A DNA stretch of 64,000 bases from positions 32,603-96,602 of the forward strand of contig JAZGFI010000271.1 in NCBI GenBank assembly GCA_036479435.1, in the 5' to 3' direction. Below are positions 1 to 64,000 of the stretch, one piece after another. Origin of the DNA: Planctomycetota bacterium (lineage in GTDB: Bacteria; Planctomycetota; GCA-002687715; DRQF01). The translations under genes were made by a program, and so were the position numbers. How positions within the stretch are numbered: position 1 is the stretch's first letter; each line of letters opens with the position of its first letter. The notes below the pieces were generated by a model. That model made no database searches and was not told the origin of the DNA. It saw nothing but the letters and a program-made list of their open reading frames with translations.

Positions 1-2
1 GC

Positions 3-1535
3 GGCAGCGTCTGGGAAGAGAGCATCATTTTTGCGCCCCAGGATATCCGTTTCGTCGCGCTGTCGGCAACGATCGGAAACCTCGATGAGCTGAAGGCCTG
101 GATGTCTGAAGTTCGGCACGCCGAGGTCGAGCTCATCCACACCGACGAGCGCCCCGTCCCGCTTGAGAACTGGCTGTTCTTGGAAGAAGACGGCGTCTTT
201 TCCCCCCAGCACCTCAAAGAGAATCTTCGGCGCGTTCAGCGCGGCCGACGCCGCCGGGCGACTCCGGGTTCGCAGCGCAGCAAGCTTTTGAAGTGGATGA
301 TCGAAGAGCAGAAACTACCGGCGCTCTACTTTTGCTTTTCGCGACGCCGCTGTGAACAGCTGGCCCAAAAATGGCAACGCCGCGCCAAGTTACTTAACGG
401 CGAAGAACGCGGCCGCGTCGTGACCCTCTTCGACGAACTCATCGAGCGCTATGATGCGGGGCGACATCCCGCCGTCCGCGACATGCGCGAGAGCGTGAGC
501 CGAGGCGTTCTTTATCACCACGCGGGCATGATGCCGGTGTTCAAAGATATCGTCGAACGTCTGTTTTGCTCCGGCTTGGTCAAACTGCTGTTCACCACCG
601 AGACTTTCGCGCTTGGCGTCAACATGCCCGCACGCTCGGTCGTCTTTGATGCGCTATCGAAGTACAACGGCGTCGAAGTCGTGCCCATCACCCCCCTGGA
701 TTTCCGCCAGATGGCGGGCCGCGCCGGACGCCAGGGTATCGACACCAAAGGCGAAGTCTTCTCGCTTCTCGACCCCGAGTTTGATTCGCCCAAACGCATC
801 GCCGAAATCCTGCACAAAAAACCGGGGGCCATCAAAAGCCGGTTTTCCCTGGGCTATTCGACCATCTTGAACCTGAAGACCCTCATGGGTGACGACATCG
901 GCGAGGCCGTCGAAAAGAGCTTCGCCGCCTTTCAGACCGGCAACGCCAAGATGCCTCTGCTGGACCTGAAGAAGAAACTCCGCGTTCTCAACGATCGCGG
1001 CTATCTCGACGACCAGGGCACCACCGGCAAGGGGCGCTTTTGTTCCCGCATCAACGGTTTCGAAGTCCATTTGGCCGAGTTCTTTTGGGACGGCATCTTA
1101 GAAGACCTCGATCCGATCCCCCTTGCCGTATTGTGTGAAGCCATCATCTACTCGCCGCGCGGCCGAGAAACCGGGCACGCCTTTATGCGTTCGCCCTTGC
1201 CGCAAGCCACTCTCAACCGCTCCAAGAAACTCATCCGGGACTTTCGCAAAGCCGAAACTCGCAACGGCATTATCGAACTCACCAAGCCCCTCGATTTCGG
1301 TCTGTCAGGTGCCATCGAATCCTGGATGCTCGGCGCATCTTTCGGCCAAGTCTCGCGCCGAACCGGCATGCAGGACGGCGACTTCGTGCGCTCGATTAGA
1401 CTCGCCATTCAGGTCCTGCGCCAACTCGCCTGGGCCCTCCCCCGCGAGCACCACGTCTCCGACCACGCCCACCAAGCCATCCAACTCCTCAACCGCGACG
1501 AAGTCGACGCCGAGAAGCAACTCAAAGTGCGATAG
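3..1535 (+). CDS. Ski2/HelY-like DEAD/DEAH-box RNA helicase (5' partial)
   Basis: The frame is open from the window start (GSVWEESII...VALSATIGN). Motifs FCFSRRRCE, HHAGMMP, LFTTETFALGVNMPA and QMAGRAGRQG are present, with a DSHCT-like C-terminus (DGDFVRSIR). Confidence 0.92.
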   Translation, partial: GSVWEESIIFAPQDIRFVALSATIGNLDELKAWMSEVRHAEVELIHTDERPVPLENWLFLEEDGVFSPQHLKENLRRVQRGRRRRATPGSQRSKLLKWMIEEQKLPALYFCFSRRRCEQLAQKWQRRAKLLNGEERGRVVTLFDELIERYDAGRHPAVRDMRESVSRGVLYHHAGMMPVFKDIVERLFCSGLVKLLFTTETFALGVNMPARSVVFDALSKYNGVEVVPITPLDFRQMAGRAGRQGIDTKGEVFSLLDPEFDSPKRIAEILHKKPGAIKSRFSLGYSTILNLKTLMGDDIGEAVEKSFAAFQTGNAKMPLLDLKKKLRVLNDRGYLDDQGTTGKGRFCSRINGFEVHLAEFFWDGILEDLDPIPLAVLCEAIIYSPRGRETGHAFMRSPLPQATLNRSKKLIRDFRKAETRNGIIELTKPLDFGLSGAIESWMLGASFGQVSRRTGMQDGDFVRSIRLAIQVLRQLAWALPREHHVSDHAHQAIQLLNRDEVDAEKQLKVR

Positions 1536-1595
1536 GTGAGGGCGCTGCTTCGCCACGTACGCTGTGAATTCAGGCTTCCATGGCGCCACGAATTA

Positions 1596-1625
1596 TTGTT
1601 AATTCTCAGTATCCGGTGATATAAT
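1596..1625 (+). promoter_or_regulatory. Putative sigma70 promoter of the TA operon
   Basis: TTGTTA (1596-1601), an 18 bp spacer, then an extended -10 TG-A-TATAAT (1617-1625). RBS GGAGG at 1649-1653. Confidence 0.6.
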
Positions 1626-1658
1626 GACCCTTCATCACTAGATTCCTTGGAGGCCAAC

Positions 1659-1922
1659 ATGAAAGCCACCACTCTCAGCATCTCGCTGCCACCTGAGCTC
1701 GCGCGCTACGTACGGGATAAGGTCGGAACCGGAAACTACGCCTCAGTCAGCGAGGTTATTCGCGAAGCGCTGCGGTTGTTGCAGGCAGAGCAAGGCCAAG
1801 CGCTTGAGTTTGACCAAGACGAAGCCGAACGAGCTATCGATGCCATCCGAAGAGCACGTGTTGGCGTGCAACTCGGCGGCGACCTGACGATCTCAGACCT
1901 CATCAACGAAGGTCGTCGGTGA
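1659..1922 (+). CDS. Type II antitoxin, ParD-like ribbon-helix-helix family
   Basis: ATG follows GGAGG. SISLPPEL...GNYASVSEVIREALR matches the RHH antitoxin pattern. Overlaps the toxin gene (GTGA). Confidence 0.8.
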   Translation: MKATTLSISLPPELARYVRDKVGTGNYASVSEVIREALRLLQAEQGQALEFDQDEAERAIDAIRRARVGVQLGGDLTISDLINEGRR

Positions 1923-2326
1923 GCGACGTCTTCGTGTTGGATGCTTCGGTGGCACTCTCGTGGTGTTTCGAAGATGAAGCAAGCGAGTTCGCGGACGGCA
2001 TTCTCGACTCTCTCAAGACCAACACAGCCCTTGTTCCCTCGGTACTCTTTCAGCTTGAGATTTGTAACGGGCTGCTCGTGGCTGAACGGCGGCAACGACT
2101 AAGCGAGCTGCAAGTTCGAGAGTGGAAAAGCCAGTTCGAAAAGCTCGCAATTATCGCGATTGCCGTACCCCTAGCGGAGGTTTTCGAACTGGCTCGCAGG
2201 CATCAGCGCTCCAGCTACGACGGAGCCTACCTCACTCTTGCCAAGCGCCAGAACGTGCCACTTGCAACGCTTGATGGCGGAATGCGCCAAGCGGCCAAGG
2301 AAGCGGGAGTTGCTCTTTTGACCTAG
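1919..2326 (+). CDS. vapC: PIN-domain (VapC family) toxin
   Basis: VLDAS, LE, SYDGAY and LATLD carry the conserved PIN acidic residues. Confidence 0.9.
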   Translation: MSDVFVLDASVALSWCFEDEASEFADGILDSLKTNTALVPSVLFQLEICNGLLVAERRQRLSELQVREWKSQFEKLAIIAIAVPLAEVFELARRHQRSSYDGAYLTLAKRQNVPLATLDGGMRQAAKEAGVALLT

Positions 2327-2403
2327 CGCTAGGCTCAGAGACTCGGTGTGAACATCAAGGATGTCGAGCCTGAACTAAGCTACTGTCGCCATCGCGCTTC
2401 GCC

Positions 2404-3177
2404 CTAATCCTGCGCGGGCAGTTTGAGGACCGAGCCCGCCATCAACTCGATGGATTCGACGTGGCCCATTTGAGGTTGATCGCCCCCAATCACCACATGG
2501 ACATGAGTCTTAGAACCGTGATGGGTCAAGACACCCTCTTGGCCCAAGGCATGGAGGCCAACCAGGGTGCCGCGAACAGCGTCCAGGTGAAAACGAATCG
2601 GAGCCTGGTCAGAGTTGGGGTCCGCCCGCATCGGGCACATGCCGTTGGCAATGTGCGCGTCTAACTTTGCAAACGGGCCTTCCACCAAAAAGGGAAAGGG
2701 ACGCGAGACATCCAGCCCGGCCTCCTCAGCCACACCTTTGATAAAGGCCTCCATGTTCTCCGCCGAGACATCCTCAGTGATGGGATGTTCTGTCCATCGG
2801 GACACTCGCGCCATGACCAACAAAGTGGCTTGCGTGTCGTTCGCTTCGAGAAGCCGACAATCAGCACGCGACTCCCTGACCCGCGACACCCAAACCTCAC
2901 CATCGAGAATCGTCACTTCGCCATTGAGCCCCGCCAGTGCACCGATCGCGTAGACGCCTTTCGAACCCGCGAAATCACGGAGTCGGACCCGCCCTTCGGT
3001 CTTGCCCTTGGCGAGCACTTCGCGCATGGCGCCCCACTGCTGAATCTCGCCATCCCAGAATTCACCAAGCTCGTTTTTGGCCGCGGCCTCCGCAGGCACG
3101 CGGTCCGCGGAGCAGGCTCCGAGACTCAGAACAGCTAAGGCCATGAGGAACGCGAGAGCGTGATTCTTTGTCAGCAC
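2404..3177 (-). CDS. Alpha-acetolactate decarboxylase-like lipoprotein
   Basis: Lipobox LGAC; YAIGALAGLNGEVTILDG; His-rich THHGSKTHVH...GHV zinc site. Confidence 0.7.
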   Translation of the reverse strand: MLTKNHALAFLMALAVLSLGACSADRVPAEAAAKNELGEFWDGEIQQWGAMREVLAKGKTEGRVRLRDFAGSKGVYAIGALAGLNGEVTILDGEVWVSRVRESRADCRLLEANDTQATLLVMARVSRWTEHPITEDVSAENMEAFIKGVAEEAGLDVSRPFPFLVEGPFAKLDAHIANGMCPMRADPNSDQAPIRFHLDAVRGTLVGLHALGQEGVLTHHGSKTHVHVVIGGDQPQMGHVESIELMAGSVLKLPAQD

Positions 3178-3436
3178 GAAAGTTCTCCTTCAGAGCATGA
3201 ATGCTCCTGAAATTTAAAACGCCAACTGCAAAGTGAAAACACCGGGCAACTTTCTCCCGGATGGGCGAGCTCGGCGGGGAACCCAGGCAAGGCCCTCGGA
3301 CATCTCAAACTTGCGTTTCTCGCCACGGCTTTCAACCGTCGTTCGCCGAAACGCTAAGATCGGACTCGTAGTTCAGGCTTCGCCGCATTCTTCAATCCGC
3401 GGCCTCCACAAGATACTTAGGAGAGTCAAGCTCAGG

Positions 3437-4184
3437 GTGTTCTCCCGTCTATTCCTAACATCGCTGCTTCTGCTTTGTGTGGGTGCGCCAGCCCAACAAG
3501 TGAGTCAGGTCTTTTCGATGCCAGCGGGCTTTGTGCCCATGGACACGAAAATTGCGGACCTACTGGGCGATTCGGCTGAAGACATCCTCGTCGTCGACGC
3601 GACGGGTACCTTGCTGATTCTTGAGAACCTGGGGGGCAATCAACTTCGTGCATCCCGATGGTCAAATCGGGGGCATGACCATCAATCCGCCCTTATCGAT
3701 CTCATCGACAACTCCGCTCGATGTGGTCTCAAGTCAGCCCATCCTCGTCCTTGGTTCCGGATTCAACCCGGACATGGTCGCCACGCTAGACGGCAACGCC
3801 CTATCACCAATGAGCATCACTCCGACTGAGTTTTCCTTCGCACTCCCGACCGGGACGGACGCCTGCAACGCAACCTTGACCCTCACCAACCCCTGCGGAC
3901 TCGGAGCCTCGATTCAGCTGATCCCTCCACCCATCATTACCAGCCTCTCGTATGACACTGGGCCCGCCGCGGGGGGCGGAGCCATCATCATTTGGGGTAG
4001 TGGTTTCGGCCAAAATGCCCTGGCGCAAGTCACCTTTGGAAACTCGCAGGCTTTGGTCCTTGGCGCAACCGCGAACTTTGTCGCCGCAATTGTTCCGGCT
4101 GGAGTCCCCGGACCCGTCACGGTTGCCGTTACGCCGGGGTCGGGGTGTACGTTGCCGGCAACGACGACTTTCACTTATTTTTAG
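3437..4184 (+). pseudogene. Frameshifted secreted protein (FG-GAP-like start plus IPT/TIG domains)
   Basis: Signal peptide and ADLLGDSAEDILV lie in one frame; IPT-like PPIITSLSYDTGPAAGG...GSGFG lies in the +1 frame. The junction is at a G6 run (3631-3636). Confidence 0.6.
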
Positions 4185-4223
4185 ACTTCAGGCCATCATC
4201 GTTCGCAGCGGCACGGATGGCTA

Positions 4224-5171
4224 CTAACGATCTTTCATCGACGTCTTCGGTTTGGTCTCGCTCTGGACTGGCTTCGGGGCCGCGGTCTTGAAGGCTTGGA
4301 TTGGAAGGCCTTGGTTGGGGATGCGGCGGTCGAACTTGATGACGGTCTTGACGTCGGAGCCCGCTTGCGCGGCATCGGCGGGGTTTGAGAAGCGCTCGAT
4401 GCGGGCGAGGAGGAGGATGTCCTTCGACTTTGCGTAGTGGAAGTTTTCCTCCATGAGCAGTCGGTTGTCCCGCTCGAATTTCAGTCCCTCTAAGAGGTGT
4501 TTTTTGCCGCGTTTCGTCCAACGGTAGTGCTGTACGAGAACCCGGCCTCGTTCATCTGTCATCCGCATGGTGACGGGCAAGCCGTTGCTGATGCGGAGGC
4601 GCATCTCGCGGTACTGTTGCTTTTTGATCGGGCGAAAAATGATGGTGTGCTCGATCTGGTTGTTGACCGTCCGCGACTTCAGTTCTTGGCGCCAAGACTT
4701 GAAACTACTCGCGAGTGGCGCGCCCAAAACGATTCGCTGCGTGACCCGGTGCACATCGTCGACAAGGCCCTTGATAATCTGAGCCCCGTTTTTAGTTTTG
4801 AAGAACGCGGGCTGTTCCACAGGTACTTTGCCGGACTTAAGGACGAGTCCGGCTTTCCAATGAGTGGGGGCCTTCCAGCTGTAGCGGATGGCGTAGTCTT
4901 TGATCGCCTTGCCGACTTCTCCGGACCCAAAGAGTGGCCAGTCAAACTGGTAGTCCAATAGGCCTTCACGGCGTGCGTAGTAGATCCCCTGGTCCACGGC
5001 TTCCAACACCGACTGGGCCGTCGGCACGGCCGGTCTTGAGGTCGAGGTTGGCTTGGACGGTGTTTCGCCCTGAGGCCGGGATGAGGGCCGGCTGTCTTGC
5101 GCTTGAATGCCAGCAAGCATCAGCGAACATGCCAAGAATCCGAGGGCGAGGGTTTTCGAGAACTGATTCAC
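4224..5171 (-). CDS. Exported hypothetical protein, last gene of the radical SAM operon
   Basis: Signal peptide, S/T/P-rich linker and beta-rich body. GTGA overlap with the upstream gene. Confidence 0.75.
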   Translation of the reverse strand: MNQFSKTLALGFLACSLMLAGIQAQDSRPSSRPQGETPSKPTSTSRPAVPTAQSVLEAVDQGIYYARREGLLDYQFDWPLFGSGEVGKAIKDYAIRYSWKAPTHWKAGLVLKSGKVPVEQPAFFKTKNGAQIIKGLVDDVHRVTQRIVLGAPLASSFKSWRQELKSRTVNNQIEHTIIFRPIKKQQYREMRLRISNGLPVTMRMTDERGRVLVQHYRWTKRGKKHLLEGLKFERDNRLLMEENFHYAKSKDILLLARIERFSNPADAAQAGSDVKTVIKFDRRIPNQGLPIQAFKTAAPKPVQSETKPKTSMKDR

Positions 5172-6250
5172 GAGTCGCTACCTTTTTGAGGGGCTAGTTC
5201 GCGTCGCAACGCCTTCCAACCATTTCCGAGGATTGTCTGATAGGCCTCACAGGCGGTCCAACAATCGGGGCACTTCTTTTTCTCGATGAGTTCTTGCGCC
5301 TCACGCACTTGCGATGTCTCCATAAGCTCGTCTAAGTCAAAGTCATGCTCGCGCAAGTTGCCGAGGCGCCGATTCCAAGTGATACAAGGATATACGTTCC
5401 AAAAGGGATCAATGAAAACAGAAGATCGTAAGGCCCTGCAAACGTAAGGACTTGTGCCCTTTTTAGAATAGGAGATGAGGTCGTTTTGGAAACGACGCTC
5501 GAGTCTAGAGACAAAGCCCTTGGCCTCGGTTTTGGCCCGGTGGGCCGAGATGGCCTCTAGTTCCGCGGAACGATCGACACCGCGCTGGAGATCCGCGTGG
5601 TCGTCGTTGCCGTAATAGTGAGCGCTGGTTTGGGCGAGATTGAGGTGGAGATCTTCGCGCCTGAATCCCGGAATGCGCTCGCGGAGGACCGCCAGCGTTT
5701 CCTCCACGAGGCCCGAATTCTCGGCGCTCAAGGTCATGCCCGCTTTGGGCATCAGGCGTTGGTCGCCAAGCTCGAAGAGCCGGCGCAAACTTGCGACCGC
5801 ATCTTCAAAAAGCCCCGGAGACTGTCGGATGCGATCGTGCACGGCCGGCGGGCCATCGAGACTAACCGTGATCGCGACCTTTTTGACTTTGCTTTCGAGG
5901 GCGATGCGCGCGAGTCCTAGCAGGCGGTCGCCGCGAAAGCCGGTGGTCGGAAAGTCCAAAAGGTAAAGCCGGGGGTTACGAGTCGTCACCGTTCGCACGA
6001 TCTCCTCAGCCTTGGGCTTCATTAGGATCTCGCCGCCGGAGAGGTTGACCCAAGTCCAGTGACCCTGCCGTTCGAAGAAGCGCTCAATCTCCTCTGCACT
6101 CATGTCATCGCGCGAGGACTTCTTCCAGATGTCACACATCGCGCAACGACAGTTGCAGGCGTAGTTCAAAATCAGAGTCAGTTTGAAGGGTCGACCGCGA
6201 CGAGTCAGATTCGAAGCGACGATGTCGCGGGCCAAACTGAGGACTCTCAT
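5168..6250 (-). CDS. Radical SAM / SPASM-domain protein
   Basis: CNCRCAMC, SGGE; C-terminal C...VYPC...CPDCWTAC. Confidence 0.9.
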   Translation of the reverse strand: MRVLSLARDIVASNLTRRGRPFKLTLILNYACNCRCAMCDIWKKSSRDDMSAEEIERFFERQGHWTWVNLSGGEILMKPKAEEIVRTVTTRNPRLYLLDFPTTGFRGDRLLGLARIALESKVKKVAITVSLDGPPAVHDRIRQSPGLFEDAVASLRRLFELGDQRLMPKAGMTLSAENSGLVEETLAVLRERIPGFRREDLHLNLAQTSAHYYGNDDHADLQRGVDRSAELEAISAHRAKTEAKGFVSRLERRFQNDLISYSKKGTSPYVCRALRSSVFIDPFWNVYPCITWNRRLGNLREHDFDLDELMETSQVREAQELIEKKKCPDCWTACEAYQTILGNGWKALRRELAPQKGSDS

Positions 6251-8175
6251 TCGCCCTTCTCCCGCGCCAAACGCGCCAAGAATGCGGCGCGCTCGGCTTT
6301 CATGCGAGGGCGATGGGCTGGCGGCAATTCCCCTAAGAGCGCTTGGTACTCGGCCAGGATCTCATCGCGGCGTTTTTTCCCGACGATGCCGGCGAGGATA
6401 CTGACGCGCCAGGTTCGAACATCGAGGTCCGAGACTTTGAGTTCTTGCAAGACATAACGAAAATCGCTGAGAGCAAGGGTTTGACGCCCGGCGAGGTTTT
6501 GGAGAAACCCGCGAATTTTCAAGAATTCGACGAGGCGCCTTTGCCCCTTAGGGCCGAGGACGCGAAGGCGGCCAAGAAAACTCTGAGACCTCCCCAAACT
6601 CGCAGCCGCAGCTTGGGTTTCGAAGTTGGGACGACTTAAGTCGGCACGCATGCCGATTTTCTGCGCACTGCGGTGCATCAATTCGATGACGGCGTCGAGG
6701 TTCGGATCGGCGTCCGGCTTGCCTTCGATCCAGTCGTCGAAAAGTGCTCCTCCCGCGGCGATGGCGCCCGCGGGATCACCACCGTAGTTCGCGGCCTTGA
6801 CCAAAACGGCGCGGCCGCCAAAGTTCGACTGCCATGAGTTGCGAATGAGCTTGTAGGCGCGGCGACCATCGAGGCTGGGGTCAGCACTCTCAGCGCGGTC
6901 ACGGTCGATACGGGCCATGATGGCGCGACCCAAGTTGTAGCGAGCTCGTGAACTCTTCGCTTGGGTTCCACCCTCTGCGTCTTCTCGCTCGACCACCGGC
7001 TCCCAAAGGCTCTGTTCGTCAGCCCAGGTTTTTTGCACGGCGAAAAGACGAAGCGAGGCGATCACTATGATTCCCGCAAACAAGGCTATGGCGAGTTTCG
7101 GCGGGCAGTACTTCAGCAAGAGTTTGGCAAAGGCGAGGCTGAAAAAAGCGAGGCTGGGGTAAAAGAACCTATCGGCAGCAACGATATTGAGGGGCACGAC
7201 TTGTAGGACGGGCAGGAGCGCGATCAAAGCGGTTCCCGCCAACAGACTTGAGGCCCCCAGGCCCCGACGATGCCAACGGTAAACGACGCTGCCCGCCAAG
7301 GCGAAAAACAACAACCAACCGAGACTCGCTGCCAGCCATGAGGTGTCGTCCCAATACCAATCAAAACGAGGGGTCAAGACCAACAGGTAGGCGCCCGCGT
7401 AGTAGCTCAGACCTTGCCCCATGTCCCACAAGGCCTGAAGAACGGGCCGAGCATTCTGGCTCGTTCCGACATCGCTCAAAGCCGCGGTGCGTAGGAACAG
7501 GTAAGCCGCCACCAAGAATGCGACGCTCGCTAGTTCCCAGATCCGTGCCCGCAGCCCACCTTGCCCGTCCGCGCAGGCAGCCAGTCCCAAAACGAGCGGC
7601 AGGGTAACCGCCATTTCTTTCCCCATGACCGCCAAGAAAGCCGCGACCACCAAGCAGGGAATCGACACGGCAAGGCGGGGCCGCTGAAGAAAAACCAAGA
7701 GTGCCAACAGTGAAAAGCAAAGCGCCAGTCCGTCGCCGAGACTCGAAACCCAGGCCACGGTCTCTGCCGCCATGGGGTGCAAGCCAAAAAGCAGGGCTCC
7801 CGCCGCCGCGGCTAAAGGTGCCAGCCCCAAGCGCTGCCCGATGAGCGCGAGGAACAAGACGGACATCAGATGAAGGAGGATATTGAGGGCACGATATGCT
7901 GCGGGCGGCAAGGCCTCATCGCTCGCGAAGAACTGAGCGAGCCGCCCCCAAAGATAGGTGCGCAAGGGACGATAGGCTCCGCCAACCGTCGCTTCCACCG
8001 ACAGGATCTTGGGATCACGGATCGCCTGCATGATCCCCACGCCGTCGCGAACCGCGGGGTTGGCCGCGACGAATCGATGGTCGTCGTAGACGAATTCATG
8101 CGACAAAGTGGGGAGGTAGGCGGCACCGGCGAGGATGGCCACGGCAACAAACAAAATCAGAATGCGGGCGCTCAT
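6247..8175 (-). CDS. TMTC-like GT-C membrane glycosyltransferase with TPR-like C-terminus
   Basis: EFVYDD, YRPL, HP..AETVAWVS, KE and ADRFFYP motifs; many TM helices; ARYNLG TPR-like tail. Confidence 0.75.
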   Translation of the reverse strand: MSARILILFVAVAILAGAAYLPTLSHEFVYDDHRFVAANPAVRDGVGIMQAIRDPKILSVEATVGGAYRPLRTYLWGRLAQFFASDEALPPAAYRALNILLHLMSVLFLALIGQRLGLAPLAAAAGALLFGLHPMAAETVAWVSSLGDGLALCFSLLALLVFLQRPRLAVSIPCLVVAAFLAVMGKEMAVTLPLVLGLAACADGQGGLRARIWELASVAFLVAAYLFLRTAALSDVGTSQNARPVLQALWDMGQGLSYYAGAYLLVLTPRFDWYWDDTSWLAASLGWLLFFALAGSVVYRWHRRGLGASSLLAGTALIALLPVLQVVPLNIVAADRFFYPSLAFFSLAFAKLLLKYCPPKLAIALFAGIIVIASLRLFAVQKTWADEQSLWEPVVEREDAEGGTQAKSSRARYNLGRAIMARIDRDRAESADPSLDGRRAYKLIRNSWQSNFGGRAVLVKAANYGGDPAGAIAAGGALFDDWIEGKPDADPNLDAVIELMHRSAQKIGMRADLSRPNFETQAAAASLGRSQSFLGRLRVLGPKGQRRLVEFLKIRGFLQNLAGRQTLALSDFRYVLQELKVSDLDVRTWRVSILAGIVGKKRRDEILAEYQALLGELPPAHRPRMKAERAAFLARLAREKGE

Positions 8176-9443
8176 CTCGGACGGGTCTGCCGAGGATTCG
8201 GCAGGGGATTGACTCTGGGCTGTTTTGCCTGGACTCCCTCAGCGCTTCCCGCCGCGCCCGATGAAAGCCGGCTTACCGGCGCGGCCCAAAACTCTGCGAA
8301 TGCTGCGTCGACTTCGTCAACTTCGATACTCTCGATGCAAATCGGCAGCCGACAACGCGATTCCTTCGCGTTGAGATTCGTCAGGCAGGGCGAGCAGGGA
8401 AGGTCGCGGTAAAAGACCTGCCCGCGTTCATGCAAGGGGCCGTAGAGAGCTGGAGTGTTCGGACCATAAAAGGCAAATACCGGACAGCCAGTGGCACTTG
8501 CCAGGTGCACCGGAAGCGTGTCGTTGCAAAACAGCGCGTCAACATGGTTCAACAGGGCCGCGAAGGCCGGAATACTCAAGCGACCCGCGGCGCGCACCAC
8601 AGGTTGGCTCAAGTTAGCCACACAAGACTCGATCAGCGGCAACTCCGCCGGTACCCCGGTGAGGATGACGCGGGCTTGGTGGCGCTGCTGCAAGCGACGG
8701 ATGAGTTCAGTGAAACGAGCCTCGGGCCAACGCCGCCCGATGAAGTTGTCACCGGAACCGATGTGAAAAACGCACAAGGGGCCTTTTGCGGCCAGGCTTT
8801 TTGCTTCCTTGAGGATGACCGCGGCGGCCTCTTGAGCCGCCGCATCCAGAGGCAGTGGCTCTGGACGGTAGCTGCCTTCGAGCCCCAACACGCGGCCCAG
8901 ATCAAAGAAAGTCTGGCTCATGTGCTGATCGTTGCAGTAGGGAACCACGGCCGTGTAGAGACCGGCCCGGGCTTGGCCGGGGGTTCTTAGTCCGACGCGC
9001 TGAGCGGCACCCGAAAACCAGGTCAACAAGGCGGACAGCCGGCAGAACTGCTCGAAGTCCAAAACGATATCGGGCTTCGAACTCCGCAGGGCGAAAGCCG
9101 CTTTGGGGAGCGACATGAACAGACGCGGCAAGCTCGCAATGTCAAAAGTCAGCACCTCGTCGACCTCGGGCATCGGCTCGAGCAGTTCGCGGTTGCCCGG
9201 CAACGTTAAGAACACCAGTCGCGCCTGCGGGTAGCGTTGCTTTAGGCGTCGGATGATGGGCATGATCAACACGACGTTGCCCGCTCCCCAGAGCTTGATC
9301 AAGGCGATGCAACGCAGGTCCGCAATCTCATTTTTTTTGGGCTTGGGCCGCAGCGGTGAACTGAGTGCGGACAAGATGCGACCGAGGAACACCAAGGGTA
9401 TTCCGATCCAACGGTCCACGAACTTTCCAAAGGCCAAATTCAA
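8172..9443 (-). CDS. Glycosyltransferase family 9 (heptosyltransferase-like)
   Basis: IKLWGAGNVVL, RRWP, NDTLPVHLASA, FYGPNTP, CSPC...C...C. Confidence 0.88.
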   Translation of the reverse strand: MNLAFGKFVDRWIGIPLVFLGRILSALSSPLRPKPKKNEIADLRCIALIKLWGAGNVVLIMPIIRRLKQRYPQARLVFLTLPGNRELLEPMPEVDEVLTFDIASLPRLFMSLPKAAFALRSSKPDIVLDFEQFCRLSALLTWFSGAAQRVGLRTPGQARAGLYTAVVPYCNDQHMSQTFFDLGRVLGLEGSYRPEPLPLDAAAQEAAAVILKEAKSLAAKGPLCVFHIGSGDNFIGRRWPEARFTELIRRLQQRHQARVILTGVPAELPLIESCVANLSQPVVRAAGRLSIPAFAALLNHVDALFCNDTLPVHLASATGCPVFAFYGPNTPALYGPLHERGQVFYRDLPCSPCLTNLNAKESRCRLPICIESIEVDEVDAAFAEFWAAPVSRLSSGAAGSAEGVQAKQPRVNPLPNPRQTRPR

Positions 9444-11122
9444 TCCACAGTTCCTTTGCGAATCACGAAGTCACCCAGCACCAAGGTATCGATGCCGGTC
9501 GACTGAAAACTCTCGATCGCCTCTTCGGGGCTACAAACGATAGGCTGGCCTCGCACATTGAACGAGGTGTTGAGGAGCATCGGCACGCCCGTCTTTTCCT
9601 CAAAGGCCGCGATCAGGGCATGATACCGCGGATTGTGCTCGGCCTGGACGGTTTGCACCCTTGCTGTGCCATCGATGTGCGTGACGGCCGGTATTTGCTC
9701 GCGACGTGACTCGATGACCGAAAAGACCTTGAGCATGTAGGGCGAAGGGCGGGCGTCGACGAACCACTCGCTGGCTTTTTCGGCCAGCACCGAAGGCGCA
9801 AAGGGGCGGAAGCCCTCACGGTGTTTGACGCGCGCGTTTAGGTGGTCTTTCATGTCTGAGCGGCGGGGATCGGCGAGCAGGCTGCGGTTGCCCAGAGCTC
9901 GAGGTCCGTACTCCATGCGTCCTTGAAACCAGGCGACGACGCGGCCAGCCGCGAGGTCCTCGGCGACATCTTGGAACAGATCAGTCGGTTGCTCGTACTT
10001 GAGGCCGGCGGCTTTTAGGGCGCGCTCGATCAGCTCAAAAGAAAACTCCGGGCCCAATCCCGCGCCGGGATAGGGATGGCGCTCTTTGACGCCGCCACGG
10101 TGATAGCTGGCCCACAGGGCCGAGCCCATGGCCGCCCCACTGTCATTGGCCGCCGGAGTGACGAAGACATCGTCAAAACCGGCCTCCCTTAAGATTCGGC
10201 CGTTCATGACGCTGTTGAAGGCCACGCCCCCGGCCAGGCAGAGATTCTTCATACCACTGGCTTCACGCAACTCTCGGGCCAACTCCAGAACCAGTTCTTC
10301 GAGGCGGGCTTGCAAGGAAGCGGCCACATCGCGGTGACGATCATCGAGTTCGGATTCGGGTTCTCGCGCGGGCCCCAGGCGCTTCACCAGGGCCGGGGAG
10401 AACTTGGTGCCCTTGCCGAGTTGGTACTGAAAGTAGCTCGTGTCGACCTCGTAGCGCATCGGGCCGGTTTTTCTCAGGATCTGCCGAAAGTCGTCCAAAA
10501 ACCTCGGCTCGCCGTAGGGAGCAAGGCCCATGACTTTCCCTTCGCCCGACATCGGGCGGTAACCGAGGTACTGCGTGACGGCCTCGTAGACTTTTCCGAT
10601 CGAATGAGGGTAGTTGACGCTGCCTAGAGTGCTGATTCGCTCGTTGCGTCCCTGCGCGAACAGCGTCGTCGCCCACTCCCCGGTTCCATCCAGAGTCAAG
10701 ATGGCCGCCTCGTCGAAAGGCGAGGGGTAAAAACTAGAGGCGGCGTGAGCCAAATGATGGGTCACGTAGTAAAAGCGGCCTTTGAAGCCGTAGTCGCGGC
10801 GGAGTTTTCTTTTTAGGCCCACCATCTCCGTCCACACCCCGGGTTGCCGGCGTGCATAGGTCAACGAGCCCGGCAAAGAGCGAACGAAATGCCAGGCGAA
10901 CTTGCCGAGGCCCGAGTAGGGATTCCAGTAGTAGGTCACCGCGTCGAGATCAGAAATCTTGATGCCGCGATAGTCGAGAATCGCCTCAATACTCTGAGTG
11001 GGAAAACCACCTTGGTGTTTGCGGCGTGTCAGGCGCTCCTCTTCGATCGCGAAGTCGATGCGACCGTTGTCGATCAAGGCCGCGCTGCAATCGTGAGTCG
11101 AGTTGAAACCGAGTACGAGCAC
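9440..11122 (-). CDS. Carbamoyltransferase, NodU/CmcH/TobZ family
   Basis: HDCSAAL, EEERLTRRKH, HHLAHAAS, DGTGE, EGKVMGLAPYG, GPRALGNRS, RPFAPS, NTSFN. GTG start overlaps the upstream TAG. Confidence 0.95.
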   Translation of the reverse strand: MLVLGFNSTHDCSAALIDNGRIDFAIEEERLTRRKHQGGFPTQSIEAILDYRGIKISDLDAVTYYWNPYSGLGKFAWHFVRSLPGSLTYARRQPGVWTEMVGLKRKLRRDYGFKGRFYYVTHHLAHAASSFYPSPFDEAAILTLDGTGEWATTLFAQGRNERISTLGSVNYPHSIGKVYEAVTQYLGYRPMSGEGKVMGLAPYGEPRFLDDFRQILRKTGPMRYEVDTSYFQYQLGKGTKFSPALVKRLGPAREPESELDDRHRDVAASLQARLEELVLELARELREASGMKNLCLAGGVAFNSVMNGRILREAGFDDVFVTPAANDSGAAMGSALWASYHRGGVKERHPYPGAGLGPEFSFELIERALKAAGLKYEQPTDLFQDVAEDLAAGRVVAWFQGRMEYGPRALGNRSLLADPRRSDMKDHLNARVKHREGFRPFAPSVLAEKASEWFVDARPSPYMLKVFSVIESRREQIPAVTHIDGTARVQTVQAEHNPRYHALIAAFEEKTGVPMLLNTSFNVRGQPIVCSPEEAIESFQSTGIDTLVLGDFVIRKGTVD

Positions 11123-12195
11123 TAAAAGCGACCTCGCCGGCGAAACAATAGGTTCATCTCTGTGTGGCAATTCCAATAGCAATCGCGGCAAGCTCGCGTC
11201 TCTTTGATCGCCTTGGAGTGCTCTTCGCTCCCCCACCACTCCCTCAGAGAAGTCCGGTGAAGGTCGCCGCAGGCGCGGTCGGCGGCGTTGTAGGGCATGC
11301 AGGGGTAGATTCTTCCCAGCTCATCGAAGACGAGATGATTGACGCCCGTGTGACAGGTCATCTCGGCGGGTTCGCCGCGAAGGGCGCGCGGGAAAAGATC
11401 GAGGTAGGCCTGCGAGTTGTCGAGAATCGAAGAAGTCGAGCGGAGCTGCTTCAGCTTATTGTCCAAACCGTCCATCGACGCCGCGTCCATTGCCGCCGCC
11501 GGTACTCCGCCAATCTCGTGTCGCGGGATAAAACCGAGGCCGTCGACGCCGAGTTCCTCGGCTAGCCGATGGAGACCATCGACGTCCGTTTCGGCATCGA
11601 CCACGCTGACGATGACCAAACGTGGTCGCGATGAGGGTTTTCTCGCCGCCTTCAGTAGCTCCAAACCCTGGCAGGCCGCATTGAAAGCACCCTCGCGGCC
11701 ACGGAGCTCATCGTGTTGCCCTGCCTGCGAGGCATCGAGGCTCACATTGACAGAATCAACTCCCAATTCGACGATCCGAGATGCAAAATCCTCGTCAATC
11801 TTGGTCGCGTTGGTGTTGAGGTGGACGACCATGCCCTCGGATTTCGCGAGTTCAATCAAGTCGAACAGCCGGGGATACAAAAGCGGCTCCCCGCCCGTGA
11901 TACCGAGCCCCATGGTTCCCAGCTGCGCTAAGTCAGAAACTGCGGCGCTAATCGCATCCCATGAAAGGCGCTCTCCTTGGCGCGCCCCACCGGCTGAGCG
12001 CCACGCGTCGCAAAACACACAACGCAAGTTGCAGGAGTAGCTGACGACAAAACTCGCAAAAACCGGCCCCGTGATGGGTCGGGCGCGGTGAGTCGCTAGC
12101 GGTGTCGACAAATACCGAGTCGCCCCGCGCAAAAGCCAACCCGGCCGAAATCGCGCCAGTCCTTCGCGCAGAAAATGGCGGTATTGCTGCCTCAT
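11122..12195 (-). CDS. Radical SAM / SPASM-domain protein
   Basis: CNLRCVFC, TGGEPLL, C...IYPC...CRDCYWNC. ATG at 12195 overlaps the upstream TGA. Confidence 0.9.
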   Translation of the reverse strand: MRQQYRHFLREGLARFRPGWLLRGATRYLSTPLATHRARPITGPVFASFVVSYSCNLRCVFCDAWRSAGGARQGERLSWDAISAAVSDLAQLGTMGLGITGGEPLLYPRLFDLIELAKSEGMVVHLNTNATKIDEDFASRIVELGVDSVNVSLDASQAGQHDELRGREGAFNAACQGLELLKAARKPSSRPRLVIVSVVDAETDVDGLHRLAEELGVDGLGFIPRHEIGGVPAAAMDAASMDGLDNKLKQLRSTSSILDNSQAYLDLFPRALRGEPAEMTCHTGVNHLVFDELGRIYPCMPYNAADRACGDLHRTSLREWWGSEEHSKAIKETRACRDCYWNCHTEMNLLFRRRGRF

Positions 12196-13208
12196 GAAAA
12201 TCTCGGACTGACGACGGAGGTGTCGTACTCGCCGCAACGTGCACACAGCGGTGGGAAGTCCTTGGCCAAATGGCGCCGCCGAAGATCTTGCATGATCTCG
12301 CCGTTCCAAATCTCCTCTACGCTTTGGTCAGCGACCTGGCCGAGAGCGAGTTCTCCCTCAAAATCGCGACAGCATGGCACCGCGCGCCCGTCGCTCAACA
12401 CCACCATGGCTCCTCGCCACAGCTCGCGACAGGGCTTGCTGCGTATTTCGTCTCGGAAACGGGGGATGAACTGAACGCGATCGACCAGTTGCTCCCACTC
12501 TGTTCGAACGTCCGAAGCCTCGGCTTCGTTCTCTTGCCAGATCGTCATGTTGACGTCGATTTGAAGGGCGTGCTCGGCTTGGTCGCGCATCTCAACCAAA
12601 CGCTCGACGTTGGCGCGAAACTTCTCGTAGGGAAAGCCACGGATCTTTTCGTGAGTCTCAGGTCGGCCATCAACCGAAAAAGTGATGCGCTCTAATCCAC
12701 AATCCAGAATGCGCTCACAAACTTCGCGGGTGAGGGTCGTGCCGTTTGAGGTAACCATGACGCGAATCCCGCGATCGGCGGCATAGCGAACTCGTTCGAA
12801 AAAATCAGCGACAAGCAACGCCTCCCCCCACTGGAACATGAGGATCAGTTCGAGATTCGGACTTGCGTCGACAATCTGGCGAAAGGCCTCAAATTCCAAG
12901 TCGCGTTTCTCACGAGTCATCCCGTTGTTGACCGGGCACATGACGCAAGCGAGGTTGCAACGATTGGTTGTTTCGAGGTTGAGAGTCGTCAGTCGGTGTC
13001 CATGCGAACGCCCCAGACGGAAGGCCAGTTCGTTGCGAGCGCCGGCCCACATCGAGCCCAAAGTTGGGTACTTAATCGCAAGGAAGCGGTCGAGTTCCGG
13101 CTTGCCAAGATAATGGCGCGCAATCAGGCGCGTGAGGATCGAGCCCTCAGTCCCAGCCCCTTGCTTCCGCTTTGGACTTGCCTTGCTTGATTGATCCTTG
13201 AGCGACAT
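12192..13208 (-). CDS. Radical SAM / SPASM-domain protein
   Basis: ETTNRCNLACVMC, WGEALL, C..LW...DGRAVPCC.D...CARC. Confidence 0.9.
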   Translation of the reverse strand: MSLKDQSSKASPKRKQGAGTEGSILTRLIARHYLGKPELDRFLAIKYPTLGSMWAGARNELAFRLGRSHGHRLTTLNLETTNRCNLACVMCPVNNGMTREKRDLEFEAFRQIVDASPNLELILMFQWGEALLVADFFERVRYAADRGIRVMVTSNGTTLTREVCERILDCGLERITFSVDGRPETHEKIRGFPYEKFRANVERLVEMRDQAEHALQIDVNMTIWQENEAEASDVRTEWEQLVDRVQFIPRFRDEIRSKPCRELWRGAMVVLSDGRAVPCCRDFEGELALGQVADQSVEEIWNGEIMQDLRRRHLAKDFPPLCARCGEYDTSVVSPRFS

Positions 13209-13359
13209 GGCGGGATGTGGTGGCTCTCTGTGCGCTTGCTCTCGTCAAAGAATGGTACGGCGACAGGAGCCAAGCCCCAAATCCACATTCATTTTTTGGC
13301 GGTCAATAATCGGGGAAGGAGCCAAGAGGCAGTGAGCAACAGGGGGCTCAGTTTGAGAG

Positions 13360-15024
13360 CTATTTGAGCACCGGGTGGATCCTGAGAAACACAAAGTCCT
13401 TGGTTAGCTCGACGGATTTACCACGAATGATCGCGCTGCGTCCTCGATCAACGGCACCAATCTGCAGGGTTTGCCCGACCAAAAACTGGTCAATGACGTA
13501 GTAACCCTGATCATCGGTGGTGATGACGATGTCCTTGCCCAACGCTGGCCCAAAGTCGAAGTCGTCGAGCAAAGTCACAAATACCGAAGCATTCGGTATC
13601 GGCTGACCATCCTCATCCAGGACTTGGCCTTCCAGTCGATGGCCGTTTTCCATTTGATAGTCGAAGCGAGCGCCGGGTTGTCCGTAGGTGGCTTCATCAA
13701 TTCCACGTTCAAAGCCCATCGCGAAATCGCGGTGATAGACCAAGGCGGTGTAGTGCGCACCCTTGATGAGACCCGTCGCCAAGAAGTTGCCGTTGCCATC
13801 GGTCTCAACGATTGGTGGACGGTGCCGCGAAGAACTCAAAAAGACACCATCTGATTGAGATTCGAAAACGACCCGAGCGCCTCCAACCGGAAGACGGCCG
13901 CGGCCTACCATGGTCACGGTGCCGCGGAGGGACCATGTCGACAACACTTGCACACGCTCAGTTAGGGCATCAAGACTGCCGTCGCCATGTACAACGACGG
14001 CTTGGGTCAAGCGCTTGCGCCCAAGGCCGAACTCAAGGCTTTCCGCTTCAATCATGTACTGCCGGCGAGGCATCAACGATTCGAAAACCGCAATGCCGTT
14101 GCCATCCGCGTAATTCTCGGCAACTGTCAAACCGGCGTTCAGCTCAATCAATCGAACTTTGGCGTCGGAAATCGGATTGCCTTCAAAATCGACGACTTCA
14201 ACCTGGAGACGACCACCGCGCCGCAAATTGAAATTCTGCCAGTCCACCGTACCGTGCTCGCCGGAAACTCTAAAGTTTCGAACTTCGCGTTGGTGGTTGG
14301 CAGACAAGACCCGCAAGGTCACCACTTCGCCCTGCACCACGCTGGGGAAGCTGTAGCGACCGTTGACATCAGAAGTCGTCACTTCCCGACGATCGAGGTC
14401 ATGCCAAAGCTCAACGCTAGCGTTAGCAACGGTGCCACCTTGTTCGTCGAAAATATTGCCCGTGATGGAGAACGCGGCCTCGACCTTGATTCTTTTGAAC
14501 CCCGGATCAATGAGACGAAAGCGTTTCGCCGGGTAATTGGCACCGGCCTTAACGACCAACTCATAGATCACGCCAATTTCACGGGGCAAGGCCAGACGGC
14601 CTTCCTCGTCGGCGACCAAATCTTCCGCCGTTAGCGGCGGTGTGATATCGAGACTTTCAGCCGTAGCAATCGTGAAGGCGGGCCGCGCAATCCAGGTCAC
14701 TTCCGCATTGGGAATCGGATTGCCATCGGGGCCAACAATGGCGAGTTCAAAGACCTGCGCACGGGGCGAAGGTTCGGGCACCGCAACTTCTTCAGGTTCG
14801 GCCGCATCGCGCGGAGCGTTGCCGAAGGCCAAAACTCGACCGCTCGAAGCATCCCGGTCGTTGCGAGCTAAGGTCGCGTTGACCACCGGCGACACGTACT
14901 CACCCTTGAAAGTGGGGGCGGCCTGCGTGGCACTGTCTGAAACCGAAAGGATGAGATAGAAAGCTAGCGCCAACCCGATTCCGGGCAGTGCGATGAGCAA
15001 TCGATCTCTGCGGTTCCGTTGCAC
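13360..15024 (-). CDS. Membrane-anchored protein with repeated carboxypeptidase-regulatory-like (Ig-like) domains
   Basis: N-terminal TM helix; repeated G.V.D..G.PI.NA.V...TD..G.Y modules. Confidence 0.75.
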   Translation of the reverse strand: MQRNRRDRLLIALPGIGLALAFYLILSVSDSATQAAPTFKGEYVSPVVNATLARNDRDASSGRVLAFGNAPRDAAEPEEVAVPEPSPRAQVFELAIVGPDGNPIPNAEVTWIARPAFTIATAESLDITPPLTAEDLVADEEGRLALPREIGVIYELVVKAGANYPAKRFRLIDPGFKRIKVEAAFSITGNIFDEQGGTVANASVELWHDLDRREVTTSDVNGRYSFPSVVQGEVVTLRVLSANHQREVRNFRVSGEHGTVDWQNFNLRRGGRLQVEVVDFEGNPISDAKVRLIELNAGLTVAENYADGNGIAVFESLMPRRQYMIEAESLEFGLGRKRLTQAVVVHGDGSLDALTERVQVLSTWSLRGTVTMVGRGRLPVGGARVVFESQSDGVFLSSSRHRPPIVETDGNGNFLATGLIKGAHYTALVYHRDFAMGFERGIDEATYGQPGARFDYQMENGHRLEGQVLDEDGQPIPNASVFVTLLDDFDFGPALGKDIVITTDDQGYYVIDQFLVGQTLQIGAVDRGRSAIIRGKSVELTKDFVFLRIHPVLK

Positions 15025-15092
15025 GCCGAGGGCGTTCCTTTCGCGACTTCAGCGAACGGGGACTTTCCCCACTCGCCCTTTCGTCTATCGAC

Positions 15093-15130
15093 CAAGTTGA
15101 CCAGTCAAGTTGACCAGTCAAGTTGACCAG
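15093..15130. repeat. Tandem repeat, 3 x 13 bp (CAAGTTGACCAGT)
   Basis: Read directly from the sequence; the third copy matches 12/13. Junctions form near-palindromic TTGACCAGTCAA. Confidence 0.9.
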
Positions 15131-15594
15131 GCTTGGCACAGGGTACTGAGGCACTCGCCACGGATCACCCACCAGGGCGATTCCACACCGCGTGCCGCAT
15201 CGGGCTCACCGGACTCTCATGCTCAACGGATCTACAGAGCTTTTTTTGCTGGCACCGTCAAACGGAGGGCCGCGAGCCTTCACGTAAGGATCATCCTACC
15301 GGTCCTTTCTGGCGGCGTCCACGATCCATTTGGGCCTTTCGTCGATTCCTAAGTTTCCCTGCAACATGCCGGAAGAGGAACAAATCTAATCACTTGCAAT
15401 CAAATGGGTTAAATGACGCAGATGCCGCAGGATTTGGAGATCGGCCTAGAGAGAGTTGGGCAAAGTGCGTTTTCATGCAATTTTGGGCTCAGCCGATCAA
15501 AAAGCCCCGTAAGGGCCCGAATCGGGCTCGTACGGGGCAGTTCGCTGCGATATTGTCCTAGACGGCCTTGGCTGCGCCAAAGGGCATCAAGGAG

Positions 15595-16095
15595 CTAAAA
15601 GGGGATGTCGTCCTCATCCATTTGGGGTGCGGCCGGGCGTTCGAAGCTCGGAGCCGGCGCGTAACCGCCACCAGCTGCGGCGGCGGGGGCGTTTTCTTGC
15701 GGCCGGTTGTATCCGACTTGGCCGCTGGCTTGACCGCCGGCTTGCGCACCACCACCCTCTTCACGGCCGCCGAGAAACTGAAAGTTCTCGATAACGACCT
15801 TCAGCTTGTTGCGTTTTTGCCCGTCTTGAGTTTCCCAGCTTTGGAAATCCAGGCGGCCCTCGACGAACAAAGGCTTGCCGCGCTTCATATAGCGCCCCAA
15901 AGTCTCGGCTTGACGCCCAAACGCGGTCAGGTCGACGTAACAGACTTGCTCACGCTTCTCGCCGGTCTGCGGGTCGTTGCGGATGCGGTTGATGGCCATT
16001 CCAAGCTCACAAACGGCCGTCCCACTGGGGAGGAACTTGGACTCGGGGTCGCGGGTGAGGTTGCCGATCAACATGACTTTGTTGAGGTTCGCCAT
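15595..16095 (-). CDS. ssb: Single-stranded DNA-binding protein
   Basis: NKVMLIGNLTRDPE, Gly-rich linker and C-terminal DDIPF. Confidence 0.98.
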   Translation of the reverse strand: MANLNKVMLIGNLTRDPESKFLPSGTAVCELGMAINRIRNDPQTGEKREQVCYVDLTAFGRQAETLGRYMKRGKPLFVEGRLDFQSWETQDGQKRNKLKVVIENFQFLGGREEGGGAQAGGQASGQVGYNRPQENAPAAAAGGGYAPAPSFERPAAPQMDEDDIPF

Positions 16096-16452
16096 AAGAA
16101 TGCTCCAGTCGATTTAAGTTTCGTGAGGGCATGAATTCGAGAAGTCACGTCGATCTCGATCGCTGCGATGGCCCGGGCCAACGCGCTCGAAGTAGATCGA
16201 CAACATCTCGTCAGAGGCCGGTTGTGGGTATCTGCACGCAGAACCCGGAATTTTCGCCCTGAGGTAAGGCCAGGTGCCTTACTTAGACGACAAGTAATAC
16301 TTGGCGGCCAGCGCCAATCGGAGACCGGCGGTTTGACCAAAGTCTGCGCCACCGACAGGTCGGGCCGCAGGGTAAGTCTGCGAGCCAAAAGATCGATTCG
16401 CTGGGTTTCCCGTCTTAGCAAACTCGACGGACAAGAATCGGAGTCAAGAGGC

Positions 16453-16818
16453 ATGGATGACATGAACCGCAAAGAGCGGCGCGCCAACAAACGCCTGTCG
16501 ATCAATCAAAACTTCGAACTCTTCCTCGGCGACGAAAAGATTGCCTGTCAGCTTACCGACCTTTCGCCCAACGGTTTGGGCCTGATCGCATCAAGTCCTC
16601 TACCCGAACTAGCCGTCCTCGGCTTAGAGCTGGAAATCGAAGGTCACGAAGGGCGCCCTGATCTGCGCATCACCGCGACCGCCGTGGTCATTCATTGCAT
16701 CAAAGACGGCGAGCAATACCAGGTCGGCCTGTGGTTCCAAGAGATCTCAGAATTCCTGAAACTCAACATCGAACGCTACACCCTCAACCTCGCCTCAGAA
16801 GAACCACAAGCGATATAG
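16453..16818 (+). CDS. PilZ domain protein
   Basis: ERRANKR (RxxxR) and DLSPNG (DxSxxG). The start is uncertain (16453 or 16462). Confidence 0.8.
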   Translation: MDDMNRKERRANKRLSINQNFELFLGDEKIACQLTDLSPNGLGLIASSPLPELAVLGLELEIEGHEGRPDLRITATAVVIHCIKDGEQYQVGLWFQEISEFLKLNIERYTLNLASEEPQAI

Positions 16819-16837
16819 ATCGCGTTCTAGTTCGCGT

Positions 16838-17836
16838 TCACTCCTTGGACGCGGAACGCGGCACAAAGTGACGGGCGAATTCCGCACTGAAATCCTCGCG
16901 TGTCGCGGCGAACATCCGCTCGCGGCCAGAGAGGTCTTTTTTGACTCCGTAGCTGCCCCAGATTCCCTGCCGCGCCGCATGCTCTTCCAAAGCGGCACCC
17001 CCCTCCGCTCCGAGCTCCAAAAACACGGCCCCCTGCGGACGCAGATAGGCCGCAGCGCCGTCGAGGATCGCGCGGTGAAAAAACAGGGAGTCCTGCGGAG
17101 AAAACAGAGCCGCCCTCGGCTCGAAGTCACGAACGTCCGGCATCAGCTCGGCTGCTTCGTGCCGCTCAATGTAGGGAGGATTCGACACAATGATGTCGAA
17201 TCCCTCGTTCGCGGAACCATCATCGTCCGCAGTCGAAACCGAGGCCTCTCCAAGTGGTGCGAAAAGATCGCCTCGAAGCCAACGAGCGCGGTCTGACACT
17301 TCGAGCAGTTGACCGTTGCGATCGGCAATCGTAAGCGCGCTCGCTTCGATATCGATGCCGAGGCCACGCGCACTTGGATGGCGCAGTAAGAGCGAAATCA
17401 AGATGCACCCGGAGCCGACGCCGAGTTCGAGAAACCGAAGAGGAGCCGAGGACGAAGGACTTTCTGCGTCGCCTAGACTTTGGCGGCCGTTGAGATACTC
17501 ATCCGCCCACAACACCAACTCTTCGGTTTCGGGGCGGGGAATAAGAACGCCCGGCCCGACTTCAAAAGTCGAGTCGAGGAAATCACGCCGTCCAAGAATA
17601 TAGGCAAGAGGCTCAAAGCCGAGCCGCCTTTTCACCAGGGCGCGAAAGCTCCCGCGCCGCTCAGAATCGACGGGCATATCGAACTTCGTATAGAGCTGAA
17701 TGCGCTCGAGGCCAAGCGCTTCCCCCAGCAAGAGGTCGGCCTCGAGTCGCGCATTCTCAAAACCCCGCTTCCGAAAGAGCTCGGCCGCAGATTCGGCGAG
17801 CCCGCCCAGTGTCCAAATCGGCTCCGGTGTCGGCAT
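16838..17836 (-). CDS. prmC: Release factor glutamine methyltransferase
   Basis: EPLAYILG, VLIPRPETEELV, ELGVGSGCI, SNPPY. Confidence 0.95.
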   Translation of the reverse strand: MPTPEPIWTLGGLAESAAELFRKRGFENARLEADLLLGEALGLERIQLYTKFDMPVDSERRGSFRALVKRRLGFEPLAYILGRRDFLDSTFEVGPGVLIPRPETEELVLWADEYLNGRQSLGDAESPSSSAPLRFLELGVGSGCILISLLLRHPSARGLGIDIEASALTIADRNGQLLEVSDRARWLRGDLFAPLGEASVSTADDDGSANEGFDIIVSNPPYIERHEAAELMPDVRDFEPRAALFSPQDSLFFHRAILDGAAAYLRPQGAVFLELGAEGGAALEEHAARQGIWGSYGVKKDLSGRERMFAATREDFSAEFARHFVPRSASKE

Positions 17837-17854
17837 CGGGGTCTTGAAAGCCGC

Positions 17855-18616
17855 TTAGGCCTTCGCTTCGTCCTTGGGAGCGGCCTTCGCATCTTTGCCG
17901 GACTTGTCGCCCTTGCCTCGATTCGAACGTTCGCGGCGTACGGGCTTACTGTCTTCTTTTGGTTTGCCCTTCATCACGGCGACAACCACCGAACCAAGAA
18001 TGAAGACCACCATGAAGATGACGGCCAAAGAGGTCAGGTAAAAACCAGTTCCAAAACTACCCCAAGCACCTTCGTGCTTGGCGCGCACCGCCGGATCGAC
18101 CTGACCACCCATCGTGTCAAAGTGACCGGTGATGAGGTCGACAACGCCCCAATTCGCGTTGTCACGCGCCAACTCGAAGGCGTCAAAGATGGCAATGGCG
18201 CGCGGGTCTTGGTCATCTAGGTCCTTGCGAATTTGCGTCGCCGTCTCTTGGTGCGTGAAGAGATCCTGGTCGCGGTGGTCCGTCACGGCGCGGTACTGCA
18301 GCAAAAGGCAAATAACGGCGACGATTTCGAGGGTCAAAAACGGCCACAGGGTAAGCCGGCGGCTCTTGATGCTGGCGATCCCCGTCCAGGTCGCGCCGAT
18401 GGCGAAGACCAAAAGGATGGCCTGCAACAGGTTCGGCAACTGCGGCTCCCCGAGGCCGCGCCAAGGCAAGACGGTGCCGACAATCATGGCCACCGCAACC
18501 CACAAGAACAGGTAGAACTGCTTAAACACCTGTCCCGGAACGTAGACGTGCTGGAAGGTGACGTCGTACACCGGTTGCGGCTGCGGGATTGACCCCATGT
18601 CTTGTTGATCGGCCAT
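17855..18616 (-). CDS. Hypothetical membrane protein (about 4 TM helices)
   Basis: Hydrophobic helices and a basic C-tail; RBS GGAG; lies between prfA and prmC. Confidence 0.7.
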   Translation of the reverse strand: MADQQDMGSIPQPQPVYDVTFQHVYVPGQVFKQFYLFLWVAVAMIVGTVLPWRGLGEPQLPNLLQAILLVFAIGATWTGIASIKSRRLTLWPFLTLEIVAVICLLLQYRAVTDHRDQDLFTHQETATQIRKDLDDQDPRAIAIFDAFELARDNANWGVVDLITGHFDTMGGQVDPAVRAKHEGAWGSFGTGFYLTSLAVIFMVVFILGSVVVAVMKGKPKEDSKPVRRERSNRGKGDKSGKDAKAAPKDEAKA

Positions 18617-18627
18617 TTCCTGGTCTC

Positions 18628-19704
18628 CTAATCGTCGAGGTCTTGGAGCTTTTGCTCCTTGTCGTATTCCATCATCGGTTCAAGCATGGGGTCCAAATCT
18701 CCCTGCATGACTCGGTCGAGACTATACAGGGTCAAGTTGATCCGGTGGTCTGATACGCGATTTTGGGGAAAGTTATACGTACGGATGCGTTGACTGCGGT
18801 CACCACTACCGATGAGCTGCTTGCGGGCCGAGCTGCGTTCGGATTCGCGCTTTTGTTTTTCGACTTCGTACAGGCGACTGGCGAGGATCTTCAGGGCCCT
18901 GGCCCGGTTTTTGTGCTGTGACTTTTCGTCCTGACAAGTCACGATCAGCCCAGTAGGTTCGTGCGTGATACGAATCGCACTCGAAGTCTTGTTGACACTT
19001 TGGCCCCCGGGGCCGGAGCTACGGTAGGTATCGATGCGCAGGTCTTGTTCCCGGATGTTGACTTCTACTGCCGTCGCTTCGGGCAGGACGGCTACCGTTG
19101 CCGCCGAGGTGTGAATGCGGCCCTGAGACTCGGTCTCGGGAACTCGTTGCACGCGGTGACCGCCCGATTCGTACTTTAAACGCCGGTAGACGCCATCGCC
19201 ACTCACGTTGAGCGTGATTTCCTTGAAGCCGCCAACACTACCTTCACTCTCGTTGAGGATCTCGAGCTTCCAGCCCTTGAGCTCGGCGTAAAGGCTGTAC
19301 ATTCGAAACAAGGAGCCGCAGAATAGCGCCGCCTCGTCGCCGCCTGTGCCGGCTCGAATCTCGACGATAGCGTTGCGGTTGGCATCTTCGTCGTCGGTGA
19401 CAAAAATCTCACGAAGGCCTTCAAGACGCGCCTTAAGCTGGGTTTTCAGATTGGCGGCTTCAACTTCGAACAGCTCTTTTTCTTCGGGGTCGTCCAGGGT
19501 GCCCGCCAGCTCCTCGGCGTCGGCAAGTTCAGACTGGGCGCTGCGGAATTCGCGGTAGGCTCTGACCTTGCTTTCAAGGCCTCCGCGTTCCTTGAGGAGG
19601 GTCGTAAACCGAAGCTGATCGGCGATTACGACCGGGTCAGCGATCAAGATATCCACCTCGTCAAATCGCTTGGATAGGTTTTCGAGCGCGTCGAGAAAAG
19701 CCAT
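18628..19704 (-). CDS. prfA: Peptide chain release factor 1
   Basis: EIRAGTGGDEA, HRVQRVPETE (PxT motif), GGQ, RTYNFPQNR. Confidence 0.97.
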   Translation of the reverse strand: MAFLDALENLSKRFDEVDILIADPVVIADQLRFTTLLKERGGLESKVRAYREFRSAQSELADAEELAGTLDDPEEKELFEVEAANLKTQLKARLEGLREIFVTDDEDANRNAIVEIRAGTGGDEAALFCGSLFRMYSLYAELKGWKLEILNESEGSVGGFKEITLNVSGDGVYRRLKYESGGHRVQRVPETESQGRIHTSAATVAVLPEATAVEVNIREQDLRIDTYRSSGPGGQSVNKTSSAIRITHEPTGLIVTCQDEKSQHKNRARALKILASRLYEVEKQKRESERSSARKQLIGSGDRSQRIRTYNFPQNRVSDHRINLTLYSLDRVMQGDLDPMLEPMMEYDKEQKLQDLDD

Positions 19705-20056
19705 AGATCCCCTGAAGACCGGGCCGCGCCAGGAGCATGGCGACCTAAGCCTCTGCATCATAATCACTTAGAGTTCTGGCCCAGTTGGGCAATACGATAG
19801 AAAAGGGCTTTGCGGCGGACAAGCCCGAGTCGGCAAAAAGGCCGCTTGCTCCGCAACCGCGCTCGGAACGTTTTGAATGGCCAAGGGTTCGCTCGCCAGG
19901 CCCTTTGGAGAAAAATCTCCGGCATTCCGGCCACCGAGAGTTTTCCGCATCGAGGCTTCCTCGGCCGAGGCCTCAACGAGAAATCGCGCCACCGCCCTTC
20001 GAGCGTGGGACGGGCGTGCTAAAAAAAGGCCGCTATTCACGGCTCTCGGAGACATT

Positions 20057-20746
20057 ATGAACTTCTTCATCGACCGGGCCATCTTGGAGGTCGCCCCCCG
20101 CACGCGCCTCGCGGTGTTACGGGTCGAAGATTGCGAAATCGGATTCGGCCACGGCAACCTGGATGAAACCCGGCTACGGGTCTGTACTAGGCTTCGCAAA
20201 GACATTAAGACGGGTCACGAACTCGTAAACGTCCCGCAAATCGCCGGTGTCGATCAGCTCATGTCGCACTTCGATGGGCAGATGAGACGGCCTCGCACCG
20301 TCACGGAAGACACGCTGCGCAAGCTTCTCGAAGGTGGCCCCATCCCGGTCGAAAACGATGCTGTCGACAGCGCCGTATTGCTTTCGATCTACTACCGGCT
20401 TCCGGTGTTCGCCGCCGACGCCGACAAGCTCGTGGGTGATGTCGGTCTCGTCCTGGGGCGAGAGAGCCGTGACTTTGAGGGCCACCAAGGGCAAGCTCGC
20501 GTTCGCACTGAGGATCGCATCTTCTTGACGGATGACATCGGATACTTCGACTGTATCGTCGCTGCCGGCAAGCGGGCGGCGGTGACCGAGCGCACTCAAA
20601 CGGTCTTGTTGGTCGCAGTTTTTCCCGAGAACGTCGGCGACAGCATTGTTCGCGACTTTCTGCGCCGTGCTCGCAACTGGTTCGAAAATCTCTGCGGTGG
20701 CGAAGTCACTCAAGAGGGAATGGTCGGCGAGCCCGAAACGGGCTAG
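20057..20746 (+). CDS. Stand-alone B3/B4 (PheT editing-like) domain protein
   Basis: E..LRKLL.G.P...N.AVD....SI.Y.LPVFAAD.DKL.G pattern; RBS GGAG. Confidence 0.7.
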   Translation: MNFFIDRAILEVAPRTRLAVLRVEDCEIGFGHGNLDETRLRVCTRLRKDIKTGHELVNVPQIAGVDQLMSHFDGQMRRPRTVTEDTLRKLLEGGPIPVENDAVDSAVLLSIYYRLPVFAADADKLVGDVGLVLGRESRDFEGHQGQARVRTEDRIFLTDDIGYFDCIVAAGKRAAVTERTQTVLLVAVFPENVGDSIVRDFLRRARNWFENLCGGEVTQEGMVGEPETG

Positions 20747-20886
20747 CCCAAGCGCGAAACCCGCCATAGGGGATTCCCCATTCGCAAGTGTGGCGGCAAA
20801 AGCCCAGTTTTCCCGAAGAGTTGGCAACTCCCCTAGGTTGAAGATTTCAGCGCTAGTTTTGGCGCCGGAATGTTGGAGAACAACGC

Positions 20887-21687
20887 GTGGCCCATCTCAT
20901 CAGCATGCTCACCCTCGTCGCTTGCGGATTCTTCCAGAGCCCGTCCCTGTCGGTCCAGGACGAGACCCCCTCGTCCCGACCGGCCAAGAAACCGACCAGC
21001 GCGCCCCTTGTCGTGCCCGTCTTTGATTATCAGCGCTTTGACAAGATCTTGGCCGTGGGCGTGTCGAGCGGCGGCCGGGTTGACTATCGAGCGCTCGAAA
21101 AATCGCAGCGAAAAGCACTCGGCCAAGTCGTCGCGACTTTCGCCTCTTTTGACGCGAAGAAACTCAAGACCAAGGCAGATCGTATCGCGTTCTATGCGAA
21201 CGCCTACAATGCCAACGTCTTGAAGATGGTCCTCGACAACAAGCGACCGAAGAGTGTCTTAGATGTGAAGGGCTTTTTCGACAAACACAAATTCAAGGTC
21301 GCGGGTCGCAGCTACACGCTCAATTCACTCGAGAAAATCCTGCGAGACGAAGGCGACCCACGGGTGCACTTCATCGTGAACTGTGCTTCCGCCTCCTGCC
21401 CGAAGCTCTTGGCCAAATCCATCCGAGCTAAGACTCTAGAAAAAACCTTGGCCGCAGCCACTGAGGATTACCTTAGTACTCGCCAGCACGGCCTGCGAAT
21501 CGACCGGAACGGCAAAGTCTGGGTGTCGAAGATATTCGAGTGGTACGCGAAGGACTTCGCCAAAAACGGGAACAAAGCCCAAGTTCTCGCGTGGATTCAA
21601 AAGCACGCGCCCGCGAGCTCAAAGAAACAGCTCGCAAAGGCGACTTTAATGAATTACCTGAAGTACGATTGGTCGCTCAACCAATAA
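20887..21687 (+). CDS. DUF547 domain secreted protein
   Basis: VDY.AL, AFYANAYNA, DPRVHFIVNCASASCP, SKIFEWY..DF, YDWSLN. Confidence 0.9.
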   Translation: MAHLISMLTLVACGFFQSPSLSVQDETPSSRPAKKPTSAPLVVPVFDYQRFDKILAVGVSSGGRVDYRALEKSQRKALGQVVATFASFDAKKLKTKADRIAFYANAYNANVLKMVLDNKRPKSVLDVKGFFDKHKFKVAGRSYTLNSLEKILRDEGDPRVHFIVNCASASCPKLLAKSIRAKTLEKTLAAATEDYLSTRQHGLRIDRNGKVWVSKIFEWYAKDFAKNGNKAQVLAWIQKHAPASSKKQLAKATLMNYLKYDWSLNQ

Positions 21688-21802
21688 ACCCCGCCGAGTA
21701 AAAAGCACAAACCCTCAAGGTTAGCGTCAGACGCTTTTCACTACCCTTTGCCGACCGTCGCCTTCGCCGTCGATTCATCTTAGACGACGGGCGGTGGCGA
21801 CT

Positions 21803-22201
21803 TTAGGCCAGGGGGTCTTTGAGGAAGTGTTCGTAGATGAACAGTTCCAGCTCGCTGCGGCGATCTTCGTCGAGGCCAAATGGCAGGAACTTGAAGGCGA
21901 CTTCGAAGCGATTGTCAGACAGTGGAATCGAGCGAACAACTTCACCGATGAACTCGACAGGAGTGTCAATCTCTGGAATGGAAATGCTCGCCGCGACAAC
22001 TTGTCCGCGCTCCATGTCGATGTCCGTGACGAAGCCGACGCCTCCTAAGGACAGGTCCTTGGAGTACCCGACGTGGAGGTCGGCGTTGTCGGCAACCGTT
22101 CCGAAGTCGTCCGTGATCCGAAACGTGACCTTGAAATAGTCCTTTAAACGTAAGAAGCGACGCTTCTCAATTACATCCGTCGTTGGTTGTTCGTGGCTCA
22201 T
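21803..22201 (-). CDS. PilZ domain protein
   Basis: EKRRFLR and DLSLGG motifs; GEVVR. Confidence 0.85.
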   Translation of the reverse strand: MSHEQPTTDVIEKRRFLRLKDYFKVTFRITDDFGTVADNADLHVGYSKDLSLGGVGFVTDIDMERGQVVAASISIPEIDTPVEFIGEVVRSIPLSDNRFEVAFKFLPFGLDEDRRSELELFIYEHFLKDPLA

Positions 22202-22497
22202 CGGATGTCCTCCCTAAAGTCGTGCCAGATGCGCCCTGGCTGCGAGGGCTGCTACAGCCCCGGTTCTTTGTTCGACCGTCATGAGCAAAAGCTTGGGCAA
22301 TTTCTCAGGACTTTCTCAAGAGCCGCAATCGCAACTCCCACACCATCATTACGCAACTGCTAGCCATTTCGGGAAGGAGACCTTTAAAAACCGGGTAAAA
22401 ATCCTCGGATTGGGACCCTGAAAACCCGATGTACCCTTGGAGATGGCCCAGATTGACTGGCCCAGCATCGAGTTACTAGCTGCGTGGAGTGTGCCTC

Positions 22498-23559
22498 ATG
22501 GCCGCGATTGACGAAATCTTCAAGATCATCAAGGAACAAGGGGCCAGCGACCTCCACATGGCGTCAGGGTCGAAACCCATGGTTCGCCTCAGCAGCAAAT
22601 TGTCACCAGTCGATTACATGGAGTTGACCCCCGAACTTAATCGCAAGTTGCTCTACGAACTCATGACCCCCGAGCAGGTGGCTGAATTCGAAGAAACGAT
22701 GGACATCGACTTCAGCTACGAGATCCCCGATGTCACTCGAGTACGCTGCAACATCTTTGAACAAAAGAACGGCATCGGCGGGGTCTTTCGCCTGATTCCC
22801 ACCGAAATCATGTCGATGGAGCAGCTCAATCTGCCCGACCAGTTGTTGCGATTCTGCAACCTGCCTCGAGGCCTCGTTGTCGTGACGGGTGCGACAGGTT
22901 CCGGTAAGTCAACCACGCTCGCAGCGATGATCGACTACATCAATGAAAACAAAAATGAGCACATCCTGACGATCGAGGACCCGATCGAATTCGTGCACAC
23001 GATGAAAAAGTCCCTCATCAACCAACGCGAAGTTGGCACCACTACAAGGTCTTTCAGTAACGCATTGAAGGGGGCTTTGCGCGAAGACCCCGACATCATT
23101 CTGGTCGGCGAAATGCGCGACTTGGAGACCATTCAGCTCGCCATCACTGCAGCCGAAACCGGACACCTTGTTTTCGGAACTCTGCACACCAACAGTGCTT
23201 CGCAAACGGTCGACCGCATCATCGACGTCTTCCCCGCCGACATGCAGAGTCAGATCCGAACCATGCTCAGTGATGCCCTTAAGGGCGTCATCGCTCAACG
23301 CCTCTTGCCTAAGGTTGGCGGCTCTGGGCGCGTCGCGGCGATCGAGATTCTGACGGTCACTTCTGCGGCTTCGAACCTTATTCGCGAAGGCAAGACCTTC
23401 CAGCTCGACAGTCTCATGCAAACCGGAAAGAAAGACGGCATGATCACCATGGATGCGGCCCTCGCCGAATTGGTCGAGAAGAAACTCATCTCAGCGGAAG
23501 ACGCGCTTCTGAATGCGCACGACAAGACCTACTTCCAGCGCCAACTCATGGGCGTCTAA
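22498..23559 (+). CDS. pilT: Type IV pilus retraction ATPase
   Basis: ASDLH, GATGSGKST, TIEDPIE, REDPDIILVGEMRD, TGHLVFGTLHT. Confidence 0.95.
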   Translation: MAAIDEIFKIIKEQGASDLHMASGSKPMVRLSSKLSPVDYMELTPELNRKLLYELMTPEQVAEFEETMDIDFSYEIPDVTRVRCNIFEQKNGIGGVFRLIPTEIMSMEQLNLPDQLLRFCNLPRGLVVVTGATGSGKSTTLAAMIDYINENKNEHILTIEDPIEFVHTMKKSLINQREVGTTTRSFSNALKGALREDPDIILVGEMRDLETIQLAITAAETGHLVFGTLHTNSASQTVDRIIDVFPADMQSQIRTMLSDALKGVIAQRLLPKVGGSGRVAAIEILTVTSAASNLIREGKTFQLDSLMQTGKKDGMITMDAALAELVEKKLISAEDALLNAHDKTYFQRQLMGV

Positions 23560-23562
23560 ACC

Positions 23563-24966
23563 TTGGCCGAGCTACAGGGTGTCAACGGAGACCTCGGTCT
23601 CTTCAGTATTTTCGACGTGACTCAGTCTCTAATGATGGGCCGCAAGACGGCTCTCGTCGTCGTCGACAACGGAGGTAAGCAGGGCTTCATCTACTTCGAA
23701 GAAGGTAAGATCACCTACGCCGCGGACGATGAGATGAGAACCGGAGACGCCGCGGCATTCGAAGTGCTCGCCTGGCGTAAGGGCCACTTCAAGATCCAGT
23801 TTGACGCGGAACGGCGCGAACCCAACATCACACGCGACACCGAAAACCTGATGCTCGAAGTGGCGCGCGTGGTCGACGAAGAAAAGCGCGACCAGGGGAT
23901 CGAGGAAGCGAGTGATGAAGTCGAGGAAACCGTTGCCAAGGAATCGTTAGAAAAGCGCTTCCGCAACGAGCTCAACAAGGTATTCAAACAAGTCGCAACC
24001 GACCGTGGGGCCGCCAGGGATCGCTATTCCGTCCATGCTTTTGACGAGCTCTTGATCGCTCTCATGGACCTCGGTGGAACCGCTCTTTATCTGCGTTCCG
24101 CGACGAAACCACGAATCAAGACCAAGCACGGATTCCAGACGATTCGCCAGGAGTTGCTCGCGCCCGGCGAAATCGAGTCGTTCATCAACGGCGTCTTGAA
24201 CGCCAATGAAAAACGCGAATTCGAAGAGTCGCGAGAGATCAGCGTCAACTACACTAGTAAACGCGGCGATCGGTTTAAGGTGAGTGGATTCGATGATGGT
24301 GGGCGCGTTGCCTGCATCATGACTCCAGCCAGCAAGCTGATTCCACGACTGGACGAGCTAAGCCCCGAAGCACCTCCTCTCGCTCGCCTGTTGGAAGAAC
24401 GCATGGGTCTCGTCTTGATCTACGGGCCCCTCGCTTCCGGCAAGAGCACTCTTTTGGCTTCGCTGGTTGAAGATGCGCTCGTCGAACGCGATAAGGTCGC
24501 CACCCTCTTCTCGCGGACCTGGACCTTCGACTTTGCCGACGAAGCTGGGTTTTTGATCCACAGTGATCTAACCCGTTTCAGCCTCGGAGTAGGAGGGTCT
24601 TTGCAGCGCGCCCTTGAGCAAGGGTCAGATCTCATCGCCGTCGACAAGATCCAGACGGAATCCATGTTTCGAGACGCGCTGGCCGTGGCTTCGCGCACAG
24701 CTCTCGTCATCGGGTTGATCGAGGCAGATGGCCCCGAAGAGCTTGAGCAAACGATTCGCGGATTCGCGGAGGGACAGGTCGCCGGAAAGTTCGCGCGTCA
24801 GTTCGCAGCCACTCTCAAGGGCATCGTCAACGTCGACCTCAACCACGAGTGCTCCGGAGCACAGGCTGGCCAAGGAAAAGTGAAACTCTGGACGCCCAAC
24901 AGCGACGAACGCCTGCGCCTGTTGAGTGGGGACTTCAGCGCACTTGGCGGGCCGGTCGCCGTCTAG
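23563..24966 (+). CDS. DUF4388/PATAN domain fused to a degenerate PilT/PilU-like ATPase
   Basis: N-terminal G.L..FS..D..Q...G.IYF.EGKI..A...G..A.F.VLAW..G.F. Later GLVLIYGPLASGKST and RALEQGSDLIAVD. Confidence 0.7.
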   Translation: MAELQGVNGDLGLFSIFDVTQSLMMGRKTALVVVDNGGKQGFIYFEEGKITYAADDEMRTGDAAAFEVLAWRKGHFKIQFDAERREPNITRDTENLMLEVARVVDEEKRDQGIEEASDEVEETVAKESLEKRFRNELNKVFKQVATDRGAARDRYSVHAFDELLIALMDLGGTALYLRSATKPRIKTKHGFQTIRQELLAPGEIESFINGVLNANEKREFEESREISVNYTSKRGDRFKVSGFDDGGRVACIMTPASKLIPRLDELSPEAPPLARLLEERMGLVLIYGPLASGKSTLLASLVEDALVERDKVATLFSRTWTFDFADEAGFLIHSDLTRFSLGVGGSLQRALEQGSDLIAVDKIQTESMFRDALAVASRTALVIGLIEADGPEELEQTIRGFAEGQVAGKFARQFAATLKGIVNVDLNHECSGAQAGQGKVKLWTPNSDERLRLLSGDFSALGGPVAV

Positions 24967-25028
24967 CCATTCGCGGCGAGGCGCTTAGATTGCGCGCTTG
25001 CTCGAGGCAATGCTGATAGACTTCCCGC

Positions 25029-27386
25029 ATGTCTCCTCACCCGCTCAAGAAGAACTCCAAGGGAGTGATCCGCCCCGGATCTCGACTGCTGTTTTTTGTC
25101 CTCCTGGTTCTTCTCATCGCGTGGTGGCTCTCCCAGCTTCTTGGCCCCAAAACTCCAGAGAGCGGAGAGGGCTCCGCTGAACTGACGGTGACCAAGCTGG
25201 CCCTCGAAGGTGAATCCCCGGCCGTTCGTCACTACTTGGTGAGCGCTCCGAGTTTCTCCCCATCTGAGCTCAGTCAACTCGCGGCAAGCGGCAGCCGTGG
25301 CGATTCGGGGTCGGGGATGCGATTCCTGCCGCGCTCTGAATCCCTCGAGACGCCCGAGGTTATCTCTGGAAACTGCGCATTGGGCGGAGAGATACCGCGC
25401 ACGGGGTTTCAGCTGTCGCCCTGTGAAGTCGCGGTCTTTGCACCTTTCGATGACAGTGCGTTTCCGGGGTTCACTCGCAGCGGAGCCCTGGACCGAGAAC
25501 ATGCCAGCGAAGGTGAGAAGTTTGTCCTGAACTTAGAGGCGCAAGTCCACGGTGCGCGGTTTTTGGTCAGTTCGAAGGATGAAAATCCTCGCGTCACGGC
25601 TGGTATCATCGCCGAACTTAGACCTTGGTCTCGCGAGACAATCCGATCTGCAGACTTGGGTTTACACGACCCCTTGCGCGGCGGCCGAGGCCTTTCGATC
25701 CAGGTCGAGATGCCGCAAAACTTTGCCAATGGACCTGGTGTTGGCGACGGCACCCTCATCCGCGGCTATGCCCGTCCCGCCATGCCCACAACGCCTCTTG
25801 GCCCTGCGCCTTATCGCGGCGCCGACAAGCTACAACCATCGGCGTCGACCGCCCTGTTCTTAGTCATCGCGGACGCCGACAACATCTTGCTCTTCCCCGG
25901 ACTGAGCCGCGGCAGTTTCGATGTCCTGATCCTGGCCGAGGGGTTTCGGCCCGTGGCTCAGACTCTCGAAGGCGGCCAGAACGTCCAGATCGCGCTCCAA
26001 CGGTCCGAGGCATCCAAGTTCAATTCACTGACTTGGCCTCGAGCTCAAGAAGGTGCCGTTCTCGCGTCGCTGAAGAAAACCCATTCAGGTCGAGTTGGCA
26101 GCGTCCCCAGTTTCCTAATCGAACCGGACCGCCACGGTCGCTTGACGCTTGAATTCGCAGAAAGCACCAACTTTCAATTGCTCCGCCCCGGGTTTCCCGT
26201 TCGCGCGTTCATTTCTGAAGCCAACTTGACGACGCTCCTGACTGAATCCGCCGGGCAAGTTCGATTGCCAGCAGAGTCCGCAACGTCGGGCCACGATCCG
26301 GGACTCGTCTTGGAGGCGATCGAAGCCCTTGGGGTCTCCGCCGAGCAGATGTCCACCCGGCGTTTCGTCGACGAGGCTTTCGGCCGGGCCTTTCTTCGCT
26401 GCGACGGGCAAGTTCTGGACTTCGCTCCTGGACTTTACGCCGCAGTCTGGCGTTTGCCGCAGGGGCAACGCTGGCAGGCTGAGCCCTTTGAGGTTCTCCC
26501 CGACAAAGAAGTTTCCTTGCCACTTCCCGATGCCTACCCGCCGGCGCGTTGCTTGGAAATCTCTTTGGTCAGCAAGATCAGCCGCCTCCCCGTCATGGGT
26601 GCCGCGCTAACTTTAGGTCAAGTGGACCCGAGTCGAGGCGAGCTGCCGGGACGTCCCGTGGCCACGAGCGACGATAAGGGCGTCATCCGATTGGAGGGCA
26701 TTCCGCGCTCGGCGATGGAGTGGACCATCCTCGCTCCAGGACACGATCCCCTGCGCGGGCAAAGTGAGATCGAATCCTTAGAGGGCAAGAAACTCTATCT
26801 CGCGATGTCGCCGTCGCCCGGCCGGTGCGAGATCCGCGTCGAGGACCAAAAAGGCCGGCCGATCGGAGGTCTCACCGCTTTTTTATTGGACCCCAATGGT
26901 CATCGTTATGTCGCGAGCAGCTCTCCAGATGGACGCCTGCAGTTCAGTGCACTTTCGGCGGGGCGTTATTTGCTCTACGGCGGCCGGACGGTGCCCCCCG
27001 CGGACGACTCCGTCGCCTGGCAGTTCTCTGGTGCGGCGGGCCCCATCATCTCAGTGCCACCCGCGCTCAAGGCCAAGCCCTTCGTGTGGCGTCTACCGCG
27101 TCAAGTCAAATGCCGATTCCAAATCCTCTTTCGCAACCTGGATTCGGGACCGGTTCACCTTCAACTTCAACACACAGAATCCGCCTTGGCTCCCGGCCTT
27201 TGGCCCAAGGTCGACCTCGGGACCCAAACATCGGGTATTCTCGAGGTCGATGGCCTGTTTCCGGGAACCTATCATGCTCTTGCGGTCGCCGGAAAAAAAG
27301 CGGCGTTCTTGCGCATCATCGTCCCCGCCGGGCCGCTGCAAACCATAGATCTCGACTTCGATTTCAAACCCAAGCTCAAACGTTGA
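25029..27386 (+). CDS. Membrane-anchored hypothetical protein with carboxypeptidase-regulatory-like domains
   Basis: N-terminal TM helix; SDDKG.IRL.G and V.DQ.GRPI.G...SPDG.L.F..L.AG.Y modules. Confidence 0.65.
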   Translation: MSPHPLKKNSKGVIRPGSRLLFFVLLVLLIAWWLSQLLGPKTPESGEGSAELTVTKLALEGESPAVRHYLVSAPSFSPSELSQLAASGSRGDSGSGMRFLPRSESLETPEVISGNCALGGEIPRTGFQLSPCEVAVFAPFDDSAFPGFTRSGALDREHASEGEKFVLNLEAQVHGARFLVSSKDENPRVTAGIIAELRPWSRETIRSADLGLHDPLRGGRGLSIQVEMPQNFANGPGVGDGTLIRGYARPAMPTTPLGPAPYRGADKLQPSASTALFLVIADADNILLFPGLSRGSFDVLILAEGFRPVAQTLEGGQNVQIALQRSEASKFNSLTWPRAQEGAVLASLKKTHSGRVGSVPSFLIEPDRHGRLTLEFAESTNFQLLRPGFPVRAFISEANLTTLLTESAGQVRLPAESATSGHDPGLVLEAIEALGVSAEQMSTRRFVDEAFGRAFLRCDGQVLDFAPGLYAAVWRLPQGQRWQAEPFEVLPDKEVSLPLPDAYPPARCLEISLVSKISRLPVMGAALTLGQVDPSRGELPGRPVATSDDKGVIRLEGIPRSAMEWTILAPGHDPLRGQSEIESLEGKKLYLAMSPSPGRCEIRVEDQKGRPIGGLTAFLLDPNGHRYVASSSPDGRLQFSALSAGRYLLYGGRTVPPADDSVAWQFSGAAGPIISVPPALKAKPFVWRLPRQVKCRFQILFRNLDSGPVHLQLQHTESALAPGLWPKVDLGTQTSGILEVDGLFPGTYHALAVAGKKAAFLRIIVPAGPLQTIDLDFDFKPKLKR

Positions 27387-27393
27387 TCTCACT

Positions 27394-29205
27394 ATGAATC
27401 CAATCCTCTTCCGCTACCTGTGCTGTACCGGGCTATTGATGGCGGCTTTAGGGCTCTTTGCCCCTTCAAACTTCGCCCAAACCTACGAGGCCAGCTCGGC
27501 GCAAAGGGACGACCTCGGAGCCAGAATGGCTTTTGATGGCAAGCCGACGACCCGGTGGAGCGCTCGATTCAAGGAGAAATCCGGCTGGATACAAGTCACT
27601 TTTGACGAGCCTCGTGAGTTCTCGTCGGTCACGATCTATTCCGGCACCACTGACTTGAAAGGCGCGCCGAAGGGTTTTCAAATCCTCGCGGGTAAACCTG
27701 GCTCGCTGAAGACTCTCAAGAAGATCAAGACGAACGACCGCGACAGTCGTCTCGTCAAATTCAGAAAGACGAAAGCGCGATGCTGGCGATTGAAAATCGA
27801 CACCTTGATCAACGAAAAGTGGTCCCCCACCATCGCCGAGCTGACCTGGTCAGGGCCCAATTCGGCCGGAACAAAAGACAAGACCGAGTCCACGGCTGGC
27901 GCGCCGATCAAGGCCTCTGATCCCGGCATCGCGGGTCGAGGCCCGGAACGCGTTTTGGACGGCGACCCCAAGACAAACTTTGAAGCCGCCAAAAAGGGCA
28001 AGGTCTGGTTAGAGCGTCGCTTCGACCGCCCGCAGACCTTCGATGCCCTCGAGCTGAACGTTCATGCCCGAGCTGGTTTTGGCGTCGCCAAAAATATCCG
28101 CCTGAAGGCTCGCGTCGGTCGTCGCTGGAAAAAACTCCTGAGCCTCGACGATGTCTATCGCAATCACGTTCGACTGCGCTTCAAGTCCACGAAAGCCGAA
28201 GTCTGGCGACTGGAAATTGAGGAAGTCGTCAACGACCGGGGCAGCGTGCGATTGAGTCAGTTCGATTTGTCGCAACTAGGAGAAAATGAGTTCCCGGCCG
28301 AGGCTGCCCCAGAAGTCGACCCCGAAGATGTCAATCAAGCCATCGAACGCGGCGCAGCTTGGCTCACTTCCAAACGGCGAAAAGATGGCAATTGGCCAAC
28401 AAAGCACAGCAAAGAGTACCCCATGGGCGTGATGTCACTGTGCGGTTTGGCTCTAAAGAAATCCGGGCTCACGCGCGATGATCCGCTCATGCTCGATCTC
28501 GCGGCGCGTCTCAAAAAAATGGAGAGCCAAAAAGTCTACTCCGTCGCCCTTCAAGTCCTCTTTCTTCGCGCGCTCAGTGCCAAACGCTACAACGATCGTG
28601 TCGAGAAACTCGCGGACTGGCTCATCGAAGCCCAAGGGCCCGACGGTTTGTGGGCCTACCCCACGGGCCGCACCGACTTGTCCAACGCGCAGTACGCACT
28701 TTTGGCCCTCAAAGCCGCTAAAGAACTCGGCATCAAGATCCCAAATAGGGTCTTCAAGAAAAGCCTCGACTGGATGCTTCGCGGCCCGCAAAAAGGTGGA
28801 GGGTTCAACTACGTCCCGCACGGAAAAGCGGCGCGAGACCCCGCGACCGGCAGCATGACCGCCGCTGGTTTGGCCTGCATCGACATCTGTTTGAAAGCGC
28901 TCGGGCCAAATCGCGGCCGTGAGCAGAGCGCCAAGAAAGTCGTCAGCGCCGCTTTTGACTGGCTTGACGAACGCTTCGTGGTCGAGATGAACCCCGGCTC
29001 TCACCAAAGCCACTACTACTACCTCTACGGTATCGAGCGTATCGGCGCATTCTACCTGCGTAAGATGATCGGCGGTAAGCCCTGGTACCCCCTGGGAGCC
29101 GAACACTTGCTGGCCTGGCAAAGGAGCGAGGGTTCCTGGCACGGCAGCATCGAAGACACCTGCTTTGCGCTCTTGTTCCTCAACCGTTCCAGCCTGACGA
29201 AGTAG
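27394..29205 (+). CDS. Secreted protein with two F5/8 type C (discoidin) domains plus a prenyltransferase/squalene-oxidase-repeat domain
   Basis: AFDGKPTTRW and VLDGDPKT; V..AI.RG..WL, Q..DG.W.Y, DLSNAQYALLAL, SMTAAG, YYYLYGIER, DTCFALLFL. Confidence 0.8.
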   Translation: MNPILFRYLCCTGLLMAALGLFAPSNFAQTYEASSAQRDDLGARMAFDGKPTTRWSARFKEKSGWIQVTFDEPREFSSVTIYSGTTDLKGAPKGFQILAGKPGSLKTLKKIKTNDRDSRLVKFRKTKARCWRLKIDTLINEKWSPTIAELTWSGPNSAGTKDKTESTAGAPIKASDPGIAGRGPERVLDGDPKTNFEAAKKGKVWLERRFDRPQTFDALELNVHARAGFGVAKNIRLKARVGRRWKKLLSLDDVYRNHVRLRFKSTKAEVWRLEIEEVVNDRGSVRLSQFDLSQLGENEFPAEAAPEVDPEDVNQAIERGAAWLTSKRRKDGNWPTKHSKEYPMGVMSLCGLALKKSGLTRDDPLMLDLAARLKKMESQKVYSVALQVLFLRALSAKRYNDRVEKLADWLIEAQGPDGLWAYPTGRTDLSNAQYALLALKAAKELGIKIPNRVFKKSLDWMLRGPQKGGGFNYVPHGKAARDPATGSMTAAGLACIDICLKALGPNRGREQSAKKVVSAAFDWLDERFVVEMNPGSHQSHYYYLYGIERIGAFYLRKMIGGKPWYPLGAEHLLAWQRSEGSWHGSIEDTCFALLFLNRSSLTK

Positions 29206-29232
29206 AGCGCAAAAACCACGGCGTTCTAAACC

Positions 29233-29268
29233 ACGAAAAAAGCCGCCCCGAGGAGCGGCTTTTTTCGT
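29233..29268. terminator. Bidirectional intrinsic terminator
   Basis: ACGAAAAAAGCCGC-cccgagga-GCGGCTTTTTTCGT between convergent genes. Confidence 0.88.
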
Positions 29269-29290
29269 TCTGGTGATCACCTTGGCGAGG

Positions 29291-30475
29291 TCAATTCGCG
29301 GATGCGGGCTCCTCGGCTTTCGCCTTGGCCTTGGCTTTGGCCTTGGCTTTGGCCTTAGCCTGTGCTTGCCAAGGAGTCTGAGCTCTTTTGTCTAAGCAAG
29401 CCTGCAGAGCTTTTCTGACCGCGGGTTCGAGCGCGTCAAATCTCTTTTTGGCTTCCACATTGAACTGCTTTGTCAACTCAGCCATGGGGCTTATGGGATC
29501 GACAACACGGGGAATCGCCAAAGTCCAGTCCTTGTAGTCTTTGGTCATTCGATCCCACTTCGGCTTCTTTCCAAAGACCTGGGGAATGGTCTTTTTGATC
29601 GAGTGTTGATCGAGGAAAACACTCACGAACCTCGGAACATACTTTTTCTTTTTGTATTTGGGGTGTTCCATCAGGAAATGCACAAACAGTGCACCCTGTG
29701 CGTAGTGCAGGCTTGAGTTCGCGTAGTAACGGCGCTGCTCGTATTGGACGAACATCTCCAAGGGCGTGATGGCGTCGCCCAGCAAGGCGCGTTGGATGGT
29801 GGCCAAGCGGATGTCGTTCGGCGACCCCACGATGAATTTCTTTTTGTTCTTGGGATCGACGTAGGCCGAATAAAAATACTCGGCGATGCCTTCGTCGCAC
29901 CAAGCCGGGAAGTGCACCTTCGAACCACAATTGTAGTGAAAGTATTGGTGCCAACCCTCATGGCACATCACGCCCAGCACGTCCATGGAATTGCGTTGCC
30001 GCCATTCCTCGAAGGTGTTTTTTCCCCCGGAGGTCGCTTGGCTGCGGACCTTGCCTCCGGCGACCCCCGTGTCGTAGCCGACCATTTCGCCGATGCTCGG
30101 TGAGAAATAGGCCGCCGCTCCGGCGGGTGCCCCATAGTCCATAAAGTGCTTTCGAGTTCTAAACAGTTTAACGACCATGCGATTCTTCAGCGTCTTGCGC
30201 GGACGAAGCATGGTCTTAAAGACCTTGGCCATCGAGTTGAGGTGCGTCATCGTCTGCTTCGACAACTCATCGTCGCAATTCGTCTGAAGCTCGTAGCGAC
30301 CCTTCCAAATCCGGCGATAGCCGTCTGGAATCCCGTCTGAAGTCTTCCAACGGCCCTTTTCGAGCTCTGTCGGATGGACTTCATCCTTGGTCTTTTGCGC
30401 CTGAGCGGGGATGACGGCAACAAGAAAGCCGGTCAAAACCAGCGCTGCCGCCCCTAAGGTGTACCTGGAAAACAT
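29291..30475 (-). CDS. Secreted DUF1570-like zincin (HExxH) protein
   Basis: Signal peptide; HEGWHQY...PAWCDEGIAEYF; YAQG..FVHFL; (AK)n tail. Confidence 0.75.
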   Translation of the reverse strand: MFSRYTLGAAALVLTGFLVAVIPAQAQKTKDEVHPTELEKGRWKTSDGIPDGYRRIWKGRYELQTNCDDELSKQTMTHLNSMAKVFKTMLRPRKTLKNRMVVKLFRTRKHFMDYGAPAGAAAYFSPSIGEMVGYDTGVAGGKVRSQATSGGKNTFEEWRQRNSMDVLGVMCHEGWHQYFHYNCGSKVHFPAWCDEGIAEYFYSAYVDPKNKKKFIVGSPNDIRLATIQRALLGDAITPLEMFVQYEQRRYYANSSLHYAQGALFVHFLMEHPKYKKKKYVPRFVSVFLDQHSIKKTIPQVFGKKPKWDRMTKDYKDWTLAIPRVVDPISPMAELTKQFNVEAKKRFDALEPAVRKALQACLDKRAQTPWQAQAKAKAKAKAKAKAKAEEPASAN

Positions 30476-30825
30476 GTTTCTTTCCTCGCCGTGAAGTGCC
30501 CACAGTCTTAGACAACGGACCACTGGGCGCAAGCTTGCAGGTTTTCCTGGGTATTTTCCCGCTATCTTGTGCTTTCTGGTGTCTTTTCGTCTCCGCCCAA
30601 CAACTTGTGGTATTTGCGGTAGCCGATGTCCTTTTGCAGCGCTATGATCCGGATTCTTCCTTGGGGGAGATGAGATCGGTTGGAACCCAGAACGCAGAAG
30701 ATCTGCCGCCTTGTTCGTTTCGGGCCAGTATTGGCCCGATTCCGGTCCCCACTCTCCCGACGCTCCGTAGTCTCCCCATACTGCGGCAGCTTTCTTGCGA
30801 ACCCTCTGAATCGGGCCCCAACGCC

Positions 30826-32271
30826 ATGAGACTTCGTTTTCTCCATTTGGCCGACGTCTTTCTGGGCTGCCAAAATCTATACCTGGGTGATCGAGCCCGC
30901 GACCGTAACGACGATTTTCGCGCTTCGTTTCGCGATGCCATCGAGTACGCGCTCAACCCACGTCACGAGATTGATGGCGTCCTTATTAGCGGCAACCTGT
31001 TCGATTCCCATCGGCCGAGCGAAGACCTTTGGAATTTCGCCAAGGGGCTTTTGAGCCGATTGCTCGCCAAAGACATCTTGGTGGCGATCGTTCCCGGACA
31101 ACACGACAGCTACGCCTACAAGCACTCGGTGTGGAGGACGGAACGGCTGCCCGGCGTTGAACTTCTTCTCGACACCATTCCCAGCGAGGCTCGGGTCCAC
31201 AGCATTCGCGGGCAACGCGTGTTCTTATACGGGCTCGCCTACGTCCCTGGCCAAACACCACTGCCGCTCCCCGACTTTCCACGGAATGACGAAAAAGGCC
31301 TCCACATCGCCTTAGTCCATGGCCGTGAGGCGGCGGGCGCCAGCGCCCAGCGCGAGCTGACGGCAGACTTGGCGATCGACCTCGACCGATTGGGCAACAA
31401 CGGTTTCGACTACGTCGCGCTCGGCGGGCAACGCTCGTTCGAAGAACAACTCAGCGACGGCAAGACCACCATGGCTTGGCCCGGTTCTTTAGAAGGCCGG
31501 GGATTCGAGGCCGGCGAGACCGGCGACAAGGGCCCCCTGCTGGTTGAGTTTGATGATGACGGCGTCCACCTTGAACGGCTCATCAGCAATCGCAAGTCGA
31601 TCCAACGCATCAAACTCGATCTGAAAGACGAACGGATCACCGACGCCGACGCCCTGGCGAACGCGATCCGGACTCTGGCTGGCCGCGACGCCATCGTGGA
31701 AGTAACGCTCACCGGGACGGCCGAGTTTCTCGCCGATCTCGAGGAGATTCAGGACGACCTTTGTGATCAGTTTTACCACCTCGCGATCCGCGACGAGTCG
31801 CGGATCGCGAATAGTGCCCTGCTGCGAAAAATCGAGAGCGAGAACACCATTCGCGGCTACTACGTTCGCAAACTCGGCGAGCGCATCGCCGAGATTCAAC
31901 AAAAGATCAAGAAGAAGGGCCAGACCAAGGAGCTCCTTCGCGAACTGTCGCTACACGAAAACGCACTCAAGATTGGCGTAGAGCAGTTTATCGAAGAGGA
32001 GTCTCCGGCGGACTCCATCTACTCCCTCATCCCCGACAACGACGAGAAAGTCAACGCCGACAATGTCCGCGAGTCGATGGGAGTCAGCCGACTCGAAGAA
32101 CGAGTAAAGGCGATGCTCGACTACCGTCGCGGCGAGAACGATGCCGAGGAAGCCACGGGCCAAAATAAAGCTTCTGGCGCCGATGCCTCCGGAAACGGCA
32201 ACGGTCACCAAAAGACTGGCGCTGATAAGGATCTTGAAAGCTCTCAAGGGCTCAACGAGGAACAAGCATGA
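30826..32271 (+). CDS. SbcD/Mre11 (YhaO-like) metallophosphoesterase fold, catalytically degenerate
   Basis: HLADVFLG, SGNLFD, PGQHD, VHG, DYVALGGQR, PGSLEGRGF. Confidence 0.8.
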   Translation: MRLRFLHLADVFLGCQNLYLGDRARDRNDDFRASFRDAIEYALNPRHEIDGVLISGNLFDSHRPSEDLWNFAKGLLSRLLAKDILVAIVPGQHDSYAYKHSVWRTERLPGVELLLDTIPSEARVHSIRGQRVFLYGLAYVPGQTPLPLPDFPRNDEKGLHIALVHGREAAGASAQRELTADLAIDLDRLGNNGFDYVALGGQRSFEEQLSDGKTTMAWPGSLEGRGFEAGETGDKGPLLVEFDDDGVHLERLISNRKSIQRIKLDLKDERITDADALANAIRTLAGRDAIVEVTLTGTAEFLADLEEIQDDLCDQFYHLAIRDESRIANSALLRKIESENTIRGYYVRKLGERIAEIQQKIKKKGQTKELLRELSLHENALKIGVEQFIEEESPADSIYSLIPDNDEKVNADNVRESMGVSRLEERVKAMLDYRRGENDAEEATGQNKASGADASGNGNGHQKTGADKDLESSQGLNEEQA

Positions 32272-34484
32272 GAATCGAGAAGATCAAGCTTGCTGGGTTC
32301 GGGTCTTTTGCGAAGGGAATCGAAGTTGATTTCGCACAGGATCGCTTGGCCCTGATCATCGGCCGCAACGAAGCGGGTAAGTCCACCTTGATGAGTGCCG
32401 TGTTCGGCGTCATTTTTGGATTCAAAGACCAGGGGCTCCAAAAGAAATTCGAACCCTGGGATGCCTACGACGAGTATGCGGGCGAAGTCTGGATTCGAGA
32501 CGAGGCCAAACGGCTCGTGGTCATCAAGCGCAATTTTGCCGACAACACCGCCGAGATCGGCGTGGTCGAGGACGGCAAGTACGAAGCTGAGTTCTTGGGC
32601 AGCGCCAATCCCCGAGGCCACTCGGACGAAGACATCGACTACTACCGTCGGATTGAGAAGATCGTCGGCTTCCAAGACGAGTCTGTCTTTCGAGGCACGG
32701 TTTTTGTCGGTCAAAGCGCGCTCGAAGTTTCCATCAACGACCAAATCCGCAGGCTGGTATCCGGCTCCGGCAGTACTGATTTCAAAGGGGCCCTCCACGA
32801 CCTCCACAGCCGATTCAGTGAATTGACAATGGAGAATCCTTGGCGGACCCGAAGTAAGTCGCGTCCGAGAGCCATCGAAAAAACTCGCGGCCAGCTCGAA
32901 AAGACGGTTAACGACCTTGAGAATGCGCGCGAGACGTTCCTGAAGACTATGAGTCTCGAAAGCGAACTCAAGAAGCTGGAAACGAAACTCCTCGCCAGCA
33001 AAAACGAACTTGAAGACACCAAAAAAACGCTCTCCTACTTTGAGCGCTTTTGCAAGTTGGTTCGGGATCGAGATACGGCCCGCGAGCGATTCAAAGAATC
33101 AAACAAGCGTCGCGACGATTATCTGCTCTGTCGCAAACAAGTCGGCGCGAGCGATTCCGAAATCTCGGCAAGTTTGTCTCACTTTCGACAGGTCGGCGAC
33201 TCCTTCCCAGAACTCGTCACGCAGCTAAAGTCTGAGACACGAGAGTTGGAAAACGAGGAGGCAAACCTCCAGCGCGAACGAGATGCCCTCCGCACCTTGG
33301 AGTCGAAACCCAACAACAAGCTTGGCATCGCTTTGGGCGGCCTCGGACTTGCCGTCGGAGTCGTCGTCATTATCTTGACGAATATCGGCATCGGCGCCGT
33401 CGTGGCCGTTGCGCTCGCTGCAGGTCTCTTTTTTGGTGGTCGGCTCATGGCGACCGGCTTCAAGGAGCGCAAGGCCGAACTCGAATACTCCGTTGAGGAC
33501 CAGACGCGAAACCTCGACCGCCGCACGAAGGCAATTCAGTCACTCATTTCCGAGAGCGGCGGCGTGCTTGGTGACCGCGATCCCGATCGCATTCTCGTCG
33601 ACTACCGTCGCTACCGAAAGCTCATGGATGACCGCGCCAAACAAAAGTCGACCATGAAGGTACTCGGTGATTGGAACAATATCGACGCGACTTATCAGCG
33701 CGCGGCCGAAGAGACGCTTCGTTGCAATGGCCTCTTGGATCTGATTTTGCAGGATGCTCCTTATCTCACCGAGATTTCGGAGGACGCCGTTGCGGTCGCC
33801 AAGAGCATGGAGCAGCTTAAGCGCCGCGCCAACGACCTTGAATCGGAAATCGACATCGGTTCCGAAGTGGTCACCGAAGCCAAGATCGAGTTGGCCCGCG
33901 TGTCACCTCAGGAGGGACAGGGTCTAGACCTCCCGGTGTTGGAAGAAGAAGTGCGCCGAGGTGGTCGCAAACTGGAGCACCTCGAATTCGAGCGCGATTC
34001 TCTACGGGTCGTCATCGACACCCTCGAAGACTGCGTCGAAGAATTCCAAGAGGGAGACTTGACCCAGCTTTCGACTGAGGTCTCCGAACTATTCCGCAAG
34101 ATCACCAGCAATCGCTACACCCGAGTCACCTTGTCTCCGAACATGGATCCGATGTTGACGAAGTTCGACAACACGCACATCCACCCGGACGACCTTTCCC
34201 AAGGAACTCGCGACCAGTTGTTCTTTGCCATGCGCGTCGCCATCGCTCGTCACCTGTCGAAGAAGGTCGCACTGCCGTTCTTCCTCGATGACCCCTTCGT
34301 CAACTTTGACGAAGAACGCCTCCAAGTGACCAAGGAAATGCTGGAGCAGATCAGCGACCACCAAGTGGTCTTAGTGACCTGTGACCGCAGCTACGAGTCC
34401 TGGTCGGAAAACGTCCTCGACCTCGATAAAGCGCGTGCAGAGTCCGCCATGACCGCCACCGGGCTGAAGCTGACGATGAACTAA
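32268..34484 (+). CDS. Rad50/SbcC-like (YhaN-type) coiled-coil ATPase with a central TM hairpin
   Basis: GFGSF, GRNEAGKST, Q-loop FVGQ, LSQGTRDQL, LDDPFVNFD; two hydrophobic helices at the coil apex. ATGA overlap with the upstream gene. Confidence 0.88.
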   Translation: MRIEKIKLAGFGSFAKGIEVDFAQDRLALIIGRNEAGKSTLMSAVFGVIFGFKDQGLQKKFEPWDAYDEYAGEVWIRDEAKRLVVIKRNFADNTAEIGVVEDGKYEAEFLGSANPRGHSDEDIDYYRRIEKIVGFQDESVFRGTVFVGQSALEVSINDQIRRLVSGSGSTDFKGALHDLHSRFSELTMENPWRTRSKSRPRAIEKTRGQLEKTVNDLENARETFLKTMSLESELKKLETKLLASKNELEDTKKTLSYFERFCKLVRDRDTARERFKESNKRRDDYLLCRKQVGASDSEISASLSHFRQVGDSFPELVTQLKSETRELENEEANLQRERDALRTLESKPNNKLGIALGGLGLAVGVVVIILTNIGIGAVVAVALAAGLFFGGRLMATGFKERKAELEYSVEDQTRNLDRRTKAIQSLISESGGVLGDRDPDRILVDYRRYRKLMDDRAKQKSTMKVLGDWNNIDATYQRAAEETLRCNGLLDLILQDAPYLTEISEDAVAVAKSMEQLKRRANDLESEIDIGSEVVTEAKIELARVSPQEGQGLDLPVLEEEVRRGGRKLEHLEFERDSLRVVIDTLEDCVEEFQEGDLTQLSTEVSELFRKITSNRYTRVTLSPNMDPMLTKFDNTHIHPDDLSQGTRDQLFFAMRVAIARHLSKKVALPFFLDDPFVNFDEERLQVTKEMLEQISDHQVVLVTCDRSYESWSENVLDLDKARAESAMTATGLKLTMN

Positions 34485-34488
34485 GATC

Positions 34489-35841
34489 CTAGGACTCAAG
34501 GTGGCGCCGGAACAAGAACTCCTGGCGTTGAAAGGCGTGTTTTGCCTTTTCAGATTCGCTGAGACTCACTCCTGCGATCGCGGGCAAGGGGCCCTCTTCG
34601 AGAGCCTCTTGGTAGATGTCGCTAATACGGCCGAGATGGTCGCTCGCGCTCATCGATGCGCCGGGAACATTTTTCATCAGTCGGCGGTAGAGGTCTGGAT
34701 CATCGGCGACGGCCCCCAAGGCGCGAGTGAGGTCACCTTGGTCTTGGATGCGGAACTTGACTCCAGCATCTCCGGCGCGCTCGCCCAAAGCGCCAGCATC
34801 CGTGACCACCACCGGCAGTCCCAATTCAAAGGCCTCGTCGAGAACTAAGCCATAAGTTTCAAGGCACAAGCTTGGGAAAACCGCCGCATCGAGTTTCGCC
34901 GCCTCGATCTGGTCGTACTCAAATCTTCCGTGTAAGCGGACCGGGAGGTTGGCCGCCAACTCACGGATCTCGGCGTCAAGCTCGCCTTCGCCCTTGTCGA
35001 TGGCCCCAAAAATCTCAAGTTCGAGCGGGCGTAGAGTCGCATCCCGTCCTTGGAGCAGATCTCGAAATGCACGCAATAACAACGGCAATCCCTTGCGGTG
35101 TGTCACCGCACCCCAGTAACCAAAGGTGAAGGGTTGATCTTGGTCCCGTGGAGACTGGAGCCTGGACTCGAAACGCGGGTGGTATGACAAGGGAAGGACG
35201 CGGCCTTGGCTCAGGGGAAGATCAAGGCCGCTGGCAATCGTGTCCAGTACCGATTGGGAGGCACAAAGCAGTCGGTTCGCGCGCGACAACTCGCTTAACG
35301 ACAACCGCCGGAACCAATCGATCTCGACCGCAACTTCTTCGTCTTGGTTCCAAGGCCACCGAGGCACGCAACTCAAACAGCTTTCGACGGACAGGGGGCG
35401 GTAGCAGGGCGCATCGTCGAGTGCGTGCATCCGAAAGGCCCGGGGACAACTGGACGCAAAGTCGTGGAGGGTGACGACGACGGGAAAACCCGCGTCGGCT
35501 GCGGTCTCCGCGATGTCCTTGCTCAAGCGGATCCAATGGTGGAGATGAACTACATCGGGTCGAAGGTCGAGTAACTCGCGCCTGAGCAGCTCGGACAAGG
35601 GCGGGCAGATCCCCTTATCCCAAGCGTCGAAGTAAAGATCTGATCGATGAAAACGGGTCACGCGCAGGCCGCGATGTTCGCTGACACTCGTCTCAAATTG
35701 TGCGCGCACCTCCAAGGTGCCGCTCAATACTGAAACTTCGTGTCCTACCGCGACCTGTCCGAGCGCCAAATCCAAGACGTACGACTCCAGCCCGCCGTGG
35801 CTTTCGGGGGCGAACTGATGAACAACATGCGCAACTCTCAT
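34489..35841 (-). CDS. Glycosyltransferase family 4
   Basis: HQFAPESHGGLE, PDVVHLHH, TLHDF, HRKG, PS.CLETYGLVLDEA. Confidence 0.9.
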   Translation of the reverse strand: MRVAHVVHQFAPESHGGLESYVLDLALGQVAVGHEVSVLSGTLEVRAQFETSVSEHRGLRVTRFHRSDLYFDAWDKGICPPLSELLRRELLDLRPDVVHLHHWIRLSKDIAETAADAGFPVVVTLHDFASSCPRAFRMHALDDAPCYRPLSVESCLSCVPRWPWNQDEEVAVEIDWFRRLSLSELSRANRLLCASQSVLDTIASGLDLPLSQGRVLPLSYHPRFESRLQSPRDQDQPFTFGYWGAVTHRKGLPLLLRAFRDLLQGRDATLRPLELEIFGAIDKGEGELDAEIRELAANLPVRLHGRFEYDQIEAAKLDAAVFPSLCLETYGLVLDEAFELGLPVVVTDAGALGERAGDAGVKFRIQDQGDLTRALGAVADDPDLYRRLMKNVPGASMSASDHLGRISDIYQEALEEGPLPAIAGVSLSESEKAKHAFQRQEFLFRRHLES

Positions 35842-36162
35842 GGCGGCAACTTGCCATACTTAGACGAACGCGGGCAAAAAAAAGCAGAGGACGGACCCGC
35901 TGGGCCCGCCCTCTGCGGCATTCGCGTGCAAAGTGTCTTTAGCCGCCGGCTTCGCGGTTTTTGGCGGCCAGAGCCCGCCGGACCGCGGTGGCTGCTGCTG
36001 CGCCACCCGAATGTCGTGCCCGACAACGTCTGACCTGTCGTCGCGGCTGGAGTCGGCCAGGTTCCCCCCCGAGAACCCTAATGGCAATCCTTTGGGTATA
36101 GACGGCCGATCGCCAAGAAACGGCGCGACAATCTTGGAAAAATGAAACCTTGTGGCGGCAAA

Positions 36163-37092
36163 TCAGTCGGATTCTTGGGTTTCGAAACCATGGCGCACGA
36201 ACAGTTCCCGAATTTCTTGGTTTGATTCGAGTTTCAGACTCGCGGCGAGGACCTTGCGGGACTCGGGAGTCGCCGAGAGCGCTTCAAATTCTTGGCGCGC
36301 TAGTTCCAGGTCACCATCGAAATCGCGCAGCAGATACCCATACGCCAAGCCGAAGCGAGCGCCAAAATGATCGAGACTCGTTTCTTCGGCTAGGGCTTTA
36401 GATCTGGTGGCCCAGACAATGGCCTCGTCGAGGCGCTTCATCGCGATGCAAGTGTAGGCGAGATTGCCCATGGCATGCGCTTGAACCTTGCGCGTGTAGA
36501 GATCTCCCCTCTTAGCCGTGATGACCGCATTGAATGCCAGCTCGGCTTCGTCAAAGCCACTACGCTCAAGATAGAGAATACCTTTGAGGTTCAAGCAGTC
36601 GAGAGAGAACTCTCCGCCAAGATTCGCGGATTTCTCCAGCAATGAGATGGCAAACTCAAATTCTTCCTGGGAACGCTCGATCAGATCTCGAATGCCCTCC
36701 ATGCTGGCACCACGGACTTGGTCGCTCCCAGCAAAGTTCTGGACATCATCGATCATCTCTTTGCCTTCGAGAACGTATTCGGCGGAGTCTCCAGGTTGCT
36801 GAACAAATCGAACGTTGTCGTGACGTTCCGCGCTTTCTTCGTCAGCCGGAGCCTGGGCCATCAACGATTTGACGAAATTGTAGACCGCATGGGTGAGGTC
36901 GTTGAGAGTCTCATCGAGATACTCGGTCTCCGGCACTTCCATGAGCCGAAAAAACTCGAGCATGCTCGCGTAGCAAGACGGACAATGCTTGAGATGGCTC
37001 GAAATGCGGTCGACATCGAATTCACCGCGGGAAGCCCCGAATCGTTCGAGGTAGACCGCGACTTCGCGACATGTTGCGTCAGTTTGCGACAA
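36163..37092 (-). CDS. Putative soluble anti-sigma factor: ZAS zinc finger plus TPR-like repeats
   Basis: C...HLKHCPSC (HxxxCxxC); C-terminal LNLKGILY...FDEA and AMGNLAY...LDEA TPR-like helices; no TM helix. Confidence 0.6.
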   Translation of the reverse strand: MSQTDATCREVAVYLERFGASRGEFDVDRISSHLKHCPSCYASMLEFFRLMEVPETEYLDETLNDLTHAVYNFVKSLMAQAPADEESAERHDNVRFVQQPGDSAEYVLEGKEMIDDVQNFAGSDQVRGASMEGIRDLIERSQEEFEFAISLLEKSANLGGEFSLDCLNLKGILYLERSGFDEAELAFNAVITAKRGDLYTRKVQAHAMGNLAYTCIAMKRLDEAIVWATRSKALAEETSLDHFGARFGLAYGYLLRDFDGDLELARQEFEALSATPESRKVLAASLKLESNQEIRELFVRHGFETQESD

Positions 37093-37338
37093 GGCGTCCA
37101 GAATCCTTCAATTAACTAGGTGGTCGCGAAAAACTGAGGCGACGCCGAGTTCGGGCTCCAACCCCGCGGGGTTAGGACCGAAACCCAACGCTCAAATTCG
37201 ACCATCTCGGGCGCCAAAGTCAAGACCCAGACCCAGGCTGCAAATAGTTGCGCCAAGGGAGACTCATCGACCGTCATGCTGCGAGGGCCAAAAGGTTGCG
37301 GCCTCTTCCTTTTGAACTGCGGCGAGGAGTTCAGGGCT

Positions 37339-38472
37339 TTAAGCGCGAAACTCGCCGTCCCGCCGGCCCGGCAAGACCGCGTCCTTGCTGGCGTGATTGA
37401 GGACGAATCTCAATGCGATCTCCCATCGTCCTACGATCTGCGACAGGCCTCGGCCCGCATTGTCTCGAATCTTCAGGTCGCGTTCTTGGACGATGGAACG
37501 CAAGGTGGCAAGCATCCTGCGAACGAAGTTCGATGACCTCCGGTCTCCAAACACTCTCTCGACGCTCTCAGCCAGCAAGATCATCAGGGCGCGCAGATAC
37601 TCCCGCTTGACGGTTTTCTCAGTCATTTCGAACTGCTTTGCCAAGATGCTCCAGGTCGCCTTTTCACGCCCCTCGAGCTCGTTGAGCATGGCTTCCAAGT
37701 CCGTACCTAAACTCCCCTGAAGGCCCGAAAACCGTCCGGTAAACGGATGCCGCGACAAGTAGACTTTTTGCTGAGTGGTCGTCAGAGAATTCTCGAAGAT
37801 GTCGAGCATCATCCGGATGCGCTCGCGGCCATCTGCGCTTGTCTCAGCCAAACCTGGTCCGGCGGCGACTTCGGGCGCACGAGGCGGCTGCACTTCGGCG
37901 ACGGTGGTCAAGGAAACCGAATCATCGCAGGCATCTTCGGTTTGGCGACGGTCGGCCCAATAGCGTTTGCGAAGAGCGTTCGTGTACTGGTGGACGATGC
38001 AAAATGGTTTGTCTTGCTCGAACTTTTGCGCCGCGACCGCCAATAGACTTTTCAAAGAATCACGGCCACTAAATTCCTGCAAGCACTCGGCATGAGAGAG
38101 CATGAATTCCATGGCCCGTGCGCGCTGCGTACGCTCGATCCAATCGAGGCCATAGAAGTACAGCCCCGTGTTCAGGAACTCGATGATCGGCTTCGATATG
38201 TAGCGCGTGCGAGCCATCGCTTCACCAACGAAGTTCAAAAGATAGGCCTGCTGGAAGAAGGTCGTGCCGTACTCTTCCGCCTTCTCCTCGAGGATTGCCA
38301 AGAACGCTTGAGCATGACTCACGGTACGTGGCACCGCGACGCCCGCTGTCGCCGTTTCTTGAGTCGCCTCAAGCAGGTTGCCGAACTCGTAGACCAAACG
38401 CCGCGTCTCGTGAGATGCAGTGCGGTCGCCGAGAACAGCGTCCATTTGTTGTTTCAAATCGCAATATCTCAT
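37339..38472 (-). CDS. Divergent sigma-70/ECF-like protein with N- and C-terminal extensions
   Basis: RBS GAGGAG; region 2-like FSGRDSLKSLLAVAA; region 4-like LTTTQQKVYLSRH...TWSILAKQFEMTEKTVKREYLRAL. Confidence 0.55.
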   Translation of the reverse strand: MRYCDLKQQMDAVLGDRTASHETRRLVYEFGNLLEATQETATAGVAVPRTVSHAQAFLAILEEKAEEYGTTFFQQAYLLNFVGEAMARTRYISKPIIEFLNTGLYFYGLDWIERTQRARAMEFMLSHAECLQEFSGRDSLKSLLAVAAQKFEQDKPFCIVHQYTNALRKRYWADRRQTEDACDDSVSLTTVAEVQPPRAPEVAAGPGLAETSADGRERIRMMLDIFENSLTTTQQKVYLSRHPFTGRFSGLQGSLGTDLEAMLNELEGREKATWSILAKQFEMTEKTVKREYLRALMILLAESVERVFGDRRSSNFVRRMLATLRSIVQERDLKIRDNAGRGLSQIVGRWEIALRFVLNHASKDAVLPGRRDGEFRA

Positions 38473-38510
38473 CGTCTTCTCCTCGGCGCGGAGCGCCGAT
38501 CCTCGCTGCC

Positions 38511-39224
38511 CTAGTTGGCTGTAAAGATCCCGGCCGGTCCCGAAGAGACCGAAAAGGCCGTCGACGGAGCCGTGACGAGGTAGTTGCCCGCACCAGCAAG
38601 GATGAAAGAACCATCCGTTGCGGTCGCGAGCGACAAGAAGGCAAATGAGGTCCCAGAAGCGATCACTCCGGGATTCAAGACAGATGGGCTGCAAGTTACG
38701 ACGCCCGAAGAGTTGGCCTCTTCGGCCAGTAGCAGAGCGTCGTAGGCCAAGGGATTAACAAATGCGAGGTCAGAGAAGCGATCGAGATGCAAGGAACCGA
38801 GGCTCCACATCTGCGGCGAATGCATGACCTCGTTCGACTGGTTTAGATAAAACGCCGTAACTTCGACCTCGAAGTTCGTCATTTGCATCTCGTACTGTAG
38901 GGGCAGCACAACTTGCGCATTGCCCAAGACATCGAGATACAAAGGCTCGAGGTGATTGATGGTAATGAGGCCGGCCGGCGTCATGAAGCTAATGGCGAAA
39001 TCCAAACCGGCAATAGCAGTGGGGACGCCTCCCACCAAGTCGATCACCATGACGCGCTCAGTTTGATTGAGCAGCATGCGCAGTTCGAACTGCTCGTCGA
39101 CAGCGAATGACTTTGTCGAAGCATCGACTTCATGAAGCGCGGGACTGTAAGGTCCCGCCATGACAAACAACAACAAGGCCCAAAGGCCCGACTTTCGCAG
39201 TAACAGCTTCATGGCAATTCTCAT
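38511..39224 (-). CDS. Secreted hypothetical protein
   Basis: Signal peptide; beta-rich body; S/T/G-rich C-terminus. Confidence 0.65.
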   Translation of the reverse strand: MRIAMKLLLRKSGLWALLLFVMAGPYSPALHEVDASTKSFAVDEQFELRMLLNQTERVMVIDLVGGVPTAIAGLDFAISFMTPAGLITINHLEPLYLDVLGNAQVVLPLQYEMQMTNFEVEVTAFYLNQSNEVMHSPQMWSLGSLHLDRFSDLAFVNPLAYDALLLAEEANSSGVVTCSPSVLNPGVIASGTSFAFLSLATATDGSFILAGAGNYLVTAPSTAFSVSSGPAGIFTAN

Positions 39225-39689
39225 TCCTGTGCCGACGGAAAACCACCAACACCCAAGCTTGCAGTCATGACGAAAACAAGCGCACGAGTTTAACGCTCGC
39301 CAAAGCGAGCGCAGCTAACGGCAGCCCCCACCGAATCCGGGGATACCGTGCTTAACGTCCCTCGTTTGAAAAAGGAAAGACGTTGATCGAAGTCGGGAGT
39401 CGTCACAGGTCTCTTTAGAAGAGTCCTTTGCGGACCGCACCCCAACCCAAAAATCGTACCAGAGCCACGAGATAGAAGCTCTCATTCACTTGTTTTTTGA
39501 CGCCGCCCGTACAAACTGTAGCAATAGTCAAAGGACTTAGGACAAGGCGAAGGCACAATCGAGCAGGACCACTCAATAAGCCCTAGCGAATGAAGCGCGA
39601 AGACTTGGTGGGTTGTGAAGCAAATTCGCGACTTAGCGGCGAGAGTTCTTTGTACGGGCCGCAGCGCCAATTAACTCGGGGCAGGCGGA

Positions 39690-40460
39690 CTAACGCCGCC
39701 AATGACGGGCGAGGGTGACACCAGCCCAAATCATGACGAAAGGCGAGATAACGCACATCGTGTCGCGCCAACTAAACTCAAGGTGGCGTGCTACCGCACA
39801 GGCGATCGCGGCGGCGACGACGAGAGCGGCACCGTCGACCCAGGGCGGCAAGGCAGGTGCCCCGCCTTGATACCAACGTCCTTCGGATCGCGAGAGCAGT
39901 CCTTCCCCCCGACTCGCCGCAACTTTGATCGCAGCTCCTAGCGCCTCCAAGTCAGAAGCAAAGGCTTCCAATTCTTCCGTGATCTTTGCCTGCAAGACCT
40001 CGGGGAGGTCAACATCGATTTCAAGTTCGTTGAATCGGTCCATAAACTCCTCATCGAGAGCTTCCGATTCGTTGTTGTAATTGTGTTGGACGTCTTCCCA
40101 GCGGTCTCCGATGTCTTCGACTTCGAGCAACAAGTCCTGCACCGCCCGCGTCGTGGCCGGAGATAGGATTTCTTCTTCGAGGTCATCGAAACGAGCGAAA
40201 GTCTGTTCCGCTCGTTTGAGTTGCAGCTTTGATTCGTTCCGTTTCGTGCGAAGCAAGTCGGCGTGCGCTTGAAAAAGCTCACGTGAGAGTTGCTGTGACT
40301 CGCGCTCCTCGAACTCGGCTGCATACTCCTCGGTGCGGCTGGTCACCGCCTCCGATTCGTCCGGCCTCAAAGCTCCCTGCCGTTGGCCACACATCGGGCA
40401 AAACTGTGCTGCCGCCGAGATCGCTTCGCCACACGCTCCGCAGTCACGCGATTCAGACAT
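39690..40460 (-). CDS. Zinc-ribbon / coiled-coil membrane protein
   Basis: CGACG...FCPMCG, an acidic coiled coil and two C-terminal TM helices. Confidence 0.7.
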   Translation of the reverse strand: MSESRDCGACGEAISAAAQFCPMCGQRQGALRPDESEAVTSRTEEYAAEFEERESQQLSRELFQAHADLLRTKRNESKLQLKRAEQTFARFDDLEEEILSPATTRAVQDLLLEVEDIGDRWEDVQHNYNNESEALDEEFMDRFNELEIDVDLPEVLQAKITEELEAFASDLEALGAAIKVAASRGEGLLSRSEGRWYQGGAPALPPWVDGAALVVAAAIACAVARHLEFSWRDTMCVISPFVMIWAGVTLARHWRR

Positions 40461-40497
40461 TTCTATTTAATCCCCAGACCGATCCGCGATACAAAAG

Positions 40498-40905
40498 TCA
40501 GACCCAATATGAGCCGTCAACGCCAAACTCTTTCTTCCAAATCGGGACGGTTTTTTTGAGCTCGTCGATAATCATCAGTCCGCACTCAAAAGACTCGCGA
40601 CGATGTGGCGACGCTACAACAAGGCCGAGGCTGGCCTCGCCCACAGCCAAACGACCGATTCGGTGCAAGACAAATGCATGTGCAACACCGCAAGCGGCAA
40701 CTGACTTTTCGACAACCTTGAGGAGTTCTTTTTGTGCCATTTCACGGTAGCAACTGTAGTCGATACTCTCGACGGACTTGCCGTCAGCGTGATCTCGCAC
40801 GACGCCAAGAAAACTCAAGACCGCGCCGCATTCCGAAGTCGTGGCCTTGGCGACCAGGTCCTCAAGCTTGATCTTTTCCTCAATGACATGAACGGCGATG
40901 GTCAT
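40498..40905 (-). CDS. moaE: Molybdopterin synthase catalytic subunit
   Basis: GAVLSFLGVVRDH, HRIG.L.VGE, SPHR, DELK..VPIWKKE; RBS GGAGG. Confidence 0.95.
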   Translation of the reverse strand: MTIAVHVIEEKIKLEDLVAKATTSECGAVLSFLGVVRDHADGKSVESIDYSCYREMAQKELLKVVEKSVAACGVAHAFVLHRIGRLAVGEASLGLVVASPHRRESFECGLMIIDELKKTVPIWKKEFGVDGSYWV

Positions 40906-40909
40906 TGAC

Positions 40910-41155
40910 TTAACCTCCACTTACCGGGGGAAGGAAAGCGACCTCAACGCCGTCCTTGAGAACAGAGTCATCCCTGCTGTATTCCGTGTCGATGGCGACC
41001 ATCGCGCTGCCCAAAGCCGAAGCGGCCTGGGGGAATTCTTCGCACAATTGCCTGCGAAGACCTCCCACCGTCATACCTACTGCCAACTCGATCTGCGCCG
41101 GATCAGCCGGTACGGACTCCGAAAGCGAGCCAAAAAAAACAACTTTGACCTGCAA
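40910..41155 (-). CDS. moaD: Molybdopterin synthase sulfur carrier subunit
   Basis: V.FFG.L...EVAFLPPVSGG C-terminus. Confidence 0.93.
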   Translation of the reverse strand: MQVKVVFFGSLSESVPADPAQIELAVGMTVGGLRRQLCEEFPQAASALGSAMVAIDTEYSRDDSVLKDGVEVAFLPPVSGG

Positions 41156-41287
41156 AGCAAACTCCCCTCAAGGCTCGACGCCCAATCCGCGAAAGCCGAC
41201 TCGGTCCCAAAAGTCGTGGGCGCTCAGAAGTATCCTGAAGCTCGGACCTCGAGTCTGGGCCTTATCGTACGGTCGAATCCGACCGGA

Positions 41288-43042
41288 TCAAAGCAAGCGA
41301 ATATTGACGATCGCGACATCGTCGAGCACGTAGGCCGAAGCGGCATGGTGGTCAGCAATGGCCGTCAACATGGCCTTGGTCATCGTGCCCACCGGCTCGT
41401 TCAGGTATTCCGTGACAATTTCGTTGACTCGCTCGACTCCGAGCTCTACGGCCTCAGCACTCCGCGCTTCGACGAGTCCATCGGTATAAAAGGTGACGAT
41501 TCCGCCAGTTTCTAACGGGACTTCGCGAGTTTCATACTCGAATCCTTCGACAACGCCCAGCGGCGGACCATCCGCGTCGAGTTCTGTCACTTGGCCGGTA
41601 TCGGGAGAGCGCAGCAAGATGGGATTGTGTCCGGCACTGCTCCACTCAATCGTTTGCCGCTTGCGATCGAATACGACGATGGCTGCGGTCGCAAAGATGA
41701 CACGCTCTTCGGCGACGCCGAGGAGCTGATTCGTGCGAGTGAGGGCTTCGCCGGCGACAAGTTCACTGCCGACGACCGCCCGCAAGAAGCTGATCGTTCG
41801 CGACATGTAGAGAGCCGCCGGAACACTCTTTCCGGAGACGTCGCCAATGATGACGCACAGGCGCCCGTCAGCAAGGTCGATGACGTCGTAGAAGTCGCCC
41901 CCAACGTTCAACGAGGGTAGGTAGGCCCAGTCGATCTCGAAGCCTTCCACGTGAAATGCCTCATTGGGCAAGATCCCCTGTTGGATTTCAGCTGCGATCT
42001 CAAGGTCTCGCTTTAGGCGGTCCCGTTCTCGCAACTGCTCCGTCATGCGCGAGTTCTCAAGTGACACGCCAGCAATGCTGGCGAACGCAGTGAGGAAATC
42101 GAGGTCTGACTTGGAGTAGAGGCGAGCACGCCCCGGAAAATCGGCGTAGATCGCGCCGAGGCAGCGGTCATTGACGACGATCGGCGTGCACACCGCAGCA
42201 CGGATGTTGCTCGCCACAACACTCATGTTGCTTTTCAGCTTATGATCCAAAGACGCGTCTTCGATGATCCGCCCCTCTCGAGAGGCTACGACCTGTTTCA
42301 GCACTCCTTGGCTCGCGACGGCACCGAGGTCTTCGGAAGCGGGACGAGTCACGCGCGCAGAAAAATTTTCGCCGTCTGCCGTCAGGGCAATGACGGCGCG
42401 CCGCACCGGCAAGATCGCGAAGAGGTGATCCAGAATTCGATTGAGCAACGGCTCAAGTTCGGTGCTTTGGCCCAGGCTTTTTCCCAGTTCGACGAGCATC
42501 AAGAGCCGGTCGCGCTCGAGAGCCTTGTACTCTGGCTTCGCCGCGATTGAGCTATCCGTTGTAGCGACCGCTTCGGGAGGCTCTCGAAACAGAAAAGGAG
42601 TCCCTGGCTGCCGCAAAAAATCATCAGAGATGGAAATACTGCTGTCGCTGGTGTCGCCGCTCGAAGATGAGGGATTGGATTCGCCAAGGGCTTCCAAGAG
42701 ACCGGAGATGGGAATCATCCCCGTGTGAGTCGCCGTGTTGATGATCTGCAAGCGCGCCGTCCCCAGACTCACCTGATCGCCATCGCCGACGATAAGCCGC
42801 GTGTGGGATTCACCTTCGTAGTAGATCCCATTTGCGGACCCGAGATCGATCATCTCGAGGCCGTCACCCCGGACTCGAATCTTGCAGTGACGGCGCGAAA
42901 CGGAGCGGTCCAAGACGACAATGTCGTTTCCGGCCTCGCGACCGATGACGCATTCCTCGCCTTTCCGGATTTCGTAGGTGCCCGATTCGCGGCCGTCGAC
43001 AAAGACGTGGATCTTAAAGGACATGGTGCTGGCAACTCTCAC
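41288..43042 (-). CDS. FHA-GAF-SpoIIE (PP2C-type) phosphatase
   Basis: IGRE...VSRRH...DLGSANG (FHA); a GAF domain; VGGDFYD, GDVSGKSVPAA, SAGH, YTDGL.E, DD. Confidence 0.9.
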   Translation of the reverse strand: MRVASTMSFKIHVFVDGRESGTYEIRKGEECVIGREAGNDIVVLDRSVSRRHCKIRVRGDGLEMIDLGSANGIYYEGESHTRLIVGDGDQVSLGTARLQIINTATHTGMIPISGLLEALGESNPSSSSGDTSDSSISISDDFLRQPGTPFLFREPPEAVATTDSSIAAKPEYKALERDRLLMLVELGKSLGQSTELEPLLNRILDHLFAILPVRRAVIALTADGENFSARVTRPASEDLGAVASQGVLKQVVASREGRIIEDASLDHKLKSNMSVVASNIRAAVCTPIVVNDRCLGAIYADFPGRARLYSKSDLDFLTAFASIAGVSLENSRMTEQLRERDRLKRDLEIAAEIQQGILPNEAFHVEGFEIDWAYLPSLNVGGDFYDVIDLADGRLCVIIGDVSGKSVPAALYMSRTISFLRAVVGSELVAGEALTRTNQLLGVAEERVIFATAAIVVFDRKRQTIEWSSAGHNPILLRSPDTGQVTELDADGPPLGVVEGFEYETREVPLETGGIVTFYTDGLVEARSAEAVELGVERVNEIVTEYLNEPVGTMTKAMLTAIADHHAASAYVLDDVAIVNIRLL

Positions 43043-43171
43043 GGCGGTCTACGCGCACTAGATACGACCAGAGCCGCGAAATCAAGGCGCGGCTTCGTAT
43101 TGGCTTCGCTTTCATGAAGTTTCCGGGCTTGTTACCGATACTTTCCCCATCAGCAACGCCAAGGAGCTGCC

Positions 43172-44272
43172 ATGTTCGGCAAGAAAAAGGACGAGCGGTC
43201 AGAGTACGAGCAACAGGCTCATGACGCCCTCAAAAAGATCAAGGTTCCAGGATCCCAGAAGGACCCGGTCACGCTGGGCTTCATCAAGAAGCTCAAGGTC
43301 GATGCATCACGCATCGAGGTCGTCGTGGACCCGGGCACGCCTTCGGCGCCGCTACGCTCACGCTTGCTGCGCGATGTCACAGACGCCTTAAATGCGCTCG
43401 GATGGGGGCTGGAAGTTGCGGTTTCGATGCCAGACGCCCCGGCGTCGGCGAGCCCACCCAAGACGACGGGCAAGACGATAAAGTACATCGTTGCGGTCGC
43501 CTCTGGTAAGGGCGGTGTCGGCAAGTCCACGGTCGCCGTCAACTTGGCCTTTTCCCTTCAACAGAGCGGGGCCAGCGTCGGCATCCTCGATGCCGATATC
43601 TACGGTCCGAGCGTCCCCCACATGCTTGGCGTTGCCGCCCGCAAGCCCAAGACCATTGAGCAAGGAGGCAAGGCTCGGTTGGTCCCTGTCGAAAAAGACG
43701 GGGTGAAGATGATGTCGATGGGTTTCTTGGTGGAGCCTGATCGAGCCGTTATTTGGCGCGGTCCCATGATCCATGGCGCCCTCAAGCAGTTCTTCGAAGA
43801 AGTCGAATGGGGAAACCTCGATTACCTGATCGTCGATCTGCCTCCCGGGACGGGTGACGCCCAATTGACGATGGTTCAGCAGGTCCCGGTCGATGGTGCC
43901 GTTATCGTCACGACGCCCCAAGACGTCGCCATGATTGATGCTCGCAAAGCCTTCAACATGTTCCAGGACACCAATGTCCCGGTGTTGGGAATCGTCGAGA
44001 ACATGAGCGTTTTCAGTTGCCCCGAATGCGGGCACGACAGCCCCATTTTCGGCGAAGGCGGTGCTGAACGTTGGGCCAAGCAAAGCGGCTGCGAATTCCT
44101 GGGGCGCCTACCCATCGAATTAAAAATTAGGGAGCACGGCGACGACGGAACGCCGGCGGTCACGGCGGCAGACACACCACCCGCCGTCGTGAAGTCCTTT
44201 GCCTCGATTGCGGCGGCAGTCCGACAGAACTTGGAGTCGAAAGGAGAAGCGGCGGCGCCGCTCGAACTTTGA
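43172..44272 (+). CDS. mrp: Mrp/NBP35 (ApbC) Fe-S cluster carrier ATPase
   Basis: SGKGGVGKST, DADIYGPS, WRGPM, DLPPGTGD, ENMS..CP.C. Confidence 0.95.
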   Translation: MFGKKKDERSEYEQQAHDALKKIKVPGSQKDPVTLGFIKKLKVDASRIEVVVDPGTPSAPLRSRLLRDVTDALNALGWGLEVAVSMPDAPASASPPKTTGKTIKYIVAVASGKGGVGKSTVAVNLAFSLQQSGASVGILDADIYGPSVPHMLGVAARKPKTIEQGGKARLVPVEKDGVKMMSMGFLVEPDRAVIWRGPMIHGALKQFFEEVEWGNLDYLIVDLPPGTGDAQLTMVQQVPVDGAVIVTTPQDVAMIDARKAFNMFQDTNVPVLGIVENMSVFSCPECGHDSPIFGEGGAERWAKQSGCEFLGRLPIELKIREHGDDGTPAVTAADTPPAVVKSFASIAAAVRQNLESKGEAAAPLEL

Positions 44273-44316
44273 CGAGTTCTCGGCGCTGGCCATGTCTTGC
44301 TGCGAGATCTTGAGAA

Positions 44317-45573
44317 CTACACGAGGAACAAGAGCGCGACTACCAAGCCGAGAGCAATCGTAAACAACAGGGCGATCGCCAGATAACGCGGTGTCCGGAG
44401 TCCGACGATCACCCGCGTATGCCGGGCGCGCCTTAGCACTGCCGCCATTTCGGCCGCGGAGTGCGGACGCTGGTAGAGATCCCAAGACAAGCTAGAGGCC
44501 AAAAGTGTCCGGACTGTCGGATCGAGGGCTAGGGGTAGCTCTTGAAGCAATTGGCTCGGCTCCTCTCGAAGCCGCTCCAATACCTCACTGGGACTGTATT
44601 CCCAGTACGGAAGGTCAAGACTAAGCGATCCCGCCAATGCTAATCCCAATCCGTAGATGTCGGATTTCCAGGTCGTCGGTCCTCGCGAAGGGTCGGCGAC
44701 CTCGGGTGCGAGCCAGCGCCGATCTGAAGGCGGCGTGTCGATGGCACCGCCTCCCGTCGCTAAGGGCCCCGCTCCCACTCCGCGTACAAATGGCCTCGCC
44801 TCGCAGTCAATAGCGAAACACCGCGGAGAAAGGCTGCCGTGCACCACACCCAATTGATGAGCTCGATCCATCACGAGTGCCCATTCTTCGAACAACTTGT
44901 AGAGAGCGTCCAAGTGACCTCGATTCGAAGCGAGTCGATTGGCGAGGTCGCGTCTCGCCTGCCGCTCCAGACCATCCTTGCGCCCCTCATCGCCTCCGGG
45001 CTCGATGCTGACGGCAACGGCGCCGATGCCAACGGCTCCCTTTGCCGCAATCAACTTCTTTAGCAAACGACGTAGATCGCGGCCCTCACCGTGCTCGCGA
45101 ATGATAAATGGAGTCTTCTCAAGGCGATCGAAACTCAGGGGACCGGGGAGTCCCCTTGTCCGCCGCTTGCGCAGGAAGTTGACCGTCTCTTCGAGCCGTT
45201 GGGCGACGCCACTTTGAGGGCGACTACGAAGGACTACCAATTCTCGGGCTTCTTGCCCGGGGCCAGCAGAAAGGCGAAAAACCGGACCGAGTGACTCGTC
45301 GTCAAGCTGGCCTTCGATGGGAAATTCTTGAAGATCGATTGAGTCGAAATCGCCGCCGTGAGGTTGCCCCTGCGGCCCGACCGTGTTGCTCCCAAGCGCG
45401 GTCTCAAGAAAGCTCCCGCAGGAAAAGTAGCCCGCCAGGTCCATTTTGAATTCGGGAAAGCGCTGCAGATACTCTTCGCGACGCAAGGCCTCGCCGCGAT
45501 TCAACTTGTCTTGAATCTCCGCGACCACCGCGGCGAGTTTCTCTTCCCGTTCTAGACCTTCAGTCAACTTCAT
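44317..45573 (-). CDS. Hanks-type Ser/Thr kinase-like pseudokinase with a C-terminal TM helix
   Basis: Keeps WLAPE, SDIYGLG and RP.SAAEM, but HRD is HGS, DFG is GVG and there is no VAIK lysine. N-terminal EEYLQRFPE motif. Confidence 0.7.
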   Translation of the reverse strand: MKLTEGLEREEKLAAVVAEIQDKLNRGEALRREEYLQRFPEFKMDLAGYFSCGSFLETALGSNTVGPQGQPHGGDFDSIDLQEFPIEGQLDDESLGPVFRLSAGPGQEARELVVLRSRPQSGVAQRLEETVNFLRKRRTRGLPGPLSFDRLEKTPFIIREHGEGRDLRRLLKKLIAAKGAVGIGAVAVSIEPGGDEGRKDGLERQARRDLANRLASNRGHLDALYKLFEEWALVMDRAHQLGVVHGSLSPRCFAIDCEARPFVRGVGAGPLATGGGAIDTPPSDRRWLAPEVADPSRGPTTWKSDIYGLGLALAGSLSLDLPYWEYSPSEVLERLREEPSQLLQELPLALDPTVRTLLASSLSWDLYQRPHSAAEMAAVLRRARHTRVIVGLRTPRYLAIALLFTIALGLVVALLFLV

Positions 45574-45576
45574 TTC

Positions 45577-46221
45577 TCAATTGAAGTAAGACATTTCGCG
45601 CAAGACCTGGTGAAGTTTTTGCTGAGCACGGTGAAACAAGACGTTGACCGCGTTCGGCTGAAGGCTCATACGTTCAGCGGTTTCGGCGGCGCTCAAGCGC
45701 AAGATTTGGCGGTAGGTAATGACCGTGCGAAAGTTCTCAGAGAGACGCTTCAGCGCTTTCTCCAACATCTGATAGCCCTCACGCTCCATGACGATCTGAC
45801 TTGGAGTGCTTTGGCTGGCTGGAACGCTATCCCCGAGTTCAAAATTGGCACCGCCCGCCGACGCTTCACTGCCTAACTGCTGCTGGAGAGACAAGGTCTC
45901 GTGGTGCTGGCGTTTCGCAGTCTTGAAAAAGTACTTATCGAAGTCCTTTATCTTCCAGCTGATGACTTTGCTCACCCAGCGGAAAAAAGACTCGGGATCA
46001 GAATACTCGAACTTGTGAAAATTTTTGAAGACCTCGATGTAGATCTCTTGGACGATGTCGTCGTCCTCAACCTGCGCCTTCAACTTGTCCAGCATTTGCA
46101 GGCGAACGAGCAATTTGATGCGCGGATAGTAGCGCATGAAGAGCTGATCAAAGGCCTCGCGATCGCCGCCGTGAATCCTCAGCACAAGTTGCTGGGTGGT
46201 GCCGTGCTTCTTTTTCGCCAT
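45577..46221 (-). CDS. ECF RNA polymerase sigma factor
   Basis: GDREAFDQLF..Y, DIVQE, FRWV, TPSQ, L.R...LSAAETAERM. Confidence 0.92.
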   Translation of the reverse strand: MAKKKHGTTQQLVLRIHGGDREAFDQLFMRYYPRIKLLVRLQMLDKLKAQVEDDDIVQEIYIEVFKNFHKFEYSDPESFFRWVSKVISWKIKDFDKYFFKTAKRQHHETLSLQQQLGSEASAGGANFELGDSVPASQSTPSQIVMEREGYQMLEKALKRLSENFRTVITYRQILRLSAAETAERMSLQPNAVNVLFHRAQQKLHQVLREMSYFN

Positions 46222-46598
46222 CGCGAAAACCCCCTACCTATCATCGGACCGTCTCTTGCCTGCTCACACTAATGGAGCGACCTAATGCGCGTGGCTAGAT
46301 GGGCGACAATGAGAACAAATAGTCCGTCGGTTACCGGTAGGCGTCACCGGTTGAAACAAAGTCCTTGCACAATTTCTGTGCACTTGGCTTTTTTCGATCT
46401 CGGATGCACCCCCAAAGGGGCGATCCTAAGTCCTCTTGGACCCGACCGTTTACCCAAGGATTCTAACTCAAGGGTGGGGTCAGGGAACAGTCTGGAAGCA
46501 AACAGTGGACGTAGCGCCCTGAAAATGGGAAGCTGATGAGCACGGAGGCCCTTGAGCCCCATAGGCTTATGAGATATCGCGACCCTCGAGACCCAGTC

Positions 46599-48446
46599 AT
46601 GAATCGTATCTTAATCACCCTCGTTCTTTTCGCTGCCGCCGTCTTGCCGCTGCAAGCGCAATTACAAATCGAAGACGCCATCCTCGCCACGACGACAGGC
46701 ATGACCCACATAAGGGCGCTCGCATCGACGCCCGTGGTTCCGAACGCCACCGACGCCAACCCGATTTTGACCTCAGGCTTCGCCACCGGGTCGATCTTGT
46801 CGATCCCCGGAACGAGCCTCGTTCTCTACGCCGAAGGCGGAGCTGCGGCCCAAGTCTTTTTGCTGGAGTTTGCCCCGGGTGCCGGCGGCGGAGTCGGTAC
46901 CGGGATTGCCGGACCTGCGAGCACGCTTTTGGGTGTCGCTGCGGGCTCCGTGATCAACATGGCATACGATTCCGAGAACGACGTCGCCTATCTCCTGACG
47001 ACACCTGGAGCCATCAACACCATCACCGGGCCTATCACCAGTACTTCGCAAGTCGACAGCCTACTGTTTGCCAGCGGTCAATCCGGCGGCGTCGGCATTG
47101 CCGTGGGCGCCAACAACCAGTTGCTAGTGGCCAGCGCGGCTGAGGCATGGCCCGTGAATGGCGGCGACGTTGCGCCCAACGCGACCTTCATCACTTTCGT
47201 TTCTTCTGGAATCGCCAACATCGAATACGACGCGGCGAACGACCGCTTCTACACTTCAGCCTTGAATCTCAGTTCCGTTCACGTTTACGACGGGTCCACC
47301 GGGACACTGTTCGCAACTCCGTTGTCATCGCCGAACCTCCTCATCTGTGACGCTTGTAGTTACAGCCCCGCATCGGACATGGTGTACGGGATTACCCGAT
47401 TCGCAACGACCATTCAAGGCGTCCCGCAATACGGCAACAACCCGATTTCGGCTGGTGCCTTTGACAACGTTTTGGTTTGCACCGACTTGGTCGGTGGCAA
47501 CGCCACGGCCATGGGCTGCAGCCCACAGTCCGGTCACGGCAATGCGGGCTTGAACACATCCTTAGCTATCGTGCAGCCGCTCAGAGGCTCGATTGACTTC
47601 GACCCGGCTTCCAACATCCTCAATTTCAACACCGCCACCAACACGGTGTCGGCGACTCTGACGGTCCTGCAGTTGCGTTTCGGGGGCTTGATTACAAGTT
47701 CCGCCGTCGATCCCTTGGTGGGCTCAACGGTTTTGATCTCGGGTGACTACACTGGAACCGACCTTGTCGACCTCACGGATATCGACCTGAGCAATGTCAA
47801 CGTTGAGTTCTTCCAGACCTCAACGCCCCCAGGAACGGCCGACAACACCTACGCGAGCGCAAGCCCGAGCAATGCTGGCGCTTCCACTGGATTCACGGGG
47901 CAGCGACAAGCTACGCCCTTTGCGACGCGAGTCTTTGACCTTGGAACCGCGACGATGGTTACCGGAGCTGGTGGAACCTCGGCCGTTCTGACCGCGATTT
48001 CTGATCTCGTTTCCACCGGCTCTCGCATTGGTTTCGATGTCAGTATTAGCTCAGGTGGCATCGGTTCGCTGACGCTCAACCCCGTCGCGAAAGCAGCGCC
48101 TTACGAGACACGCATTGCTTCAAGTGGCAACGGCGACCTCGAAATCGGCACGATTGGCGCGGTCCCGATGTCCTTTCTCTATCACATCGGCACCACGATG
48201 ATCTCGACGCCGACCAACAGCGGGCCCTTCTTCGGATTGACCGCGGACTCGAACCTGTTCACTCAGATTCAAAAGCCCTTCTTTACTGACCCCTTCGTCG
48301 TCGCTTCCGACGCCAACGGTCAGTACAACTTCTTTTTGTCCGCAGGATTCGTTGCTTCCGGCGTGTCCCTGGATTACGTCGGCATCAACTACGATTCGAT
48401 CAACGTCATCGTGAACATCTTGCCCGCAAGGAACACGATTTTCTAA
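46599..48446 (+). CDS. Large secreted hypothetical protein (T/G/S/A-rich, beta-rich)
   Basis: Signal peptide MNRILITLVLFAAAVLPLQA; long open ORF followed by a terminator. Confidence 0.75.
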   Translation: MNRILITLVLFAAAVLPLQAQLQIEDAILATTTGMTHIRALASTPVVPNATDANPILTSGFATGSILSIPGTSLVLYAEGGAAAQVFLLEFAPGAGGGVGTGIAGPASTLLGVAAGSVINMAYDSENDVAYLLTTPGAINTITGPITSTSQVDSLLFASGQSGGVGIAVGANNQLLVASAAEAWPVNGGDVAPNATFITFVSSGIANIEYDAANDRFYTSALNLSSVHVYDGSTGTLFATPLSSPNLLICDACSYSPASDMVYGITRFATTIQGVPQYGNNPISAGAFDNVLVCTDLVGGNATAMGCSPQSGHGNAGLNTSLAIVQPLRGSIDFDPASNILNFNTATNTVSATLTVLQLRFGGLITSSAVDPLVGSTVLISGDYTGTDLVDLTDIDLSNVNVEFFQTSTPPGTADNTYASASPSNAGASTGFTGQRQATPFATRVFDLGTATMVTGAGGTSAVLTAISDLVSTGSRIGFDVSISSGGIGSLTLNPVAKAAPYETRIASSGNGDLEIGTIGAVPMSFLYHIGTTMISTPTNSGPFFGLTADSNLFTQIQKPFFTDPFVVASDANGQYNFFLSAGFVASGVSLDYVGINYDSINVIVNILPARNTIF

Positions 48447-48485
48447 GGAGCGGTTTAACCCAAACCACCTTGACGATCGAAAACC

Positions 48486-48580
48486 AAAACAGGCCCGAGG
48501 GGAATTCCCCTTGGGCCTGTTTTCATGAATTCCAAAGGCCCGAGGGGAATCTCCCTTGGGCCTGTTTTCATGAATTCCAA
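48486..48580. terminator. Tandemly duplicated intrinsic terminator (2 x 45 bp)
   Basis: AGGCCCGAGGGGAATTCCCCTTGGGCCTGTTTTCATGAATTCCAA at 48491-48535, with a copy differing at 2 positions at 48536-48580. Confidence 0.88.
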
Positions 48581-48581
48581 G

Positions 48582-51488
48582 TCAGCTTTGTTTGGCAGCC
48601 GCTTGAACACTCGCAACGTTGCGATTCATCCGACGGAAGCGACGGATGTTCTTTTGTAGGCGCTCCGCAAAATCGGCGGCCTTAGCCTGGTTGTAGTCGT
48701 ACTGTCCGATTTTTTTGCCGCTGAAGGGATCGATCACGACGTAGATCGGGTTGGTGACCGAGCCCGTCATCTCTTCCTTCATCTTTTGGAATCGAACCGG
48801 CGCCTTACCTTGGTCGGTAAAGAGCGAGGTAACGACCATCTTGCTCATACCTGATATCACTTCTGAGTTTGTCGAGAACACACGGCTCTCGATCTCGCGA
48901 CAGTTCGGTCACGTCACGCCGGTGTAGTCGATGAAGACCGGAACGCCTAGCTCCTTCGCCGTCTCGTAGGCCAGCTCTGGATTGTCGCGGTAGGCCGCGT
49001 GACCGGCCCATCCCAGGCCCGCTTCGCCTGAAACCTCTTCGAAGGCCGGTGGCATGAGGCTTTCGACCAAAAAGGGCATCTGCTCGCCTTTCGCGCCAGC
49101 GATGAGGTAGACCCCGAAAACGATGAGAATGATCGCAATCGCCCCGGAAATCGGCCCCACGCGCTCCACCTTGGGATCGTGTGCGAAGCGAACAACGCCG
49201 AGGAGGTAGAGGCCATTCATGATGAACATGATGACCCACATCCACAGAATCGAGGTTCGAGTGAAGATCTCCCATTCAAAGTAGGCGTCCATGGCTCCCA
49301 AAAACTTCAGCGCGAAGGCGAGCTCCAAAAAGCCCAAGGTGACCTTAACGCTGTTCATCCAGCCACCGCTTTTGGGCATGGCTTTCAAAAAGCGTGGGAA
49401 CAAGGCGAGGAAAAAGAACGGAAAAGCGAGCACTGTCGAGAACGACAACATGCCAATGACGGGCATAATCCACTCTTCGCTTTCCGCGGCCGCCACCAAA
49501 ATCAATCCGACCAAAGGCGCAGTACAAGTGAAGCTCGTCAAAGAGAACAACAGCCCCATACCCAAGGTGCCGACGAGTCCGCCACGGCCCTGCACTTTTC
49601 CCGCTTTTGCCATCAAAAATGCTGGCGGCTGCAGCGTGAAGACGCCAAAGAGAGAGAGCGAGAACAGAATGAAAAGGACACCGAAGAGCCCCTGAACGTA
49701 ACCGTTCGTCGCGAGAATCTGGGCTCCTGCGGCTCCGAAGAGCCAGGTGAAAGCCACGCCAATGGCAACGAAGCTCGCGATGATGCCGAGCACATAGACG
49801 GTCGGCATGATGATCGGGTTCTTGTGACCTTGTTCGGCTTGCTTCGTGAAGAAGGAAACCGTCACGGGGATCATCGGGAAGACACAGGGAGTCAGAAGCG
49901 CCAAAAAGGCGGCGAAGGCGGCCTTCAAGACCCAATCCCAAAGGTTGGGGATACCGTAGCTCAATCTCGCTCGGGCAACCGGAAGCTCGTAGTCAAACTC
50001 CTGGCCATTCTCCAAAACCAAGGGCGCGGACACCGACAGCTCGAGCGTTTCATCGCCACTCTTGGCGGCGTCGGTGGCCAAGAGTTCAAGGGTGATTTGA
50101 TGGCTCAGGCCATCATCACTTGAAGAGACTTCGGTGGCCAAGACGTCGGCCACGCGCTTGCTCGTGTCACCATCGTCGCGAACCCAATCCACAAAGATGT
50201 CGTTTGGCGACCCGATGTGGACTTTTTCGGGACTGCGGAACTTGTAGACCAAGATCAGCGTTTCGGAGGCACGGATGTCGCTGCTCTTTAGGCTGATCGC
50301 CGTATCCCCAAAATCCAAAGACGGGGCTATCGCCGCGGCCTCGGGGGCCTTCGGCGTCAGCACGTCGAGCTTGTCTTCCAGCCCGTCCAGTCGCGAATGA
50401 AGACCCTCAACACTATCGAGGACCCGTTTTAACCCCGCCCCGCCAAGTGCCGGCCCGCCACTCGTCGAACTCGCGTTCGCATCCGCAACTTCAATCGGCA
50501 AGCGAAATTTGATGAGGTCGGGAAGGCAGCCCGCCTCGTCACAGGTTTGATAGTCCAAAGTCCACATAGTCCGCTTGATGCCCGGGGTGGCGTCCGCCGC
50601 GATCCGAATCCTCTGCCGGATGACGACCTTCCCCTTGTGGATGTAGTTCTTGACGATCTCGCCGTAGTTGGCTTCCTTCATCTTCGGCTTGGGCTCAACG
50701 GGGGCGCCCACCAACTCAAGCACCGCGGCGTGGTCGGCACCCATACTCTTTTTATCGAGACTAATCACCGACTTTGCGGCGTAGGTACCGGGATCGATAA
50801 AGGAGTAAGTCCAACGTCCCTTTTTGACCTCCAGGGCTAATTCCAAGGTTGCTTCGCTGCCCGGTTTGGGATTGGCCGGGATGAGACGCGCAACGCCCAC
50901 GAGGAAGTCGTTGCGGCCCTTCAACTCGACACCAGCTTGGCTGGTCGCGTCTCCGTCCGAGCCGGCCGATTCGGCCGCGGCCTGAATGTTGATCTTCGCG
51001 CGAAAGTTTGTGCTCTTCGGAGGGTTGCAGGCATTCGGATCACAAGCGACGTAAAAAAGGTTCCCCTTGACGCGCAGCTCGCCCTTAACAGACGGATCGA
51101 AAATGATCGGGACCCGGAACTCAAAGCTGTTTTCGTGGTAGCTGAGCTTTTGGCCCGCAAGTTCTTCGTGATGCGGCTCCGGCTCAGAAATCTCGCCATC
51201 GACCTTGAGGCCCTTGGTCTCGATGTTGATGGCCGTCGGCTTGTAGTCGCCTTGAGCCTTCACCGAGTAAACGTGCCAGGTAGGTGCCATCTTGACTCTG
51301 ATGACCAAGGTCGCCCGCCCACCCACTGCCACCGTGGCGGGCTCGAAACTCGCGCCTTCGATCGTGAGGGCTTCCTCATCAACACGGGGGCTGGCATTTT
51401 CAAGATCCGGAGGAAATTGCGCCCACAGGGACGCGGTCATGGCGGTCAACCATGCCAGGCTCAAAAGCGCAATGCGGAGTCGATTCAT
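48582..51488 (-). CDS. dsbD: Thiol:disulfide interchange protein DsbD, probable selenoprotein (UGA at 48909-48911 in a UxxC motif)
   Basis: Signal peptide; two DsbD-N domains (ACDPNAC, TCDEAGC); TM domain (LTPCVFP, SFTCTAP). The thioredoxin domain DYTGVT-UGA-PNCREIE continues in frame to 48582. Confidence 0.85.
48870..48908 (-). promoter_or_regulatory. Putative bacterial SECIS element
   Basis: Stem UCGAGAGC/GUUCUCGA (48892-48885 with 48879-48872) and loop CGUGU, beginning 24 nt after the UGA. Confidence 0.7.
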
Positions 51489-51650
51489 TGAGTTAGCTCG
51501 ATTTGGGGGCAGAAAACAAATTCCACGGTAGTCAACAACGATTGTAGCCTGTGGATTCCGAGGGATCAAAATTCTCCTTTGCGTCCGATAGGTCTTGTGA
51601 CCCCTTTACCACTGCCCTTAGAGTGTCGCGACAATTTCTGAGAGGTACCC

Positions 51651-51965
51651 ATGACGGAAGCGATGGTCTACACGGCAATCTTGGAGCAAGCGCTCAAAGA
51701 GCAGCAGCCACTACCGAGTGGTCCCGGTGATGCCGTTTGGACGGAGACTGCGGAAGCGCTCGGTGATAGCCTCTACCGACTCTGCATCGAGTTCGGGGTG
51801 CCCTTCAACACATTTCGCAGCAAGATCTTAAGCGAAGTACCCCAACCCGAATCCGGGCCAGACGCCAGCGAGAGCCTAGGTCGTCTTTTGGCTGAAACAG
51901 AGCCTCACGGTGAGCTGGTCATCATGGCCCTCGAACTCATGCGTGAAGATACCGACATTTATTAG
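51651..51965 (+). CDS. Small acidic hypothetical protein
   Basis: ATG with RBS GAGG; ORF occupies otherwise empty space. Confidence 0.6.
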   Translation: MTEAMVYTAILEQALKEQQPLPSGPGDAVWTETAEALGDSLYRLCIEFGVPFNTFRSKILSEVPQPESGPDASESLGRLLAETEPHGELVIMALELMREDTDIY

Positions 51966-52207
51966 ACCCGCATCCTTGGCGGTGCCGCCCAAAGGGTGGT
52001 GAGTTGGATCTGACGAGAACGACAGGGTATTGGCGTTGATGCGGCTGGCCCGGGCTTGGGATTTCCCATTCACAATCTGGAAGCCGACAGGATGCCGGGA
52101 ATAACCGTTCCGCCTGAGGTCATAGAACTCGATTCTGGGTGAAGCGTCTGAGGCGGCCCTGGTTTTCGTTTTAGTGAGGGCCGTTCTTGTGCCTAAAAGA
52201 AAAGGGC

Positions 52208-52301
52208 GAGAAGCGCGTGACTGTCCGATCGAAGGAGAGAGATGTGATGTTGTTGTTACATTTGCCGTTTTTCGAGGTGGGAGACAGTCACTGCGCTTCT
52301 C
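52208..52301. other. Long intergenic imperfect hairpin (candidate ncRNA)
   Basis: GAGAAGCGCGTGACTGTC (52208-52225) pairs with GACAGTCAC-T-GCGCTTCTC (52283-52301), with further inner stems. Confidence 0.55.
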
Positions 52302-52477
52302 CAAACCCATTCCACTTCTATAGACCGCTGAGTCGACCCAAACGGCGCGGAAAATCGCCTAAAAAGTTGATGACTCGCACATTGGCGAGCTAAATCGAGC
52401 TGTAACTCTGGAAAGTCTGCGGGTCTGGCGCAAGCCAAGAGCCATAAACTCCTTGATCACGGAAGTTTAATAATCAC

Positions 52478-53044
52478 ATGCCACTGGTTTGCGTCTACGC
52501 ATCCTCCAGCCAAAAACTTGAGGCCTCGCTCTACGAATCTGTTGAGAACATCGGACATGGGGCGGCGTGCGCAGGTTGGGAGCTCATTTTCGGCGGGGCT
52601 CGCATTGGACTCATGGATTCCGTTGCCAAAGGATTCCAGCGCGGCGGCGGCCGGGTTACCGCCGTCATCCCCAAGGTCTTCGACCGCCGCGAGCTGGCCT
52701 ATGCCGCCGCGGAAGAGACGATCGTTACCTCGGATCTGCGCGAACGAAAAAAGATCATGCAGGAGCGAGCCGACGCTTTCCTCGTCCTCCCCGGGGGGCC
52801 GGGAACCCTCGATGAGTTCTTTGAAACCCTGACTCTCGTCCAGATCCGTGTCATGAACAAGCCGATCCTGCTGTGGAATCGACGCGAACATTTTCGCGGT
52901 ACTTTGGACCAAATCCGGCTCATGAGTGAAAGAGGATACGCCCACGGTCCGCTGGAAGACCATTTCGATGTCAGGGTGACCGCCGAAGAGGTGGTGGCAC
53001 AATTAGCGCACTACGCCCCTGCCACCCCAAAGAATCCGGGATAA
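52478..53044 (+). CDS. LOG family nucleotide phosphoribohydrolase
   Basis: FGG..IGLM, ERK.IM, PGGPGTLDE, KPI.L.N. Confidence 0.92.
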   Translation: MPLVCVYASSSQKLEASLYESVENIGHGAACAGWELIFGGARIGLMDSVAKGFQRGGGRVTAVIPKVFDRRELAYAAAEETIVTSDLRERKKIMQERADAFLVLPGGPGTLDEFFETLTLVQIRVMNKPILLWNRREHFRGTLDQIRLMSERGYAHGPLEDHFDVRVTAEEVVAQLAHYAPATPKNPG

Positions 53045-53054
53045 TCAGGGGTTT

Positions 53055-53600
53055 TTAGTCGACAAGCAAAGCGACGTCATCACCCATTTCGATGATGCCG
53101 CCGGGCAGCGTTTCGACAATTCCGTTCGGGCCCGCCGACAGCACCCACGAATGCCCTTGCCGCTTTTGATCGCCAGCATGGCCAAATTCACCCTGGGGAA
53201 AAATGAGGTAGGAACGTCCCCAAGGATCAGGTGCGAGCTGGGGCAAATAGGCGCCCTGCCAACGACCGGAGCCCGACATCTTCGGTTGGTTAATAAACCA
53301 CTCTAGGCGACCGCTCGTTCCCCGCGGCAGAGTCTCGAAGCGGGGTTCGGCCCCCGGGCCGCGCAGCCAGGTGTAGATCTGGAGACCTTCATAGCCGCAG
53401 GGCTGAAAACCCGTGTCGGTGGCGTAGTCGTCCAAAGCCTGAGCGATCTTGTTGCAGTCGGTGCGGGCGCGGTCGTAGCCTGCGTCATCCAAGCGTTGCT
53501 CGACGAGAGGCCGCGTCACCGCGACCAGAGCGAGGATTGACAAGAATGCGATGCCGCCACCGAAACTCGGCAGGTACTTCTTCAGATTGGCGGAAACCAT
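53055..53600 (-). CDS. GspG-like pseudopilin-domain protein
   Basis: N-terminal hydrophobic helix, I.QAL..Y..DTG, WQGAYL...DPWGRSY, SAGPNG. Confidence 0.65.
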   Translation of the reverse strand: MVSANLKKYLPSFGGGIAFLSILALVAVTRPLVEQRLDDAGYDRARTDCNKIAQALDDYATDTGFQPCGYEGLQIYTWLRGPGAEPRFETLPRGTSGRLEWFINQPKMSGSGRWQGAYLPQLAPDPWGRSYLIFPQGEFGHAGDQKRQGHSWVLSAGPNGIVETLPGGIIEMGDDVALLVD

Positions 53601-53756
53601 AAGCCCGGAACTCCCGATTCGGCGCGTTGCCGTCTTTACCGCTCACCCCGAAAAACGGGGGCGGAAACGACCTTCTTCTCGCCTTATCGGGCCAGCTCTT
53701 GGCAAAACTCCACCGGAATCGGAAAAACGCGCTCGTCAGGCCAACCTCCTGGCCGC

Positions 53757-55151
53757 CTAGGAGCTCTTGGGGCCGAGCATCTGGCCGGGATCGACGGCCT
53801 TGTCGAATTCCTCCGCGCTCAGCAGCTTCATCTCCAATACAACTTCCTTCAGCGTGCGGTCGCTGTGGTAGGCCTCCTTCGCGACTTTTGCGGCTTGATC
53901 GTAACCGATGACCGGGTTCAAGGCCGTCACCAGCATCAAGGAGCGGGCCAGCTTGTCTTCGATGACGTCGAGCCGCGGCTCAATACCCGACAGGCAGCGG
54001 TCGTTGAAGGACTCGCTGCCGTCGGCAAGAAGTCCAATGCTCTCAAGCAAGTTGTGAATCATCATCGGCTTGTAGACGTTCAGCTCGAAATTCCCGGAGG
54101 CCCCCCCCATGGCGATGGCCACGTCGTTACCCATCACCTGGCAACAGAGCATGGACAAGGCTTCGCATTGCGTGGGGTTCACCTTGCCCGGCATGATCGA
54201 ACTGCCGGGTTCATTCTCGGGGATCGCGATTTCGCCGATGCCGCAACGCGGCCCACTGGCGAGCCAACGCACATCGTTGGCGATCTTGTTCAAACTGCAG
54301 GCGACGGTCTTGAGGGCACCGCTCATCTCGACCACGGCATCATGAGCCGCCAAAGCTTCAAACTTATTCTCCGCGCTGCGGAAGGGGAGCTTGGTGTATT
54401 CAGCGATACGCTCCGCCACCATGCGTGCAAAGTCGGGGTGGGTGTTGAGGCCCGTGCCGACCGCCGTGCCGCCTTGGGCGAGTTCGGTCAAAAAATGGAG
54501 AGCGGATTCGACCCGGCGAATGCCATGGTCGAGTTGGGTCGCCCAGCCCGAGCACTCTTGACCCAGCGTGACGGGAGTTGCGTCTTGCAAGTGCGTACGC
54601 CCGGTCTTCACGATATCGACAAAGGCGTCGGCCTTGGCCCGGCATTGATCGCGCAAGCGCGAAAGTTCGGGAAGCAAGCGGTTGACCACGCGATCGACGG
54701 CGGCGACGTGCATGGCCGTCGGGATGGTGTCGTTCGAAGACTGCGACCGGTTGACGTGATCGTTGGGGTGCACCGGGGACTTACTGCCCCGCTCGCCTCC
54801 AGAGATTTCGATCGCGCGGTTGGCAATGACCTCGTTGGCATTCATGTTGGTTTGCGTGCCCGAACCGGTCTGCCAGACCACCAGCGGGAATTGTGAGTCC
54901 AGTTCGCCCGAGATGACCTCGTCGGCAGCTTGGGCGATCAAGGCCGCGATCTCGGGTTCGAGGTTCCCCAGATCCGAATTGACGGTTGCGCAGGCTTTCT
55001 TGACCACTCCCAGCGCGTAGATGAACTCGCGAGGGAAGCGATGACCGCCGATCCTGAAGTTCTCGGTCGACCGCTGGGTCTGAGCCCCCCAATAAGCCTC
55101 CGAAGGCACCTTGATCTCGCCCATACTGTCGGTTTCGATGCGAAAGCTCAT
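53757..55151 (-). CDS. fumC: Class II fumarate hydratase
   Basis: [45 protein letters not shown]. Confidence 0.98.
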
Positions 55152-55333
55152 GGCTTGGTTCCCCTTAGTTCTTAACCAGGTCACGATATCAAGAATTCGC
55201 TCCACAACGGCGAGCATGGCACTATGGCCGGAGGCATTTGCTTGCCCTCATAGCCAAACCCGGGCCGTTGAGAGCCCCCAACACGGTGCTATCATCCGCC
55301 GTTGCCATCCTCTGCAGAAAGCGGGTCGAGTCC

Positions 55334-57010
55334 ATGAGCGAGAAGTTCATTTTTCAGCTTCAAGACATCCACAAGAGCTTCGGCGAGCACGAAGTCTTGA
55401 AGGGTATCACGCTGTCGTTTTTCGTTGGGGCCAAGATCGGCATGATCGGCAACAACGGCGCGGGCAAGACCACGCTGTTGAACATCATTGCTGGCGTCGA
55501 CAAAGACTTCGATGGCACTTGCAAGCTTCGCGATGGCTGCACGCTCGGCTACGTCGCCCAGGAACCCGGTCTCGATGCCGACAAGACGGTCTGGGAGAAC
55601 ATCCAGGACGGCGTCAAAGAACTCCGCGACGTTCAAGATCGCTACAACCATCTAGCCGATACCATGGGTGAATTGGAAGGTGACGCGGCCGAAAAAGCCT
55701 TCGAGGAATTCGGCACCCTTCAGGACGAGATGGACAGCAAGAACATCTGGGATCTCGACCGCACCGTGCAAAGGGCCATGGAAGCGCTCGACTGCCCGGA
55801 CAAAGACTCCGGCGTCACCAAGCTTTCCGGCGGTGAGATGCGTCGCGTTGCGCTCTGCCGAACCCTTTTGCAAAAGCCCGACCTCTTGCTCTTGGATGAG
55901 CCAACAAACCACCTTGACGCCGACGCCGTCGCCTGGCTGGAGCGTCATCTTGCCGGATTCCAAGGCACCGTTATCCTCATCACGCACGATCGCTACTTCC
56001 TCGACAACGTCGTGAGTTGGATGCTGGAGATCGACCGCGGCCAGACTATTGTCTTCAAAGGAAACTACAGCGACTACCTCGAGGAAAAAGCCAAACGCCT
56101 CGACACCGAAAAACGCCGCGACGCCTCGCGCAAGAGAATCCTCGAGAAAGAGCTGAAGTGGATTCGGCAGACGCCGAAAGCCCGCCAAGCCAAGAGCAAG
56201 GCTCGCATTCGCGAGTTCCAAAAGCTCGTGGAACAAAACGCGGACATGCCGCGCGACGAAGGCAACATCGAGATTCCGATTCCGCCCGGGCCGCGCCTCG
56301 GCGCCCGCGTGATCTCCTTTGAAGGAGTCACTAAGGGCTTCGATGGTCGCACGCTAATTAACGATCTCTCTTTCGATTTGCCGCCCGGTGGCATCATCGG
56401 AGTCATTGGGCCCAATGGAACCGGTAAGACCACGCTCATGAGAATGATCATGAGTGACGTCGAACCAGATTCCGGAAAGATCGTCCTCGGCAAGTCGGTC
56501 AAGGTCTGCTACGTCGAGCAGGGCCGCGAAGCCCTCGACGATTCGAAGACCGTCTTCGAAGAGATCACCGGTGGCGTCGACGAAATCCCCTTCGGCGACG
56601 GCTGGATTTCATCGCGAGCTTATGTCGGCCGCTTCCGTTTTCGCGGCAACGACCAGCAAAAGCGCATCGGCGAGCTTTCGGGTGGACAGCGCAATCGCGC
56701 ACAGATGGCCAAGCTTTTGCGACACGGCGGCAACGTACTGCTGCTGGATGAGCCAACCAACGACCTTGACCTGCAAACGCTTCGGGTCTTGGAGGAGGCG
56801 ATCGGAAACTTCCCCGGCTGCGCCGTCGTCGTGAGTCACGATCGTTACTTTCTGAACCGAGTCGCGACGCACATCCTCGCTTTTGAAGGCGAAGGCCACG
56901 TCCACTTCTTCGAAGGCGACTACGACACCTACCACGATTGGAAACGGGCCCGCCGCGAAGAGCTGGGACTGAGCGAAGAATCGCGCTCTCATATCCACAA
57001 GAAGTTCTAA
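55334..57010 (+). CDS. ettA: ABC-F translational throttle protein
   Basis: Two ABC cassettes; ELKWIR..PKARQAKSKAR linker; IPIPPGPRLG. Confidence 0.93.
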   Translation: MSEKFIFQLQDIHKSFGEHEVLKGITLSFFVGAKIGMIGNNGAGKTTLLNIIAGVDKDFDGTCKLRDGCTLGYVAQEPGLDADKTVWENIQDGVKELRDVQDRYNHLADTMGELEGDAAEKAFEEFGTLQDEMDSKNIWDLDRTVQRAMEALDCPDKDSGVTKLSGGEMRRVALCRTLLQKPDLLLLDEPTNHLDADAVAWLERHLAGFQGTVILITHDRYFLDNVVSWMLEIDRGQTIVFKGNYSDYLEEKAKRLDTEKRRDASRKRILEKELKWIRQTPKARQAKSKARIREFQKLVEQNADMPRDEGNIEIPIPPGPRLGARVISFEGVTKGFDGRTLINDLSFDLPPGGIIGVIGPNGTGKTTLMRMIMSDVEPDSGKIVLGKSVKVCYVEQGREALDDSKTVFEEITGGVDEIPFGDGWISSRAYVGRFRFRGNDQQKRIGELSGGQRNRAQMAKLLRHGGNVLLLDEPTNDLDLQTLRVLEEAIGNFPGCAVVVSHDRYFLNRVATHILAFEGEGHVHFFEGDYDTYHDWKRARREELGLSEESRSHIHKKF

Positions 57011-57016
57011 GCCCAC

Positions 57017-58258
57017 CTACAAGCTAAGAACTACCCACTCCAGAACTCCATCGCCGTCGAGGTCTCCTCGGCGGCGATTCTTGTCAGCGTCGAGGTCGCC
57101 TCGACGGCGATTTTCGTCAGTGCCGAGCGCTCGTCCGTCGCGAACTTCAACGGGGTTATTCAGGAGCCAACCTTCTTCGAATTGGCCGTCGCCATCAGCG
57201 TCGACCAAGCCGGATTGCAAGCGAAGGGTCACTCCCCGTCCCCAACTGCGTCCCTCTCGCGAACTGCCGTCGAAGACGATCGCAACGTAGCGACCTTCAG
57301 CCAACAAGCGCAGCAAGACGGAATGCCCCTCGACCGTGCGGTCAAAACACATCTGCTTGGGATCGCTGACCGGCAGCAATCGCGGGCCCCGGCTACGGAC
57401 CAGGCGTTTCGCGCGATCAAAGTGATAACTGGTGAAGGTCGGAGGGTTGGCCTTCAAAGACCAAATGACGATCTCATCGCGACCATCGGCGTCCAGATCG
57501 GCTAAGACCCAGTCGGTCTTTTCGGGAACGGCGACGGCCCGCAGCAAGGCGACCTTGCGGTCGCCATCCTCCCAGAACAAATCCCCCGGTGCATCAAGGC
57601 CGCCGCCGTAGAGGCTATGGAGGGCCGCGTCGTCGCTGATTGAAAGCTGAAGCCTCTTGGCGTCATAAGCGCCGAACATCAGCGAGCGTGGATCGTTGGA
57701 GTGATCCAAACCCAAGACGTGGCCGATCTCATGAAGGGCTGCGGCCAAAAGCGAGTAGGGAGGCTGTGTGCTGGATTTGTCGGATCTCACTTTTCTTGAG
57801 TTGCTGGTATCCCAATCAAGGCGAGCGTTGAACGTGACCCGCGCGGGAATACCGAGTGGCCCGGCCCGAGCGATCTCGAGGCCGTTGGCCAGGTAGTCGC
57901 CGCCACTTGACCAATTTTCTGAGCTGAATCCGAAAAGGATGTCGGCTTCGCCTTCGGCCTCGGTGAACACAAAGCACCCGCTCCCGGCCCAAGCCTCCAG
58001 GGCCGACTTCAGCGTAGATCGAACGGCGGCCTTCCCCAACTCGCTGGGGATCTGGTTGGGGTCAATCCCCCAGCTCAACTCCCTTTGGCTGATCCAACCG
58101 CGCAGGGTGAAATGGGGAGCCGACTCCGTGGTCTTCACTTCGTTCGTCGACGTATGCTCCAGACGATCCGAGCAAGACGACAACAGCAGGCAAAATGCCG
58201 AAAACAAAACCGCCCCGAGCTCCATCTTCTTGGCGCTCGGGGCGGTGGTTGATTTCAT
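57017..58258 (-). CDS. Matrixin (M10) metallopeptidase lipoprotein with FG-GAP-like C-terminus
   Basis: Lipobox LSSC; HEIGHVLGLDH; Met-turn SLM; DLDADGRDEI and GDLDGDG. Confidence 0.85.
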   Translation of the reverse strand: MKSTTAPSAKKMELGAVLFSAFCLLLSSCSDRLEHTSTNEVKTTESAPHFTLRGWISQRELSWGIDPNQIPSELGKAAVRSTLKSALEAWAGSGCFVFTEAEGEADILFGFSSENWSSGGDYLANGLEIARAGPLGIPARVTFNARLDWDTSNSRKVRSDKSSTQPPYSLLAAALHEIGHVLGLDHSNDPRSLMFGAYDAKRLQLSISDDAALHSLYGGGLDAPGDLFWEDGDRKVALLRAVAVPEKTDWVLADLDADGRDEIVIWSLKANPPTFTSYHFDRAKRLVRSRGPRLLPVSDPKQMCFDRTVEGHSVLLRLLAEGRYVAIVFDGSSREGRSWGRGVTLRLQSGLVDADGDGQFEEGWLLNNPVEVRDGRALGTDENRRRGDLDADKNRRRGDLDGDGVLEWVVLSL

Positions 58259-58265
58259 GCGACGC

Positions 58266-59447
58266 TTAGAGGTCTTCGAGGAAGGTAATCAAGGCCGCTT
58301 GCTCGGTCGCCGTCAGATTGAAGAAAGCAGCTTGGGCGTTGCTGGCCTCACCGAGGTGCGCTTCGATAGCCGCTTGTAGAGTCTCCGCTCGGCCGTCGTG
58401 AAGGTAGGGCGCGCTGCGCGAAATACCGATGAGAACCGGAGTTTTATAAAAGCCGACGGGTGCACCCGGTTCGCTCATCCCTCTGAAGGTAGGAGCAAAG
58501 ATGTGGTGCAAGAGGAGGTTCGAGTAGAGCGTGACCGGCCCGCTTGGTCCCATCAAGGTGGGGATGTGGCAAGTGGCACAGCCGACCTGAGTGAAGAGAA
58601 CCTCACCCTGGGCGACTTCAGGAGCGGTGGAGCCGCCGCGCGGTGGCGCCGCCAAGTGGCTCAAGAAAAACGCGATATCATCGAGGTCGGCGTCACTAAT
58701 TTCGGGGTCGGCGGCAGGGTCGTTGTCGCTCAGGCTGCCGAAACCGCGACCGTTGTTGGGCACCGTAATGCCCATCTCGCCGCCCATGGCGTCGCGCACG
58801 AAGTCCGCGAGTCGGGGCACTTGGCCCTTCCAGCCGAACCGGCCAACCTCTTGAACACCAGCCACCATGATCATGCGAGCGACACCCATCACGCCATCGG
58901 AATTGGCATCGCCGGGGTCCTCGTTCGATAGGATGGTCGCATCAGAGATGAGGTCGATCTCGCCGAAGCCAAACAAGGCTGGCGTCTGTCGCTGTTCAAA
59001 GACATCCGCCGTGGGATCGATCTCTTCGCGCGGGCCGACTGACAGCGCTGCCGCATCTAAGCGACGGAACTTACTCGCAGCCTGACCGCCGGGGAGATCC
59101 ATGTAAGGCCCGGATCCGCCGTTGTCGAAAGCGAATCGAGAGACATTCAACTCCAGACCACCCGCCCCCCCAATGACCGGGTCTTCGTGACAGGCGCGAC
59201 AGCTATCACCGTTGTATTCGGGGCCGCCCAGACCCTCGCTGAAGCGAAAGTCCTTATCGAAAAGGCGCCGCCCATTGATCCAACTTGTCAACTCAGAGGT
59301 CGTTAGTTGGCGCGACGGGCCGCCGAAAGTACCGACAGCGGGGACCGGAGTCGACTCATCAAGGGAGGCACTTTTTACCGTGCCGTCGTGACTGGCGAAC
59401 AGAAACAAGGCAAGCAGCAGGCTCGACGAAACTAAGAGGGTCTTCAT
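58266..59447 (-). CDS. Di-heme oxidoreductase family protein
   Basis: GLGGPEYN..SCRACH, GRFGWK, CATCH, PYLHDGRA.TL..AI..H.GE. Confidence 0.88.
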   Translation of the reverse strand: MKTLLVSSSLLLALFLFASHDGTVKSASLDESTPVPAVGTFGGPSRQLTTSELTSWINGRRLFDKDFRFSEGLGGPEYNGDSCRACHEDPVIGGAGGLELNVSRFAFDNGGSGPYMDLPGGQAASKFRRLDAAALSVGPREEIDPTADVFEQRQTPALFGFGEIDLISDATILSNEDPGDANSDGVMGVARMIMVAGVQEVGRFGWKGQVPRLADFVRDAMGGEMGITVPNNGRGFGSLSDNDPAADPEISDADLDDIAFFLSHLAAPPRGGSTAPEVAQGEVLFTQVGCATCHIPTLMGPSGPVTLYSNLLLHHIFAPTFRGMSEPGAPVGFYKTPVLIGISRSAPYLHDGRAETLQAAIEAHLGEASNAQAAFFNLTATEQAALITFLEDL

Positions 59448-60712
59448 TACAAGGCCTCCAAGAAAGCGATGATCGACTGCTGTTCAGTCGTCGTCAGGTT
59501 CATGAAAGCGCTGGCACTCGTCAGGCCTTCGCCCGCGTGTAGTTCGATGGCGTGCTGCAAAGTCTCGGCACGTCCGTCGTGTAAGTAAGGGGCGTGAAGC
59601 GACACGCCCCACAGCGGCGCCGTGCGCCATTCGCTCTCGGTCGTTCCGGGCGAAATCGACGACATCTGCGGCGCTCCGAAGTGAATGCCGTCTGCTAGGT
59701 CCGGTCCCATGTCGTGAATAAGCAAGTCGGTGTAGGCGTTGACCGGTCCGGCAGATCCATCCAGCCTCGGGATGTGACAGGCCGCACAACCGATTTGGGA
59801 GAACAGCGTTTCGCCGTCGCGCGCGCTGGCGCTAAAAGCCTTGGGCACCGGGGGGGCCAGAAGCCGCGTGAAGGCGATCATGTCCGCCAGATCGACCACT
59901 GATATCTCAGGGTCCGGAATACCGTCGTTGTCAACAATCGGAGCGGTGGGATCGGTAGTCGCTTGAAGGCCACCTGCCCGCAAACTCACCACGCCTCCTG
60001 CGCCCAGAACCGGATCACTGGTGATCCCCATCTGGGTGTTCAGTGGCGCGCGTGTGAAGGTCTCAATGTTGTTCGACTGCGCCTTGTAGCCAAAGCGACC
60101 GATCGCCCCCTGGTCACGATTGAAGCGACCCGAGATGCCGTCGCTGTCGCTGTCATCAGGATCGGCGTTCGACATGATCGTGATGTCGCTAATGGTCTCA
60201 AAGAGGCCAACGCCAAACACCGGGGGCGCGTTTCTTTGAGCGACGGTCACCGGCAAGCCGAACAAGCCGGTCGGAATCTGAATGCGGGCACCCTCCAGCT
60301 GGAAGCTCGCCGAAGTGTGAAAACCGCTGCCGTAGGCCGGTACGACAATCGAAGGCAGTCCGATCATCGCTAGCTGGAAGCCGGGGGGCCCCGCCGCCGC
60401 GAGGTAGAAGTTCCGATAGAGTTCGGAAGAACCCCCGACTGTCGGGTGCGAATGGCACGAGGCACAACTAGTGCCGTTGTAAAACGGGCCCAGCCCTTCT
60501 GAGGGCTTAAACCGCTTTTCAAACATAGTCTTGCCACGGCTAAAGGCCGCTAAGTCGGCTGCGCTGAGGCCTTCGAGCGGCCCTCCAACAGCAGGGCTGC
60601 TCACAGCGTCGTCGCCATCGCGGTTCTTACAGGATGTGCTGAGCACAAGCCCCAAGAACAAGCCTACAACGATCGAGATTCCCACGGGTCTGGGCATGAT
60701 AATCGTCCTCAC
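59447..60712 (-). CDS. Di-heme oxidoreductase family protein (probable lipoprotein)
   Basis: STSC lipobox-like sequence; GLGPFYN..SCASCH, GRFGYKA, CAACH, WRTAPLWG, YLHDGRA. Confidence 0.88.
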   Translation of the reverse strand: MRTIIMPRPVGISIVVGLFLGLVLSTSCKNRDGDDAVSSPAVGGPLEGLSAADLAAFSRGKTMFEKRFKPSEGLGPFYNGTSCASCHSHPTVGGSSELYRNFYLAAAGPPGFQLAMIGLPSIVVPAYGSGFHTSASFQLEGARIQIPTGLFGLPVTVAQRNAPPVFGVGLFETISDITIMSNADPDDSDSDGISGRFNRDQGAIGRFGYKAQSNNIETFTRAPLNTQMGITSDPVLGAGGVVSLRAGGLQATTDPTAPIVDNDGIPDPEISVVDLADMIAFTRLLAPPVPKAFSASARDGETLFSQIGCAACHIPRLDGSAGPVNAYTDLLIHDMGPDLADGIHFGAPQMSSISPGTTESEWRTAPLWGVSLHAPYLHDGRAETLQHAIELHAGEGLTSASAFMNLTTTEQQSIIAFLEAL

Positions 60713-60831
60713 ATTTCTATTCCAAGCGCTCTGAGTAGAGACGGCACCGCAATCTTAGTGTTTTCGATATCGACCGTTAAGCCCCAAGTTTTGAATCCCA
60801 AACGCCACCGTTCTCCAAAACCGAGCCAAAC

Positions 60832-63495
60832 TCAGCCGCCGAGCCCCTGGGTCAGTAAGTCGCGGGCTCGCTCGAGGGCCTCGCCGATCTTGGAGGGATC
60901 TTTCCCCCCCGCCTGAGCGAAGTCCGGACGGCCGCCTCCGCTCCCGCCGAGGATTCCCGCGGTCTCCTTGGCGACCTTGCCCGCATGCACCGCGCCTTTG
61001 GCGAGGTCGGGACTTGCAAAGGCAACCAAGACAACCTTGCTGCCTGCGGTCGCCACCAAGAGCCCGCAAACCGATCCGTGGTTGTTCCTTAGGACATCCG
61101 CGACACCGGAGATCTCTTTCGCACCCACGTCGAGCCGCGCAACAACGATCTTGGCGTCGCCCTTCTCCGTCGCATCGGATAGAAGATTCTTCGCCAATTC
61201 TCCCGCGTCTGCGGCGGCCTTTTTGCCGCCGCCCTTCTTCAGCTCCTTGACTTGTTTCTGCAGCGTTTCGATGCGCCCCAATAGATCGGCGGAATTGGTC
61301 TTCAAGGCTTGAGCCGCGACGCGAAGCTCACGACGCTCGGTTTGAATCAACTCGATAGCGCCGAGCCCCGTCACGGCTTCAATACGGCGGACGCCAGCTT
61401 GCACGGCACTTTCACTAATGATGGCGAAGGCGCCAATGTCGCCGGTAGCGTTGCAGTGCGTGCCACCGCACAACTCGGTTGAGTAGCCAGCGATGTCGAC
61501 CACGCGAACATCGTCATCGTATTTTTCGCCGAAAAGCGCCGTGACCCCGCGCGCTTTGGCATCGTCGAGCGACTCCGCCGTCGTCACCAATGCCACGTTG
61601 TCGACGACTCTCAGATTGACGAGTTTCTCGATCTCCTCGATTTCCGCGGGCGTGATCGCCTGCCGATGAGAGACGTCGAAGCGCAATTTGTCGGGAGCGA
61701 CCAGCGAACCTTGCTGGGTTGCATGGTCGCCGAGGACTTTTTTCAAGGCCCAATGCAAAAGGTGAGTGCCGGTGTGGTTCGCCATGATGCGACGACGACG
61801 ATCCGCATCGACACGGGCCTTGAGCTTTAGTGGCGGTTTTTCAAAGCTGCCCTCTTCAAGACGCCCCAGGTGCACGACGATGGAGCCGTAGCTTTGAACT
61901 TGGTCGACGATGAAACGAAAGCCCTCGCCTTCAATCACGCCAAGGTCTGACACCTGCCCGCCACTTTCCGAGTAAAACGGAGAGTGGCTGATGACAAGAT
62001 GGCGCTCGTCGAGAGCCTTCACGAACTGAGCATCGGCGTTTAGGCCGTCGCCATGTCCGACTTGGCCCTCGCGATAAAAGGAGCGTTTCGTCGGCGGCAG
62101 CCCCTCGATTAGCGAAGTGTCAAAGCCAGCTCCGAACGAGCCCTCGGCTTTCGAAGCCTGGCGATGCTTCTCTTGGGCCTCGTCCCAACCGTGGCCCTCC
62201 ACCGCGAGCCCATCTTCACGCGCCATTAGTTCAACGAGGTCACGCGGAAATCCAAAAGTCGCGTACAGATCGTAGGCCTCTTCACCCGGGATGAGTTCCT
62301 TACCTCCACTCTTGACGCGCGCAGAGAGGCCGTGATAGAGGTCGAGGCCGCGATCAAGGGTCTTGGCGAAAGCCCTTTCTTCAGATTCAATCAACAGAGC
62401 AATGTGGTCTTTTCGCGCCGCGATCTCCGGGAAAACATCTCCAAGAGATTCAACGACCACCGGAACAAGCCGGTGAATAAAGGGCTGGTGCTGGCCCAGT
62501 GATTGGCGGCCGAAACGAGCGGCGCGGCGCAAGATCCGTCGCATGACATAGCCTCGGCCCTCGTTGCTTGGCAACACGCCGTCGGCAAAAGCCACGGAGA
62601 GGGTCCGCACGTGGTCGGCGATCACGCGAAATGCGATGTCGGCCGCGGCCATCGAGCGGCCGTACTTGGTCTGGGTGATCTCTTCCAGGCCGCGAAAAAT
62701 CGGCGTGAAGAGATCGGTGTCGTAGTTGCTGATTTTTCCCTGAAGGACCGTGACCAAGCGCTCGAACCCCATTCCGGTATCGACGTGCTTGTTCGGCAGT
62801 GGACTGAGCTTGCCGTCGCGGCTGCGGTTGTATTCAATGAACACAAGGTTCCAGATCTCGATGACCCGACAATTGTCGGTGTTAACGCCGGAGCGTGCAT
62901 CCGAAGGGTCCGCAATCTCGCCGGCCTCAGGGCCGAGGTCGTAGTGAATTTCCGTGCAGGGGCCGCAAGGGCCGGTCTCCCCCATTTCCCAGAAGTTGTC
63001 CTTTTTGCCGAAGCGCAGGACTTGGTCTTTGGGGATGCCCGTGAGCTCGGGCCACAACGATTCTGCTTCGGTATCCGCATCCAAGCCATCGTCGGCATCA
63101 CCGCCAAACACCGTGACGTAGATCCGACTGGGATCAAGTTCACAGACTTCGGTGAGGAACTCCCAAGCCCAAGTAATGGCTTCCTTTTTGAAGTAGTCGC
63201 CGAACGACCAATTGCCGAGCATCTCGAAGAAAGTGTGGTGATAAGTATCGACACCGACTTCTTCGAGGTCGTTGTGTTTGCCGGAGACACGAATGCACTT
63301 TTGGGTGTCGGCGGCGCGCGAATAGTCGCGATGGCCTACGCCCATGAACACGTCCTTGAACTGGTTCATGCCCGCATTAGTGAACAGCAAGGTCGCGTCA
63401 CCCTGTGGCACGACAGGAGCGGACGGCACCACGCGGTGCTCGTGCTCTTCGAAGAACTTTAGAAAAGTGGCTCGGATCTCTTTGGCGGTTCTCAT
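60832..63495 (-). CDS. alaS: Alanine--tRNA ligase
   Basis: LLFTNAGMNQFK, HHTFFEMLGNWSFGDYFK, DTGMGFER, NHTGTHLLH, ELCGGTH, GGG...AQAGG. Confidence 0.99.
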   Translation of the reverse strand: MRTAKEIRATFLKFFEEHEHRVVPSAPVVPQGDATLLFTNAGMNQFKDVFMGVGHRDYSRAADTQKCIRVSGKHNDLEEVGVDTYHHTFFEMLGNWSFGDYFKKEAITWAWEFLTEVCELDPSRIYVTVFGGDADDGLDADTEAESLWPELTGIPKDQVLRFGKKDNFWEMGETGPCGPCTEIHYDLGPEAGEIADPSDARSGVNTDNCRVIEIWNLVFIEYNRSRDGKLSPLPNKHVDTGMGFERLVTVLQGKISNYDTDLFTPIFRGLEEITQTKYGRSMAAADIAFRVIADHVRTLSVAFADGVLPSNEGRGYVMRRILRRAARFGRQSLGQHQPFIHRLVPVVVESLGDVFPEIAARKDHIALLIESEERAFAKTLDRGLDLYHGLSARVKSGGKELIPGEEAYDLYATFGFPRDLVELMAREDGLAVEGHGWDEAQEKHRQASKAEGSFGAGFDTSLIEGLPPTKRSFYREGQVGHGDGLNADAQFVKALDERHLVISHSPFYSESGGQVSDLGVIEGEGFRFIVDQVQSYGSIVVHLGRLEEGSFEKPPLKLKARVDADRRRRIMANHTGTHLLHWALKKVLGDHATQQGSLVAPDKLRFDVSHRQAITPAEIEEIEKLVNLRVVDNVALVTTAESLDDAKARGVTALFGEKYDDDVRVVDIAGYSTELCGGTHCNATGDIGAFAIISESAVQAGVRRIEAVTGLGAIELIQTERRELRVAAQALKTNSADLLGRIETLQKQVKELKKGGGKKAAADAGELAKNLLSDATEKGDAKIVVARLDVGAKEISGVADVLRNNHGSVCGLLVATAGSKVVLVAFASPDLAKGAVHAGKVAKETAGILGGSGGGRPDFAQAGGKDPSKIGEALERARDLLTQGLGG

Positions 63496-63595
63496 GACTT
63501 CTCCTGGGCCCGGCAACTCGGGGAGGAGAAATTAACAAGAAGCTCGGGGGCGGCGAGCGTGGACTGGGATTGGGCCGAGTGCAGGAAAGCCCAGT

Positions 63596-64000
63596 TCAGC
63601 CGCCGAAGGGGCGTCCTCCGCCGTTGCCGCGCCCGCCGCCAATACGGGGCGGACGCTCGAGCCGGCGCACAGTTTGACGAATCCGTCGCGCGTCTTTGCC
63701 ATCGGGATTGGAAGCCAGCTCGGCCTGCAACAGCAGTTTGACCTCGTCGCCGCCAAGTCGACCCAGGTTTCGAAGGGCATTCCGAAAGTCACGACTCTCC
63801 CCGGATCTCAACAGCTGAGCATTGGTCGAGACCAGTTCGTCGTAAGGTCCGGTGCGTCCGAGTTTCCTTAGTTCGCGAGCCGCCTCGGTCCGGTTGCGGT
63901 CATTGTTCTCAAGGTTCGAATAAATCGTCAACCACCCCGGCTCGGCCGAAGGATGGCCGATTCCGGACAAAGAACGAAGCAGGGTCTTTTTGGCTGCACC
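63596..64000 (-). CDS. Hypothetical protein with HEAT-like repeats (5' partial)
   Basis: The frame is open to the window end; R.EAAR.L..LG and ALRNLGRLGG. Confidence 0.55.
   Translation of the reverse strand, partial: GAAKKTLLRSLSGIGHPSAEPGWLTIYSNLENNDRNRTEAARELRKLGRTGPYDELVSTNAQLLRSGESRDFRNALRNLGRLGGDEVKLLLQAELASNPDGKDARRIRQTVRRLERPPRIGGGRGNGGGRPFGG

Follow-up and report, generated by a model that had tools for sequence, protein, structure and literature searches.

In DsbD (DipZ) of Escherichia coli, Cys461 has a pKa of 10.5, which prevents non-specific reoxidation until nDsbD is bound (PMC2631958, excerpt), and this pKa is set by Asp455 and Glu468 (PMC3961690, excerpt). According to an excerpt of PMC3322552, the DsbDs of Bacteroides and Leptospira form distinct branches, and a gamma domain is lacking in CcdA proteins. 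For the Bacteroides-type branch, no experimental characterisation was found. Table 1 of a 2026 review (PMC13188914) contains 119 prokaryotic selenoprotein families, many of them UxxC thioredoxin folds, and includes a 'thiol:disulfide interchange protein' (PF13098) as well as TsoB, a rhodanese/DsbD fusion-like protein with the motif UxxxxU. An alpha-beta-gamma DsbD with selenocysteine (Sec) in the gamma domain is absent from these 119 families. A full-length DsbD with Sec in gamma was not found described in the literature outside subscription journals, and a prior mention is possible.

The 22 ocean-metagenome sequences listed as 'Trx-like 2' (PMC2398784, supplement) share the UxxC motif with the gene reported here. 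None of them contains [DN]FTGxxUxNC, and no membrane domain was apparent on inspection by eye; the majority have the look of soluble or lipoprotein thioredoxins, and one read (JCVI_READ_100177) is similar to a Sec-containing fragment of canonical DsbD-gamma. We take the domain class of these UxxC sequences to be that of DsbD-gamma. The listing thus anticipates the idea at the level of the domain, not this DsbD family. The gene would combine two known kinds of protein, DsbD and the UxxC selenoproteins.

The window, i.e. the whole stretch of DNA analysed, comprises 64,000 nucleotides, and the gene is encoded on its minus strand (Table 1). The frame runs from an ATG at 51488 to an in-frame TGA at 48911-48909 and on to a TGA at 48584-48582. 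The first TGA terminates an 886-aa ORF directly after DYTGVT, and the frame beyond it is open for another 108 codons, beginning with P-N-C-R-E-I-E. Read-through gives a product of 968 aa with U860 and cysteines at positions 149/154, 316/321, 535, 655 and 863. The first-pass annotation had proposed that this TGA takes the place of the first thioredoxin Cys and that a product of about 968 aa continues into a thioredoxin-like frame. Both proposals were confirmed: the column held TGA or TGC/TGT in all 30 related loci, and the residues after the UGA complete a thioredoxin fold. Judged from the sequence, the locus is very probably one intact gene with an internal UGA decoded as Sec. The same interpretation in the first-pass annotation is supported, since neither a TGC/TGT codon at this position in the assembled contigs, nor a lack of the sel genes in the genome, nor decay of the downstream frame with loss of the hairpin among relatives was encountered.

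Table 1. Features of the dsbD-superfamily gene and its surroundings (positions in the window).
Feature	Position	Strand	Basis or remark
dsbD-superfamily gene, 968 codons, one in-frame UGA (predicted Sec)	48582..51488	-	
In-frame UGA, predicted selenocysteine 860, attacking position of CxxC	48909..48911	-	
N-terminal hydrophobic leader, probable signal peptide, residues 1-23	51420..51488	-	by eye and helix in the model
DsbD-N (alpha) Ig-like domain 1, C149-x4-C154	50982..51368	-	PF11412 E 2e-9; 1jpe fold match
DsbD-N (alpha) Ig-like domain 2, C316-x4-C321	50496..50930	-	PF11412 E 7e-4, below cut-off; 6c29 fold match
Third beta-sandwich, Cys-free, helical linker ahead	49956..50300	-	no Pfam match; conserved in close relatives
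DsbD/CcdA membrane (beta) domain, C535 (TPCVFP), C655 (FTCTAP)	49092..49943	-	PF02683 E 1e-26
C-terminal thioredoxin (gamma) domain, D854...U860-P-N-C863...E867	48624..49010	-	fold matches 3f9u, 1vrs
bSECIS-like hairpin, 8-bp stem (one G-U), CGUGU loop	48872..48892	-	stem 48892-48885 with 48879-48872; loop 48884-48880
Tandem 45-nt repeat, terminator-like hairpin, just past the true stop, between convergent genes	48486..48580	.	

The codon at 48909-48911 was spanned, with no other letters, by assembled contigs of three sequencing runs, from two of which this DNA may itself derive; TGC or TGT, which the first-pass annotation had named as the readings to watch for, did not occur. A sequencing error or a recent nonsense mutation in a pseudogene would fit an assembly in 299 contigs and the frameshift that one same-family relative (G003) has in this gene, ahead of the thioredoxin domain. 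Against it stand the three covering assemblies, the fact that no other DsbD/CcdA-type gene was found in the genome, and the recurrence of this TGA, which all 8 same-family genomes and dozens of other families share. The gene is the sole match to PF02683 and to PF11412 in this 92%-complete genome, which counts against a dispensable pseudogene. The probability of this explanation is negligible, and conservation effectively refutes it.

To the dsbD-superfamily gene, 42 of 61 genomes searched gave a match. The Sec column of the 30 loci returned read TGA in 25 and a Cys codon (TGC/TGT) in the other 5, and the frame stayed open for 86-189 codons behind it. Relatives keep the TGA and an intact frame after it. 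For a sample of the phylum, a domain profile was used, which matched 157 of 301 genomes (168 matches in total); among the 150 of the 168 matches listed, 93 contained one TGA, 57 were without a stop and none had TAA or TAG. At 90 distinct sites fetched, the attacking position was TGA in 63 and TGC/TGT in 27, numbers which come from hand-picked loci and do not give a frequency. Metagenomes were scanned for the TGA motif, which resulted in at least 120 stretches. For the 80 fetched, a DsbD membrane domain was present upstream in frame in 65, was cut by the contig end in 9 and was missing in 6. A search of named genomes for related loci gave one weak locus (35% identity), which the family profile had missed; the organism names of the Sec forms rest on NCBI labels of protein matches. 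Altogether, the TGA form is widespread: about ninety genomes of related Planctomycetota have this stop in the corresponding position.

In public records, Sec-DsbD relatives are commonly truncated at the UGA, and corrected U-bearing records may exist. Both the record of the gene itself (P0002) and, among the 21 next-best matches (P0003-P0023), 19 stop directly after D[FY]TGxx, which bears out the earlier suspicion that standard annotation misreads the gene; the remaining two are the frameshifted relative and a partial sequence. NCBI labels these 21 Planctomycetota proteins 'cytochrome c biogenesis protein CcdA' (two) or 'hypothetical protein'. The 98 full-length matches that follow, the named ones from Marinimicrobia, all have Cys (98/98), the residue that the first-pass annotation had expected at the UGA in homologues. 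Across much of the phylum, a core envelope-redox gene is truncated and given the wrong name, CcdA, and the 119-family catalogue (PMC13188914) lacks its family.

If the gene callers were right and the UGA were a true stop, an 859-aa alpha-alpha-beta product would result, working like CcdA together with a thioredoxin that is a separate protein; the frame behind the stop would be a relic or have its own start. The CcdA names in some of these records, the lack of a gamma domain in CcdA proteins mentioned above and the frequency of TGA, which ends more long frames of this genome than any other stop, agree with such a product. It is nevertheless very improbable: the stop would interrupt the thioredoxin fold after one strand, exactly at the catalytic Cys, and in all 93 cases among the matches listed it is TGA, never TAA or TAG. 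Furthermore, the frame after the UGA is open and conserved across many families, and the TGA forms track selA.

All four sel genes, whose presence the first-pass annotation had left to be checked, were found in the genome. selA (526 bits), selD and the tRNA-Sec are clustered on contig C117 and selB (a 676-codon frame) is located on contig C237, above curated cut-offs in each case. The tRNA was identified by ARAGORN as SeC with the anticodon tca, i.e. UCA, and selD carries one TGA, at its own Sec site. TGA terminates 995 of the 2179 frames of >350 codons in the genome and is the commonest stop in ordinary use; genome-wide recoding of UGA was rejected on this count.

Reading of the UGA as Cys or Trp, by a variant code or by suppression, was considered as well. 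Cys homologues exist, hence Cys would function at this position; the hairpin described below is not strongly conserved; and one TGA-form genome (G192, 90% complete) gave a weak match to tRNA-Sec, while neither selA nor selB was found in it. This reading is most improbable given the ordinary stops, which include that of this gene, the dedicated UCA tRNA-Sec together with SelB, and the TGA at the Sec site of selD. Across genomes, selA was present in 90 of 91 with the TGA form compared to 39 of 49 with only the Cys form (Fisher p 1e-4, which is overstated as kin are not independent). G192 is the one exception among the TGA forms; selB had no match in G044, and G133, counted as being without selA, has selB. 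The Cys forms are therefore mostly found in Sec-capable genomes, whereas a Sec form in a genome without the Sec machinery is a rare exception.

Criteria published for a bSECIS element are a loop of 3-9 nt, a stem of 4-16 bp, a G in the first two loop positions, a spacing of 16-37 nt and an MFE of at most -7.5 (PMC13188914, excerpt). The hairpin downstream of the UGA agrees with all four published features of geometry and sequence (loop 5, stem 8, C-G-U, spacing 24), and its folding energy is -10.0 to -11.4 kcal/mol. The 8-bp hairpin and its CGUGU loop were correctly identified in the first-pass annotation; its distance of 24 nt after the UGA holds for the loop, whereas the stem begins at 16 nt. 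Compared to dinucleotide shuffles the hairpin is not exceptional (z -0.66 to -1.56), whereas shuffling of synonymous codons with the protein fixed gave z -2.96 (p 0.01). A loose hairpin rule applied to the genome was satisfied after 3.5% of ordinary TGA triplets versus 8.2% (29/353) of TGA-x-x-Cys triplets.

Among relatives, synonymous shuffles gave a mean z of -1.38 at the 63 TGA sites and of -0.69 at the 27 Cys sites (p 0.005); control windows on the flanks gave 0.12 and -0.53. By this measure, a position-specific hairpin signal is present among relatives. Just 22 of the 63 TGA sites reached a z below -1.64. Pair counts in the named register gave 72.5% of cells paired and a score of 0.271, higher than in 500 shuffles and in slid registers. 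In the same fixed register, the difference between TGA and Cys sites in the number of paired positions was not significant (4.7 versus 4.0 of 8, p 0.13), and no consensus structure emerged when RNAalifold was applied to 25 TGA sequences. As evidence for Sec, the hairpin is supportive but not decisive.

The domain structure was determined from Pfam matches, fold comparison and a structure model. DsbD_TM (PF02683) and DsbD_N were found above cut-off by Pfam, and the Pfam thioredoxin models scored below cut-off on the gamma domain. A single-sequence fold reached a pLDDT of only 38.5; hence, an alignment-based model was used, in which Cys was placed at 860 (mean pLDDT 86.9; pTM 0.63, the arrangement of the domains being uncertain). 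It contains three beta-sandwiches, a helical membrane domain and a thioredoxin fold which requires the residues after the UGA. With the whole model, Foldseek retrieved chiefly generic Ig-repeat proteins, and the domains were compared separately. Alpha domain 1 aligned with DsbD-alpha 1jpe (Z 10.1, rmsd 3.0, 111 aligned) and alpha domain 2 with the ScsB N-domain 6c29 (Z 13.0, rmsd 2.4, 128 aligned), and the two are 24% identical to each other. The duplication of DsbD-N asserted in the first-pass annotation is real in that both copies match PF11412 and a known fold, the second with an E-value below cut-off; the third, Cys-free beta-sandwich at about residues 397-511 had been overlooked. The best fold match of the gamma domain was Bacteroides 3f9u (Z 16.6, rmsd 1.6, 123 aligned), and E. 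coli cDsbD 1vrs gave Z 12.4. C535 and C655 as well as the alpha-domain Cys pair are invariant in 50 aligned sequences. A simple hydropathy scan resulted in 7 membrane segments (DsbD class: eight), and the model shows more helices, some of them broken. Instead of the periplasmic protein assumed at first, an inner-membrane protein is predicted, with its selenocysteine domain facing the periplasm.

With E. coli DsbD, the protein shares the domain order, the redox pair of each domain type, and the Asp six residues before and the Glu seven residues after the attacking residue. It differs from E. coli DsbD by the predicted Sec at the position of Cys461 and by two C-x4-C alpha domains plus a Cys-free third domain. 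The model of the proteobacterial type (NCBIfam PRK00293) was rejected with 104.9 bits versus a cut-off of 330. Closer agreement was obtained with the Bacteroides type (3F9U; Marinimicrobia P0024-P0121): identity is 40-45% over the membrane and gamma domains, and [DN][FY]TGxxCxxC is present in all 98 of these matches, whereas Cys replaces Sec there and those aligned have a single alpha domain. By sequence, the protein belongs to this Bacteroides-like DsbD branch and not to ScsB. ScsB is similar in its enlarged N-terminal region with a Cys-free subdomain and in the fold of its N-domain, which alpha domain 2 matches; the diagnostic Lys eight positions after the first membrane Cys is Thr543 here, invariant in the alignment. 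Assignment to CcdA was rejected, since it would consist of the membrane domain alone and alpha and gamma domains are present. TsoB (NF045694) shares the DsbD-type membrane domain and a weakly matching C-terminal region, but scored 111.6 bits versus a cut-off of 805, left the first 180 model positions unmatched, and is listed with two Sec in UxxxxU, whereas this gene has a single UGA in UxxC. A true TsoB above cut-off was not found in 201 genomes of the phylum.

By analogy to E. coli DsbD, electrons from cytoplasmic thioredoxin are predicted to reach periplasmic partners through the protein. Cytoplasmic thioredoxin would reduce C535/C655 of the membrane domain, which in turn would reduce the U860-C863 selenenylsulfide. 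U860 would then attack the C-x4-C disulfide of either alpha domain, and the alpha domains would reduce periplasmic clients. During translation, the hairpin, 16-37 nt downstream of the UGA, would recruit SelB-GTP-Sec-tRNA, and under selenium shortage termination at the UGA would give the 859-aa product without most of the thioredoxin fold. The neighbouring genes are unrelated (a LOG-family protein, a pseudopilin-like protein, an ECF sigma factor and a kinase), and no client gene adjoins among them. Two cytochrome c assembly matches are present in the same genome. From a genome scan, 11 other UxxC frames were picked, 10 of which have thioredoxin-fold Pfam matches; these are candidate clients, none of them adjacent. 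As a guess, cytochrome c maturation and part of the many exported UxxC redoxins are the likely clients.

Selenols have a lower pKa and exchange faster than thiols. Sec is predicted at the very residue which E. coli DsbD keeps a poor nucleophile (pKa about 10.5) until its partner is met. Since a Cys461 kept unreactive in this way (PMC2631958, excerpt) represents a logic hard to maintain with a selenolate, Sec may be inserted and nevertheless act by a route other than that of E. coli. The Sec-thioredoxin domain would then feed exported selenoproteins directly or act as a fast scavenger, with the alpha domains serving some clients. This alternative concerns the mechanism and is compatible with Sec decoding. 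A second UxxC or CxxC thioredoxin domain, which some relatives have N-terminal to the membrane domain, and the at least 10 UxxC thioredoxin-fold frames in the genome are in line with direct transfer. The invariant Cys pair of the alpha domain and the retention of both pKa-raising acidic residues, D854 and E867, argue for the E. coli-like relay, and direct transfer is considered rather unlikely. Tentatively, and with considerable doubt, the protein can be pictured as a sole trans-membrane reductant conduit that depends on selenium and forms the hub of the exported selenoproteins: with a gate unlike that of E. coli it would power at least 10 exported UxxC redoxins, and termination at the UGA under selenium shortage would switch the relay off or leave it truncated. 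If no further DsbD/CcdA-type gene exists, these bacteria would need a supply of selenium for reduction in the periplasm.

The gate Asp is replaced by Asn in 22 of the 63 Sec sites versus 1 of the 27 Cys sites, and the Asn cases cluster on the tree. This tree was a quick tree of 86 sequences whose root was not fixed; 9 changes between Sec and Cys were needed on it, at least 6 of them forced by well-supported branches. Such repeated exchange provides matched pairs for testing the benefit of selenium in an oxidising compartment. In the same quick tree, one Cys genus is nested inside the Sec clade of this gene.

The DsbD relatives at loci L100 to L105 carried two thioredoxin domains each in a single frame, with one domain on either side of the membrane domain. 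Both domains had UxxC in L101 (genome G198) and L102 (genome G132), one Sec was combined with one Cys in L100, L104 and L105, and both domains had Cys in L103. The relatives with UxxC in both domains are candidate double-selenocysteine DsbDs.

The loci L047, L048 and L060 (genomes G018, G009 and G014), all of one genus, have Cys at the Sec/Cys site and are nested within the clade of Sec forms from the order to which the window belongs, and selA and selB are still present in their genomes. This represents an apparent Sec-to-Cys reversion. In the same-family relative L052 (G003), a frameshift falls between the membrane and the thioredoxin domains of dsbD, while both the UGA and the hairpin are retained; the frameshift may be an assembly error or may reflect a natural split of the gene. 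A separate DsbD-like match in genome G034 (contig C383, 1654-2733) contains a single internal TGA, and a search of this genome for selA and selB found neither.

The thioredoxin-domain residue that corresponds to Asp455 of E. coli lies six positions ahead of the Sec/Cys site; it is Asn at 22 of the 63 Sec sites versus 1 of the 27 Cys sites, whereby the Asn forms are clustered on the tree and, therefore, are not independent. The window's DsbD retains Asp.

On other contigs of the window's own genome, 11 more UxxC frames (L144-L154) were found, each with a hairpin downstream. Thioredoxin-fold Pfam families were matched by 10 of them, and most start with signal-like leaders, as judged by eye. The hairpin of L149 shares the CGUGU loop with that of the window's dsbD.

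Other features of the window are listed below. The Ser/Thr/Gly-rich protein had no match in Pfam and is probably secreted. The tandem ORFs presumably resemble di-haem oxidoreductases and are possible users of cytochrome c maturation.

Other features of the window (window positions)
Feature	Position	Strand	Remark
636-aa Ser/Thr/Gly-rich protein	46536-48446	+	convergent with dsbD
Terminator-like hairpin unit, 45 nt	48486-48580		head-to-tail duplicate, 96% identical; between the convergent genes
Two tandem ORFs	58266-60712	-	several CxxCH motifs
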